This document shows positions 1-64,000 of a stretch of 64,000 nucleotides of DNA, piece by piece. The notes beneath the pieces are model-generated. The model saw only the letters and a list, made by a program, of their open reading frames with translations. It did not search any database and was not told the origin of the DNA. This DNA comes from Eledone cirrhosa (lineage: Eukaryota), in contig OZ024742.1 of the NCBI GenBank assembly GCA_964016885.1, forward strand, positions 179,738,001-179,802,000, in the 5' to 3' direction. How positions within the stretch are numbered: the stretch's first letter is position 1; the number at the start of each line of letters is the position of its first letter. A program made the translations under genes and the position numbers.

Positions 1-98
1 TATACATATATATATACATATATATATACATATATATATACATATATATATACATATATATATATACATATATATATACATATATATTTATAATATAT
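1..98. repeat. (TA)n/(TATACA) microsatellite
   Basis: Directly visible simple repeat. Confidence 0.95.
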
Positions 99-420
99 AC
101 AAAAACAAGATGGCGTAGGACAGAACAAAGGAGAGGCACAAAAAACAAAGAAAAGAATCCCAGTCACTGAAGAGGTCACAGAATGTGTGACGAAAGAACT
201 TTGACAATATATAAACAACCATCTGGTTGTGGAACCAACCAACCAACCGGAAATTTATAAGTTCCTAAATTTATAAATTTATTATAATAAATTGAAGTGA
301 AAGCAACTGGTGCATGTGTTTCTTATTGGCAACATGACCCTCCCAAAGTATAACAATATCGGTTTCAACACACGTTTTCAGATAAAGAATCTTGCTAAAC
401 AAATTCAGAAACGAAATATA
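99..420 (+). mobile_element. Short hammerhead-bearing non-coding repeat (Penelope-like pLTR/retrozyme-type), family HH-a
   Basis: Flanked by TA tracts; homologous to reverse complement of 46560-46830; shares HHR and ATGACCCTCCC(A/C)AAGTATAA with 23050-23592. Confidence 0.7.
163..205 (+). ncRNA. Minimal type I hammerhead ribozyme motif
   Basis: GTCA-CTGAAGA-G-GTCACA/TGTGAC-GAAA-GAAC-TT-TGAC: stem I GTCA/TGAC, 6-bp stem II, vestigial stem III. Confidence 0.65.
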
Positions 421-747
421 TAAATATATATATATATTAAATTCAAAGGGGTTTATATATAGTTAGACATAGTCACAGATACATTTTTTCTTCAAACTTC
501 TATTTTGTACCTAACACTGTGTAGTTAACTATTTGTCTGGTCAATTTCTACAGGCTAAAAGAAATAATTAGATAAATGTCATATGGCTGTACATTGCGGA
601 AGATAACCTGTATCATTTGTCTATTATTTCTTCATAATTACATTTTAAACTTATAGCCTCGTTTAAATGATTTAATATGTGATTGATTTATACTGATTAG
701 GAGAGGAAATACTGTATATATTTTATCTAATAGTTCTTCAGACTTGC

Positions 748-752
<5 letters not shown>

Positions 753-817
<65 letters not shown>
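753..817. repeat. (TA)n microsatellite
   Basis: Directly visible. Confidence 0.95.
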
Positions 818-820
<3 letters not shown>

Positions 821-1065
821 AGTATGTGTGTATACGTACATACATATATGTATACAGACGTACAGTAGCATGCACACATATATATATATATATATATATA
901 CATATATACATACAGGTACACATACATATATGCACGTATCAGTTTAGCGGACGCTTATTATAACGCCGCTTTGTTCGTTTGTAAACAAACTGAACAGCCT
1001 GAATTTTTTATGCCGTACGGTGTTAAGGCAACCACGTCACCTTTTTGTTCAACACCGACACAGGA

Positions 1066-1108
1066 ACGGTGTACTAGTTTCAAGCTTATTAGCTATCATC
1101 AGCACCGT
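1066..1108 (-). ncRNA. Type I hammerhead ribozyme (GUA site)
   Basis: Minus strand ACGGTG-CTGATGA-TAGCT-AATA-AGCTT-GAAA-CTAG-TA-CACCGT; 6-bp stem I, palindromic stem III ACTAGT. Confidence 0.85.
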
Positions 1109-1338
1109 ATACCCATCTGCCAGATAGTTGAACGTTCGAAAGTATATACTTTCCTTATGAAAATTAACGGCTGAGCAGCCTAATTTGCATATCGAGTGAG
1201 CTAAGTCGGTCAGGCATACCGAAAACGATAAGTTGAAATAAAATGAAAACGAAATTTCATTTTTCACTCTTACTTACTTAAATGTAAGTATGTGTGTATA
1301 CGTACATACATATATGTATACAGACGTACAGCAGCATG

Positions 1339-1372
<34 letters not shown>

Positions 1373-1530
1373 TACATACAGGTACACATATATATATGCA
1401 CGTATCAGTTTAGCGGACGCTTATTATAACGCCGCTTTGTTCGTTTGTAAACAAACTGAACAACCTGAATTTTTATGCCGTACGGTGTTAAGGCAACCAC
1501 GTCACCTTTTTGTTCAACACCGACACAGGA

Positions 1531-1573
1531 ACGATGTACTAGTTTCAAGCTTGTTAGCTATCATCAGCACCGT
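1531..1573 (-). ncRNA. Type I hammerhead ribozyme (second tandem copy)
   Basis: Same motif; stem I has a G-U wobble (ACGGTG/CATCGT), loop II AACA. Confidence 0.85.
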
Positions 1574-1739
1574 ATACCCATCTGCCAGATAGTTGAACGT
1601 TTGAAAGTATATACTTTCCTTATGAAAATTAACGGCTGAGCAGCCTAATTTGCATATCGAGTGAGCTAAGTCGGTCAGGCATACCGAAAAGTGCCGTACT
1701 AAGAGTGAGAAATGAAATTTCGTTTTCATTTTATTTCAA

Positions 1740-1742
<3 letters not shown>

Positions 1743-1823
<81 letters not shown>

Positions 1824-1840
1824 AGACAGAGAGTGAGAGA
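1743..1840. repeat. (TA)n(GA)n compound microsatellite
   Basis: Directly visible. Confidence 0.9.
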
Positions 1841-2849
1841 TATTGCACCACCTCTGGAGTCATTTAGGTACAATTGCTTGTTTGGTTGTCTATTTCAATC
1901 TTTCCCTGAGCACCCCCCCCCCCCCCTCCCCCTACCTTTCCTCAGCCTATATTTTGTATGGTTCTACTCTTTTCCTTCAAGTAAGAAAGAGTTCCAAAAG
2001 TGAAAAAGAAAGGTTAAGAAATATATAAGGAAGTGTATTTTAGATACAGACAATTTTGAAAGGAAAGTTAGGGAACTAATTTAGTAGTTGTTAAACGAGA
2101 TAAATAAATATAGTCTTGGGAAGATAAAAGGGTTTAATTGTTTGGGGGGGGGGGGGGGGGGGGCTCATATAAGGAAAGAGAAGAAAATATAAAAGATTGG
2201 GGTTGATGAGGTAGTAATTAGGAAATGCTATTACATTGAATTCTTGGCATTTAGAGTTTTTTTAGTCCAGTGTGTGTGGGTTTTTTCAGTTCTTTAGAAT
2301 AAATTTGTGGATATGTGGGCACTCACATCTTTCTATCTCTGTTTATAATTCTGAATAACTCCCCACATTCATTACTCTCACACTCACTAATACACACTCC
2401 TCATACACACACATTCACATACTAACATATATTCACATACACACTAACAGGAACTCCACACACATGCACAAACACACATACATACACCCTCACTAAGGCA
2501 TACTCCATACACAAACAGATATTTCTGTGACCCTTTCGTTTTATTCTGACTTTCACTGTTCTTCCTAAATACGATGGATAAAGAACATATTGGTCACTAT
2601 GATAAGGCACTAGAGTGTGTTTGAAGGCCAGGGTTTCACTTTTAAAGAGCATTAAAATGCTTACAATCTGCCTGACTCGTGCGATATGAAGGATGTCAGG
2701 CATTATCTCTGTCATTGCTCATTCTACTTCTACTTGAAGTGCTGCCACCAACCGTCTGATCTTTGTTGAGACTCGTCTGTATGTAAGAGTCTTTTTGGCA
2801 GTTGCTGTCAACATCTTGGGAGCAGCAGCTACATCAGCCCATGGTTTTT

Positions 2850-3430
2850 CTAATTTAATAACTATAAGTGGTTCTAGTTTCTTGGAACAGATAGAGATTA
2901 GACCTCAACATGATTGTATAGCTAGGACTTTGCACTGTGATATCTTGCAACAACAACAGTTTGAAGTGAGGGACAAATGGTATTAACACCAAGCAGAGAG
3001 CATTGCTGAAAACAACAGACTCAAGGTACTTTTGGATTTTGCAATCCAGACAGAACATAAAATAACAGCTAGAAGTTATTAAAGACGAAACGTCAATGGA
3101 ATGTATAATTGCTGACATAACCATTTCTGCTGGCATGAATGTTACCAACAAGGAACAGGAAAAGATTGAAAAGTACCAGGATCTTACTAGGGAGATAAGA
3201 TAACTGTGGAATGTCTGTGTAAATGTAATCCCCATTATTATTGGTGTATTATAGACTGTTGCAAAGAGAATTGAAAAATTCCTGAAAGACATAGAATCAA
3301 CACCAAAAGTAACATTGATCCAAAAGTCTGCTTTATTGAGTACAGCAAAAATAATCATAAAGGAACTCTAAGGAAATTAGCTGTGACGCAATCTGAAGAA
3401 CAAAAATCCCAATTTATTTGTGCAAAACCT
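2850..3430 (+). pseudogene. Degraded R4/Dong-clade non-LTR retrotransposon C-terminus (restriction-like endonuclease)
   Basis: Broken translation HDCIARTLH..KWY..KVL/WDFAIQTEH..KEQEKIEKYQDL..VIPIIIG..IQKSALLSTAKII. Confidence 0.75.
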
Positions 3431-3431
3431 T

Positions 3432-3930
3432 CATCATCATCATCATCAACGTTTAACGTCCGTGTTCCACGCTTGCATGGGTTTGGACGGGGGTAGTCCC
3501 ACTTGAGGCAAGAGTGATTGTCTTGCTCGCATAGGACTGTCTGGCAGGTTTTCTACAGTTGGATGCCCTTCCTAACACCAACCACATTTACAGTGTGGGT
3601 CTGGGAGGTTTTTACCGTGTTGCCTACACGGCCACATTACAGCGTGGACTGTGTGTTTTTTTGTCGTGACACCTACACGATCTCGTTTGTTTCGGCCTGG
3701 ATGGCGCGGCACCAACATAACTTTACATGGAACGGGGTGGTGTGGATGGGGTGGGGGTGGTTGCGGGACGGGGTGTAGTTTGTTAGAGATGCCTACTGGC
3801 AAGGCGGGTCTTCTCTGTTACTGAGTACCGCCAAAGGTCACGGTCCAGTGACATTGTCTTGGAGAGGTGTAAGTGTGTGAGGTCGGAGTTTATCAGCTCA
3901 TCCCATGTTTTTCTAGGTCTGCCTAAAACC
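3432..3930 (-). mobile_element. RTE LINE family A, 3' fragment
   Basis: GRPRKTWDELINSDL ORF end + 3'UTR + (GAT)n tail, matching 11770-12302. Confidence 0.9.
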
Positions 3931-3931
3931 T

Positions 3932-4157
3932 TAATAATAATAATAATAATAATAATAGTAATAATAATAATAATATTTTTTTCTACTTTAGGCACAAGGC
4001 CAGCAATTACCCAGTGCATTACTGGTACTTTATTTTATCGACCCCGTAAGGATGAAAGGCAAAATCAACCTCAGCGGGATTTGAACTCAGATCGTAAAGG
4101 GACGTAACTATGCTGGAAAGCATGGCGTCCGACCCTCTACCGATACTGCCAATCCAC
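3932..4157 (-). mobile_element. tRNA-derived SINE family A with (ATT)n tail
   Basis: A-box TGGCAGTATCGG, B-box GAGTTCAAATCC, core TTTGCCTTTCATCCTTACGGGGTCGATAAAATAAAGTACCAG; many copies in window. Confidence 0.85.
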
Positions 4158-4655
4158 AACAATCAGGTGCTATGGGATTTTAGGATACAGGCGAACAAGA
4201 AATTATAACACAATAGGCCTGACCTGGTGGTTTTGGATTGTGTCTGATTGTATATGTAGCCTGCCCATTTGACACGAGAGTGTAAGAAAAGGAGAGGGAG
4301 AAAATTAACCGATACCACATTTAAAGTGGGAGTTAAAAAGGATTTGGAACTGCCATGAAATCAAGGTCATCCCGATTGTCATAGGCGCACTAGGTACTAT
4401 CTCAAAAAGTTTCCAAGGATGGTTAAAGAAAATTAGTCCAGCCTCGCTTTTTGGAGCACTTCAAAAGCATGCTTGCTGGGAACAGCAAGAACCCTCCGAT
4501 ACGTCCTAAATATCTGAGGTTGCAGGTAACGGCTTGATATTCATTTCAACAAACTTTCCAGTTAAATAACATCAAAGACTGAGACTCAAAGAACAATATT
4601 AATAATAACAATCAAATTAATTATGATAAATAGTTAAATAATAATAATAATAATT
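4158..4655 (+). pseudogene. Degraded R4/Dong-clade LINE 3' end with (TAA)n tail
   Basis: VLWDFRIQ..HNRPDLVVLD..ACPFDTRV..EKEREKINRY..VIPIVIGALGTISK. Confidence 0.8.
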
Positions 4656-5059
4656 GCAACAACAAGGAAATAATCAATATAAACATAAACAATGATTTAA
4701 TAAAAATATGATGGCCCAACCCATGTAAATTTGGAAAAATATAAACAGATGATGATGATGATGATAATAATAGACATAATTTGTTAAAAATATTTTATCA
4801 AAAAATGTCTAAATCAAGTAACTGAAATGTTGTGAAATCATAGTAAAACTGGATGTAATTGAATTTCTTATAAACATAAAGTAGCCCAAAACTAAATCAA
4901 TTTAAGGTATGTAGAATATATGTCGATGGAAGAATCAATAAATTCAACAACCTCCTTCACTCATTGCTTTCTATTCTCCTTAATTATGGTTCTTCTGCTT
5001 CTTTCTTTACTAGAAGATATACCTCTATATTGTACAACACATATATGTACATCACTTAA

Positions 5060-5096
<37 letters not shown>

Positions 5097-5103
5097 AATA
5101 TAT

Positions 5104-5290
5104 ATAGGAATGAGTAGGACCCCGACGGCTGAGCTCAAGCCGTTTCGACGGCTAATTCTGAGTCCGTCGAAACGGCTTGAGCTCAGCCGTCGGGGTCCTA
5201 CTCATTCCTATTACTCACTCTACTACCCTAAGTATTGAGTAATTTGGTGCGTTATGGTCCACCTGGTTCCTTACCACATTTCCCCCGTTA
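5104..5290 (+). mobile_element. Fold-back element with 3' half of a hammerhead, family HH-h
   Basis: 48-bp perfect inverted arms 5104-5151/5164-5211 containing GAAAC-GGC..GCC-GTC-GGGG; homologues at 19393, 58422, 62282. Confidence 0.7.
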
Positions 5291-5308
5291 TATATATATA
5301 TATATATA

Positions 5309-8300
5309 TCATCATCATCATCATCATCAACGTTTAACGTCCGTGTTCCACGCTTGCATGGGTTTGGACGGGGGTATTCCCACTTGAGGCAAGAGTGATT
5401 GTCTTGCTCGCATAGGACTGTCTGGCAGGTTTTCTACAGTTGGATGCCCTTCCTAACACCAACCACATTTACAGTGTGGGTCTGGGAGGTTTTTACCGTG
5501 TTGCCTACACGGCCACATTACAGCGTGGACTGTGTGTTTTTTTGTCGTGACACCTACACGATCTCATTTGTTTCGGCCTCGATGGCGCGGCACCAACATA
5601 ACTTTACATAGAACGGGGTGGTGTGGATGGGGTGGGGTGGTGGTGGTGGGACGGGGTGTATTTTGTTAGAGATGCCTACTGGCTGGAGTAGGTTTTACTA
5701 TATATTTAGGTAAGGCGGGTCTTCTCTGTTACTGAGTACCGCCAAAGGTCTCGGTCCAGTGACATTGTCTTGGAGAGGTGTAAGTGTGTGATGTCGGAGT
5801 TTATCAGCTCGTCCCAGGTTTTTCTAGGTCTGCCTATTCAGTGACTACCGTCTATCTTTATTGCCCTGCACTTTGTTATACAGCTATCGACTTTCATGCG
5901 CATCACGTGTCCATACCAACGTAGCCTTCTCTCGAGTAAACAACATCTGATCCCTCTTATCTCTAATTTTTTCCTTAGTTCGTTTATGCTTTGCCTTTCA
6001 CGTATATTACTGTTACACATCCAGCGGAGCATGCAAGCTTCGTTCCTCTCTAGTCTGCGTATATCCTCTGCACACAATGCCCAGGTCTCACTGCCATGCA
6101 GCATTGCTGTTCGTATGCAGGCATCGTACAACCTGCCTTTCATTTTTTGGGAGAACCCTTTAGCAGCTAATAGTGGTATAAGCTCTCTGAACTTTTTCCA
6201 ACCAGTTCTGACTCTAGCTACAGTACTTTCAGAGCACCCTCCCCCACTGCTGATTTTATCGCCCAGGTAACAGAAGCTGTCCACTATTTCTATAGAACCC
6301 TCTGCGCAATTGAAAGAGCTAGTATTTTGTGGGCACTAGCTGCTACTTATTGCACCAGAGCACCGGCCACATGTAAAATCTATGTTCTTAGTTAGCTTAC
6401 CTGTGATCCCACTACATCTTTTATGCACCCATACTTTGCATTTAGGACATAAAATGGAGTTTCTACCTACGCCTTTCCTACACACCGAGCACGACCATTT
6501 CCCAGAAGGGACCGCCGCCTTGTTTTCTTTCCTACAAACTAGTACTTTGGTCTTAGCCAGGTTAATTTTAAATCCTTTTGATTCTAGGCCGTGCTTCCAT
6601 GTTTGGAATTTCTTCTCTAGCTCGGCCATTGATTCCGCTATGAGTGTCAGGTCGTCTGCGTATAGGAGTTCCCATGGGCAGCCTGTCTTGAACTCCTCTG
6701 TTATAGCCTGAAGGGCAATAATAAATAGTAGTTGGCTGAGAACAGAGCCCTGATGGACGCCAACTTTTACGCTAAACTCTTCACTATATTCGTTGTTAAT
6801 TCTAACCTTGCTGACTGTTTCTTTATACATGGCTTGTATAGCCCTCACAAGCCATTCGTCAACGCCTAGTTTTCTAAGAGCCCACCAGATAATGGAGCGG
6901 GGGACTCTGTCGAAGGCTTTCTCCAAGTCGACAAAAGCTAAGTAGAGGGGTTTACCTTTAGCTAGGTACTTCTCCTGTAGTTGTCGTACTATGAAAAGAG
7001 CGTCTGTGGTACTTTTGCCTGACACAAACCCGAACTGCATTTCATCTAGGTCAATTCTCTCTCTGATTAGTTGCGCTATTACTTTTTCCGTGAACTTCAT
7101 GACCTGGTCGATTAATTTAATGCCTCTATAGTTACTCCTATCTAGGGCGTCTCCTTTACCCTTATAACAGTTAACGATGATGCTGCTATGCCAGTCCTTC
7201 GGAACAACCCCATTCTGTACGACTTGGTTAACTATGCGGGTGACCATGGTGTGTCCCACCGTGCCAGATGCCTTCAGCATCTCAGCAACTATTTCCGAAG
7301 GCCCAGCCGCCTTACCCGTCTTCATATCCTTGATTGCCTTACTTATTATACTCCCCTCGACTAACACTGCTGGTCCCTCTATTGGGTCGATATGGGGGAG
7401 ACTGTCTTTCTCCCATTTATTCTCCTCATTTAGTAGCCTTTCATAGTGACACTTCCAAGCTACCTTCTTATCAGCGTCGGTGATGGCAAGTGTGCCATCG
7501 TCATTTAGTACACACTTCTCCCCGACAATATCACGGTTTTCCTTGACGCATTGCCTAGCAATCCTGAACACCTCACGTTTTTGGTCATCGCCTTGTAGAA
7601 CATGCTTGAACTTTCTTTCCTCAGCTTCCCTTCTTGCTAAGTACACTTGTCTCCTAGCTTCCCTCCTGGCCACTTGATAGTCTTCTCTACTTCCCCCATC
7701 CCGCCATACTTTCCAAGCCTGCTTTTTGGCCTTAATTGACCCCTCCACCTTACTGTTCCACCACCATGTTACTCTCCTCCTGCCTACAGGCCTGCTCCAG
7801 CCACAGACTTCGTCTGTCGCCAACAGCAGGTTTGCTTTCAGAAATTCCCACTCTCCCTCTATATTGTCCGACTCTAAATGTTCTTCCTTACTGTCGAAAG
7901 CATCAAGTAATATGCTTTGAAATTTATTCCTGGCTGTGGGGTCCTTTAGCTTCCATATTTTTCTCCTGAGGATAGTCCTCTTCTGCTGTCGAGTACGTCT
8001 CGTCCTGACTATGAGGTCGCTAATTATCAGTCTATGTTGGGAGGTGCATTCTTCATGGGGGAGGGATTTAGTGTTTACAACAGACACTCTGTCACGTCTT
8101 CTGGTAAGGATATAATCTACCTGGCTTGTGTGTTCCCCGGATCTATAGGTGATCAGGTGATTGTCACGTTTTTTGAAGTTAGTGTTACAGATAGTTAGGT
8201 TATTTGCATCACAGAATTCCAGGATTCTGGAGCCTTCCTCATTTCTAGTACCAAACCCATAGCCTCCATGGATTTCGTCGTAGCCGTCATAATGTTGTCC

Positions 8301-8454
8301 AATGTGACCATTTAGGTCGCCTGCAATAATTATATAGTCACTGTCGGATATTTGGGAGGTAGATAGCATCAGTGTCTCATAGAATCTGTCTTTTATAGTG
8401 CCGGGCAGTCCGGATTGGGGTGCGTACGCAGATATTACTGTCACCGTAGTTCTA
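5309..8454 (-). mobile_element. RTE LINE family A, 5'-truncated (left arm of 7-kb palindrome)
   Basis: APE C-half + RT + 3'UTR + (GAT)n; in-frame stops at 6336 and 5838. Confidence 0.95.
6336..8451 (-). pseudogene. LINE ORF: APE endonuclease (partial) + reverse transcriptase + PHD-like finger
   Basis: GDLNG, SQVDYIL, SQHRL (APE); QFGF, DLEKAFD, GVHQGS, YADD (RT); the first ~27 aa of the called ORF are read-through into the spacer. Confidence 0.9.
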
Positions 8455-8464
8455 TATATATATA

Positions 8465-9148
8465 TTAGAAAGTGAGGTTTTTTTTTACAAAATGAAAAAT
8501 AACCAGCTGTCAGGGTTCTGGCCATATTCACTGAACCAGAACATTTCTCCCAATCCCTTTTCCCTTGACCACTATCTCTCCATTGTCATAACATTCACTA
8601 TAAAGACTACAGAATAGTTTTCCAAATAAGGGCGCAAAAATGTAATGAAAACTTGTTCACGTGACAGCCAAATTTCATTTACAACCAACCAAAAAAAAGC
8701 CTTCGTGAGCCTCATTTTTTCAAGTAAAAAGAAATTCAAACACTCATATATGAAAAAAAACAACCTGTGACAACCCCCCCCCCCCCCCCTCTCTTATTTG
8801 AAGAACTATTGTAACGCGAACTGGCGCGAAATTTATTATAATTATTGACAAACCAATCAAATTACTTCTCGAAAAACCTGGCTTTCGAGCCACTTTTTCC
8901 ATATAAAACAAGTAACATTTAGAGACCAACCAGATGTGAGAAAAACCACAGTTCCTCCATCTCAACTCACCTTTTGAAAAGCAGAAGAACTGCGAAACCG
9001 GTAAAGGAACCAAATAAATATATATATTTAAAAAAAAAAATAAGACTTCAGTTGCATTTTCGATTTCATCCCTTTTTCTTTATACTTCCACTAGTGTAGG
9101 ACACCTCGGTTATTTTTCATTTTGTAAAAAAAAAACCTCACTTTCTAA
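8465..9148. mobile_element. ~685-bp non-coding spacer with ~40-bp terminal inverted repeats, TA-flanked (possible MITE)
   Basis: TTAGAAAGTGAGG(T)nACAAAATGAAAAATAACC at 8465-8504 mirrored at 9108-9148. Confidence 0.5.
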
Positions 9149-9150
9149 TA

Positions 9151-12100
9151 TAGAACTACGGTGACAGTAATATCTGCGTACGCACCCCAATCCGGACTGC
9201 CCGGCACTATAAAAGACAGATTCTATGAGACACTGATGCTAACTACCTCCCAAATATCCGACAGTGACTATATAATTATTGCAGGCGACCTAAATGGTCA
9301 CGTTGGACAACATTGTGACGGCTACGACGAAATCCATGGAGGCTATGGGTTTGGTACTAGAAATGAGGAAGGCTCCAGAATCATGGAATTCTGTGATGCA
9401 AATAACCTAACTATCTGTAACACTAACTTCAAAAAACGTGACAATCACCTGATCACCTATAGATCCGGGGAACACACAAGCCAGGTAGATTATATCCTTA
9501 CCAGAAGACGTGACAGAGTGTCTGTTGTAAACACTAAATCCCTCCCCCATGAAGAATGCACCTCCCAACATAGACTGATAATTAGCGACCTCATAGTCAG
9601 GACGAGACGTACTCGACAGCAGAAGAGGACTATCCTCAGGAGAAAAATATGGAAGCTAAAGGACCCCACAGCCAGGAATAAATTTCAAAGCATATTACTT
9701 GATGCTTTCGACAGTAAGGAAGAACATTTAGAGTCGGACAATATAGAGGGAGAGTGGGAATTTCTGAAAGCAAACCTGCTGTTGGCGACAGACGAAGTCT
9801 GTGGCTGGAGCAGGCCTGTAGGCAGGAGGAGAGTAACATGGTGGTGGAACAGTAAGGTGGAGGGGTCAATTAAGGCCAAAAAGCAGGCTTGGAAAGTATG
9901 GCGGGATGGGGGAAGTAGAAAAGACTATCAAGTGGCCAGGAGGGAAGCTAGGAGACAAGTGTACTTAGCAAGAAGGGAAGCTGAGGAAAGAAAGTTCAAG
10001 CATGTTCTACAAGGCGATGACCAAAAACGTGAGGTGTTCAGGATTGCTAGGCAATGCGTCAAGGAAAACCGTGATATTGTCGGGGAGAAGTGTGTACTAA
10101 ACGACGATGGCACACTTGCCATCACCGACGCTGATAAGAAGGTAGCTTGGAAGTGTCACTATGAAAGGCTACTAAATGAGGAGAATAAATGGGAGAAAGA
10201 CAGTCTCCCCCATATCGACCCAATAGAGGGACCAGCAAGTGTTAGTCGAGGGGAGTATAATAAGTAAGGCAATCAGGGATATGAAGACGGGTAAGGCGGC
10301 TGGGCCTTCGGAAATAGTTGCTGAGATGCTGAAGGCAGCTGGCACGGTGGGACACACCATGGTCACCCGCATAGTTAACCAAGTCGTACAGAATGGGGTT
10401 GTTCCGAAGGACTGGCATAGCAGCATCATCGTTAACTGTTATAAGGGTAAAGGAGACGCCCTAGATAGGAGTAACTATAGAGGCATTAAATTAATCGACC
10501 AGGTCATGAAGGTCACGGAAAAAGTAATAGCGCAACTAATCAGAGAGAGAATTGACCTAGATGAAATGCAGTTCGGGTTTGTGTCAGGCAAAAGTACCAC
10601 AGACGCTCTTTTCATAGTACGACAACTACAGGAGAAGTACCTAGCTAAAGGTAAACCCCTCTACTTAGCTTTTGTCGACTTGGAGAAAGCCTTCGACAGA
10701 GTCCCCCACTCCATTATCTGGTGGGCTCTTAGAAAACTAGGCGTTGATGAATGGCTTGTGAGGGCTATACAAGCCATGTATAAAGAAACAGTCAGCAAGG
10801 TTAGAATTAACAACGAATATAGTGAAGAGTTTAGCGTAAAAGTTGGCGTCCATCAGGGCTCTGCTCTCAGCCCCCTACTATTTATTATTGCCCTTCAGGC
10901 TATAACAGAGGAGTTCAAGACCGGCTGCCCATGGGAACTCCTATACGCAGACGACCTGGCACTCATAGCGGAATCAATGGCCGAGCTAGAGAAGAAATTC
11001 CAAACATGGAAGCACGGCCTAGAGTCTAAAGGACTTAAAATTAACCTGGCTAAGACCAAAGTTCTAGTTTATAGGAAAGAAAACAAGGCGGCGGTCCCTT
11101 CTGGGAAATGGTCGTGCTCGGTGTGTAGGAAAGGCATAGGTAGAAACTCCATTTTATGTCCTAAATGCAAAGTATGGGTGCATAAAAGATGTAGTGGGAT
11201 CACAGGTAAGCTAACTAAGAACATAGATTTTACATGTGGCCGGTGTTCTGGTGCAATAAGTAGCAGCAAGTGCCCACAAAATACTAGCTCTTTCAATTGC
11301 GCAGAGGGTTCTATAGAAATAGTGGACAGCTTCCGTTACCTGGGCGATAAAATCAGCAGTGGGGGAGGGTGCTCTGAAAGTACAGTAGCTAGAGTCAGAA
11401 CTGTTTGGAAAAAGTTCAGAGAGCTTATACCACTATTAGCTGCTAAAGGGTTCTCCCTAAAAATGAAAGGCAGGTTGTACGATGCCTGCATACGAACAGC
11501 AATGTTGCATGGCAGCGAGACCTGGGCATTGTGTGCAGAGGATATACGCAGACTAGAGAGGAACGAAGCTTGCATGCTCCGCTGGATGTGTAACAGTAAT
11601 ATACGTGAACGGCAAAGCATAAACAAACTAAGAAAAAAATTAGAGATAAGAGGGATCAGATGTTGTTTACTCGAGAGAAGGCTACGTTGGTATGGACACG
11701 TGATGCGCATGAAAGTCGATAGCTGTATGACAAAGTGCAGGGCAATAAAGATAGACGGTAGCCACGGAATAGGCAGACCTAGAAAAACCTGGGACGAGCT
11801 GATAAACTCCGACCTCACACACTTACACCTCTCCAAGACAATGTCACTGGACCGAGACCTTTGGCGGTACTCAGTAACAGAGAAGACCCGCCTTACCTAA
11901 ATATATAGTAAAACCTACTCTAGCCAGTAGGCATCTCTAACAAAATACACCCCGTCCCACCACCACCACCCCCACCCCATCCACACCACCCCGTTCTATG
12001 TAAAGTTATGTTGGTGCCGCGCCATCCAGGCCGAAAAAACAAATGAGATCGTGTAGGTGTCACGACAAAAAAACACACAGTCCACGCTGTAATGTGGCCG

Positions 12101-12298
12101 TGTAGGCAACACGGTAAAAACCTCCCAGACCCACACTGTAAATGTGGTTGGTGTTAGGAAGGGCATCCAACTGTAGAAAACCTGCCAGACAGTCCTATGC
12201 GAGCAAGACAATCACTCTTGCCTCAAGTGGGACTACCCCCATCCAAACCCATGCAAGCGTGGAACACGGACGTTAAACGTTGATAATGATGATGATGA

Positions 12299-12302
<4 letters not shown>
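9151..12302 (+). mobile_element. RTE LINE family A, 5'-truncated (right arm of palindrome)
   Basis: ORFs 9161-10267 and 10239-11900 are one ORF broken by a +1 A near 10237; 3'UTR and (GAT)n tail. Confidence 0.95.
10239..11900 (+). pseudogene. LINE reverse transcriptase with inserted PHD-type zinc finger, open to the natural stop
   Basis: YRGIKL, QFGF, DLEKAFD, QGS, YADD, C-x2-C..C-x2-C-x4-H-x2-C..C-x2-C, YLG, RLRWYGH, GRPRKTW. Confidence 0.9.
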
Positions 12303-12371
<69 letters not shown>

Positions 12372-12399
12372 TATTAATAAAATAGATGTTCTTTTGATC

Positions 12400-12462
12400 A
12401 ATTGCATTTTATTATACATATTTCGGATGTACAACTGTACGTCCTCATCAGACAAAATATAA
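12400..12462 (-). ncRNA. Type I hammerhead ribozyme (mirror copy)
   Basis: Reverse complement of 12560-12622 with few changes. Confidence 0.75.
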
Positions 12463-12559
12463 TGATACATGACATACCCTGAGATGTTAAATGGTTAAGA
12501 TTTAATCAAGGTAGTGATTAAATCTTAACCATTTAACATCTCAGGGTATGTCATGTATC

Positions 12560-12622
12560 ATTATATTTTGTCTGATGAGGACGTACTGTTGTACATCCGA
12601 AATACGTATAATAAAATGTAAT
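12560..12622 (+). ncRNA. Type I hammerhead ribozyme (AUA site after 12610)
   Basis: ATTATATTTTGT-CTGATGA-GGACGTAC-TGTT-GTACATCC-GAA-ATACGTAT-A-ATAAAATGTAAT; 12-bp stem I, palindromic stem III. Confidence 0.85.
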
Positions 12623-12794
12623 TGATCAAAAGAACATCTATTTTATTAATACTTATATTTTAATATTAATAACTCCTGAAAATTATTTTTACGTTGAGTG
12701 CTTCCAATCTACTGTAAAAATCATTCTTTGACATAATCATCGAATATTGTTTAACATTTAATACTTATATATATATATATATGTATGTATGTAT

Positions 12795-12826
<32 letters not shown>

Positions 12827-12869
12827 TTATACACACCTGGAAAATAAAAATGTATACTCCTTTTGTGAT

Positions 12870-15285
12870 GTGAGGAGCAAAGGTGTGAGGATTGCAAGGC
12901 AGTGTGTCAGGGAAAATCATAATGTTGATAGAAGGAAATGTGTCTGAGATAATAATGGTGCACTTATCCTTACTGATGCTGAAAAAAAGGAGCATTGAAG
13001 TAACAATATGAGAGACTGTTGAATGAGGAGTACACACAGGAGAAAGATAGTCAGTCCCAAGTCAACCCAACAGATAGACAAGTCACACAAGTCAACAAAC
13101 AGTTAAGAAATTAAAGATATGAAGACAAGCATTAGGACCACCAGAGATAGTTGCTGAGATACCGAAAGCATCTTGGATGGTAGGTTACAACCTAACCACT
13201 TGTTTCATAAACCAAGTAATGCAAAAGGGTGTCATACCCAGTGACTGGTATAGCAACATTATCGTCAACTGCTACAAGGGCAAAGAAGATGCACAAGACT
13301 ATAATAACATCAAATTGATGTGCCAAATCATGAAAGTTACAGAAAGAGTTATTGCACATCTGATTAGAGTCTGAATTAACCTTGATGAGAGGCAGTACAG
13401 ATCTGTGCTGGGTAAAAGTATCATTGATGCCTTCTTTCTTGTGAGGCAACTGCAAAAGTATCTAGCTAAATGTAAGCCCCTCTACTTGGCATTTGTTGAC
13501 CAGGAGAAAGCATTTTTACAGAAACATCCACTCTATAATCTGGTGGGGTCTTAGAAAACTAGCACTAGTTGAGTGGCTTATGAGGGTGGTACATGCCATG
13601 TACAGAGGAGCAATCACCGAAGTTAGAATTAACAATGAGTATAGTGAGGAATTTAGCATGCATGTAGGGGACCATCAGAGCTCTGTTCTTAGCCCTCTTA
13701 TGTTTATATTGTCCTGCAGGCTGTAATTGAAGTGTTTAAGACTGGCTGTCCATGGAAATTCTGATATCTCATATAACAGATTCTATGGTGGAATTAGAGA
13801 AGAGATTTCAGGCCTTGGAAGCAAAATGTCTTCATGTCAATTAGCAAAAACTAAACTCCTAGTAAGTAGAAAAAAAACCCGGACCTAATCTCTTCAGGGA
13901 AATGGCCTTGCTCGGTGTACAGGAAAGGAGTGGGTAAGGTAAAAATTCCATCCTATGTCTCAAATGTAAATTATGGGTACACAAGGGATGTAGCGGGATC
14001 TCAGTCAGGTTAGCAAAGATTGTAAGAATTATATGTGGTCGATGCACAGGAGTAGTAAGCAGCAAGAGCTCACAGAAAACAAGCGCTATTAAATGCTCAG
14101 AGGACTCTGTGAAAATGGGACAAAGCAAGTTCAGAGAGATACTACTATTGCTAGCTTCAAAATGCTTTTTCCTCAGAATGAAAAACAGATGTGTATGAAC
14201 AGTAATACAACATGGAGGAGGACCTTTGAGGATTGCAAAGAAATGAAGCTTGCATATTTCAATGGATGTGTAATAGTAGTGAGCATGAACTCGAAGTGTC
14301 AATGAATTGAGAAAGAAAGTGGGCATAAGAGGCATCAGATGCAGTGTGCAGGAAAGGAGATTATGATGGTTTGGATATATGATGCTTGGAGATTATGATG
14401 GTTTGGATATATGATGGTTTGGATATATGATGGTTTGGATATATGATGCTTGGAGATTACAATGGTTTGGATTATGATATTTTGGATATATGGATGATAA
14501 GTGCTATATAAAAAGGTGCAGCCACTCATAGTTGATGGAAATCATGGAAGAGGAAGACCTAGGAATGCTTGATACGAAGTGATAAAAGCTGACCTTGTAC
14601 AATTAAACCTCTCAAAGAAGATGCCACAGGATTGAAAACTCTGGTGTTATGCCATACTGCAGAACACCTGTCTACCTATATGCACAAGATAAAACAAACA
14701 TTTAGAGGGGACTAGTCCACATCAATCATCTCACAACATAGCCTCCCATTCACCTTCCCCAGCTAAATATCCCACTCACCTTGCCCATGCCCAACTTGCA
14801 TACTTATTCCGCTCCCAACCTTCTACATTCTTGATTCACATCCCCTGTCCTGTTGAAAACTGGACACACTTCACATCTGTTCTTGCACATTACTGCTGTT
14901 ATGACAAAAAGTAATTAGTCCACCATGTATGGTGATCTAGTGCCACAATAACAAAATCACCCTGTCTACCATGTAAGGTGTTTGTGCTGCTAACATGACA
15001 AGCAGCTGCACCCAACACTCCCAGTAAGGTGGTCATGCTAGTAACACAAGAAAAAAAAAACAGTAGTCCACCCTCTGAGGCTGTTGTACTGGTGACATGA
15101 GAAAAAAGGACCCAGTCCACCCTGTTAGGTGGTTGGCGTTAGGAAGAGTATCCAGCTGTAAAAACCAAGCCTAACTATAAATCCATATGAGCAAGACATA
15201 GTCACCTTACCTGACTTGTCTCATAATATGACAACCCATACAACCCATGCAAGCATGGAAAATACGTTAAACAATGATGATAATG
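12870..15285 (+). pseudogene. Old degraded RTE LINE (RT region to 3' tail)
   Basis: Fragments IIVNCYKGK, QIMKVTERVIA, IIWWGLRKL, INNEYSEEF; ends CCCATGCAAGCATGG..CGTTAAAC(AAT/GAT). Confidence 0.85.
14352..14500. repeat. 15-17-bp minisatellite (ATGATGGTTTGGATAT/ATGATGCTTGGAGATT) inside LINE relic
   Basis: Tandem expansion of the RLRWFG codon region. Confidence 0.75.
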
Positions 15286-15444
15286 ACTATGATGTATATC
15301 ATCGTTACCATCATCATCACTGTTCTAAGTCTATTTTCCACATTTGCATAAAAGATATATTTAAAAATATTAAATTAAAAAGTACCAAAAGAAATAATTT
15401 TTAAATTTCATTAAAATTTCTTTGAAACAGATTGACACAATCAT

Positions 15445-15788
15445 TTCATCATCATTCATTTCATTTTACGTCCGCTTTTCCCTGCTTGCAAGGGTGGGAC
15501 GGGAACTGATTCTGGCTTGATTTCTATAGCTGGATGCCCTTCCTAACACCATCCTCATTTACAGTGAGTGCTGGGTGCTTTTTTTGCCGTGGCACCTGCA
15601 CAACCACTTTGCAGTGGAATGATATGGACCCCAGTCCCTATCATCTCATTTCTACAGCTGAGTAAACTGGAGCAATGTGAAATAAAGTGTCTTGCTCAAG
15701 GAAACAACACATCACCCAGTCTGAGAATTGAACTCACAACCTTTCGATTGCAAGGCCAATGCTCTAACCACTAAGCCATGTGCCTCCA
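15445..15788 (-). mobile_element. tRNA-derived SINE family B, chimeric RTE tail
   Basis: Head GGCACATGGCTTAGTGGTTAGAGC..GAGTTCAATTC; core TCCTTGAGCAAGACAC; RTE-type 3' end. Confidence 0.85.
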
Positions 15789-15959
15789 TTACAATGCTGT
15801 TGAATAATATGATGTTTACTGTAAGTGGTTTCAGGTGTCACACCAACACTGTTAAAATTCAATGACACCAATTCTTAAAAGACTCTTAATATCCTCTGAT
15901 GAAAAACAAAATTTGCTTTTGCTCTAATATAACAGATACGTAAATACATTCGTGAGTGA

Positions 15960-16350
15960 ATAATAATTGTTTCTACTTTTGGCACAAGGCCAGCAATTAA
16001 CCCAGTGCATTACTGGTACTTTATTTTACCGCCCCCGTAAGGATGAAAGGCAAAGTTAACCTCGGCGGGATTTGAACTCAGAATGAAAAGGGCCGTAACT
16101 CTATGCTGTGAATGAATAATAATATTATAATAGTATCATTAATATTTGATTTGAGGATGGTGGATTGGCAGTATCAGTAGAGTGTCAGACACCATGCTTT
16201 GCAGCATAGAGCCATGACCCTTTACGTTCTGAGTTCAAATCTTGTCGAGGTTAACTTTGCCTTTCATCCTTACAGGGTCAATAAAATAAAACACCAGTAT
16301 TGCACTGGAGTAATTGCTGGCCTTATGCCAAAAATAGAAATAATTATTAT
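15960..16350. mobile_element. Two SINE-A copies, divergent (15960-16110 minus, 16152-16350 plus)
   Basis: Match to 3932-4157; TSD-like TGAATAATAAT and TATTTGATTTG. Confidence 0.8.
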
Positions 16351-16384
16351 TTGATTTGTTTGCAAGCAAACAGCCTCATAACAC

Positions 16385-16855
16385 CATGTGTTCTAGATAA
16401 CTAACTTTGCCCTCCTCAATATGTAGAAATGTAGTAGGCATAAACTCCATGCAATGTACATAATGTAAATCTCGGGTACACAACAGATGTAGTGGGATAA
16501 TGGGTAGACTATGTAGAAGATGCACAAGGTTAATAGAGGAGAAAAGCATCAGTGATATAAAGCTTTTCAAGTCATGGGAAGGGCCCATAGAAGTGGTTGA
16601 TAGCTTCTGCTATCTCGGTGACTTAATTAGCAGCAGAGGAGGTTGCTCTGAGAGCATAATAACTAGAATAAGTATTGGATGGAAGAGTTTTAGGGAGCTA
16701 CTCCCACTATTGACCATGAAAGGTTTCTCCTGTGTACAAAAGGATGACTGTGTGATGCCTGTGTGTGAATTGTGATGCTGCATGGTAGTGAAACATGGGC
16801 AGTGACTGCAGGAAACATGCATAGACTGGAGAGAAATAAAGCAGCCATGCTAAGG
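16385..16855 (+). pseudogene. RTE LINE internal fragment
   Basis: [40 protein letters not shown]. Confidence 0.8.
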
Positions 16856-17270
16856 TTATATTTGGTAAAGGATGACAAATAAAACAAAACAAAATAATGT
16901 TTTTTATCCAATATATTTCATCATGATATTTCAAAGTAAATATCTTCTCTTCAAATAAAACCAAAACAAAAAAAAACATGATGCATCCTACTCTAACAGA
17001 TAGATTTTTTCTATTGTGTGTGTGGATTGTGGATGCATAGAACAATCATAAACCCCATTCTGCTTTATGCAGCTCCATTCTGTTATTCATTAATGGTTTC
17101 AGGCATTAGCCAGGATCTATTTTGTAGCACTCACTGCCTTATAGCTATTTTAGTTGATTATATCAACCCCAGTACATTTTTATTTCAAGCTTTTTACTTA
17201 TTATATCAATTGCCTTTATGGAAATCACTAATTATGGTACATCAAAACAGACACAAATGTTAACATAGAC

Positions 17271-17528
17271 CAGGGGCTTCTAGCCTTTTGACCATCAGCC
17301 CCACTTCAACAGCTAAAAAATTGTTATGCCCCCTTTGATATGAATACAATGATGATCAACTGCAAAGTGTAAACATATTGGCATTTAGGTGGTCCAGATG
17401 CACCATAAAATGTGTTCCAAATATGCCTTAGTATAAAAGTAATAAGATAAAACCTGATGTTTGTTCTCATTAACACCATTTTCAAATTTCCCCACTGTAG
17501 AATGTGTGCCCCATGTTGGGAATTACTG
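17271..17528. mobile_element. hAT (Charlie-like) MITE
   Basis: CAGGGG..TTACTG ends; perfect 8-bp TSD ACATAGAC. Confidence 0.75.
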
Positions 17529-17659
17529 ACATAGACATAGACACATACACACACATACATATGATGGTCTTCTGTAGTTTCTATCTAACAAAGCTACTGC
17601 CAAATGGGACAGAACCAGGAAGAATGTAGTTATGAAGCAAATTCCTTAACTACACATCC

Positions 17660-17695
<36 letters not shown>

Positions 17696-17804
17696 ATGTG
17701 TGTGTGTGTGTAATATATATATGCGTGTTCTACGGCATCCATATATATATATATATAGCTGACGTACCTAGCTTCGCTGGGATAAACAGATGATAAGCCG
17801 TCTG

Positions 17805-18372
17805 TGTAGTATAGTATTACTATTGAAAATATATAGTATAGTATAGTATGACTGTTGAAAACATATAGTATAGTGTAGTATTACTGTTGAAAATATATAG
17901 TATAGTATCACTGTCGAAAATATATAGTATAGTATTATTGTTGAACATATATAGTATAGTATAGTATTAATGTTGAAAATTTATAGTACAGTATTACTGT
18001 TGAAAATATATAGTGTAGTATTACTGTTGAAAATATATAGTATAGTATAGTATTACTGTTGAGAATATATAGTATAGTACAGTATTACTGTTGAAAATAT
18101 ATAGTGTAGTACAGTATTACTGTTGAAAATATATAGTATAGTATAGTATTACTGTTGAAAATATATAGTACAGTATTACTGTTGAAAATTTATAGTATAG
18201 TATTACTGTTGAAAATATATAGTATAGTATAGTATGGCTGTTGAATACATATAGTATAGTATTACTGTTGAAAATATATAGTTTAGTATAGTATGACTGT
18301 TGAATAAATACAGTATAGTATAGTATTACTGTTGAAAATATATAGTATAGTATAGTATTACTGTTAAAAATA
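17805..18372. repeat. 27/32-bp minisatellite (TAGTA)nTTACTGTTGAAAATATA
   Basis: About 19 tandem units, no unique spacers. Confidence 0.9.
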
Positions 18373-18545
18373 TGTACACGAATATATATTATATATATAT
18401 AATTAATTAAAAGTTGGTTAGAAGTGAAGTCAATGCAGACAGGCAGACATACAGACAGATATTATAAGGGCATGAAGTTATAGCTATGTATCTATCTAAA
18501 AAGACAGAGTAAGAAAGAGAGAGGAATGTCGTATTATATATATTA

Positions 18546-19179
18546 TCTATATATCTAACACAGAGAATTTTTGTCTGTCCCCCTAAAACTCGAGAACCAC
18601 CCAACCGATTTTTTTCAAACTTTACACATGTAATACTCGTGTGAGTGTTTTGAGCAAAAATATTTCAAATTTTCAATGCCCTAGGGACCGCATTAGGCGC
18701 TGGTTAGCGATCTCTCTCTCTTTCTTAGTCTGTCTTTTTAGATAGATACATAGCTATAACATTGCGCCCTTATAATATATGTCTGTATGTCTGCATTACA
18801 ACATTATGAAAACAATGACTTCGCTATCTGTGTGTGTGTGTATGTATGTGTATATATATAGTGTGTGTATATATATATATATATATATAGTGTAACGTTT
18901 TTCGAAATATTTGCTTCTACGTTCACAGATTGCTTTTAGTTTCAGAAGATCCCGTTAAGAGTGAAAGCAGCGATTCTTTGCTTAAACTTTAATATATATA
19001 TATAATTATATATTCGTGTACAGATATTTTTACATACACAATAACAAAATAAAAGCACAAAATGTAGACACCATCCCGAGGCTGAGGTATTCCGTACTTC
19101 TCTGTACTGTTTCAGAAAGGCGGGATAAACATGCCAATGTATGTTTAGAATCCCAAGCAACGCCGGTCCATTCTGCTAG
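18546..19179 (+). mobile_element. Non-autonomous Helitron
   Basis: A|TCTATATATC start; CCCAAGCAACGCCGG hairpin relic then CTAG|T end; no TSD. Confidence 0.7.
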
Positions 19180-19358
19180 TATATAATAAAGTACCAGTAA
19201 TGTAGCGGAATAATTGTTGGTCTTGTGCCCAAAGTAGAAACAATTATACTTCTTTTTTTATATAACTGTAAAAAATATGTTTATGTACGTATATATACGT
19301 ATAAAGGAATGCTGTAATAAAATGTACAAATTAAACTGTCTCTTATTTATGACACTAA

Positions 19359-19392
<34 letters not shown>

Positions 19393-19397
<5 letters not shown>

Positions 19398-19590
19398 AAA
19401 ATGTTTAACCCTGACGGCAGAGCTCAAGCCGTTTCGACGGCTATTTCTGGACTCAGAAATAGCCGTCGAAACGGCTTGAGTTCTGCCGCCGGGGTTAAAC
19501 ATTTTCCTATTACCCACTCTACTACCCTAAGTATTAAGTACTCTGGTGCGTTATGGTCCATCTGGTTCCTTACCACACCTCCTTCATTAT
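19393..19590 (+). mobile_element. Fold-back half-hammerhead element, family HH-h
   Basis: 57-bp arms 19393-19449/19454-19510; same tail as 5212-5290; inside (TA)n. Confidence 0.7.
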
Positions 19591-20070
19591 ATATATATAT
19601 ACATATATATATACACACACAATATATATATATATACTCTATATATATACATATATACACACACGCACAGATAGCGAAGTCAAATTTTTTCATAATGCAG
19701 ATAGCCAGACATACAGAGACATATTATAAGGGCGTAACGGTATAGTTAGGTATCTATCTAAAAAGACAGACTAAGAAAGAGAGAGGAATGTCGTATAACC
19801 GGAAGTGTTGACATTTGAAAATTTTAAAGAAGTGAATATTTAAATAATATCTTTAATCTTTTAACCAAAGTTAGTAGACAAAAATACCCTCACTTTCTTA
19901 CTTGGAAAAAGTTACATCTATGGTGCAAATTTAGTGATGTTTGGTCCAGCCGTTTGGCGAAAGTTTGTTACATACATACGGCCGTCAGCTTTATTAGTAT
20001 AGATGTATATATATATATCATCATCATTGTTTTACTTAAATTTATATATGTATGTATATATGTATATATA

Positions 20071-20836
20071 TAATGTACAGATTTTCCTTCATTTCTCTGC
20101 CTCCACAAATCCTAATTCTAGCGTATTTTAATCCTAATTCTAGCGTATTTTCAAAACAATCCATATTTCGTATCAAGTCCAAATAGCCAATCTATCGCTA
20201 AAACAAACTACATTTTTTGTTTTTATTAATTGTTAAATACGAAAGTTTTTGGTCGTATTGAACAGAACAAATTTTGTATTTTTGTTAATCGCTTGTTAAA
20301 TGCAAGGACCCCATTCAATCATTACCTTCTATCTAGCGTATTTTCAAACCTTAATTCCTAACGTATTTTCAAACCTCAATCCCTAATTCTAGCGTATCTT
20401 CAAAACAAAATCCTTTCCTTCTTCCTTCTTCGAAGGCATGGGGCGGTCAAACGCCTAACACACACAACCATCATGCGCCCCCCTCTCTCTCTCTCTCTAT
20501 ATATATGATAGGAATTCACTTCGCCAAATTTCATTGCTTGCTGTCTAGCCCCACGATATTCATGTAACGTAATGTACAGATTTTCCTTCATTTCTCTGCC
20601 TCCACAAATCCTAATTCTAGCGTATTTTAATCCTAATTCTAGCGTATTTTCAAAACAATCCATATTTCGTATCAAGTCCAAATAGCCAATCTATCGCTAA
20701 AACAAACTACATTTTTTGTTTTTATTAATTGTTAAATACGAAAGTTTTTGGTCGTATTGAACAGAACAAATTTTGTATTTTTGTTAATCGCTTGTTAAAT
20801 GCAAGGACCCCATTCAATCATTACCTTCTATCTAGC
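20071..20836. repeat. 267-bp near-perfect direct repeat (20071-20337 = 20570-20836) with AATCCTAATTCTAGCGTATTTT subrepeats
   Basis: Directly visible, offset 499 bp. Confidence 0.9.
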
Positions 20837-20845
20837 TACCCAACA

Positions 20846-20931
20846 CCCCCACGCACTACCATTGCTATTACGTGGACCAATCATAAAACAGAGCCCCCAC
20901 GCATCACCAGTATTATTACGCGGACCAATCA
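20846..20931 (+). promoter_or_regulatory. Candidate Pol II promoter: tandem CCCCACGCA..GGACCAATCA modules
   Basis: Two CCAAT boxes (20877, 20925) at 48-bp period, CpG-containing, just upstream of LINE 5' end. Confidence 0.35.
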
Positions 20932-20979
20932 GAAGCCAGAGGCCTATACTATCGCTTGCCTGGTTGCCTTTCGATATAT

Positions 20980-22908
20980 GATGGATGGATGGACTGCGGA
21001 ATCCTGGAGAGTGGAGGAGAGAGAGAGAAAAATCTGGACGCTCAAGCGACAATGCCAAAGATAAAGACAAATTCACCTCTTGGACGAGAATGCGAGCACT
21101 CCTCATTGTTTCGACCGCGGACGGCTAACATAACCCCATCGCCCCCGCCCCCACCGCCCCCAACCCCCAAACGCAATCCAAAACTTCAGAGTTGGTACCA
21201 TAAATGTAGGCACCCTAAAGGGTCGCGCTAACGAGGTTGTAGAAATGCTTGAACGTAACGAGGTCGATGTTTGTTGTATTCAAGAGACCAGGTGGAGGGG
21301 TGGGTCTGCTAGGTTCATTGAGGGTAAAAAACGATGTTATAAGCTTTTCTGGGTGGGAAACGACGATGGGCTGGGTGGAGTAGGAATCATGGTAGCAGAA
21401 AAGTGGGCAGATAAGATAATAGACGTAAATAGAGTGAACGACAGAATAATTAAAATACGACTTGCCCTCAATAGAACTACGGTGACAGTAATATCTGCGT
21501 ACGCACCCCAATCCGGACTGCCCGGCACTATAAAAGACAGATTCTATGAGACACTGATGCTAACTACCTCCCAAATATCCGACAGTGACTATATAATTAT
21601 TGCAGGCGACCTAAATGGTCACGTTGGACAACATTGTGACGGCTACGACGAAATCCATGGAGGCTATGGGTTTGGTACTAGAAATGAGGAAGGCTCCAGA
21701 ATCCTGGAATTCTGTGATGCAAATAACCTAACTATCTGTAACACTAACTTCAAAAAACGTGACAATCACCTGATCACCTATAGATCCGGGGAACACACAA
21801 GCTAGGTAGATTATATCCTTACCAGAAGACGTGACAGAGTGTCTGTTGTAAACACTAAATCCCTCCCCCATGAAGAATGCACCTCCCAACATAGACTGAT
21901 AATTAGCGACCTCATAGTCAGGACGAGACGTACTCGACAGCAGAAGAGGACTATCCTCAGGAGAAAAATATGGAAGCTAAAGGACCCCACAGCCAGGAAT
22001 AAATTTCAAAGCATATTACTTGATGCTTTCGACAGTAAGGAAGAACATTTAGAGTCGGACAATATAGAGGGAGAGTGGGAATTTCTGAAAGCAAACCTGC
22101 TGTTGGCGACAGACGAAGCCTGTGGCTGGAGCAGGCCTGTAGGCAGGAGGAGAGAAACATGGTGGTGGAACAGTAAGGTGGAGGGGTCAATTAAGGCCAA
22201 AAAGCAGGCTTGGAAAGTATGGCGGGATGGGGGAAGTAGAAAAGACTATCAAGTGGCCAGGAGGGAAGCTAGGAGACAAGTGTACTTAGCAAGAAGGGAA
22301 GCTGAGGAAAGAAAGTTCAAGCATGTTCTACAACGCGATGACCAAAAACGTGAGGTGTTCAGGATTGCTAGACAATGCGTCAAGGAAAACCGTGATATTG
22401 TCGGGGAGAAGTGTGTACTAAACGACGATGGCACACTTGCCATCACCGACGCTGATAAGAAGGTAGCTTGGAAGTGTCACTATGAAAGGCTACTAAATGA
22501 GGAGAATAAATGGGAGAAAGACAGTCTCCCCCATATCGACCCAATAGAGGGACCAGCAGTGTTAGTCGAGGGGAGTATAATAAGTAAGGCAATCAAGGAT
22601 ATGAAGACGGTTATGTTGGTGCCGCGCCATCCAGGCCGAAACAAATGAGATCGTGTAGGTGTCATGACAAAAAAACACACAGTCCACGCTGTAATGTGGC
22701 CGTGTAGGCAACACGGTAAAAACCTCCCAGACCCACACTGTAAATGTGGTTGGTGTTAGGAAGGGCATCCAACTGTAGAAAACCTGCCAGACAGTCCTAT
22801 GCGAGCAAGACAATCACTCTTGCCTCAAGTGGGACTACCCCCGTCCAAACCCATGCAAGCGTGGAACACGGACGTTAAACGTTGATGATGATGATGATGA
22901 TGATGATA
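20980..22908 (+). mobile_element. RTE LINE family A with intact 5' region but RT removed (22610/22611 junction)
   Basis: ATG 21052, frameshift in C-rich run, FRVGTINVGTL..CCIQETRW APE start, stop at 21803; joins directly to 3'UTR and (GAT)n; 5' boundary approximate. Confidence 0.9.
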
Positions 22909-22917
22909 TATATATAT

Positions 22918-23592
22918 GTTTTGCAAGGTTTTTGATATGAAATCACGTCTCGAAAAAAATATTGTTATACTTGGGGAGGGTCATATTGTTATAATATTGC
23001 TAGAAATAATAACAGAACACACTCACTGTTTGGTTTGAGTTGGAATAACAACAACAAGAACAAATGGAATAACAACAGCAACCATACCCAAACAAACAAT
23101 ACTGACTTAAGGGAAATATAAATAAATAAATAAATATATATATATATACACAAGTACAATAACAACAAACACATATAAACACACACTAGTGAACAAAGAT
23201 AGAATACAAAAACACATACACTCAAAGGTGAACACACACACAAAACATTAAACACACACGCAAACGCATGCACAGAGACAGAGACAAGAATAAATAAATA
23301 AATAAATAAAATAAAAATGGCATAGATTTTACAATACAACAGGAGGAAACATAATAGTACCACTGATGATGTCACAGATGTGTGACGAAAGAACTTAGAT
23401 AGACTATATATATTTATATCTGTATTTTTAACCATTGGTCAATCAATGATAAACATTGATTGCCAAATAAATTAACTATGGAGATATAAAAGATACAGAA
23501 GCGAAAACCAACTCAAACCAAACAGTGAGTATGTTCTGTTATTATTTCTGGCAATATTATAACAATATGACCCTCCCCAAGTATAATAATAT
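22918..23592 (+). mobile_element. Hammerhead-bearing element with inverted partial terminal copy, family HH-a'
   Basis: 85-bp inverted arms 22959-23043/23508-23592; CTGATGA-T-GTCACA/TGTGAC-GAAA at 23363-23390 (stem I decayed); homolog 60545-60842. Confidence 0.7.
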
Positions 23593-23639
23593 ATATATAT
23601 ATAAATGTATATGTGCGTGTCTGTGTTTGTGTGTATGTA

Positions 23640-24560
23640 TGGGGGCATGGGAATACTCAGTTTGGTGGTTTGGTGTCTGAGTGCATAGTTATCCCACTGG
23701 GGGTGAAAGACCCCTACTTCTTGTTAGGACATCATTCTAGGAGAAGGAAAACTCTGATATAAAAGCTGTGACTCAATGGCAGCCAATTATGTTGACCTCT
23801 TTTTTCTTTTTGACTACCTGTCACTGTTGTTCAGAGAATGGGATTGGTCCAGTGCAAGACCTTTCTTCACTTAAAATAGCTTCAAGCACAAGCATTAGTC
23901 GAATTAAATGACTTTCACATATGTTGCAAGAGAAGAGCCTTTTCCACTACAGCATATGCATAAAGGACATCTAAGTCATTGGTAGGGATACAAAGACATG
24001 TCTATGCCACCATGTATGAGAAAAATATCAAGAGATGGCAATTCTCAAAACTGAGATGCAGCCATTATGTATGTATGTTGTGTCAGGTCACTCTCGAGTG
24101 CTACTGGTAACATGTAACCCAGTACCTGTCTCATGGTCGAGTTATTGGCATCTAAACCAGCAACCCCACCAAGCTAGCTTGGTGAAGAAGGTGATATTTG
24201 GACACCCTGCGGGATGAAATACAAGACCCAGCAAAGGGCAGAGGAACTCAGTCAACGGCCATCCAAATAGTACTTTTTTTTTTTTCACCTGGGAGTGAAA
24301 GGCCCCCAGTTGTTCTTACAACACCTTTCTAGGAGAGGGAAACTCTGAAAAAAAACCTGTGGCTTCGGAAGCATCCAATTATGTTGACCAGTTCTTCTTT
24401 TCAGGTAGTGTTTTCAATGCTCAGAAAGTGAGATTGATCGAGTGCAAGGCCTTTCCCCACTTAAAAAACCTTCAAAGCACAGGCATTGCTTGTTCAGGAT
24501 ATGTTACAGATTCGTGTGGTTGGCCGTAGCCTAAAAGTGCACCAAACTCTATAATCTGAC
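23640..24560 (+). mobile_element. Old repeat resembling RTE-type 5'UTR, internally duplicated
   Basis: 23697-23897 and 24288-24488 are diverged direct copies (GTGAAAG..CCCC..TCTAGGAGA.GGAAACTCTGA). Confidence 0.4.
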
Positions 24561-25161
24561 AAACGATTGCAATACTCTTAGCAGAGTTTTCAGCCATTAT
24601 GTATGTATTTATGTATGTATGTATATATGTAGTGTCGTGTTTGTACCAGAGTTTTCAAGTCGCTGGCTGGACTAAAAAGCCACACTCTTTCAGCGCATCG
24701 GTAGGGGTTCTCCTACATGGATATAAAGTAGTGGCCGTACTCGAAAACTAGTTGGCAACCACTGTGTATATATGTATGTATATATGTACATATGTATATA
24801 CGTATATATGTATGTATGCATTTATGTATGTATGTATTTATGAATGTATCTATGTATGCATGAAAAATGTTTTGTTTTGTCAGAGCAAATGTTTAATGTT
24901 GAATCCAACATTCAGCAGGTTCTATTCATATGAAATAGTTGTAACTAAGGTGATTGAAAATCAACAATATTGATCCATTAAAGATGTAGCTTCACTACAA
25001 GAGACACAGACAAAGTGCTATAACAACCTCACTGTATGTGAGAAGGTGAAATAATATCAGCTATGTGTGATATCTGTTTTAATGTTTTAATGCCTGGGAC
25101 TGACCAGATGCCAAATATTTAATCATATATAACAACAGTTTTCATCTTCTATATGTAGGGC

Positions 25162-25318
<157 letters not shown>

Positions 25319-25377
25319 CAGAACACACACACATATATATATATGTATATATTGTCATTATTATTAATATACGTCCC

Positions 25378-25715
25378 AAGGGCGGTGGATTGGCAGTATC
25401 GGCAGAGGGTCGGACGCCATGCTTTGACGCATAGAGTTACGGCCCTTGCCATTCTGAGTTCAAATCCCGCCGAGGTTAACTTTGCCTTTCATCCCTACGG
25501 GCTCGATAAAATAAAGTACCAGTAATGCACTGGGTAATTGCTGGTCTTGTGCCAAAAGTAGAAACAATTATTAATATACGTCCCTTTACGGTTTGAGTTC
25601 AAATCCCATCGAGGTTAACTTTGCCTTTCATCCTTACGGGGTTGATAAAATAAAGTACCAGTAATGTACTGGGTAATTGCTGGCCTTGTGCCTAAAGTAG
25701 AAACAATTATTATTA
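25378..25715 (+). mobile_element. Nested/tandem SINE-A copies
   Basis: Full copy with TSD ATTATTAATATACGTCCC inserted into a 5'-truncated copy. Confidence 0.8.
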
Positions 25716-25796
25716 ATATTAAGGCAAGGGCAGTATTGTAAGTGCAGCAGACAACCTGCTTGTGGCATATAGATATTTCCCTTTACATTCTACAGT

Positions 25797-26224
25797 GAAA
25801 GCACATGGCTTAGTGGTTAGAGCATTGGGCTTGCAATCGAAAGGTTGTGAGTTCAATACTCGGACCAGGTGATGTGTTTTTTCCTTGAGCAAGACACTTT
25901 ATTTCACAATGCTCCAGTTTACTCAGCTGTAGAAATGAGCTGATATGACTAGGGCCCCTATCATCCTTCTGCAAAGTGGTCCTGGGCACCCAGCCCACAC
26001 TGTAAAGTGGATGTGTAGGCGCCATAGAAAAAAAGCACCCAGCACTCACTGTAAATAAGGTTGGTGTTAGGAAGGGCATCCAGCTGTAGAAATCAAGCCA
26101 GAATCAGTTCCCGTATGAGCAAGACAAGGTCAGCTGACCGGACACTGCCCACAACAAGACAATCCATCTAACTCATGCTAGTGTGGAAGAACGGACGTAA
26201 AACGGTGATGATGATGATGATGAT
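25797..26224 (+). mobile_element. SINE family B with full RTE-B tail, inserted in an older SINE-A
   Basis: tRNA head, core, tail matching reverse complement of 41855-42110, (GAT)n. Confidence 0.85.
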
Positions 26225-26384
26225 TCTAAGTTCAAATCTTACAGATATTAACTTTGCCTTTCATCCTCACAGGGATCGATAAAAATAGTACCAGTAATGT
26301 ACTAGTGTGGATTTAATCGACTCTCCCTTCCCCTAAAAAATGGTTGACCCCATGCCTAAATCAGAAACCATTATTAGGACATAT

Positions 26385-26523
26385 CGACCCCGTAAGGATG
26401 AAAGGCAAAGTTAACCTCAAATCCCGCCGAGGTTAACTTTGCCTTTCATCCTTACGGGGTCGAAAAATAAAGTAGCAGTAATACATTGGGATAATTGCTG
26501 GCCTTGTGCCAAAAGTAGAAATA
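26385..26523 (+). mobile_element. 5'-truncated SINE-A with fold-back 5' end
   Basis: 35-bp perfect arms 26384-26418/26429-26463; 15-bp TSD ATTATTAGGACATAT. Confidence 0.8.
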
Positions 26524-26621
26524 ATTATTAGGACATATTTGGTGGACTGGCACATTTGTTACAGCATCAGACAAATGCTGAACAATATTTGTTCTTACTC
26601 ATTATCTTGTGAGTTCCAATC

Positions 26622-27302
26622 CTGCTTAGGTTATCTTTATCTTGTGAGTTCCAATCCTGCTTAGGTTATCTTTATCTTATGAGTTCTAATCCTGCTTATG
26701 TTATCTTTATCTTGTGAGTTCCAATCCTGCTTAGGTTATCTTTATCTTGTGAGTTCTAATCCTGCTTATGTTATCTTTATCTTGTGAGTTCCAATCCTGC
26801 TTAGGTTATCTTTATCTTGTGAGTTCCAATCCTGCTTAGGTTATCTTTATCTTATGAGTTCCAATCCTGCTTATGTTATCTTTATCTTGTGAGTTCCAAT
26901 CCTGCTTAGGTTATCTTTATCTTGTGAGTTCCAATCCTGCTTATGTTATCTTTATCTTGTGAGTTCCAATCCTGCTTATATTATCTTTATCTTGTGAGTT
27001 CCAATCCTGCTTAGGTTATCTTTATCTTGTGAGTTCCAATCCTGCTTAGGTTATCTTTATCTTGTGAGTTCCAATCCTACTTAGGTTATCTTTATCTTGT
27101 GAGTTCCAATCCTGCTTATATTATCTTTATCTTGTGAGTTCCAATCCTGCTTAGGTTATCTTTATCTTATGAGTTCCAATCCTGCTTAGGTTATCTTTAT
27201 CTTATGAGTTCCAATCCTGCTTAGGTTATCTTTATCTTATGAGTTCCAATCCTGCTTATGTTATCTTTATCTTATGAGTTCCAATCCTGCTTAGGTTATC
27301 TT
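26622..27302 (+). repeat. 35-bp minisatellite (~19 units) amplified from the B-box region of a SINE-A-like element (26540-27425)
   Basis: Unit TTATCTTGTGAGTTCCAATCCTGCTTAGGTTATCT; SINE head upstream and core TTTGCCTTTCATC.. resumes at 27301. Confidence 0.9.
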
Positions 27303-27901
27303 TGCCTTTCATCTTTCTGAGGTCAATAAAATAAAGTACCATTCAAGTACTGGGGTTGATATAATTGACTTTCCCCTCCTGTACAAAATCTCTGGCTTTG
27401 AAACAAAATAAGAAACAATTATTATTGTTAGAACATGGTATTGGAGGCATTTCTGTTCTGATTCTTCGTGTTCTGAGTTGAAATATTTCCGTATTCAATT
27501 TCATATCTACCCTCCTGGACGTGGATTTAAATGACATCCTGTTACCTCTAAAATTGCTGACTTTGTTCTTAAATTAGAAACTGTTATTATTGGTTTTATT
27601 CTAATTTTTCCTGTTTGAGGAATCAACTACATCTCAGGGAGTTTGCATAGTAATAGGCTACAGGATCAACCTAAATAATTGTTTTTAATTTTGGCACAAG
27701 GCCAGCAATTACGCAGTGCATAATTGGTGCTTTATTTTAGTAATGCACTGGATAATTGCTGGCCTTGTACCAAAAGTAAAAAACAATTGTTTATGTTGAT
27801 CCTGTAGTCTATTACTATGGAAACTCCCTGATATGTGGTTGATCAACCTAAATAATATAATGCTGTTGCTACTTTGAGGTTGAGGTTTTCCCTTTTGTAC
27901 T

Positions 27902-28176
27902 CAGTGATGTGCAGATATCTGGTGATGCTCAGGGCAAATCTTGATTGTATGCCCCAAAGACTCAAATATAAGGTCTAATATACTGAGAAATATTATGAAA
28001 AGGGAAAACATTTTGAATTTATAAACACAGATGAAACATGAAATAAACGCTTTATTCGATTTTAATATAAATCAATCAAATTTATTAAGTTCTTCCCCCC
28101 AAATGATGCCCACCCGCCCGTCCAAAGGATGCCCGGGGCCAACGCACCATAGCACCCTTTCCTCTGCATGCTACTG
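27902..28176. mobile_element. hAT-like MITE
   Basis: CAGTGATGTGCAG..CTGCATGCTACTG degenerate TIRs; 8-bp TSD TTTGTACT/TTTTTACT. Confidence 0.6.
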
Positions 28177-28289
28177 TTTTTACTTTCATTGATTTGAGAG
28201 CAAGTGGACACAGGAATAGTGAATAACTCAGAGTTGCAACATACTGAATCAGGAGCTTCAAATAAATCAATCAATCAATAGTTCACACT

Positions 28290-28560
28290 ACTTGCACAGA
28301 TTCACATGACTCTCTGTCACCATCCTATAGTTCATCATATTCAGCAGGTTAGAGGGATTGCAGTTTATGTGGTCACAAATCTGTTTGATATTGGCCTTGG
28401 TTTGTTGTCCTCTGCCAGCCTTTCCTTGTATAGGCTCTGAGAATAGAACTTCACTAACACTTTCGTCTTCGTCTCTCCAGCAATGCCATGTGAATCTGAC
28501 TGCACTTTTTGATGATGTCTGATACTAGACGAAAGTTCTCATACAATTGCTCAAACACAT
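28290..28560 (-). pseudogene. Degraded RTE/RTE-X LINE C-terminus
   Basis: EQLYENFRLVSDIIKK..WHCWRDEDESVSEVLFSEPIQGKAGRGQ. Confidence 0.55.
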
Positions 28561-29109
28561 AGATATATTTTGATAGATGTATTGTGTACAAAGGGGAAGG
28601 TTTGGTAGAAGTGATACAGTGTTTGATAAAATGGTATTACAGTATTTGTTGTGGCTCTTTATATTGTGTGTTCAAATCCTGCTGAGGTCAACATTGCATT
28701 TCAAACTTCTTGATAAAATAAAGTACCAGTAAAGTACCACAAATTCCTATCATTTCACAGAAGTTAGAAATCAACATATGTATTTTGACTCTCCTCACAG
28801 TTCACTTAAATGTATATGTGTGCATGTATACACACATGGACATATATATGTATGTGTATATATATATATCATCATCGTCATTGTTTAACATCCATTTTCC
28901 ATGCTAGCATGGGTAGGACAGGCTATCCCATTGTGAGAGATTCAGGCTGAAGGACCATGTTTTGTTCACACAGAACTAATTTTGGGTTGGTTTCTATGGC
29001 TGGATACCCTTCTTAAAGCTAACCACGTTTACAGTGTGGGCTGGATGCTTTAGTTGTGACACCTACATTTTATGTATATATATGTACACATACACACACA
29101 CATACATAA

Positions 29110-29556
29110 ATCATCATCATCATCATCACCGTTTTTATTTACGTCCATCCTTCCACGCTAGCATGGGTTAGACGGGCTGTTGTAGGCAGTGTCCAGTCGG
29201 CTGAACTTGTCTTGCTCATATGGGAACTGATTCTGGCTTGATTTCTACAGTTGGATGCCCTTCCTAACACCAACCTCATTTACAGTGAGTGCTTGGTGCT
29301 TTTTTTCCATGGCACCTACACGTCCACTTTACAGTGTGGGCTAGGTACTTTTTTGCCGCGGCACCTCCACGACCACTTTGCAGTGGAATGATAGGGACAC
29401 CAGTCCCTATCATCTCATTTCTACAGCTGAGTAAACTGGAGCAATGTGAAAATAAAGTGTCTTGCTCAAGGAAACAATACATCACCCGGTCCGAGAATTG
29501 AACTCACACCCTTTCGATTGCAAGCCCAATGCTCTAGCCACTGAGCCCTGTGCATT
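29110..29556 (-). mobile_element. SINE family B with full RTE-B tail
   Basis: Same structure as 25797-26224. Confidence 0.85.
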
Positions 29557-30042
29557 CATATATATATATATACACACACACATATATATATATAAAAGAA
29601 GGAATAAACCTAGCCGAGAGGCCTGTCAGTTTCAGCTTATATATATATGAGATAAAATACAGGTATCTGCTTTTTGTAGGCAACTTCATGCTTTTCTAAT
29701 GTAGGATAGATGTGTATATATACAAAGAGGAAAATGTGACTTACTGGTTCAGTTGTACTATACGTAGTCAATGGAACTGTTAGCATAACTACTTGGTTGA
29801 TATGAATGGTGTTACCAAGTAAGATAAAAGAGTGAACTTACCAAGTAAGATAAAAGATATGAGTAATCCATAGAGTAATATGATATATATTGGTTATTAG
29901 AAAAACATTGAAGATCAACAAATGGGCTAATAACCAATATATATCATACCCACATATATATATATATGTATATATATCATATATATCATATATATATATG
30001 TCATGTCTATATATATATAATATATATATATCTTCTATCTAT

Positions 30043-31180
30043 CTCTATATATATAACTGTTGTTGTCTGTGTGTGTGTGTCCTCATTTTTGCAAAGTCTA
30101 TACAAATCCACATTTCTACTCCGATTGACTTCAAACTTGCATTTATATATTCCTTGCTGTCTAAAGATATTAACTGCAGCTTTTATTTTTCAATTTTCTG
30201 TTGTTAAAGGGGTGTTAGGCGCCGGTTATCCATCTCTGTCGCGCTCTTATAATATCTGTCTGTATGCCTAGCTGTCTGCATTACGACATTCTGACTAACA
30301 TTGATGACGTATTATGTTCGCTATTTTCCGTTCATTGTCAAAGAACGTCTTCACGAACCAAAGTATCGTCTTCCTGTTTTCCTTCGGTTGCAACATTTTT
30401 CGAAATATTTACTTCTGCGTTTACAGATTGATATTTTTAGTTTCAGAAGATCCAGTTAAGGGTGAAAGTAATGATTCTTTGCTTAAACTTTAATCTGTTA
30501 TTTTAATATATAATATAAGTGAGGCAAGCCAGCCCAGTTGCACTGCTTGCCAATAAACATTAACCCTTTGTGCGCCATTCATCTAACTGTAGACCAACAA
30601 ATACCAACTAAACGGAGCATTGACAAGAACGATGGCGAATGAATCTTCGTGGTAAGCAGTTTCCTCCTGAGCTGTTAGTTCACGCGGGATTCTCTGCTAC
30701 ACCTTTTCGTAATAATACCAAACAACGTACTGCTGGTCACTCCTTCCTCCAAAAGCTGTACAAAGTGGACATGTGCAGATGAATCGGGTGCAAATCTACA
30801 CCAGGCCTACGCGAGAATTTGCAAGGGACTGCACCGACAGGGATAGAGAGAAAGAGTAACTTAGTGGAAAGAGTGCTAATGAACTTTTGAGGTAAGTAGC
30901 CTATGCCTTACTGCTATGACACTGGACCTTCTGCCAACTTAACCTGTGACTTTCTCTTTCACATTTACTCCAAAAGGCCAAAACAGAGGAGTATGGAAAG
31001 AAGGGGCTCAACAATATTTCTATGAACAATGCACGTAGACAGTTAAACTGTACTTTCAACTTCTTAATTTTCTCCAAATAAAACAAGTTTCCCACGCCCT
31101 TATAATATCTGTCTGTATGTCTGGCTGTCTGCATAACGACATTATGACCAACACGTCATTGCTGACGTATTATCTTTGCC
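30043..31180 (+). mobile_element. Helitron-like element with unexplained internal segment
   Basis: TCTATATATA start, CCGATT..TTCAAACTT motif and 30395-30493 shared with 18546-19179; internal motif repeated at 30245 and 31095. Confidence 0.5.
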
Positions 31181-31224
31181 ACATTCACACACACACACAT
31201 ATACATATATATACATATACCTCT

Positions 31225-31635
31225 TCATTGTCTGTGCTACTGTATGTGTCTGAGACTTGGACACTGACCAAGAAACTCATTCAGATGGTGGATGGGTGCT
31301 ACACGAGAATACTGAGGATGACTCTGAACATTAATCAGTATACACTGAGGATGAAAAACTCAGAGCTGCATGGGAGCCTCCCAAAAGTTAACTCAAAAGT
31401 GACACAGAGGAGATTGAGGTTAGCTGGACATCCAGAGTTGACACTGCACTCAGTGCTCCTGTGGGAGTCCCTGCATGGAGACACTGGAAGAGGAAGACTG
31501 AGGTTATATTAACATATGCTGATGCCCTAAGGACAGACACTGGTCTGTTGGAGATGCAGGACATGGCAGCGATAATGAGGGACAGAGACCGCTGGAGAGA
31601 ACTTGTCCATGGATCTCGGGAATTTTACCTGCCCT
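31225..31635 (+). pseudogene. RTE-X-like LINE C-terminal fragment
   Basis: VLLYVSETWTLTKK..DGCYTRILRMTLN..QRRLRLAGH..GRGR. Confidence 0.75.
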
Positions 31636-31663
31636 AGATAGATAGATACATATACACACACAG

Positions 31664-31707
<44 letters not shown>

Positions 31708-32037
31708 AAGTGGTTGAAGACTGCACAAACACATACAGCTATAACATAGTTCCTTGGGATATTCAGTGTGACACAATGAGTGAGAAAGTTGGTCCTTTGA
31801 ATCACAAGTACAACTCATTTTTTTCCAGCTGTGTGGGCTGGAGCAATGTGAAATAGGGTGTGTTAATTAAGGACACAACACACATCTTCAGGGAATTGAA
31901 CTGACAAACTTACAAAGGCAAGCTAAACATCCTAACACATCAGCCACATGCCTCAACATATACATACATACATAGCTACATGCATGCATACATATATACA
32001 TCATACATATGTATATATATATATATCATGTACACAT

Positions 32038-33777
32038 CATCATCATCATCATCATCACCGTTTTACGTCCGTTCTTCCACGCTAGCATGGGTTAGACGGG
32101 TTGTCCTGTTGTGGGCAGTGTCTGGTCGGCTGACCATGCCTTGCTCATACAGGAACTGATCTGGCTTGATTTCTACAGCTGGATGCCCTTCCTAACACCA
32201 ACCTCATTTACAGTGAGTGCTGGGTGCTTTTTCGTGGCGCCTACACGTCCACTTTACAGTGTGGGCTGGGTGCTTTTTTGCCGTGGCACCTCCACGACCA
32301 CCTTGCGGTGGGGGGGGGGGGGCATATTGTTTACATGCTTCAGCATGTACCCATGGGAGGTCGGGTACCCTGTATTACTGCGTGACGCCAGAAGTCACGG
32401 TCGTGTGTCATTGACTTTGAGAGGTGTAGTTGGGTAAGGTCGGCTTTTATCACCTCATCCCAAGTCATCTTGGGTCTCCCCACTCCGCGGTTTCCATCAA
32501 CTTCTAGTGCTCTGCACCTTTTTATGCAGCTGTCATCCTTCATACGCATCACATGTCCATACCAGCGTAACCGCCTCTCCTGCACGCAGCATTTGATTCC
32601 TCTTATGCTCAGTCTCTCTCTCAATTCCTTTATGCTTTGTCGTTCACGTATATTACTGTTACACATCCATCGGAGCATGCAGGCTTCGTTTCTCTCTAAT
32701 CTACGTAAGTCTTCCACCTTCAGCGCCCAGGTCTCACCACCATGCAACATCGCTGTTCGGATACACGCATCATACAGTCTGCCTTTCATTCTGAGGGAGA
32801 AGCCTTTTGCAGCTAGCAGTGGTAGTAGTTCCCTAAACTTCTTCCATCCCGTTCTTACCCTAGTTATTGTACTTTCTGAGCACCCACCTCCGTTGCTAAT
32901 TCGGTCACCTAGGTAGCAGAAGCTGTCTACTGTTTCTACAGGGCCCTCCCAGAGATTGGTGGTACTTGTTTCCTGTGGCTGTTTGCTTGCTGTTTCAGCA
33001 CAGCTGCTGCATGTGAATCCTACATTCTTAATTAAGCTTCCTGAGATCCCGCTACATCTCTTGTGTACCCATTGTTTGCATTTGGGGCAGAGAATGGAGT
33101 TCCTACCTACACCTTTCCTACATACTGAGCAAGGCCATTTCCCTGAGGGGATCTGGGTTCTGTTTTCTCGTCTACTTATAAGGACCTTAGTCTTTGTCAT
33201 GTTGACTTTGAGGCCCTTTCTCTCTAGTCCCTGCTTCCAGGTTTGGAATTTATTCTCTAGTTCTACCATAGATTCAGCTATGAGTGCGAGGTCATCAGCA
33301 TACAGGAGTTCCCATGGGCATCCGGTCTTAAACTCCTCCGTTATTGCCTGCAGGACTATGATGAACAGGAGAGGGCTAAGAACAGAGCCCTGGTGGACCC
33401 CAACCTGTACGCTAAATTCCTCGTTATACTCATTGCCAATCCTAACTTTGCTGACTGCTCCCCTATACATGGCTTGTACCGCTTTCACAAGCCATTCATC
33501 TACTCCTAGTTTTCTAAGAGCCCACCAGATTACTGCACGTGGAACTCTGTCAAAGGCTTTCTCAAGGTTGACAAATGCCAAGTAGAGTGGCTTACTTTTA
33601 GCTAGGTACTTTTCCTGTAATTGCCTCACAAGGAAGAGGGCATCAGTGGTGCCTTTCCCTGGTACAAACCCAAATTGCATCTCGTCTATATTCACCCGGT
33701 CCCTAATCAGCTGTGCTATAACTCTTTCTGTTACTTTCATGACCTGGTCCATCAACTTTATACCTCTATAGTTTCCT
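32038..33777 (-). mobile_element. RTE LINE family B, 5'-truncated
   Basis: Open 471-aa RT + PHD-like finger ORF (32340-33755), distinct 3'UTR, (GAT)n tail. Confidence 0.95.
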
Positions 33778-33969
33778 CAGATATATTTTTATGTGTATAT
33801 TTATATATAAGTATATGCGCATATATATATATGTCTATATGTATATGTATATATATGTGTGTGTATATGTATATCTGTATATATATATATGTGTACATGA
33901 TATATATATATATACATATGTATGATGTATATATGTATGCATGCATGTAGCTATGTATGTATGTATATG

Positions 33970-34320
33970 TTGAGGCATGTGGCTGATGTGTTAGGATGTT
34001 TAACTTGCCTTTGTAAGTTTGTCAGTTCAATTCCCCGAAGATGTGTGTTGTGTCCTTAATTAACACACCCTATTTCACATTGCTCCAGCCCACGCAGCTG
34101 GAAAAAAATGAGTTGTACTTGTGATTCAAAGGACCAACTTTCTCACTCATTGTGTCACACTGAATATCCCAAGGAACTATGTTATAGCTGTATGTGTTTG
34201 TGCAGTCTTCAGCCACTTGTACATTAATTTCATACGTAGGCCGTTGTTCAAACAATTGTAACACATTACTGGAATTGATGGAAATTTCCATACATCAACA
34301 ACATCATCATCATTACCATC
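33970..34320 (+). mobile_element. Old tRNA-derived SINE (family C); inverted copy at 31708-31955, relative at 40950-41270
   Basis: GAGGCATGTGGCT..GTTCAATTCC..TGTGTCCTT..ATTTCACATTGCTCCAG. Confidence 0.7.
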
Positions 34321-34334
34321 TGCTTTTCCATACT

Positions 34335-34386
<52 letters not shown>

Positions 34387-35014
34387 GTGCACTAGCAGTC
34401 AAAGTGTATGATAAAGTTACACATAATATTTATGCATATATAACGTTATCATATATACATCCTCGTCATCATCATCATCATCATCATCATTTAACACGCT
34501 ATCTTCCACGCTAGCATGGGTTACACGGGAATTGTCCCATTTGAGGTAAGATTGGTTGAGTGACCGTGTCTCACTCGTATAGGACTATCTGGCAGGTTTT
34601 CTACGGTTGGATGCCCTTCCTAACACCAACCACATTTATAGTGTGGACTGGGAACTTTTTACTGTGTTACCTACCTGACCACATTACAGCATGGATTGTT
34701 TTTCTTTTCTTTTTTCCCTTCTCTCTTTCCTTCTTTTTTTTTATATATATAAAATTATTCTGAGTAATTAGTGTTGGTTGATCAAGCAATCAACTGACTG
34801 GTTTAATCAGATGTAATTATTTGTAGCTGGACAGTAAACATAAAGTTCCATACTATGGCGAGCATATGAACAACAAAATAACATTATATTTAAATACCTG
34901 TTTCATGACAATACTTCAAATAAGTGTTACACAAAAATTTTGATGTCTTCAAAATGTGCATAACAGGATGTTGTATTAAACTGAAGATGTATATGTGATA
35001 TCATCTTTCTTCCT

Positions 35015-35071
<57 letters not shown>

Positions 35072-35074
35072 TCT

Positions 35075-36008
35075 GGCTATGGAAACAGCAGTTGGAATCA
35101 AGAGGGCTGAGAGTGAACCTAGCTAAGACAAAAGTGTTGATGAGTAGAAAAGAGGACAAAACTCTGATTCCGTCAGGGAAATGGCCATGTTTGATATGCA
35201 GAAAAGGAACTGGCTATAAAATCTACACAATGCAGATCTTGGGTACACAAGGAATGTAGTGGGATAGCAGGCAAACTAACAGGTAGGGAGAAATACGTAT
35301 GCAGTAGATGTACAGGGAAATTTGACAGTAGAAGTCGCATTGATAGACAGATTTTTCAAATGCAGGTGGGTGCTATAGAAGTGGTTGATAGCTTCCGCTA
35401 CCTAGGTGATTGATCAAATTAGCATGGGGGGGGGGGTGTTCCGAGGCCATAGTATCTAGAATAAGGACAGGTTGGAAGAAGTTTAGGGAGCTGCTTCTTC
35501 TGCTGACGAAGAAGGGTTTCTCCCTGCGTACGAAAGGTCGATTATATGATGCCTGTGTGAGGAGCGCAATGCTGCATGGTTGTGAGACATGGGCAGCAAC
35601 TGCAGAGGATATGTGACGGCTGGAGAGAAATGAGGCAAGCATGCTCTGTTGGATGTGCAATGTCAATGTGCGTGAACGACCGAGCATGGATATGTTGAGA
35701 GAGAAAATGTGTCTGAGAGGGATAAATTGTAGTGTGCGGGAGAAGAAACTGCGATGGACATGTGATGCGCATGGAGGATGACCGATAGAGTGAAGAAGTG
35801 CCAAGAAATGCCAGTTGAAGGAAGACGTCGTAGAAGAAGACGACGAAAAAGATGGGCGGAGGTGGTGAGAGCAGACCTCATATCGTTGAAGCTCACGGTG
35901 GAGATGACGAAGGACTGTGACAAGTGGAGAGATGTTGTGCTGAATAGAACCCGTCCCACCCTTGCAAGCAGGGAAAAGTGGACGTAAAATGATGATGATG
36001 ATGATGAT
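35075..36008 (+). mobile_element. RTE LINE family C, 3' part, degraded
   Basis: GGGCSEAIVSRIRTGWKKFREL..; end CCCTTGCAAGCAGGG..GGACGTAAAA(TGA)n. Confidence 0.9.
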
Positions 36009-36017
36009 ATATATATA

Positions 36018-36220
36018 TATCATCATCATCGTTTAAACGTCTATCTTTCCCGCTAGCATGGGTTAGACGGGAATTGTCCCACTTGAGACAAGACTGATTG
36101 GGTGACCATGTCTCACTCATATAGGACTATCTGGCAGGCTTTCTATGGCTAGATGCCCTTCCTAACACCAACCACATTTACAGTGTGAATTGGGAACTTT
36201 TTACCGTGTTACCTACATAT
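36018..36220 (-). mobile_element. RTE-A-related 3'UTR fragment (similar one at 34465-34700)
   Basis: GATGCCCTTCCTAACACCAACC motif, (CAT)n. Confidence 0.75.
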
Positions 36221-36315
36221 ATATTATATATAATCAGGTCATTAGCATTGACATGTCCAGTTTCTAAACTGAACTTTCTATTTAAAATCAAACATTTCAT
36301 ACTTAATGACCTGAT

Positions 36316-36357
<42 letters not shown>

Positions 36358-37479
36358 TATATAAACATATATATATGCATATATGAATATATAGTGCTTA
36401 TATCTTCATTTACTAATTCATGCACAACTTTTATAGAAATGTTTCTTTTTATATAATCTTGCCTTGTTTTTAAAAGTATATTTTGTTGTGGTTGTTGCTG
36501 TTGTTTTTATTGTTGTTGTTGCTCTGTGGTGTTATTGTTGTTGTAGTACTCTGTTCTCAATGTTTTCATCCCTCCCATCTACGTTCTTGAAATAGTCTCA
36601 TGGTTTATTGATTTCTATTGTCTAGACATAAGTCTACATTTGTTGCTTGATTAAATGAACAGCAGTACATTATTTTAATACTTATTTTTAGCATACATAA
36701 TTGTACGGTTTACCTGATTGAGGTTTGAACTGGTTACAGTAAATTACCCATTTAGTTGTTCCTTGTTATTCACCATTTCCTTGATCATATTAACCCTTTC
36801 ATTACCATATTTTTAATAAAAGACATTAACTGATTTTAGAAAACAATCCAGAATTTAAGCAGTATTACTAAATACTGCTTACATTTTTTATTATTGTCTA
36901 AAATCAGTTATTAAGCTGGTGTTGGAGCATATCTTAATAAAGGTTCTTACATAAAAGTATGATTGAACGTTTTTAGATAAATATAAAGACTTTTAAATAA
37001 ACATGTTTGTATCATAGTGCCAAGAGCGATTTTAGGCATATTGATATGAAATGTGTTGGTGGTCTTCTAGAATTTTCTGTTTTTTTTTTCTTTTTATTTG
37101 TGACTTTAATTTAAGTAAGAATAGCAGTAGGCATGAATTTATTGCAGAGTCTCTGAGACTAGTTAAGGCATGCAACATAGCTGTTAGGGTGTAGTCTCAT
37201 AATTATATGATCATGAATGAAACAGTGCATTGTGTTCTTGAGTAAAGCACTTCATTTCATGTTGCTTCAATTCACTCAATTGAAAATGAATACCATTAGT
37301 GTGGTTATCCTTGTCAGACTGACGTCCTGTCCAAGGGAAATTCATGTACTCTCAGTTACATAACACCACATGAAACCAGGATAAGCTCAGGTCTTTGTCT
37401 AGTCTGTACCAGCATGGAAAAATGAATGTAAAACCCATTAAATATATATAATTTCTGAGACTAATGCAGTATAAGGAAA

Positions 37480-37780
37480 CGTGGTTGTTGTTAGGAAGGG
37501 CATCCAGCCGTAGAAAACACGCCAGACGTGTAGGGGTCACGACAAAAAAAACACACAGTCCACGCTGTAATGTGGCCGTGTAGGTAACACGGTAAAAACC
37601 TCCCAGTCCACACTGTAAACGTGGTTGGTGTTAGGAAGGGCATCCAGCCATAGAAAAGCCGCCAGACAGTCCTATATGAGCAGGACAAGCAATCTTGCCT
37701 CAAGTGGGAAAACTCCCATCCAAACCCATGCAAGCGTGGAAGATGGACGTTAAACGATGATGATGATGATGATGATGATG
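37480..37780 (+). mobile_element. RTE-A-related 3'UTR fragment
   Basis: Matches 12050-12302; GTTAGGAAGGGCATCCAGCC block present twice. Confidence 0.8.
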
Positions 37781-38504
37781 TGAATTCTGTTAATGGCATC
37801 CAAACTTAGGTAATGAATTATGTCTACCTTCCAATAATAAGTATAGTCTGTCATAAGGGCTTTCATACAATAATTGATGACTTTTCAATGACGTCTAAGA
37901 GATGACAACCACCCTATTACTGGTGATACAATAATATACATGCAGTGCAACCTATAAATTGGTTGGTGATAGGATGTGGGGCATCCAAATGTAGAAAACT
38001 TGTCAAACAAAGGGTCATCAGGACATCAGTTATGTCAATGACATGGGGCTGGTGTTACGATAAAATCTTTTGTTGCAGTCAAGTTTGCATTCCATAGACT
38101 TTGAGGTCGATAAAAATAGTACGAATCAAGTACTAGGGTCAATCTGTCTGCTGAGGTTGGTAAAAAAAAGTACCAGTCAGTAGCTCTGAATGAATACTAA
38201 CGTCGTCTATGACGTTAGCAGAGAAAACGATGTTAAATGTTGATGAACTGCACATCAAGTCACTTGCCAAATATGAAATATATTAATATATTCTTTGAAA
38301 AAACGACAAAAAGCCACAATGAAACACATTTCATACCAAAGTTAATGTTCGATATAAATTATCACTAGAATCAGTTATAAATATCCATAAGATATTGACC
38401 AATTAACTGAGCTACATGAAAATGGAACACCTAAATCTATTATTGATTGTTAATAACTACTAGAGAAAAAAAATACCTAGATGATCTCAAGAAATTCAGA
38501 GTTA

Positions 38505-38900
38505 ATTCCTTCTCCTTCTTCTGGATAACATCTTTGACTACTTGATTGAACCAAGAGGTCCTCCGGCCAACCAATGCCACATCTAGCCACATTCACCCAC
38601 AGCATTTAACAGCTGAAACAAAAACTTCCAATTTAAGAAATCTCCATTTCATTTCAACATCCTCAGTTTGCTGAAGGAGTTCTCTGAATTTAGATGCATT
38701 AGTACCTGCATGCCTGGTCATGACATCCTTATCTCCCAAAGCTTCCCACTTTATCCTGTAGGTTGATCTTGACCTGTTAGTTTTGTAGGCTTCCTTAGCT
38801 TTAGGTAATCTCAAGATGCAGATAACTAAATGGTGATCAGTTGACAGCCCAGCCTCTCTTTTAACATGAACATTCAGCAGAGAATCAAAGAGATCAGACA
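38505..38900 (-). pseudogene. Old LINE APE-endonuclease fragment
   Basis: VHVKREAGLSTDHHLVICIL..IKWEAL. Confidence 0.7.
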
Positions 38901-39689
38901 ACAGTTTTTACAGCATGAGATAGAGACTGCAATATATTTTTCAAACAAGCTCTTCTCCCTAAGGTCTGTAAACCTGTATGAAGACTGATATGGTAATTTT
39001 TATGTTTATTGCATCATACCCCAAATTTATTCAATCTGATACAATGTTTTTTCGTTTTTTTTTGTGACATTGAGATATCTATTTTCCCCTCTCAATTGCT
39101 AGCCTTGTGTAAAAATTAGAAACCGTTGTATATTGAGGTTAAAACATTAGTTTTGAAATATTTATTTATTTATCACTTGTTATCACGCTGTTCATTTCAT
39201 GTTGTTATAATTCTAGTATCGTGATATTTTTACTGTTCCAATCAATCGATTCATATGTATTATTCTGTTTAATTTCTGAGCATGCCTGTAGCTTAGCAAA
39301 GGAAATATTTTTATTAATGTAATCACCATTAAGAAACACCTGTTCTTTTGGTTATTTGTTATATCACAGGTGAGAACATTTCTTTTATTCTACATTTGAT
39401 ACATATAATTAAAGTAATTAAAAGCAAATATTGTTTGAATTTTTTTTCAACTTAACTCAAAATACATCAAAACATTACCAATCTGAACTGCCTCTAAAAT
39501 GTTAGCCAACCCTTGTCCTAGAAAGCATTGTTCTAGATTCACTACAGACCATTGGCTAAAACAAACCAAAAGGATATAACGATAAATGTGTAAACAAGGG
39601 AATTAACTAGCTAACAATGCAGGCTTTCACCATTGCTGTTTGTCGCATTCAAAATATCATGATAAACTATACAATATAACATGCCACAT

Positions 39690-40023
39690 ATCATCATCAT
39701 TTTACGTCCGCTTTTCTCTGCTTGCTAGGGTGGGACGGGAACTGATTCTGGCTTGATTTCTACAGCTGGATGCCCTTCCTAACACCAACCTCATTTACAG
39801 TGAGTGGTGGGTGCTTTTTTGCCGTGGCACCTCCACAAGCACTTTGCAGTGGAATGATAGGGACCCCAGTCCCTATCATCTCATTTCTATAGCTGAGTAA
39901 ACTGGAGCAATGTGAAATAAAGTGTCTTGCTCAAGGAAACAACACATCACCCGGTTTGAGAATTGAACTCACAACCTTTCGATTGCAAGGCCAATGCTCT
40001 AACCACTAAGCCATGTGCCTCCT
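39690..40023 (-). mobile_element. SINE family B, chimeric tail
   Basis: Near-identical to 15445-15788 and 57248-57594. Confidence 0.85.
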
Positions 40024-40511
40024 TGTATTTGTATATATTTTTAATTTCTGTCTGTAAATCTGTGATATCACTGCATATCTAATTATCCATGAACTATTAT
40101 CATCACACACACATATCACAAACACACACACATATATATGCATATATATACAGTCTTCTTTGTATGTATATGCATATACATACAAAGAAGACTGTATAAT
40201 TTGATGAAATAAAATTGACCCTATATTTTTAAGACAGATTATATAAAGATAAAGCAAGAGAAAGAGTGAGGGGAGAAATAGGGGGATGAAATAACTAAAG
40301 ACAATGACTTCACAAAATGGTTTTACTCATCATTTTGAATGGATGCATCATTGTAATTGATAAAATTGGTGCCATGTTTGACAACAGGGATTAATGATAA
40401 TAAACAACAAACAAAGAATATAAATAATTAGTTATTATTGTTTATAATTGTCCTATTTTATATATTCTTTGTTGATCTATGTTAGTGGTGGTGGTGGTTG
40501 TCATCATCATC

Positions 40512-40575
<64 letters not shown>

Positions 40576-40589
40576 CAGTAGTAGTAGTA
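40512..40589. repeat. (AGT)n microsatellite
   Basis: Directly visible. Confidence 0.95.
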
Positions 40590-41852
40590 ATTGTTTAATC
40601 TTTACTAAAAGTCTCCTAATGCCAGCCAATTTGTTTATTGTATGGTTTCTTTCAGACAATTAAGATTGATGTTTGAAATTTAACATTATATTATTTATTA
40701 TCAAGATGATTGTCATCTACTTGAGAGCATTCCTTGGTAACTGATTTCAGCTGTGCTAAGAATCTTCTTGAAAAAGATTTGTCACTTAGTAAGAAGCTTG
40801 TTACATTACTTCTATAAATAAAGACGTTTTTGTAAATGGCTTATTGCTGTGATGATTGATAGAATAGGGTGGCTCTTGTTTTGTTTTGTTTTATATTACT
40901 TGCTGGAAAGTAAAGTTTTGCCTGTTAATAGTTTTATCAGAGATATATATGTGAAGCAACATGGTTTAGTTATTAGAGTGTTCGGCTCGCAATCTTAATA
41001 GTAAGAGTTTGATTCCAGGAGGTGTGTTGCATCAAGACACTTTATTTCATGTTTCTCCAGTTCACTCATCTAGAAAAAAATGGGTTGTACCTGTAATTTA
41101 AAGGGTTAATCTGGTCCCACACTGAATCCCGTTGAATCATCTTGAGAACTACATTAACAGTACACATATCTATAGAATACTCATAAAGTTGCACATAGTT
41201 TTCATGAGCATATTGCACCATTAATTAAACAACTCGAAGATTCACCATTGAAACTGACAGAATTCCAACAATAATCATATCTTTGTCCTCATCACGATTG
41301 TCAATATGATCTGCATAATAACTATAATAGTTTGTAATTGAAGCACAAGGCCAGCAATATTGATGTAGGGGAAAGTCGATTAAATCGACTCAATTGGTAC
41401 TTTATTTTAGCAACTTCTGAAGGATGAAAAGCAAAGTTGACTTCAATGGGATTTCAAAGTAAAGAGCCAGAACAAATGTCATAAAGGATTTTGACCAATG
41501 ATCTTCCTGACCCAACTGATAGATTAGATTGGTAGTCACCTGCTAATTGTAGGTAAAGAGATTGATATGCAGCAATTTTTATTTGCAAACACAAATAATC
41601 AACAACTTACACACATTTCTGTGTTATAGCTAATCAACAGATTTGACAAGACACATATACAAATCCATCTATTACACATTCTCCTCAGCTTATCAATTTC
41701 ATAAGGCAGTTAAATGCTGATTTCACCTTCTCTTTCACTTTCCTTTTATATTCACTTAAAATACCTTTTTAAGAAAGCTTTCACAATAAATAGTAATTTT
41801 AGACAATATCATTTAACTTCTACTATTTTGAAATAACATTAACAAATATACA

Positions 41853-42660
41853 TATCATCATCATCATCATCACCATTTTATGTCCGCTCTTCCATGCTAG
41901 CATGGGTTAGACGGGTTGTCCTGTTGCGGGCAGTGTCCGGTCGGCTGACCTTGTCTTGCTCATACGGGAACTGATTCTGGCTTGATTTCTACAGCTGGAT
42001 GCACTTCCTAACACCAACCTCATTTACAGTGAGTGCTGAGTGCTTTTTTTCCATGGCGCCTACACGTTCACTTTACAGTGTGGGCTAGGTGCTTTTTTGC
42101 CGTGGCACCTCCACGACCACTTTGCAGTGGGAGGGGATGGGGGAATATTGTCTATATGCTTCAGCTTCAGCTTGTACCCGTGGGAAGTTGTGTCTTCTGT
42201 ATTACTGCATGATACCAGAGATCATGGCCGTGTGTCATCGCCTTTGAGAGGTGCAGTTGGGTAAGGTCGGCTTTTATCACCTCATCCCAGGTCTTCTATG
42301 GGTCTCCCCACTCCGCGGCTTCCATCAACTTCTAGTGCTCTGCACCTTTTTATGCAGCTGTCATCCTTCATACGCATCACATTGCCATACTAGTGCAACC
42401 TCCTCTCCTGCACACAGCATTTGATTCCTCTTATGCTCAGTCTCTCTCAATTTGTTTATGCTTTGCTGTTCGCGTATAATACTGTTACACATCCATCGGA
42501 ATACGCAAGCTTCGTTTCTGTCTAATCTATGCAAGTCTTCTACAGACAGTACCCAGGTCTCACTACCATGTAACATTGCTGCTCGTATACACACATCATA
42601 CAGTCTGCCTTTCATTTTAAGGGAAAAGCCTTTTGCAGCTAGCTTAGTAGCTCCCTGAAC
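41853..42660 (-). mobile_element. RTE LINE family B 3' fragment (older)
   Basis: [21 protein letters not shown]; same 3'UTR as 32038. Confidence 0.9.
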
Positions 42661-43134
42661 TATATGAAAATGTATGAAAATAAATAAATATTGAAATAAC
42701 CCTTAAACAATTATGAGATATAATGTTACAAAAACAGTGAAATATTTTTTATGAAACATTAATTCACAGAAGCAGATAAGGAATGATGACTCAATTGGCT
42801 AGAAATGGCAGTCAAATATCCCAGAACAAATATTAATTAGCAGGTCATTTGTCCCACTCCCTCCTTTATTCTTAAACATTCATAAGAAAGATGGAAACTA
42901 AGAAATTAATCACTTAATTTCCTTAAATCCTGAAGTCTATCTCACATTAGTAGTGAATATTATCCTAAGGTAATAATTCCAACCAACAATGTTACAACAG
43001 CATTATACACATGTTAACTTTGCCTTTACCCTTACGGGGTCGATAAAATAAAGTACCAGTAATACACTGGGATAATTGCTGGCTTTGTGTCAAACGTAGA
43101 AACAATTATACACATGTTTTGTTGTTACATTTTT

Positions 43135-43470
43135 ATTAGCAAAGATTTTTGCAAACTTATTAATGAAATTCTTGGCTGCCTTATAATCAACAGGAGCTTT
43201 ATCACCACAAACCTTTAGATATTTAATGCCATGTCATTTTCTTAAATGTTTGTAGTAAGCTCTGACAAATCCCCTCCATAAACACATGTTCAAAATCTTC
43301 ATATTTTATTCTAGGCAATGTTTTTCTATTTTGCATTGACATTTGTTCACTCTTTTCAGTAGTGATCTTCTGCTGTTTGTCTTTCTGTTTCTTAAGTTGA
43401 TATATAGAAGCTGTTTCAATGTCAGACTCTTTAGTCAGATGCATCAATTGCTGAACTTTTAAACCTGATC
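43135..43470 (-). pseudogene. Tigger/pogo (CENP-B/Jerky-like) transposase N-terminal relic
   Basis: LTKESDIETASIYQLKKQKDK..RKTLPRIKYEDFEHVF.. then VCGDKAPVDYKAAKNFINKF. Confidence 0.6.
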
Positions 43471-44214
43471 ACAACAGCATCCTCTGGTGTATACAAGATA
43501 CCTTTGGGAGTGATGAACAACTTCGTGTAAACTGATGTTACAAGAGCAATTATATAGCACAAATGTGGCAAGGCCAATAGAGAGGAGGAAATTCAGCCCA
43601 AGATGTTAAAAGCCTTAAATAGAGAAGGTATTCTGTAGCTAACTCATATGTGTTGGGCAGCTTGGATCTCTGGAAAGGCACCTAAACGATGGCAATGAAG
43701 AAGAAGAAGAAGAATTACTAAGTGTAAACTATATATTAAGACATGTCAAGGTTTGACACACAAAACAAATGAAAACATATAAGAGCAACTCACCCACATT
43801 GGAGTAGAAACTGCCACCTCATTAGAATCAGGGCATCCCACAATTCAGTCCCCTTCAATTCCAGGTAACAGTAAACTAGGTTTTCCAAAACTACCTCTGA
43901 ACAGATCTGGTTTAAGCCAAGTCATATAGGCTCTAATATTCTCTGTGAGTGTAATTTCTGTAGATTTTATACATAGAGAGAATATATGGCACGTCAACTC
44001 AACCTGTATCATTTCCTTGATTCTGTTCTTAAAAGCTTTCACATGCCCTGCTCTATCAATTGATCACACATCCTGCTTGTTGATGAATCACGCACCTTGC
44101 ATTTTGCCCAACAATCTAAAGATTCAATCAAACCATCTCTAACAACAACAATACTACATTTCTCACCTTCCTACAATGACGGTGAGAGGGATGCTGATCA
44201 TCAAATTACAGTTG

Positions 44215-44215
44215 G

Positions 44216-44248
<33 letters not shown>

Positions 44249-44310
44249 GGCGGAGGATGATGATTATGTTGCTGATCATGATGATGATGGTGATGATAAT
44301 GATAATTACA
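44215..44310. repeat. (GAT)n microsatellite
   Basis: Directly visible. Confidence 0.9.
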
Positions 44311-44766
44311 AATAAAATAGGAATTGATATTTGAGTGATTGTGTTATGTGTATCTGTTTTATGAGTGTGTTTGTGTGTGAGTGTGTATGTGTCTGTGTTC
44401 TTTTTAACTTTACATCACTTCTTTATTTTCTTTCACTTTCAAACTAATCCTCTCCTCTTTGTTTCTCATCTGCATTGATTACACTATTAGCTCCATCACT
44501 TTAGATGTACTATTTCACTTATTGATTTATATCATTATAGATGTGATTAAGGGATTGCACTTCTTGTTGATTCATGCAAACTTCAGCAATCTCAGTACAG
44601 AATAAGAGTTTCATACTGGACCAGGGTGAGTTCAGAAGCCTTAATTAGAAATGGTAATGAACAGCCAGATAAAAAGTGATTGCCTCATATTTTTTACACA
44701 GCATGCATACAAAATATAATGCATGCACACACATACATCATACATACAATTATATATATATATGTA

Positions 44767-44815
<49 letters not shown>

Positions 44816-44983
44816 TAATAAAAATAATGAATAAAAACAAAGAGACAGTTCCTTATATTAAAAAATTCATCATTTTTACGATCGTTTCTAGGATATATAT
44901 GTGTGTGTTGGTATGTATATCATATAGATTGGACACTACCGTACATTTTGTTAGATTTATCTACACATATATATATATATATA

Positions 44984-45901
44984 TCATCATCACCGTTTTA
45001 CGTCCGTTCCTCCACGCTAGCATGGGTTAGACGGGTTGTCCTGTTGTGGGCAGTGTCTGGACGGCTGATCATGCCTTGCTCATACAGGAACTGATTTGGC
45101 TTGATTTCTACAGCTGGATGCCCTTCCTAACACCAACCTCATTTACAGTGAGTGCTGGGTGCTTTTTCGTGGCGCCTACACGTCCACTTTACAGTGTGGG
45201 CTGGGTGCTTTTTTGCCGTGGCACCTCCACGAGCACTTTGCGGTGGGGGTGTGGGGGCATATTGTCTATATGCTTCAGCTTGTACCCATGGGAGGTCGAG
45301 TACTCTGTATTACTGCGTGACGCCAGAGGTCACGGTCGTGTGTCATTGCCTTTGAGAGGTGTAATTGGGTAAGGTCGGCTTTTATCACCTCATCCCAGGT
45401 CATCTTGGGTCTCCCCACTCCGCGGTCTCCATCGACTTCTAGTGCTCTGCACCTTTTTATGCAGCTGTCATCCTTCATACGCATCACATGTCCATACCAG
45501 CGCAATCGCCTCTCCTGCACACAGCATTTGATTCCTCTTATGCTCAGTCTCTCTCTCAATTCATTTCTGCTTTGTCGTTCACGTATATTACTGTTACACA
45601 TCCATCGGACCATACAGGCTTCGTTTCTTTCTAATCTACGTAAGTCTTCCACCTTCAGCGCCCAGGTCTCACTACCATGCAACATCGCTGTTCGGATACA
45701 CGCATCATACAGTCTGTCTTTCATTCTGAGGGAGAAGCCTTTTGCAGCTAGCAGTGGTAGTAGTTCCTTAAACTTCTTCCAACCCGTTCTTACCCTAGTT
45801 ATTGTACTTTCTGAACACCCACCTCCGCTGCTAATTCGGTCACCTAGGTAGCAGAAGCTGTCTACTGTTTCTACAGAGCCCTCCCAGAGATTGGTGGTAC
45901 T
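44984..45901 (-). mobile_element. RTE LINE family B 3' fragment
   Basis: ORF 45275-45900 nearly identical to end of 32340-33755. Confidence 0.9.
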
Positions 45902-45962
45902 ATGTGTGTACAGACACACACATATATATATATTTACACATATATATATATATATATATATG

Positions 45963-46036
<74 letters not shown>

Positions 46037-46074
46037 AATATATATATATGTGTGTGTGTGTGTATATATATATG

Positions 46075-46336
46075 TTTATCCTGGGTTCAATAGGGGGTGA
46101 CCACAGTAAGTAAGGTACTCAATACATAGCAGAGTATAAATATTTGATATAAAAATGACTTCTACAAGGCTAGAACTGTTTCATTCGGCAGAAATCATCA
46201 GGAAGCCAACTGTACAAGTAATATGGTGGTATTTATAAATACCACCATATTACTTGGACAGTTGATTTCCTGATGATTTCTCCCAAATGAAACAGTTTTA
46301 GTCCTGTAGAAGAGAAGCCATTTCTATATTAAATAT
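46075..46336. mobile_element. Palindromic hammerhead element, family HH-d
   Basis: ~95-bp arms around 46235/46236 with no loop; second truncated fold-back relative at 46345-46532; TA-flanked. Confidence 0.75.
46157..46207 (-). ncRNA. Type I hammerhead ribozyme (GUA site); mirror copy on plus at ~46264-46312
   Basis: GGCTTC-CTGATGA-TTTC-TGCC-GAAT-GAAA-CAG-TTCTAGCC-TTG-TA-GAAGTC. Confidence 0.75.
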
Positions 46337-46559
46337 ATATATATAATATGTAGATTCTCAAGCTGTGGCAGTCACTCACAGTTAAAATAAGTACTCAATA
46401 TGAATTGGTAGTGTATAGGAATCTTTTTATATATATAAAAATTATATATATATATAGAAAGGACTTCCACAAGACTAGAACTGTTTCATTCATATGAAAT
46501 CATTTCATACAGTCCTAGTCCTGTAGAAGACATATATAAATATATATATATATATATAC

Positions 46560-46849
46560 TGCATTTTTCTATTTGTTTTGCAAGATTTCTTAACTGAAAA
46601 TGTGTGTTGAAACAGATGCTGCTATACTTTGGGAGGGTTATGCTGCCTATAAAAACACATGCACCTGTTGATTTAACTTCAATTTATTATAATCTCCCTG
46701 TCAGTTGGTTTAACAATTGAATGGTTGTTTAGTTGTTGATTGTCAAAACTTTTTCATCACACATTCTGCAATCTCCTCAGTGACTACTCTTGTTATTTTG
46801 TGTCTCTCCTTTGTTCTGTCCTACACCATCATATTGGTGTAGGACAGAA
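46560..46849 (-). mobile_element. Family HH-a copy, degraded, with small terminal hairpin
   Basis: Homolog of 99-420; decayed HHR GTCA-CTGAGGA..GAAA..TGAC at 46742-46784; TTCTGTCCTACACCA/TGGTGTAGGACAGAA hairpin. Confidence 0.65.
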
Positions 46850-47761
46850 TATTGTTTTCATCAGGTGAGAGAGTAAGGAAGAGAGAGAGATGTGTGAGGG
46901 AGAGAGGGGATGAGGAAGAGAGAGAGATGTGTGAGGGAGAGAGGAGATAGGGAAGAGAAAGAGAGAGACTGGGGGTGAGAGGGAGGGAGGGAGGTGGAGG
47001 TGAAAATTTAGTCAAATCAACCCAGTGCCTGTCTGTATTGATAGTGGAAATATGAAAGTAAAAGATAGCTTTTGTGCAATTTGAATTCAGAACATGTAAC
47101 TCGCAATTTGGTCTAACATCTTCCACAGCTATATGGTGATGAGATAATAGCAGGAAAAGTAACTCTTCTTAAAAGATGTCAATATCCTGGAATTATTTAA
47201 TTCATTGACAAAATGGCATTCATAAAACATAGTTAGGATTTAATACAAGTCAGTTTTTAATGAAACCAGGATCAATAGAAAATAGTATCAAATATAAGAA
47301 GAGGTTAAGTCAAGTCAAATACAATCAAGTAACTTGAGAGAAAATTTAATGAATATTGGAATAACTTACATTTGAAATCACTTTCTAATATGTATTATGA
47401 AAATGTTGACATTTACACATTTTCATTGTCAGCCATTATGAAAATTGAAATATATTTTAACATCAATTTTATCATTCTGGTTAGTGTTGACTATAGATGC
47501 AGTTTTATATCTTTGTCTTGATTTCCTATGTGAAACTCAACATCCTAAAATCTGATCTCACCATTTCTCTTTATATATTCCTTAGTATTCCTCAGATATC
47601 AATATGTTTTGCTGACACTGAGTGTCCATTTACATACAGTATCAATATAATCATAGTTGTTTCCTGTCATGTCTTCAAACCTCTTGATATGAAACCACTT
47701 GAAACTGACCCTGGTTCTATGATACTGAGTTAATTTTAAAATGTATATATATATCTAAAAA

Positions 47762-49330
47762 CCTTCTTCTTCACCCATTTATTCCTGGGAGGGTCATGGG
47801 GGCAGAGTCCTCAAGCATGATTTTCAGCAGGCTCTGTCTGAAGCAACTCTCTCCAATTAATCTAGATTTATCCCACAATGAGACTAGCTGAACTCATGGA
47901 TCTTATCCAACCAACTTGCATGGGGTCTACCTCTGGGTCTTTTGCTGGTTGATTTTGCCTGTAAAATCTCTCTAGCTATTCTTTTCTGAGATATTCTAAC
48001 CACCTGCCTGTAATATCAGAGTTTTGATCTCTCAATTTGGAGAAGTAGCAGCACCACCAGAAGTGATTTTGTGATCTTGGAGTTATGTACTCTATGAAGT
48101 AACATTACTCCAAAGACCCTTAGAGGAATGGCATTTCAAAAACTTGAATTCATGATCGTATTCTTTTGGTTATTACCCAAAATTTATGACCATATGTAAA
48201 GGTTGGTACAAATATGGAACTAAAGATAGCAAGTTTAGCTTTTACACATACCTCCCACATTGAATGGTTTTGATCTATCACTATTTATCCAAACACAAAT
48301 ACTAGAATATTCAAATAAAGATATCAGGTCAAAAAGAAGTTGTCCATCGATCCAAAACTCATGCAGAACCTTCTTCCAGAACAGGTCCTGTGGAATGCAA
48401 TTATATATATTTTTGAGGTGTATGAAACAAGCATACACTTCTTAGCAAGAATCTCATGCTTTTTTAATGTCCTGCTTCCATGTGAATATGTGGTTGGCTG
48501 TGTTGCATCCGGGATGAAAACCTCACAGTTCATCAACTAGCTTGGCTTGACAATATGCCAGATAGCATAAACATTCCAATGGAGGCTTACTAATGAGATC
48601 CCTCTATATTTGGAGCAATCTCTCATCACCTTTTCTGAAAATTGGGATTATCACTCCTGATTGCCATTGTGTAGGTGCTTTTCCAGCAATCCAAGCCACC
48701 CGGGTCACATGAATTAGTAGAGAACACTGTTTTGTTTTAAGGCTTTTAACATCTCAGCCCAAATTTCATCCTCCCCAGTGGCCAAATTTGAACTCTTTAA
48801 TTGCTTTGGTGATCTCAAACTTTGTGAGGTTGTCATTGCTCTCAGATACACCTCATGTACATCAGAACCAACTGTCTTGACCAGGTGTAAAAGATCAACA
48901 AAGTATTCTCTCCACTTCACAAGGATGAACCTCTTCAAAGAGAGGAGAACTCCAGATGTGTTCCTGATAGCAGGTATGGAGGAGAACTTCTTATTACGAA
49001 GTCAGGGGATTGTCTGCCAGAAAACTATATTTGCTGATCTGGTCAGATTCCTGTTTAGTCCGCCCATGTCTTAACTTTCTATGCTTTTATTTTCTTTGAT
49101 GTGACTTTTTGCTCCTACTTATACCACAAGAGCAAAAAAGACAACTTATTTCCAAGCAAAGCTTTGTAAGCCCCCTTCTTTGCTGGGATGGCATCTTTGA
49201 CTACTTGATGGAATCAAGGAGTCCTCCTACTACCTAGAGCTATACCAGGCCACTTTCGCTCGCTGAATTTAACACCTGAAACACATAATACTGCCATGTT
49301 GAACCATTGCCACTCTGTTTCAACCTTCCA
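47762..49330 (-). pseudogene. Old RTE-like LINE with (AAG)n tail (related fragments 38505-38900, 43540-43710)
   Basis: WREYFVDLL..ATGEDEIWAEMLKAL..MYACFIHLKNIY..GRPHA; tail CTTCTTCTT. Confidence 0.7.
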
Positions 49331-49911
49331 TCATAATTTTATGTAAGAACATTTATGAAATTATACCACAAACACCATTTAATAAATTCTTGATTATTAA
49401 AAAAATTATAGGCTGTGTCTTTCATTAGAAATATGGTAGAAAAAGGAGTAATGATCTGGTTCTTCAACTGCTGTATACTCAAACTTTCATGGAAGATAAG
49501 GGGAAACATCTTTCAGATCCTACCCAGCTCATTTGTCTTAAATCTCCAGAGACCTTCCACATTCAAAGTTCATCATGCAGCATTGCACACGTGAGATATA
49601 AAATTAGATTTTTGAAAGGCAAGAGAGATTCATTTAATTAATAACAGTAGGAGCATTTACTTCTTCCTTGTTTTATTTTTTACTGTAACTATTATTTTAC
49701 AACAATCATCTTTGACACTAATTAATCAAAAACTGTATAAATGATATTTTTTCATTACTCATATCCATTGAAGTGACAGAAACCCATTTTCTTTAATAAA
49801 AAAGAAAGCAAAAAAAAAACATGAGAATATTTATGACTTATGCTTGCTGACCACTCATGTTTCCATTCATAGTTACATAAAAGTTTCTCGAGTTTTCATA
49901 TATTTTCATAT

Positions 49912-50662
49912 ATGTAGCGGGATAGCAGCCAAACTAACAGGTAGAGAGAAATATGTATGCAATAGATGTACAGGGAAATTAGACAGTAGAAATCGCATTG
50001 ATAGACACATTTTTCAAATGCGGGCGGGTGCTATAGAAGTGGTGGATAGCTTCCGGTACCTAGGAGATCAGATTAGCATGGGAGGGAGGTGTTCTGAGGC
50101 CATAGTATCTAGAATAAGGACAGGTTGGAAGAAGTTTAGGGAGCTGCTTCCTCTGCTGACGAAGAAGCGTTTCTCCCTGCGTACGAAAGACCAGTTATAT
50201 GATGCCTGTGTGAGGAGCGCGATGCTGCATGGTAGTGAGACGTGGGCAGCAACTGCAGAGGATATGCGACGGCTGGAGAGAAATGAGGCAAGCATGCTCC
50301 GTTGGATGTGCAGTGTCAATGTGCGTGAACAACCCAGCATGAATGTCTTGAGAGAGAAACTGTGTCTGAGAGGGATAGAATGTAGCGTACGGGAGAGGAG
50401 ACTGAGGTGGTATGGACATGTGATGCGCATGGAGGATGACCGATGGGTGAAGGAGTGCCAGGAAATGCCAGTTGAAGGAAGACATAGTAGAGGAAGACCA
50501 CGAAAAACATGGGCGGAGGTGGTGAGAGCAGACCTCAGATCGCTGAAGCTCACAGTGGAGATGAAGAACCATGACAAGTGGAGAGATGCTGTGCTGAATA
50601 AGACCCGTCCCACCCTTGCAAGCAGGGAAGAGCGGACGTAAAATGATGATGATGATGATGAT
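49912..50662 (+). mobile_element. RTE LINE family C 3' fragment
   Basis: Open frame CSGIAAKL..VVDSFRYLGD..RLRWYGH..GRPRKTW..; ORF runs almost to the (GAT)n tail. Confidence 0.9.
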
Positions 50663-50697
50663 TTCCCTCATATTATGTATTTTTCTCATTTATAAAT

Positions 50698-50885
50698 ATT
50701 TGGCAGTATTGGTAGAGGGTCTGACACCATGCTTTGCAGCAAAGAGTTACAGCCCTTTATGATCTGAGTTCAAATCCCGCCAAGGTTAACTTTGCCTTTC
50801 ATCCTTACAGGGTCGATAAAATAAAGCACCAGTAATACAATGGAATAATTGTTGGCCTTGTGCCAAAAGTAGAAACAATTATTTG
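50698..50885 (+). mobile_element. SINE-A (truncated copy also at 43015-43110)
   Basis: Match to family A. Confidence 0.85.
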
Positions 50886-51599
50886 AAATGCAGGGTTAGT
50901 GTTCAACAAAATCAACCCCTTATCAATATGTCATAATGTAGCTGCAGTGAAGGCCTAGTGGTTAGTGTGTTGGTTTTATGATCATAAGATCTTGTGTTTT
51001 ATTTCTGTACTGAGTGTTGCATTGTGTTCTTGTGCAAAACACTTTATTTCACAATATTCTTCATGTTAGGACTGAGCCTCCTATCATTAGAGCACATGTA
51101 AAAACTCCTATGAGATACAACATCATAGGAGGCCAGCTAAATCTACATAATTGTGAGCTGTAACAGCAATAACACGATGTGACTAGACCCCCTATTGTTA
51201 AAACAACCCCAAAAGATCATATGATATAGAAACTTGTAGGAGACCAGTTAAACAGGTATAGGTATGAGCTGTATATTTTAATTTTCTTTTTAGCTTCTTG
51301 ATTAGGATCAATAAGTTGAGCTTGAACAAATAGTTTTCATTTTTAATTGGAAAGATTCTTTTAGAATTATGTTAGTAAAGTTATGTGAATTTCCATCTAT
51401 GCCATGTCATCACAATTCTCATCCCTCAGAATTTATTAGCTTTCGATATTTATCAATACATTGTTATAAATGCAATTTGAAAGTGGGAATTTCAATTTAA
51501 TAAGTATTCTTCTACAAGCTCATTTAATTAATAAGATTGATAAACTATGACTTTCCCATGACTTTCGGGAACATTTTTTCACACTCAGAGTTGCTGAAG

Positions 51600-51850
51600 C
51601 ATGGAACATACTACCTGCATCAGTTGTTAGCTGTCGACACACTGCATCCTTTAAGGCCTCCATGCTTCCCGAGATCCGCCAACACTACAGCTAATGGTCC
51701 CCCTCCATACACTTACACACATCTATACCATGACTCATACACTATTCACTTCCCTGACATTTGTGTATTATTCTATGTACTATACATACACCTTTGACGA
51801 GTTGTAGTGCACCTGAGCACTTTACACAATAATTTCATTATTATTATTAT
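51600..51850 (+). mobile_element. Probable L2/CR1-group LINE 3' end with (ATT)n tail
   Basis: TTGTAGTGCACCTGAGCAC..AATAATTTCATTATTATT. Confidence 0.4.
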
Positions 51851-54800
51851 TTTTTATATTAATATTAATTTGAAAAAAACATAATTATGTTAGTATAAAT
51901 GAAATAATAAATACATAAACACAGAGAAAGCAATAAATAATAATATAAATAGCTGAATACAAAAGGATGTAATAGAACCTTGAGAGAGTGAGAGAGAGAG
52001 TGAGAGAGAGAGAGGGAGAGAAAAGTTATAAGTTAGATATAGACTAATATTTACATTAATGTAGTTAAATAAATCTAATAGTCTCTCAGTTTATCCTATT
52101 GATATAACAACATTAGGCTGAGGGTTTTATAAGTTTGCTTCAACAACTAACATTTCTGACGAAAACATACAAATAGTTTTTCTGCTATTTTCAGTAAGAT
52201 TACATTTTCTTATGTTTCTTCCAATTCTCAGCAGAATTACATTTAACTTTGTTATATATGTTGCATTATTTCTTTTTCTCCCACCTTTTTATTTCATTCA
52301 CTATTTTTCACTTTTTTCTTATTCGGTTATTTTTGTTTCCTACATTTAATCATTGTTCTCAGTTATTGTTACTTTTTTCTGTCGTTGTTTCCTGCAATGG
52401 AGAAATTGTTATTCTGCAGGTCTGTTTTAACAAAATGTCTACTTGTTCAAGGAGATTGATGTTGACAGCTTGAAAACCAAAAGAGTATCTATCTATTCAA
52501 ATATCGATGCCAACTTTGGTACACATACAATAACATTAGGTTTAGCAATATCTGTATGGTTATCAATGTGACACATGGTCCTAAGTTGGAATTGATTCAA
52601 AAGTGAACTTAACATGTTATACCTCTGAGTTTCATGAAAATGATTTCTACTAACTCTTGGGAGTGACACCATGACCACCTTGGTATGTAATGCTTGATAT
52701 CAGCCAAATGCCTGTCAGTTCATATCTTTTTACTGCTGTTTGTGATCTGTTATATCATCATTTTATGTCCATTTACCATACTGGCATGGGTTGGATATGT
52801 CATCATGATCAGATAGCCACGTCTTGTTCCCTATTTTAGCATGGTTTCTATAACTGGATCCCCTCTTAACACCAACCATTTTACATAAAAGGTATTTCAG
52901 TCTCAATCTAACTAAACAGATGGCAGTAGAGTTCACTGTTGTAACTAAAAGGAAAGCAACTATATGATTTGTTGCATTTAAATCCTGCAGGAAATGATAA
53001 AGAGAAAAAAGTCCTGTGGTTACTCTTACTACTCTTCTGCTTCTGACATATTCCAGTCAGCAATTATGTTAAATATGACACCAAGTGACTCTTGAATTTA
53101 GGCAGCAATAGCATTTCATTCAATCAAATCATCCATTTCTCTTCTTTTGCTTGGTAAATACATTTTTCTCTTTATAATTATATATATCTTTTATTGACAG
53201 TTGTATAAATAACACTACAAATGTGTAAATAACATTATAAATTTAAGAAAACGCAGGTGTATATATAAATGTGTAAATAACATTATAAATTGCTCACAAT
53301 ACGTTCAGAAGAACATTACAAATATAATGTTGTTGATAAACACAAATATAAACGTTTAAAAGAGAGAAAAAAGAAAAATGGTGGAGTTGGTGGTGGGGAG
53401 GTGGGGCAAAAACTTAAAATGACCATCAATTCAACACCAAATATGACAATCACATCATAAGGGTTAACTAAACACTTTGGTGCCCAATCTCCATTTTTAA
53501 TCTAATTTATCCAATTCATTCCTCCACCTTCTTTGTTGTCATTCTTTGAGTTCATTTTTATCACTAGGGAACCACTCTATAAAATTGTTCATCTACCTGT
53601 CATCATTCATCCTCTCAACATGTTCATCCCATCACTATTTCAAGGAATTTTGAAAGTATGTTAGCTTAAAGTAAGTTTCTCAGTTTATCCTATTCATATG
53701 ATAATATCAAACTGGGGTTTTTATAAATGATTCATTATACAAGTGATTTTTTTTTGTTATGTATATATCAGGGATTTTATGAACTCGAAAAAGTTATTTA
53801 GTTTTGTTTGCTTTCAGATCCATTTTGTTCTTTCCACCATATTCCAAACACAAAGCAATTATGCTAATGTCAAGCTGTTCTTAACTTGTTTATTAGGTTC
53901 CATGTTCCCACAATTGTCATTTAAGATGATTTCCCGATTGTAAACTTGTTTTTAAGTATTCACCCATTTGATAACAAACCATATATAACTGACTCTGGTC
54001 TATACTTCAAAACTGCTTATATTAAAATGTTTATATTTATCTAAAAACCACTAATCATAATTTTATGTAAGAGACTGTTAATTTATGTTCCAAACACCAA
54101 TTTAATAATGGTGAAGTTAGTTATCCCTCCAAATTCCTGATTATCTAAAAAACTATTTGAAAATCACAGGTTCTGTTTTTCAATAAAACTGTAGTAACAA
54201 AATGGTTACAGACATTTTGTTTTTTAAGAATGAAACTTCAGCTGCTGTAGGGACAGAGAAAGAATGTTTCACTTCAAAGTGAGAAGAATGTTTTAAAAGT
54301 GAATACATATCACTTCAAAGTGAGCATAGAAATTTACCAGTAAATGCTAGGTAATAGCTCTAGGGTAGTTTTCATCCAATGAAAAAAAATTAATTCAGTC
54401 CTACTTTGTTTTTCATCCTTGAGAGATTTATTTTTTAGCTAAAATATATCTGGAGGCTAATGGCTCAGAACAGAGCTTGTCCTGGTTTCATTTGTTGGTA
54501 AGTAACTGAGAGAACAAGATTTCTTACTGGACAGGATATAAGTCTGTTGCAAGGTTAACCCTCTGCTCTTTCAATAATTACAGGTTCTAAGTGGACTAGA
54601 ACAATGTGAAATGCAGTGCATTGCTCAAAGACAAAATGCAGCTCTTGATCTGGGGCTCAAGCTCATGACCCTATGACTGTGAGTCAAACACTATAACCAC
54701 AAGTTGGATAATATAATTAGAGACGGATAAATAAATACTGAAGTTGATGTATGCAATATTACCCAAGATATCTGTGCTCCAGGATGGTTGCAGTCCAATG

Positions 54801-55292
54801 AGAGAATCTAGCAAAAGAACAAAAGAATAAAACATAAAACATAATTTTGGCATTCATTCTACTAATGTTGGTTAATATTTACCAAATTCTATACATGTTA
54901 GCAGCAGGAATCTGTAGAGATGCCACAATTTACAGTCGAAAGAGTGTTTTTGGATTTGTGCAAATCCTCTTTTCCTTCTTCTTCAGTCAATAATGCTGCT
55001 GTGTTAAAGCATTATTGATGGCAAAACTAAAGAGAAACCCAAGCTGTATTGAAATCTATTTTATCTGGGGTTGTTTTGATATCAATGATGATTGGGGAAA
55101 GGGAGATGTGTGGTGGGAATGAGAGATGAAAGAAAGGAAAAAGTGAGAGGAAAAAGTGAAAGAGAATCTATATATATATACCTATCTATCACCTTCTCAT
55201 ATATATATGTAGGGGAGTGTATGTGTGTATTGTGTGTATATGTATATATACATATATATATATATAGTTCATAAAAGATCGTTTTGTGTATT

Positions 55293-55357
<65 letters not shown>

Positions 55358-55889
55358 GCATATCATCAGCATTACTAAAAGAAAACCCTCTTAGTTTAAT
55401 AGGTGAGGAGAAGGCACAATTGTCCTACAGACGCTTGACAGGTTCTTCAATGTAGAACTGTGAGAGGTCGGAATATATGGTGCTGTTTGTGCTGCTTGGA
55501 TTTTGTTATTTTCAAGTAAGCTCTGAACAAACCTAGAATCAAAAATTTTCCAGCTATGGTAATACTCAATTTTCCTTTTGTATAATTTTGTATATTTAGA
55601 ACAGGGGTCACAAACTTGAAGCCAACAAACTACTTTTCTATAGCCTACGGCAGAACTATTTTCATGATAAATATTTTTGTAAAACTTGGTAATTTCTCCC
55701 TTGTGTATGTATGTAGATGTATATATAAATGTTTATGGGCTTTTAGAGAAATTTTGAAATGGAAAATTTGTGGCCTCACATTTTGTACTAATTCACATAT
55801 CTTACTTACTGAAATAATAAAAAAAAGAAATAGAAGCCTTCAATTGTAATGCAGATTAGTATCATTGTAATGCAGATTAGTATCATTAC

Positions 55890-56305
55890 TGGTGCTGATG
55901 TTGGTGGTTTGATGGTAGATTGATAGTGGTGTTTGTTGAATGGTGGCAGTAGTGGTGTTTTTACTGTGGTAGTGAAAGTAGATAGAATTTTCAGTGTTTT
56001 GGGTGTAGTAGTTAGGGGTGGAGTTGGTGTGGTTTATAGAGTGGTGGGTTAGTGGTGTTTTTAGTATAATGGTGTTGCTTTTAGTGTGATACAGGTGTTT
56101 TCAGTGTAGTGGTGGTAGTATTAGGAGTAGTGATGGTGGTGTTCATAGAATGATGAGTTAATAGCATTTTGACTGTGGTGGTAGTAGTGGTTATGTGGGT
56201 GGTGTTAGTGGTTAGGAGGTGGTGTTAGTGGTTAGATGGTGATGGGGTTGTGTGATGGTGGCTTGCTTGCATTCATTGTAGAGGGTGGTGGTAGGATGGT
56301 GGTGA
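55890..56305. repeat. Degenerate (GTG/GTA)n low-complexity tract
   Basis: G/T-skewed trinucleotide decay. Confidence 0.8.
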
Positions 56306-57247
56306 AAGCTGCTCATGTAATATGTTGACAGATAAAGTGTGTTTAACAAAAGCGAAGAGATTAAGGTAAATGGTTGAATGGGGATGATGTAGTGTGGTGT
56401 TTATTTACTGCCAAACTTTCTTTAGAAACCATAATAGCAGATGATGTTGATGTATAATGTTGGTAAAATATAAGATACAATCAACATTTCAGGAAGCCAA
56501 ACATATTGATTACTACCACGCCCATCCAACCCTATACCACCCCTAACCATCACCACAACCACCAATGCCACTGCCAACAATAACAACAACAAAGCCACTA
56601 CTGAAAAATAAAAAATAAATAATTGAAGTGTAAAGAAAGCAGAACAAAAATTAAAAAAATGTAAAAGAAAAAAATGTACAAAACAATAATTTGTTTGATC
56701 TAACACCTGGATTGGATGAAAAAAACATATGTATCATCATCATCGTTTTTATGTACGTTTTTCCATACTTGCATGGGTTGAACAGGTCCTTCTCAGCACA
56801 GCAGCTCTCCACTCGCTGTGTTCCTTTGTCGTCTCCTCTGTGAGTGTCAGCAATTTGAGGTCAGCTCTCATCACTCTACCCAGGTCTTTATTGCTCTACC
56901 TCTACTGCGGCTTCCTTCCAATGAGATTTTCTGGAACTTCATCACCCATCGATGACTTGGGTTGACTATGAATGGCCAGACAAAGATATAGGAAAATTAA
57001 AGGAATAATGTTGTGATAATGTAAGTCGATAAAGTTAGCTAAAATATTTAAGTTCATTTCAGTCAATAAAATAACATCTAGCAAGAAATTTTCATGGAGC
57101 AAGCTCATATCAAAACAGTCAAGTTTGCTGCACAGTAAAATTCTATTAATCATGTGACATTTTTTTTTACCTAAGGTCTCTCTAATGTCTAGTTTCCTTA
57201 TGTGTTAATCTTGATTTAAGCAAAAAATACCCGTTAATGCCTGTATA

Positions 57248-57594
57248 TCATCATCATCATCATCATCATCTTTTACGTCCACTTTTCCCTGCTTGCAAGG
57301 GTGGGACGGGAACTGATTCTGGCTTGATTTCTACAGCTGGATGCCCTTCCTAACACCAACCTCATTTACAGTGAGTGCTGGGTGCTATTTTGCCGTGGCA
57401 CCTCCACGACCAATTTGCAGTGGAATGATATGGACCCCAGTCCCTATCATCTCATTTCTGCAGCTGAGTAAACTGGAGCAATGTGAAATAAAGTGTCTTG
57501 CTCAAGGACACAATACATCACCCAGTCTGAGAATTGAACTCACAACCTTTCGATTGCAAGCCCAATGCTCTAACCACTAAGCCATGTGCCTCCA
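57248..57594 (-). mobile_element. SINE family B, chimeric tail
   Basis: As 15445-15788. Confidence 0.85.
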
Positions 57595-58421
57595 TGTGTA
57601 TGTATACATATATATAGTGGCTAACGGTAACAATATGAATTAATAACTGAAAGCCTGTCACCTTCTTTAATTTGCTTGTTCTGTCTTTCTGACGTGAAAG
57701 ACCTTGGATGGATGTTGCCTCATGCTGCCAGCTTAGCAGCAATATCTGTTAATTACAATATTATAACTTGTTTGAAAATTGTGCTTTGTGTTCTGAATAA
57801 AAAAAAGAAGGCTAAGATTGAAAATAAGATTTTGTTATAAAACGAAATGATTAATTACAATTTAAAGAAAAACAAAAGATAAAATGTTCCCTTGCTCAGA
57901 GGAATTAATGAAATAGAAAAACTGTCCATCACATTGGTTCTTTTCTTAAACCACGTATTACAGCTGTCTTGATGTATTTTCTTGAATTCTGTAGAGAGAT
58001 AAAGATTCCACATTTGTCACATTTTCTGTCCTTCAGCCATGTCATGTATGAAATGATACCACTGCTGTGCTGCCATTAATTTGGTCAACATTCCGCATGA
58101 CTAGTGATTGTTACATTGTAGTGACAACAGTAAGTTAGAACATGGCTTGACAATCGTGGAGTCGTTATAATAAACAAAGCTTGCCCGATCTCATAAAAAT
58201 ACGTAAGCACGTCCTGGGAATTTAAATCAGATAACAGTCTATGTAATTAAATATATATCTCTATATATATAGGTTTCTTAGGTCACTAAATATAGGCCGG
58301 TTCGTAGCCATTAAATCAGAAACATTGGTGCTTTTATCGAATTCCAGGAAAGGTCTTATTTGGGAAAATTAGAACTGTATTTGTAGTTATGGAGAAAATT
58401 GGTTGTATATATATATATACA

Positions 58422-58562
58422 CAGTCCAGAAATAGCCATCGAAACGGCTTGAGCTCTGCCGTCGGGGTCATACTTTTTCCTATAACCCACTCTACTACCC
58501 TAAGTATTGAGTACTCTGGTGCATTATGGTCCATCTGCTTCCTTACCACAACTCCTTCGTTA
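58422..58562 (+). mobile_element. Family HH-h truncated copy without mirror arm
   Basis: AGTCCAGAAATAGCCATCGAAACGGC..GCCGTCGGGG + shared tail; in TA tract. Confidence 0.7.
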
Positions 58563-58984
58563 TATATATATATATATATGGATTTATTTATTATTAATAG
58601 AGATTATAAGTTTATGCAATGAATTTCCTTAAGCAGGATCATCTGGGATGAAAGCAGAAATTTATTGCTTACACTTTTAATCTGTACTAATAATAAATAT
58701 TTGCTCTATGGGTTTATATATACTTATATGTATATACAACCTTTATTTTGGTCTTTGTACTTATTATTACTATACATAATAGACATACAAGAATGTCGCT
58801 GGGAATTTTTTTAAAGGCTGCGATCATCAGAAAGCTATTTCTAGATCTTTATCTATCATTAGTGACCCACGTGCTACTGAGACAAAAGAGGGTAAAAGCT
58901 ATATGGTTTCTACATGTGAAACAGAGGCTGGAAATGCTAATTTGCATATAGTGCAAACTTGACTGGTGGCACTAACATAGTGTA

Positions 58985-59031
58985 AATGTCACTGATGATG
59001 GATAAAATTCCAGAAATAGATATCTGGCATT
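58985..59031 (+). ncRNA. Type I hammerhead ribozyme (AUC site), family HH-e
   Basis: AATGTCA-CTGATGA-TGGA-TAAAAT-TCCA-GAA-ATAGATAT-C-TGGCATT; 7-bp stem I. Confidence 0.75.
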
Positions 59032-60544
59032 CTTTCTGAAACTGAGATAGTTGTGACATGATCACAGCTTTTTTAAAAATTCATATTGAGTTACTCGTAT
59101 GATTATCATACATAGACATATTGTATATACTTTTATATACACCCCCATGATGAACTACGCTATGGTAGTGCAACCTCTAATATATATATATATATATTTA
59201 TCTATGTGTATGTGTGTCTCAACACAAATGACCATAATATCAGTTTGTCACTATAAATAATAGTTGAGAAAATCAGATGGCGTAAAGTGGATAAAGGAGC
59301 CTGCAAGGAATTAAACCCTGCATTTCTCGGATGCCGGCTGAGCATATTAACCACAACACTAAAGAGACAATGGCCACCAATTCTTTCATCAGTGCTGAAT
59401 ATGTATGATGGTAAGTTATGAGTATATATAAGCACATATAGAATATATGATGAACTTACATATAACTGAATAGAATAAAAGAACTAAAACTTGAGGAGAG
59501 TAGGCTCACTCTAAATTCTAGGTCTATGCCTATGGCCTCACCTCTCCCTCCCCACCTCTTCAGGTCTGTGCGTAAATGGGTAAGTTTACTAACAAGCCAA
59601 TGCAGGTGATTAACAAACCAATGAGAAAGACTGATCGAGTCAGTGAAAGAGTTTCTCCCCATTTGTTTCTCCTACTAGAAATAGCAGCCAAATAAAAAAA
59701 ATCTCCGCTACCAATTATTAGCCATAACAATGAAGTGGAATAACTATGAGGCATACTAATATGAAACAAGATCTACTTTAACTGGTACTAACTTGATTGC
59801 TATTTTCCATGCAGAAATATCTCTAGTACATCATAATCATATTTATCATTATCATCGTCAACACATCATTTCCACCATCACCATTAACAGCATTATGTTT
59901 TTGACTAACTTGATCCATTTACCATGTTTTGTATCATATACTTTGATATATAACATGTTATATAGATAATTATTTTAGTGGATTCAGAAGTAACCACAGA
60001 TTTATAAGGGTGTGACCCTTACAAATTTATGTGGAAACTTCTTCTCCTCAAAGTCATATCCATTTAATTCAGAGAAAGTGTCATGCCCTTAACAATTTTA
60101 TAGCTAGTACTTATTCTATAAACTGCATGTTGTTGACAAGCAAAATAAACATGTGTGGTATTTCAACTTTCAAACAAGTGGTATGAAACATTGGATATAT
60201 AGAATATTGAAGCAATTCATAACAGATTTTCATACCATCGGTGACCTACACTGATTTTTAATTTCGATAATTCTGAAACAGTATTTGGCACTAAATGGGA
60301 TTTATGAACTTTCCAACAGAGGTCAATAAATACATGTATTGGCTATTACAGTATAATCATCAAGCATAATAAAAGGCATGTTGGCATTTTGTGGTTTTCG
60401 ATAACAATATCAGGTCACATAGTGTCAGAATGTTTATCTTTCCAGGATTTTTCTAAATTTATTTCTGGATAGCCATGCAAGCATGGAAACAAAAGGATGA
60501 GGAAGCTGAAGATACATACATACACAGTCACACACATATATATA

Positions 60545-60839
60545 TATATTGTTATATTTGGGGATGGTCATATTGTTATATTGCCAGAAATAATAATAAA
60601 ACACACTCACTGTTTGGTTTGGATTGGTTTTCGCTTCTGCATCTTTTATATCGCCATAGTTAATTTATCTGGCAATCAATATTTCTCATTGATTGACCAA
60701 TGGTTAAAAATACAGATATAGACATATGTATATAGTCTATCAAAGTTCTTTCATCACACATTTGTGACATCATCAGTGGTACTATTGTTTCCTCCCATTG
60801 TATTGTAATGTCTATGCCATTTTTATTTAATTTATTTAT

Positions 60840-60842
<3 letters not shown>
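60545..60842 (-). mobile_element. Family HH-a' copy with hammerhead relic at 60738-60781
   Basis: Reverse-complement homolog of 23295-23592. Confidence 0.7.
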
Positions 60843-60875
<33 letters not shown>

Positions 60876-60905
60876 CATATACATATATCTACATATGTAT
60901 ATATA

Positions 60906-61558
60906 TCATCATCATTATCATTATCATCATTTAATGTCTATCTTCCACGCTAGCATGGGTTTAGACGGGAGTTGTCCCGCTTGAGGCTAGATTGGTCGGG
61001 TGACAATGTCTCGCTTGTATAGGACTGTCTGGCAGGTTTTCTACGGCTGGATGCTCTTCCTAACATCAACCACGTTTACAGTGTGGACTGGGAGGTTTTT
61101 ACCGTGTTACATACACTGCCACATTACAGTGTGGACTGTGTGTGTTTTTGTCGTGACACCTACAAGACTTCATTTATTTAGGACTGGATGTAGTGGTACC
61201 AACATAACTTTACAGAGAAAGGAGGTGGTGTTGATGGGAGTGGGGGTGGTGGAGTAGGGGTAATGAGATGGGGGTGTATATTTGGTTAAGAGGTGCCTAC
61301 TGACTGTAGGTTTCGCTTTATACACAGGCAAGGCGGGTCTTCTGTATTACTGCGTAGCGCCAAAGATCTCTGTTCAGTGACATTGTCTTAGAGAGGTGTA
61401 AGTGTGTAAGGTCAGAATTTATCAAATCGTCCCAGGTTTTTCTGGGTTTGCCTACTCCGTAACTTCCATCAATTTTGATCGCCCTGCACTTTTTATATAA
61501 CTGTCATCTTTCATGCGCATCACGTGACCATACCAACGTAGTCTTCTCTCGAGTAAAC
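60906..61558 (-). mobile_element. RTE-A-related subfamily 3' fragment
   Basis: [31 protein letters not shown] + 3'UTR + tail. Confidence 0.9.
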
Positions 61559-61618
61559 CGCTCTGTATAATCAGTTCCTGATTATTACTAGAATTCTATA
61601 AGAATCAAACATTCATGA

Positions 61619-61712
61619 TTTTCAGCAAACAGGTGGAGTACTTAGCTTTGATAAGTACCAAAAAGTACGAAACAGAGCTCTGTCAGCTTTATCTCCCCCT
61701 GTTTGCTGAAAA
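61619..61712 (+). ncRNA. Type I hammerhead ribozyme, U3-A8 core variant with long stem I (HH-f)
   Basis: AGCT-TTGATAA-GTAC-CAAAAA-GTAC-GAAA-CAGAGCTCTG-TC-AGCT, closed by ~20-bp distal helix. Confidence 0.75.
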
Positions 61713-61907
61713 AATTTAAAGTAAGTGAGACTGTCACTACTCTAAAACAATAGCGTAAGGTCTTCGAAATGCTTTTAATTAAGCATACAGTGTATTGCAA
61801 AATACACTATATATACATTCATATATATTTAATTGGTGTTGGATGCTTAAAGCGTCCATATGTGGTAGGCCGTATGAGCACTAGATGCTCTCATAGAGCA
61901 GAGTATG

Positions 61908-62189
61908 ATATCACAGAAAAAAAAGAGAATCAGTGTTGCGACGAATGAAATTTATTGGACATATTACAATCGTTTCTCTGGCGACCAGCTCGAGGCACGA
62001 TTGATGTAATGATCGAACCTGGAAAATCTGCTTCGTAGAATCAAGACGTATCTGAGGACCTTGCGATTTTCAGAGTCAGGTTCGATCATTACATCAATCG
62101 TGCCTCGAGCTGGTCGCCAGAGAAACGATTGTAATATGTCCAATAAATTCCATTCGTCGCAACACTGATTCTCTTTTTTTCTGTGATAT
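61908..62189. mobile_element. Fold-back hammerhead element, family HH-g
   Basis: ~114-bp arms 61908-62021/62077-62189; AATAAA at 62142; ends in (TA)n. Confidence 0.75.
62045..62140 (+). ncRNA. Type I hammerhead with 63-nt stem II domain (GUA site)
   Basis: GACGTAT-CTGAGGA-[CCTTGCGATT..GGTCGCCAGA]-GAAA-CGATTG-TA-ATATGTC. Confidence 0.65.
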
Positions 62190-62201
62190 ATATATATCTT
62201 G

Positions 62202-62269
<68 letters not shown>

Positions 62270-62362
62270 CAAGATAGATTCAGTAAGAAACTGGTTAGAC
62301 CATTACTCACCAAAGTACTTGATACTTGAGGTAGTAGATTATGGTTATATGAAAGAGTCAGA

Positions 62363-62456
62363 ACCACGACGGCTGAGCTCTTGCCGTTTCAACAGCTAGA
62401 TCCAGACTGACTTGCAGATGTGTTATCGGTGGAAGAACTGTTTCATCAGGGGATAT
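62363..62456 (-). ncRNA. Type I hammerhead with 52-nt stem II domain (GUC site); full form of family HH-h (element from ~62282)
   Basis: TCCC-CTGATGA-AACAGTT..AGCTGTT-GAAA-CGGC-AAGAGCTCA-GCCG-TC-GTGG. Confidence 0.7.
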
Positions 62457-63072
62457 CAATTAGTCCAAATAAGGGCATACATTATCTATCCAATTGTAAC
62501 GAATCTTTACAAAAGTATCTGGTTTGTTGAGAGAGTGACTAAGTGGGGTTGTGTGTATATATCTAGCTTAGTTCTTGTTCGTACACATGTGTGCATCTGT
62601 ATGTGTGGTCAAGTGTATCTCCTGACCTATCTAGATGAAATAATGGTGGAAAGGGCCAAATTATATTTATAGAGACGGTATGTAAGGTTTAGTGGGTGTG
62701 TATGTGTGTTTACTACCTCAGGTATATTTTCGTGACCTTCAAACAACTGGAGTATAGAATCCGTGTCAATCGCATGTCAAAGAATCGTACTATTTGACAG
62801 AAAAGTGATTAATCAGCTATGAGCTGGCTAATTTTCTATTCAGCAGAACACATATGCATCTGAAGACAACTATATACACATCAAGATATATTTTCTAAAG
62901 TAGGCCAAGCAGAGGAATCTGCATAGTTATGATCATTCTTCACAACTGACAATTTTTAGTTTATAGAGGAAAAACTAGGTTTTGCACAGAAATATTTAAA
63001 AGAAAATTCATGGATAACAATTGCAGTGATGGAATCGATAATAAAATTCCTATTTAAATTGAATAAATAAAA

Positions 63073-63252
63073 AATAATTGTTTCTACTTTAGGCACAAGG
63101 CCAGCAATTACCCAGTGCATTACTGGTACTTTATTTTATCGACCCCGTAAAGATGAAAGGCAAAGTCAACCTCGGCGGGATTTGAACTCAAATCGTAAAG
63201 GGACGTAACTATGCTGGAAAGCATGGCGTCCGACCCTCTACCGATACTGCCA
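63073..63252 (-). mobile_element. SINE-A, young copy
   Basis: Near-identical to 3975-4152. Confidence 0.9.
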
Positions 63253-64000
63253 AAACAGATAAACGTGTCCAGTATAAAGATATACAGGTGTGCTCAATTA
63301 GCTGGTGCTAAATGGGGTAATATCTAGTCGAATTAATTAGCTATAACTACTTTGGTTCTTATGTTCCTATAGATACGAATAGGAGTATAGATTTGATTCA
63401 TATACGATGTCCCCGTTATGTTGCACTAATGGGTTACTGGTGGTGATTATATTTCATAGATTTGTAGTGTAATTGCTAATTGATTATGCACTGCAAGGGC
63501 CTGTTATTTCCTTAAGTATGTATTTATGTTGCAAGGAGGGGTTGTCATGGGGGTTGTCCACATGCAAATAGGTAATGGTATTTCTATAGTAGGGTGCTAG
63601 AGTAGGTGTACACTTTAATGCCGCTGTTGTAGAAAAAATATGTTATGGTAGGTGTCGGATTTACAAAACATACCTCAATTTCAGACCTTCTCACGATCCA
63701 GGTATGTAAAATACGTTTTCCAACATTCATTGTACATACATATTCAGCAATAGGCACCCTAGGGTGCCATAGTACATATGCAAATGCATCCCTAGGTATA
63801 TAGAGTACATACACATCCATAAATACACACAGAATTGGCTCTTAATGAAGCATTTGAGCTGACAGTGACATACCAAAACCCACATGCCACCATTAAAGCA
63901 AAATTATTAGCATATGAAACAAGTACATAAGAAGCTCATCTTGTACCTACCCGAGCCACATATCCAACCCTTTAGCCACATAAACATATCCCCAAAGACG

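What the first reader, a model, noticed from the sequence alone, without database searches (positions are those of the whole stretch)
5309..12302. 7-kb palindrome: two identically truncated RTE LINEs head-to-head around a TIR-like spacer
Seen: both 3.1-kb arms stop at the same TA (CAA|TAGAACTACGG in the intact copy at 21472). The mirror symmetry continues about 40 bp into the 685-bp spacer and ends outward at (TA)n. The arms carry different inactivating mutations (stops at 6336/5838 vs frameshift at ~10237), so this is not a simple read-duplication artefact. Independent identical 5' truncation is implausible. Inference: either a TA-targeting DNA transposon inserted in a LINE and underwent alternative (sister-chromatid) transposition, or a fold-back replication event copied 9108-12302. 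Read-through would give ~3 kb of dsRNA against a young LINE family (siRNA or ADAR substrate).
Basis: partly seen in the sequence, partly recalled or inferred. Interest (0 to 1): 0.7.

Follow-up and report, generated by a model that had tools for sequence, protein, structure and literature searches.

The report
Two-parent LINE palindrome around Penelope end
This 7-kb mirror-image stretch is real, but its centre is the end of a Penelope-type jumping gene, not a DNA transposon, and its two LINE arms come from different parent copies on the outside while sharing a copied inner part, likely because a newly inserting LINE switched to its neighbour as template, a kind of accident already described for human LINE-1.

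Summary
The palindrome is there: arms 5309-8464 and 9149-12302, 41 substitutions in 3126 bp, same 5' junction. The spacer is not a TIR transposon. It is the last 631 bp of a high-copy Penelope-like element (RT plus GIY-YIG upstream in other copies), and 0 of 29 other copies carry the second end. The arms are mosaics. Inside, they share a base found nowhere else in the genome (2 hits against 1872). Outside, they carry alleles of different RTE subfamilies (AU p=0.003). The mirrored 40 bp lie within the Penelope tail, which 32 of 33 other head-to-head doublets carry on one side only, so they were copied from the right end. Best reading (0.45): a second RTE cDNA, primed in the left (TA)n, switched onto the resident right arm and copied its inner part, junction and tail. 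One single-duplication model needs later overwriting of both outer parts. Reads were inconclusive; dsRNA is untested. The scan noted Penelope doublets and one Penelope-RTE fusion in this genome before, but no two-parent palindrome. A single fossil event, a variant of known LINE template switching.

The parts
5289..5309 (.). (TA)n at the outer end of the left arm; inferred primer site of the left cDNA
   Evidence: sequence; mirror ends here
5310..6732 (-). Outer part of the left RTE arm (3' tail, 3' UTR, C-terminal ORF), subfamily 'A' alleles at 6732, 6543, 6360, 5580; stops at 6336-6338 and 5838-5840
6733..7591 (-). Zone within which the left arm changes from its own parent to the tract shared with the right arm (no informative site to narrow it)
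7592..8454 (-). Inner part of the left RTE arm, shared with the right arm; private base at 7592 mirrors 10013
8453..8464 (.). Left TA junction (12 bp)
8465..8504 (-). Inverted copy of the last 40 bp of the Penelope-like tail (A9 run)
8503..8518 (-). 16-bp inverted piece matching (15 of 16) the Penelope sequence across the start of the main arm, including 12 nt that are no longer present upstream; 2-bp overlap with the tail copy, 1-bp overlap with the main arm
8518..9148 (+). 5'-truncated Penelope-like element: last 631 bp, with the short end at about 9084 and the 64-bp tail 9085-9148; 5 substitutions in 626 bp from the majority of 29 copies
9149..9152 (.). Right TA junction (4 bp)
9150..10113 (+). 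Inner part of the right RTE arm (partial APE domain); private 10013G; lacks subfamily B alleles at 9676 and 9752; 9920A shared with the third copy
10114..12302 (+). Middle and outer right RTE arm: +A frameshift at 10237, RT and PHD-like finger, subfamily 'B2' alleles at 10922, 11384, 11505, 11633, 11729, 11762, 11814, (GAT)n tail
12301..12369 (.). (TA)n at the outer end of the right arm
21036..22917 (+). Third copy of the RTE family, internally deleted and with a stop; reference for the truncation point; shares the rare 9920A with the right arm (start approximate)

Best explanation
The spacer is a truncated Penelope-like element and the arms are two RTE LINEs whose outer parts come from different subfamilies and whose inner parts are copies of each other, likely because a second LINE's cDNA switched onto the resident right arm while inserting. 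Shown: the Penelope identity of the spacer, the different outer parentage, the shared inner tract, and the tail copy that ordinary Penelope doublets do not make. Inferred order: (1) the Penelope piece inserted in (TA)n; (2) an RTE inserted in the TA behind its tail, truncated at TA|GAAC, and later gained 10013G; (3) a subfamily-A RTE primed reverse transcription on the + strand (TA)n at 5289-5309; (4) after 1.4-2.3 kb the cDNA moved to the sense strand of the right arm (its DNA, or a read-through RNA), copied its inner part, the TA and 40 nt of tail; (5) it jumped by an imperfect ~10-nt match to the start of the Penelope piece, copied 16 nt and was joined to that start, with at least 12 nt lost; (6) a further small exchange must explain why the right arm lacks two inner alleles of its own subfamily. 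The structure has no function shown; it is a fossil of one insertion accident.
For: Spacer: 2469 candidates in the genome; 29 of 29 other copies examined end in CTCACTTTCTAA|TA and 0 of 29 have the mirrored end; RT (PF00078, E 7.8e-7, 29.4 bits, just under the 29.6 cut-off) and GIY-YIG (PF01541, E 2.1e-7) upstream in L042. Shared inner tract: the 30-mer with 10013G has 2 hits, both arms, against 1872 with C; the Penelope/TA/RTE junction has 2 hits, both arms; arm differences 6/964 inner, 7/760 middle, 28/1407 outer (inner vs outer p=0.007, borders chosen after seeing the data). Different outer parents: each arm ranks 74th and 76th of 83 as the other's neighbour; AU test rejects one clade, p=0.0026. 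Direction: 32 of 33 other head-to-head doublets have the tail on one side only, and the exception runs on into a tandem copy; the left arm lacks 9280C, which 9 of 9 subfamily-A copies carry; both tail copies have a longer A run (10 and 9) than the 8 of 24 of 28 other copies. Polarity: the + strand from 5309 to 8518 reads LINE 3' to 5', as a first-strand cDNA does (sequence). Precedent: growing L1 cDNA pairing with nearby homologous DNA (bioRxiv 10.1101/2024.08.27.596794, passages); template switching, two-RNA inserts and foldbacks made by L1 (PMC11702581, passages).
Against: The right arm lacks 9676A (17 of 17 subfamily-B copies have it) and 9752C (18 of 19), which points to transfer left-to-right or to a third parent. 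The right arm has 9920A and the left does not, although 9920 lies inside the copied tract; only 4 young copies among 19 genome hits carry it, one being the third copy 12 kb away. 9280 is a CpG site, so the left arm could have lost the C by decay. Only one private base is shared. Mosaic copies occur elsewhere in the family (3 of 17 in the 'rest' group carry the inner B alleles). My sample of copies was enriched for the nearest relatives of each arm. The sequence cannot tell switching during insertion from switching during later repair. None of the 6 other head-to-head RTE pairs examined shares a 5' end, so this is a single case.
Confidence: 0.45

Rival explanations
1. Two RTEs inserted separately on either side of the Penelope piece, and a later replication or repair strand switched from the left arm to the right arm, copying the inner part, junction and tail (quasi-palindrome template switching or patchy arm-to-arm conversion).
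For: Identity rises towards the centre. Transfer looks two-way (9280 one way, 9676 and 9752 the other), as repeated patches would give. Head-to-head RTE neighbours of different subfamilies are common (6 of 12 chosen neighbourhoods). Template switching homogenises inverted-repeat arms in yeast (PMC8604942, abstract; for short repeats).
Against: Needs one more step than the best reading. The new junction on the Penelope side has only 1-10 nt of homology. Private-mutation loads of inner and outer parts are similar within noise, so copying came soon after insertion.
Confidence: 0.22
2. One fold-back repair or replication event duplicated the whole right unit (tail, TA, 3.1-kb RTE) in inverted form, and both outer parts were later overwritten by copies of subfamilies A and B2.
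For: Both inner parts are neither A nor B at the informative sites, as one third parent would give. The 16-bp inverted piece resembles fold-back inserts of 5-34 bp at yeast breaks (PMC11724301, abstract). RTE 3' ends lie in (TA)n, the family's own target.
Against: Needs two independent overwritings; 28 differences in the outer 1407 bp include 11 subfamily-linked alleles; AU p=0.0026.
Confidence: 0.15
3. A chimeric Penelope-RTE transcript from a source locus was reverse transcribed from both ends of one cut in (TA)n, as Penelope doublets are, giving both arms at once.
For: Both heads end within about 13 nt of each other. Head-to-head doublets are the norm for this Penelope family (17 pairs among the first 100 of 608 hits, counted by eye). 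A truncated RTE has been re-copied with its truncation elsewhere (L214/L215, 99.66% over 3199 bp).
Against: No source locus: the junction and 10013G each occur only here. The outer parts differ in parentage. 0 of 16 doublets have a mirrored flank contiguous with the junction.
Confidence: 0.1
4. Assembly artefact: a haplotype mis-join or fold-back read.
For: Highly repetitive, (TA)n-bounded region; no read or contig spanning the junctions could be shown.
Against: Arms differ at 41 sites and in TA length; alleles of one insertion would share subfamily alleles; outer flanks are not mirrored; the centre has an ordered 16-bp templated piece.
Confidence: 0.05
5. A TA-targeting DNA transposon with terminal inverted repeats inserted in a LINE and underwent alternative transposition.
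For: 40-bp inverted ends flanked by TA at this one locus.
Against: 0 of 29 other copies have both ends; 26 of 29 continue upstream in the same sequence, which leads to RT and GIY-YIG, and 3 are joined to inverted pieces of the same element.
Confidence: 0.01

Closest known systems
Endonuclease-bearing Penelope-like elements with inverted 5' copy and one-sided tail (PMC8557442 passages; PMC3846280 passages; PMC11167929 part 1 of 4)
   Same: RT followed by GIY-YIG, tandem and head-to-head copies, 5' truncation, (TA)n targets, a tail on one side only, 3' end inside the pLTR-ORF junction.
   Different: The tail is 64 bp rather than 30-40 bp. At this locus the tail end is on both sides and the mirror runs 3.1 kb into a neighbouring LINE, which ordinary doublets of this family do not show (32 of 33; 0 of 16).
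L1 templated insertions, two-RNA inserts and foldback junctions (bioRxiv 10.1101/2024.08.27.596794 passages; PMC11702581 passages)
   Same: cDNA leaving its RNA for nearby homologous DNA, inverted duplication at the insertion site, end-to-end joining by microhomology.
   Different: Here an RTE in an animal germ line, with 0.9-1.7 kb copied from an inverted neighbour of the same family; the templated inserts in the tumour passage were typically under 250 bp. Inferred from a fossil, not observed.
Inverted-repeat arm homogenisation and fold-back inserts at breaks in yeast (PMC8604942 abstract; PMC11724301 abstract)
   Same: Identity highest near the spacer; a short inverted templated piece at the joint.
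   Different: Those events span tens of bases; here about 1 kb and a new junction were transferred.
RTE-type non-LTR retrotransposons
   Same: One ORF of about 1,050 aa with APE and RT, short tandem 3' tail.
   Different: Clade placement by tree was not run; a PHD-like finger follows the RT.

Membership tests
TIR DNA transposon / MITE (spacer) | Inverted termini at both ends in other copies | tested here: not met
   0 of 29 other copies
TIR DNA transposon / MITE (spacer) | Parent encodes a transposase, not an RT | tested here: not met
   Upstream frames are RT and GIY-YIG
EN+ Penelope-like element (spacer) | RT with C-terminal GIY-YIG endonuclease | tested here: met
   PF00078 E 7.8e-7 (29.4 bits, cut-off 29.6) and PF01541 E 2.1e-7 in L042; frameshifted copy, GIY-YIG scored on the tandem partial copy
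EN+ Penelope-like element (spacer) | Tandem pLTR and inverted 5'-truncated copy | tested here: met
   L042 and L044 tandem; 33 of 45 loci examined have a head-to-head pair
EN+ Penelope-like element (spacer) | One-sided tail | tested here: met
   32 of 33 doublets; 18 of 18 among those not chosen by likeness to the spacer
EN+ Penelope-like element (spacer) | Hammerhead ribozyme in the pLTR | tested here: not met
   No hammerhead among Rfam matches in 8 loci; no CTGAnGA...GAAA core in the L042 unit. Some PLE clades lack one (PMC8557442).
Neptune/Nematis clade | CX2-5CxxC motif between RT and EN | tested here: met
   CGRSNCGTC in the translation; motif definition from PMC8557442
Neptune/Nematis clade | Placement in an RT tree | not tested
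   No reference sequences fetched
Ordinary Penelope head-to-head doublet (this locus) | Second arm ends at the short end, without tail | tested here: not met
   The left piece is the last 40 bp of the tail
RTE-type LINE (arms) | Single ORF with APE and RT | tested here: met
   PF14529, PF03372, PF00078; one open frame of 1030-1158 codons in 8 of 12 long copies
RTE-type LINE (arms) | Short tandem-repeat 3' tail | tested here: met
   (GAT)n in 28 of 30 loci; one ends in poly(A), one at a contig end
RTE-type LINE (arms) | RT groups with the RTE clade | not tested
   No reference RTs fetched
Single inverted duplication | Arms are each other's closest relatives over their whole length | tested here: not met
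   Outer 1.36 kb: AU p=0.0026; inner tract: the left arm's nearest copy is the right arm, 1st of 33
Hairpin-RNA / endo-siRNA locus | Transcript through both arms, small RNAs or editing | not testable with these tools
   No suitable RNA data was available to lay

The most novel reading that the evidence does not exclude
The Penelope end acts as a promoter for the truncated RTE behind it; an incoming RTE reverse transcriptase switches from its own mRNA to that local read-through RNA and writes a kilobase-scale inverted duplication into the germ line. Truncated RTE copies bounded by (TA)n would then spread with their truncation (as L214/L215 suggest), so that two (TA)n-targeting retroelement classes together make long hairpin loci against a young LINE family.
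Probability: 0.15. Interest if true: 0.65.

Novelty: new variant of a known kind. Interest (0 to 1): 0.4.

Why it matters
It is a rare germ-line record in which subfamily alleles let one see a LINE palindrome built from two parent copies with a copied core. That extends cDNA template switching onto a neighbour, described for L1 in cells and tumours, to an RTE, and warns that 'identical truncation' need not mean one duplication. If transcribed through, the locus could form about 3 kb of duplex (2984 bp in perfect runs of 21 or more) against a family with many open frames; that is untested. As a single event with no shown function its weight is modest.

Tried and rejected
Reads: no RNA holder listed. 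Contigs of X1, X2, X3, X4, X6 and RAD reads X24 were laid on the centre; no listed piece bridged a locus-specific junction, the lists were cut, and a hole proves nothing, so they count neither way. Hammerhead in the spacer family: none found; Rfam on the window gave two weak tRNA matches only. A truncation hotspot at about -625 of the Penelope end, suggested by L010, L013, L022 and L025, was dropped: 0 of 30 position-ordered copies ended between -621 and -645. An apparent shared +A at 10238 between the right arm and the third copy was a gap-placement artefact. 9920A as a marker of a private lineage was dropped: 15 of 19 hits are older subfamilies. Rows left out: 3 self hits and 4 repeated loci; 4 older copies under 96.5% identity; 1 of 17 doublets not fetched; 12 of 45 loci without a pair in view. 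Literature: searches (0 papers) listed no report of a two-parent RTE palindrome around a Penelope end, judged from listings only; most subscription papers are not held, and a recalled paper on L1 intermediates was not held. bioRxiv supplements were not seen. A word search of earlier scan notes gave nothing. PMC13282606 (passages) had no mention of palindromes; it was read on an untested guess about the animal group.

Full report
Observation. Self-alignment gives one inverted match, 5289-8511 against 12321-9100, 98.2% over 3230 columns. The LINE parts differ at 41 of 3126 sites. Both start at TA|GAACTACGG, preceded by 12 bp (left) and 4 bp (right) of TA, then by 40/41 bp of mirrored spacer. Outward the mirror stops in (TA)n. 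The third copy at about 21036-22917 is deleted and has a stop, so it is not intact. The arms encode part of an APE domain, an RT and a PHD-like finger; 8 of 12 long copies elsewhere keep one open frame of 1030-1158 codons, so the family is young.

The spacer. It belongs to a family with 2469 candidate places. All 29 other copies examined end in CTCACTTTCTAA followed by TA, and none has this end on the left; 26 continue upstream in a common sequence. That sequence reaches about 4.9 kb and encodes an RT and a GIY-YIG endonuclease with a CX4CxxC linker. Copies are 5'-truncated, tandem or head-to-head; 17 head-to-head pairs and no tail-to-tail pair lie among the first 100 of 608 exact hits (counted by eye). 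This is the published anatomy of endonuclease-bearing Penelope-like elements (PMC8557442, PMC3846280, passages). The TIR-transposon reading is refuted.

The mirrored 40 bp are not an ordinary second Penelope arm. Of 45 loci examined, 33 had a head-to-head pair with both ends in view; in 32 one arm ends at the long end and the other 64-71 bp short of it, and the exception runs on into a tandem copy. Among the 18 pairs not chosen by likeness to the spacer the rule held 18 times. Here both sides carry the long end, and the left piece lies wholly inside the tail. None of 16 doublets fetched with flanks has a mirrored flank contiguous with the junction (two have mirrored repeats starting 755 bp or more away; one had under 1 kb of flank). 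The left piece is followed by 16 bp (8503-8518) that match, inverted, the Penelope sequence across the start of the main arm, including 12 nt now missing. So a strand copied the right end, jumped about 580 nt by an imperfect 10-nt match, and was joined to the start of its template. The jump and the join are inferred.

The arms are mosaics. Against 84-86 other copies the arms share one non-majority base, 10013G. Its 30-mer has 2 hits in 3 Gb, the two arms, against 1872 for the C form; the junction too occurs only here. That is copying between the arms or from a source that is absent from the assembly. From 10874 outward the left arm carries alleles of one subfamily (10874A, 11063A, 11246C, 12027G) and the right arm those of another (10922C, 11384A, 11505T, 11633A, 11729G, 11762C, 11814C). 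In a tree of the outer 1.36 kb they fall in different supported clades and the AU test rejects their union (p=0.0026); in the inner tract the left arm's nearest copy is the right arm (1st of 33), while the left ranks 5th of 33 for the right. Differences rise from 6/964 to 7/760 to 28/1407 (p=0.007 inner vs outer). Caveats: the borders were set after seeing the data, and the sample is enriched for relatives of each arm.

Direction is not fully settled. The tail rule and the missing 9280C (9 of 9 subfamily-A copies have it; a CpG site) make the left arm the recipient. But the right arm lacks 9676A (17 of 17) and 9752C (18 of 19) of its own subfamily, and has 9920A, which the left lacks and the third copy shares. 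At least one further small exchange, or a third parent for the inner tract, is needed under every model.

Is identical truncation possible by chance? Three other loci stop at the same TA, against 1657 that read through, and an older copy does too (L145). That is about 0.2%: rare, and it cannot give the shared base or the tail copy. Two of the three (L214, L215) are 99.66% identical over 3199 bp on different chromosomes with unlike flanks: a truncated copy was re-copied with its truncation. None of 6 other head-to-head RTE pairs shares a 5' end.

Mechanism. The + strand from 5309 to 8518 has the polarity of a first-strand cDNA primed in (TA)n, the usual target of this family. The simplest history is a second RTE cDNA that, 1.4-2.3 kb in, moved to the resident right arm and copied through its junction into the tail (0.45). 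Later template switching from a shorter resident left copy gives the same product (0.22). One fold-back of the whole unit needs two later overwritings (0.15); a double-primed chimeric RNA needs a lost source (0.10); artefact 0.05; DNA transposon 0.01. The spacer (5 of 626 from the majority) and the arms (0.6-0.8%) are of similar age, so the steps followed each other closely.

Known parallels. L1 cDNA pairing with nearby homologous DNA, two-RNA inserts and foldbacks are described in tumours and cells (passages). Arm homogenisation and short fold-back inserts are described in yeast (abstracts). My searches (listings only) showed no report of this combination. Earlier scan notes on this genome describe Penelope doublets, a Penelope-RTE fusion and a TA-centred fold-back; I read them after reaching the Penelope reading, and tested only the doublet and tail rule myself.

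Verdict. Real, most likely a single insertion accident; a new variant of a known kind; no function shown and hairpin RNA untested. Interest 0.4.

Noticed in passing
L214:3345-6542 and L215:4883-8080 (G000 C2 385.94 Mb, C3 289.22 Mb): Twin RTE copies truncated at the same TA|GAAC site, 99.66% identical with the same private variants, on different chromosomes; identity stops in the flanking (TA)n. Re-retrotransposition of a truncated copy or DNA capture between TA tracts.
   Followed up: partly
window 21036-22917: Third RTE copy with a 1.7-kb internal deletion; shares 9920A with the right arm, one of only 4 young copies among 19 hits. Possible local conversion.
   Followed up: partly
window 12357-12666 and 46135-46341: Short palindromes in (TA)n with a hammerhead-like CTGATGA...GAAA core in each arm (motif scan; not found by Rfam at gathering score); likely ends of other Penelope-type families.
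   Followed up: partly
window 5104-5211 and 61908-62189: Further short palindromes beside (TA)n; the first belongs to a repeat also at 19362-19608, 58427-58579 and 62246-62398.
   Followed up: no
L249-L264, L229, L248: Strict asymmetry of Penelope doublets: one arm ends 64-71 bp short of the other in 18 of 18 unselected pairs; the tail is longer than the 30-40 bp in print.
   Followed up: yes
L010, L019, L036: Three short inverted Penelope arms stop at the same inner point (-186/-187 from the end).
   Followed up: no
L053-L142: RTE 5' truncation points recur at AT-rich sites (9458, 9678, 9741/9742, 10775 in window coordinates); L071 and L082 join the 5' leader to internal sites at short homologies.
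   Followed up: partly
L143:382-5170: Head-to-head RTE pair, 99% alike, with different 5' ends and subfamily alleles but one shared CpG variant (11480T).
   Followed up: partly
L217/L218 (C1 341.69 and 342.44 Mb): At least 10-kb duplication at 98-99% that includes an RTE copy; segmental duplication or haplotype copy.
   Followed up: no
window 15717-15780 and 57523-57586: Weak tRNA matches on the - strand within a repeat also at 15511-15614 and 57318-57420; possibly tRNA-derived SINE heads.
   Followed up: no

Follow-up and report, generated by a model that had tools for sequence, protein, structure and literature searches.

An internally deleted RTE-like LINE copy with intron-like ends in Eledone cirrhosa

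Splicing of LINE transcripts has been described for human L1, whose spliced RNAs retrotranspose as dead ends and leave spliced integrated retrotransposed elements (SpIREs) in the genome (PMC5860796). In that account, SpIREs are 131 recurrent copies in three classes, 116 of them in one class, and amount to ~2% of full-length L1; one class needs ORF1p in trans (PMC5860796). Another L1 splice, SpORF2, leaves out ORF1 and preserves a functional ORF2, as shown in RNA (PMC2896524). Internally deleted derivatives are reported to arise in RTE, Ingi, Vingi and R2, and the bipartite non-autonomous forms include Bov-A, RTESINE1/2 and WALLSI3 of RTE, as well as forms in Vingi and Ingi/RIME (PMC5786205). 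The same source lists HAL1, HeT-A and Ag-Sponge as protein-coding non-autonomous LINEs (PMC5786205). Short-tandem-repeat tails and insertion signatures of RTE have been described (PMC6007223), an octopus RTE, RTE-2_OV, has a single ORF of ~1,100 aa with EN, RT and a zinc finger (PMC9115989), and a repeat annotation with active RTE families is available (PMC13282606). The string "splic" is absent from the main texts of the last two sources (PMC9115989, PMC13282606) and from the main text on the bipartite RTE derivatives (PMC5786205). A search of the openly accessible literature brought up no account of a spliced or RT-spliced RTE copy.

Here, we describe a LINE copy lacking its RT in a window of Eledone cirrhosa DNA, the window being the whole analysed stretch of 64,000 nucleotides. 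Like SpIREs, it is a genomic LINE copy without a GT-AG-bounded internal segment and a dead end; SpIRE junctions recur and lie in the 5' UTR or 5' UTR/ORF1 (PMC5860796), whereas this junction is single and removes the RT of a single-ORF RTE-like element. As with SpORF2, splicing of the LINE RNA would alter the protein made, but SpORF2 is the reverse case, keeping the RT that is removed here (PMC2896524), and the present event, set against both L1 systems, is known from DNA alone. Like the bipartite RTE derivatives, the copy keeps a 5' part and the 3' recognition end, has lost the middle and needs an autonomous element; those derivatives are amplified and mostly UTR-only (PMC5786205), whereas this copy keeps a broken APE and is single and unamplified. 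It shares with HAL1, HeT-A and Ag-Sponge the absence of RT and the retention of a 5' coding part, but these are maintained multi-copy families encoding ORF1p, whereas the deleted copy is single and carries a stop.

Anatomy of the deleted copy and its family

The features of the deleted copy and of its two closest neighbours in the window are as follows.

20071..22907, + strand: entire LINE copy with the internal deletion (APE-RT type, RTE-like by anatomy); insertion site, a (TA)n tract
20071..20984, + strand: 5' UTR, about two ~500-bp tandem monomers plus a unique part
20985..21128, + strand: 47-codon upstream ORF, ending 5 nt ahead of the main frame
21134..21805, + strand: APE endonuclease frame, 223 aa, closed by TAG at 21803-21805 (Pfam PF03372, E 1.9e-10)
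21806..22648, + strand: rest of APE and linker, then 12 novel codons from the 3' UTR (VMLVPRHPGRNK followed by a stop)
22610..22611, + strand: deletion junction with 1-nt ambiguity, single in the genome
22611..22907, + strand: surviving end of the 3' UTR with the (GAT)8 tail, 99.6% identical to several intact copies
9150..12300, + strand: 5'-truncated unspliced sister with RVT_1 (E 4e-33) and PHD; its 10291-12005 is the segment absent from the deleted copy
5300..8455, - strand: second unspliced sister, inverted, sharing both the 5' truncation point and the ~45-nt 5' flank of the first

The initial annotation placed the start of the element at 20980; the element in fact begins near 20071 and includes two ~500-bp monomers that other long copies also have, and the units 20071-20337 and 20570-20836 are 100% identical over 267 nt. 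When 20 long copies were extended upstream, the number and order of monomers were found to be variable. The family 5' end is an array of ~500-bp monomers, at least three in L166 and L169 (window 20071-20984; L162-L181), which contain (CT)n(AT)n, with CCAAT-like boxes farther downstream. Such an array is reminiscent of rodent L1 monomer promoters. At the other end the copy carries its (GAT)8 tail, and TA repeats flank it on both sides, so that no TSD is definable. With both ends retained and the middle lost, it has the anatomy of a bipartite non-autonomous LINE.

The APE frame at 21134..21805 resembles L1 ORF2 endonuclease chains. The first in-frame ATG of the main frame lies at 21245, past the first endonuclease motif, and the upstream ORF lies just ahead, so that the main frame could be translated only by reinitiation, by frameshifting or from a non-AUG start. 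No Pfam match was found in 21806..22648, and a homologue search with the linker returned only hypothetical proteins.

A single long APE-RT ORF, the absence of ORF1 and a short-tandem-repeat tail are hallmarks of RTE elements. The family shows this anatomy, on which, rather than on a tree, the RTE label is based. Intact copies have frames of 1,000-1,177 aa from stop to stop, and a frame of at least 1000 aa is kept in 39/167 sampled copies; by description, they resemble RTE-2_OV (PMC9115989). In the homologue search, relatives of the RT and PHD showed 47-74% identity, none of them named as RTE. RT with an internal PHD finger is widespread, both among unnamed metagenome-derived proteins and in records from cnidarians, bivalves and amphioxus (P0001-P0120).

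The window also contains tRNA-headed SINE-like elements, all on the - strand (57262-57609, 39690-40038 and about 15510-15780), whose 3' part is 78-81% like the LINE at 22689-22791 (over 104 nt). The many intact frames and the tRNA-headed elements sharing the 3' region make trans-mobilisation credible. Short palindromic MITE-like hairpin elements lie beside LINE copies at about 12375-12650, 19400-19500 and 5110-5200. One subfamily shares a loss of 28 nt from the 3' UTR, immediately 5' of the branch-like motif (window 3431-3925; L069, L102, L104 and others), carried by 12/100 donor-anchored copies (minus L032) and by the copy at 3431 of the window. Tandem duplications of 3' segments, often of ~120 nt of the 3' UTR, occur in many copies (L081, L103, L115, L155, L191-L254) as subfamily traits.

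The two 3.15-kb sisters, at 5300-8511 (-) and 9109-12300 (+), lie back to back around 600 nt of unique DNA and are 98.2% alike, and their flank-element join occurs in only these two places in the genome. Judged from their sequences, they are a local inverted duplication. A rare A allele at 22241 and 9920, present in 1/145 copies, is common only to the deleted copy and the + sister, which lies at a distance of 12 kb, and not to the - sister; this may be a short gene-conversion tract or chance.

The junction and its splice-like ends

Re-alignment reproduced the junction of the initial annotation, at 22610/22611 with 1,715 nt missing that begin GTAAGG and end TAAAG. The deleted copy is 99.2% identical to the + sister up to 22610-22613, and the alignment resumes from 22610 to the tail; the absent segment, 10291-12005, contains the RT (RVT_1), the PHD and the start of the 3' UTR. 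The previously noted 1-nt ambiguity, a G common to both sides of the join, was confirmed, and the deletion can therefore be read as GG..AA or as GT..AG, the latter in one of the two registers. Also present were the CTAAC at 11937-11941 with a C-rich, AG-free stretch up to the acceptor (73 nt without AG) and the 3' recognition end and tail that had been described as kept. The claim on the joined frame stood in part: the frame ends in VMLVPRHPGRNK and a stop as proposed, but APE and linker are not intact, being interrupted by the TAG at 21803-21805.

The donor CGG/GTAAGG ranked second of 213 GT sites by pairing energy with a U1 5' end, a measure that is not specific to the species. By length of its AG-free zone, the acceptor ranks third of 323 AGs. 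It is among the 4/323 AGs that combine CTRAY in the AG-free zone with a pyrimidine content of 60% or more, and no other AG lies between it and the CTAAC. Counting against splicing, it is an AAG with a C-rich, T-poor tract (T 20%). At the best textbook acceptor of the element, a T-rich CAG/G at reference position 2572, a spliced join was found in 0/9 matches.

An ordinary internal deletion, by end-joining after insertion or by an RT template jump during insertion, would have to mimic GT-AG ends by chance. To quantify this, random deletions following the family's microhomology spectrum were simulated: 1.6% had GT..AG ends, 0.07% had GTRAG..AG and 0.001% had GTRAG with a branch-point acceptor, a strict pattern that was set post hoc, after the site had been seen. 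With 142-500 deletions per genome (142 being 6% of the 2,365 APE-anchor copies), the expected look-alikes are 2-8 for GT..AG, 0.1-0.4 for GTRAG..AG and 0.001-0.005 for the strict pattern. Plain look-alikes are thus expected under ordinary deletion, whereas the location of both breakpoints on some of the element's best splice-like sites argues against it. Further against splicing, the copy was picked for looking spliced, from many families. Taken together, the ends are moderately more splice-like than chance would give. Extended homology between the breakpoints was considered and rejected, since only 8/20 positions match and 12% of random pairs equal that; the breakpoint microhomology is 1 nt only.

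The two halves of the deleted copy, 5' and 3', are 99.4% and 99.6% identical to L095 and match the same young subfamily, and the copy is thus not a chimera of subfamilies. At 22665 the deleted copy has T where intact copies have C. A misassembly fusing separate parts of a high-copy repeat could be suggested by the high copy number of the family, by the near-identical sisters 10 kb away and by the rare A at 22241 shared with the + sister only. However, the deleted copy has its own 5' monomers, its own flanks and 7 near-private variants before the junction, and a misjoin on 1 nt of homology is unlikely; we regard an artefact as exceedingly improbable.

The TAG at 21803-21805 splits the joined frame into 223 and 280 aa just before the VDYIL...HRL endonuclease end, and the deleted copy therefore cannot make a whole endonuclease. 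CAG replaces it in 127/128 other copies covering the site. The TAG-bearing 28-mer has 13 genomic matches with differing haplotypes, which we read as recurrent mutation. A stop-bearing source clade was rejected, 0/12 other TAG places sharing the rare-allele set of the deleted copy. The stop is one of ~7 near-private changes in the 1,440 nt before the junction and probably post-dates the insertion. If so, it disables this copy only and is uninformative on the coding capacity of a spliced RNA from an intact source.

Other deletions in the family and recurrence of the join

We surveyed internal deletions in 385 fetched loci, a pattern-anchored, partly overlapping set with many loci from contig C1 and not a random sample. 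Thirty-seven deletions of at least 50 nt were found: the one described here, 7 that were dropped for poor fit (none GT..AG) and 29 other clean ones. Among these 29, one had GT..AG, two GC..AG and none antisense GT..AG ends; microhomology was 2-5 nt in 22 and 0-1 nt in 7; 8 were at least 500 nt and 3 were over 1 kb; and no deletion was seen at two independent loci within the 385. The breakpoints of other deleted copies thus speak against a splice family, 28/29 being not GT..AG and most falling at microhomologies. In 67 newly fetched 5'-anchored copies, 5 had deletions of at least 200 nt.

The frequency of such losses, both in the 385 loci and in the 5'-anchored copies, favours an ordinary deletion, as does the listing of RTE as one of four clades that throw off internally deleted forms (PMC5786205). 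A natural control is L285 (G000:C3, near 115.87 Mb), which has lost 2,278 nt between the linker and the 3' UTR at a 4-nt microhomology and lacks a splice signal there; it shows that copies of this family can lose the RT and keep both ends without any splicing. RT-removing deletions without splice signals were also found in L008 and L345, and the ACGG site of the present donor is also the start of microhomology deletions with non-AG ends in L007, L022, L295, L302 and L308. Two further copies point the same way: L053 (81% identity, 268 nt; 1 of 14 matches) has GT..AG at the strongest donor but with 4-5 nt of microhomology and a purine-rich acceptor, and the L035 deletion stops 10 nt 5' of the acceptor of the deleted copy and lacks a terminal AG. 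On the other side, the single nucleotide of microhomology in the deleted copy contrasts with at least 2 nt in 22/29 others, and a size above 1 kb was reached in only 3/29. An ordinary deletion is quite possible, if short of probable.

The initial annotation had further proposed an alternative splice of the RTE family, giving a trans-mobilised derivative or an endonuclease-only regulator, and independent insertions with the exact junction were looked for. The junction 22-mer had one match in the 3.0-Gb genome, at this locus only, and a 25-mer over the junction, with up to 3 mismatches allowed, likewise had one. By comparison, the intact donor 23-mer had 1,688 matches, the APE anchor 2,365 and the intact acceptor 26-mer 4,107.

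Variant sites were then covered. On the donor side with a non-G after the exon, 1/15 matches was joined, the deleted copy itself, with a pattern whose last letter excluded some possible products. No long join was present in 120 donor-variant loci (30 of 90 with the older variant, 30 of 566 with G-starting exons, and 30 of 191 and 30 of 322 with the strongest donor), which included three short microhomology deletions at the same ACGG site. On the acceptor side, matches with the base changed at -2, -3 or -4 (11 + 10 + 9) comprised the deleted copy, 22 with point changes or small indels, 6 that are 5'-truncated and 1 with an inversion. Upstream exons ending in AAAG, a partial coverage of such joins, gave 0/2 joined matches. 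A match across the junction in L021 is not a join, as a tandem repeat follows. In four unlabelled contig runs aligned to the sister, none of the 15 joints listed of 102 was this junction, and in four runs from two samples aligned to the 79-nt junction sequence no bridging piece was among the 30 listed of 506; we take neither result as evidence. As 6/19 matches, plus L046, are 5'-truncated at the acceptor, this site might seem a truncation hot spot. The idea was rejected: copy number falls from 4,107 at the acceptor to 1,688 at the donor, 1,715 nt away, or roughly 1.4 per nt, which about explains these truncations.

A regulated alternative splice would agree with the fact that most copies have kept the donor (1,688 matches), the branch motif (context identical in 96/102 matched copies) and the acceptor (4,107 matches), and with the join from an intact source staying in frame as APE, linker and 12 aa. 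Conservation of the sites, however, is expected without selection in a young family; one joined copy against 1,688 is <0.1%, compared with ~2% of full-length L1 for SpIREs; no other join turned up in the 15 donor-side matches, 120 donor-variant loci and 30 acceptor-side matches; and the APE of the one joined copy carries a stop. These results leave the proposal, whether as a non-autonomous subfamily or as an endonuclease-only protein, unsupported and very improbable, and bring it close to refuted at the DNA level.

Origin of the copy and its meaning

The deletion is real and unique, and it has intron-like ends in a dead LINE copy. For its origin, splicing of this one junction is plausible and slightly favoured. 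We suggest that the transcript of an intact element may have been cut by the spliceosome at a cryptic donor-acceptor pair, and that the spliced RNA, with its 3' recognition end retained, would have been reverse-transcribed in trans by the RT of an intact sister into the TA tract. After insertion, the copy would have gained its ~7 near-private changes, the stop included. The dependence on trans-mobilisation counts against a splice origin, as an RNA without RT cannot move in cis. As no other copy found carries the join, the event was probably a single splicing error rather than the regulated production of a short form, and as no offspring of the deleted copy was found in the searches, it is a dead end like the human SpIREs.

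The deleted copy is thus somewhat probably a one-off cryptic splice product, mobilised in trans and now dead, resembling a SpIRE. Because the strict pattern was post hoc and the case was picked from many families, we go only this far, and chance deletion keeps a substantial share of the probability. A one-off splice is the better bet than a chance deletion, and a non-autonomous family, a regulated isoform and an endonuclease-only protein are unsupported. A broader reading is doubtful: that low-level splicing turns RTE-type LINE RNA into an RT-less message coding for APE only, which intact elements mobilise in trans, and that this is one of the ways in which bipartite non-autonomous RTE derivatives are born, the present copy being a fossil of it outside mammals.

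As it stands, the locus is one dead copy among thousands, with no sign of function. If its splice origin is true, spliced LINE retrocopies would extend beyond mammalian L1 to the removal of the RT in a single-ORF RTE-like element, and splicing would offer a testable answer to why RTE yields internally deleted derivatives, which was called unexplained in PMC5786205.
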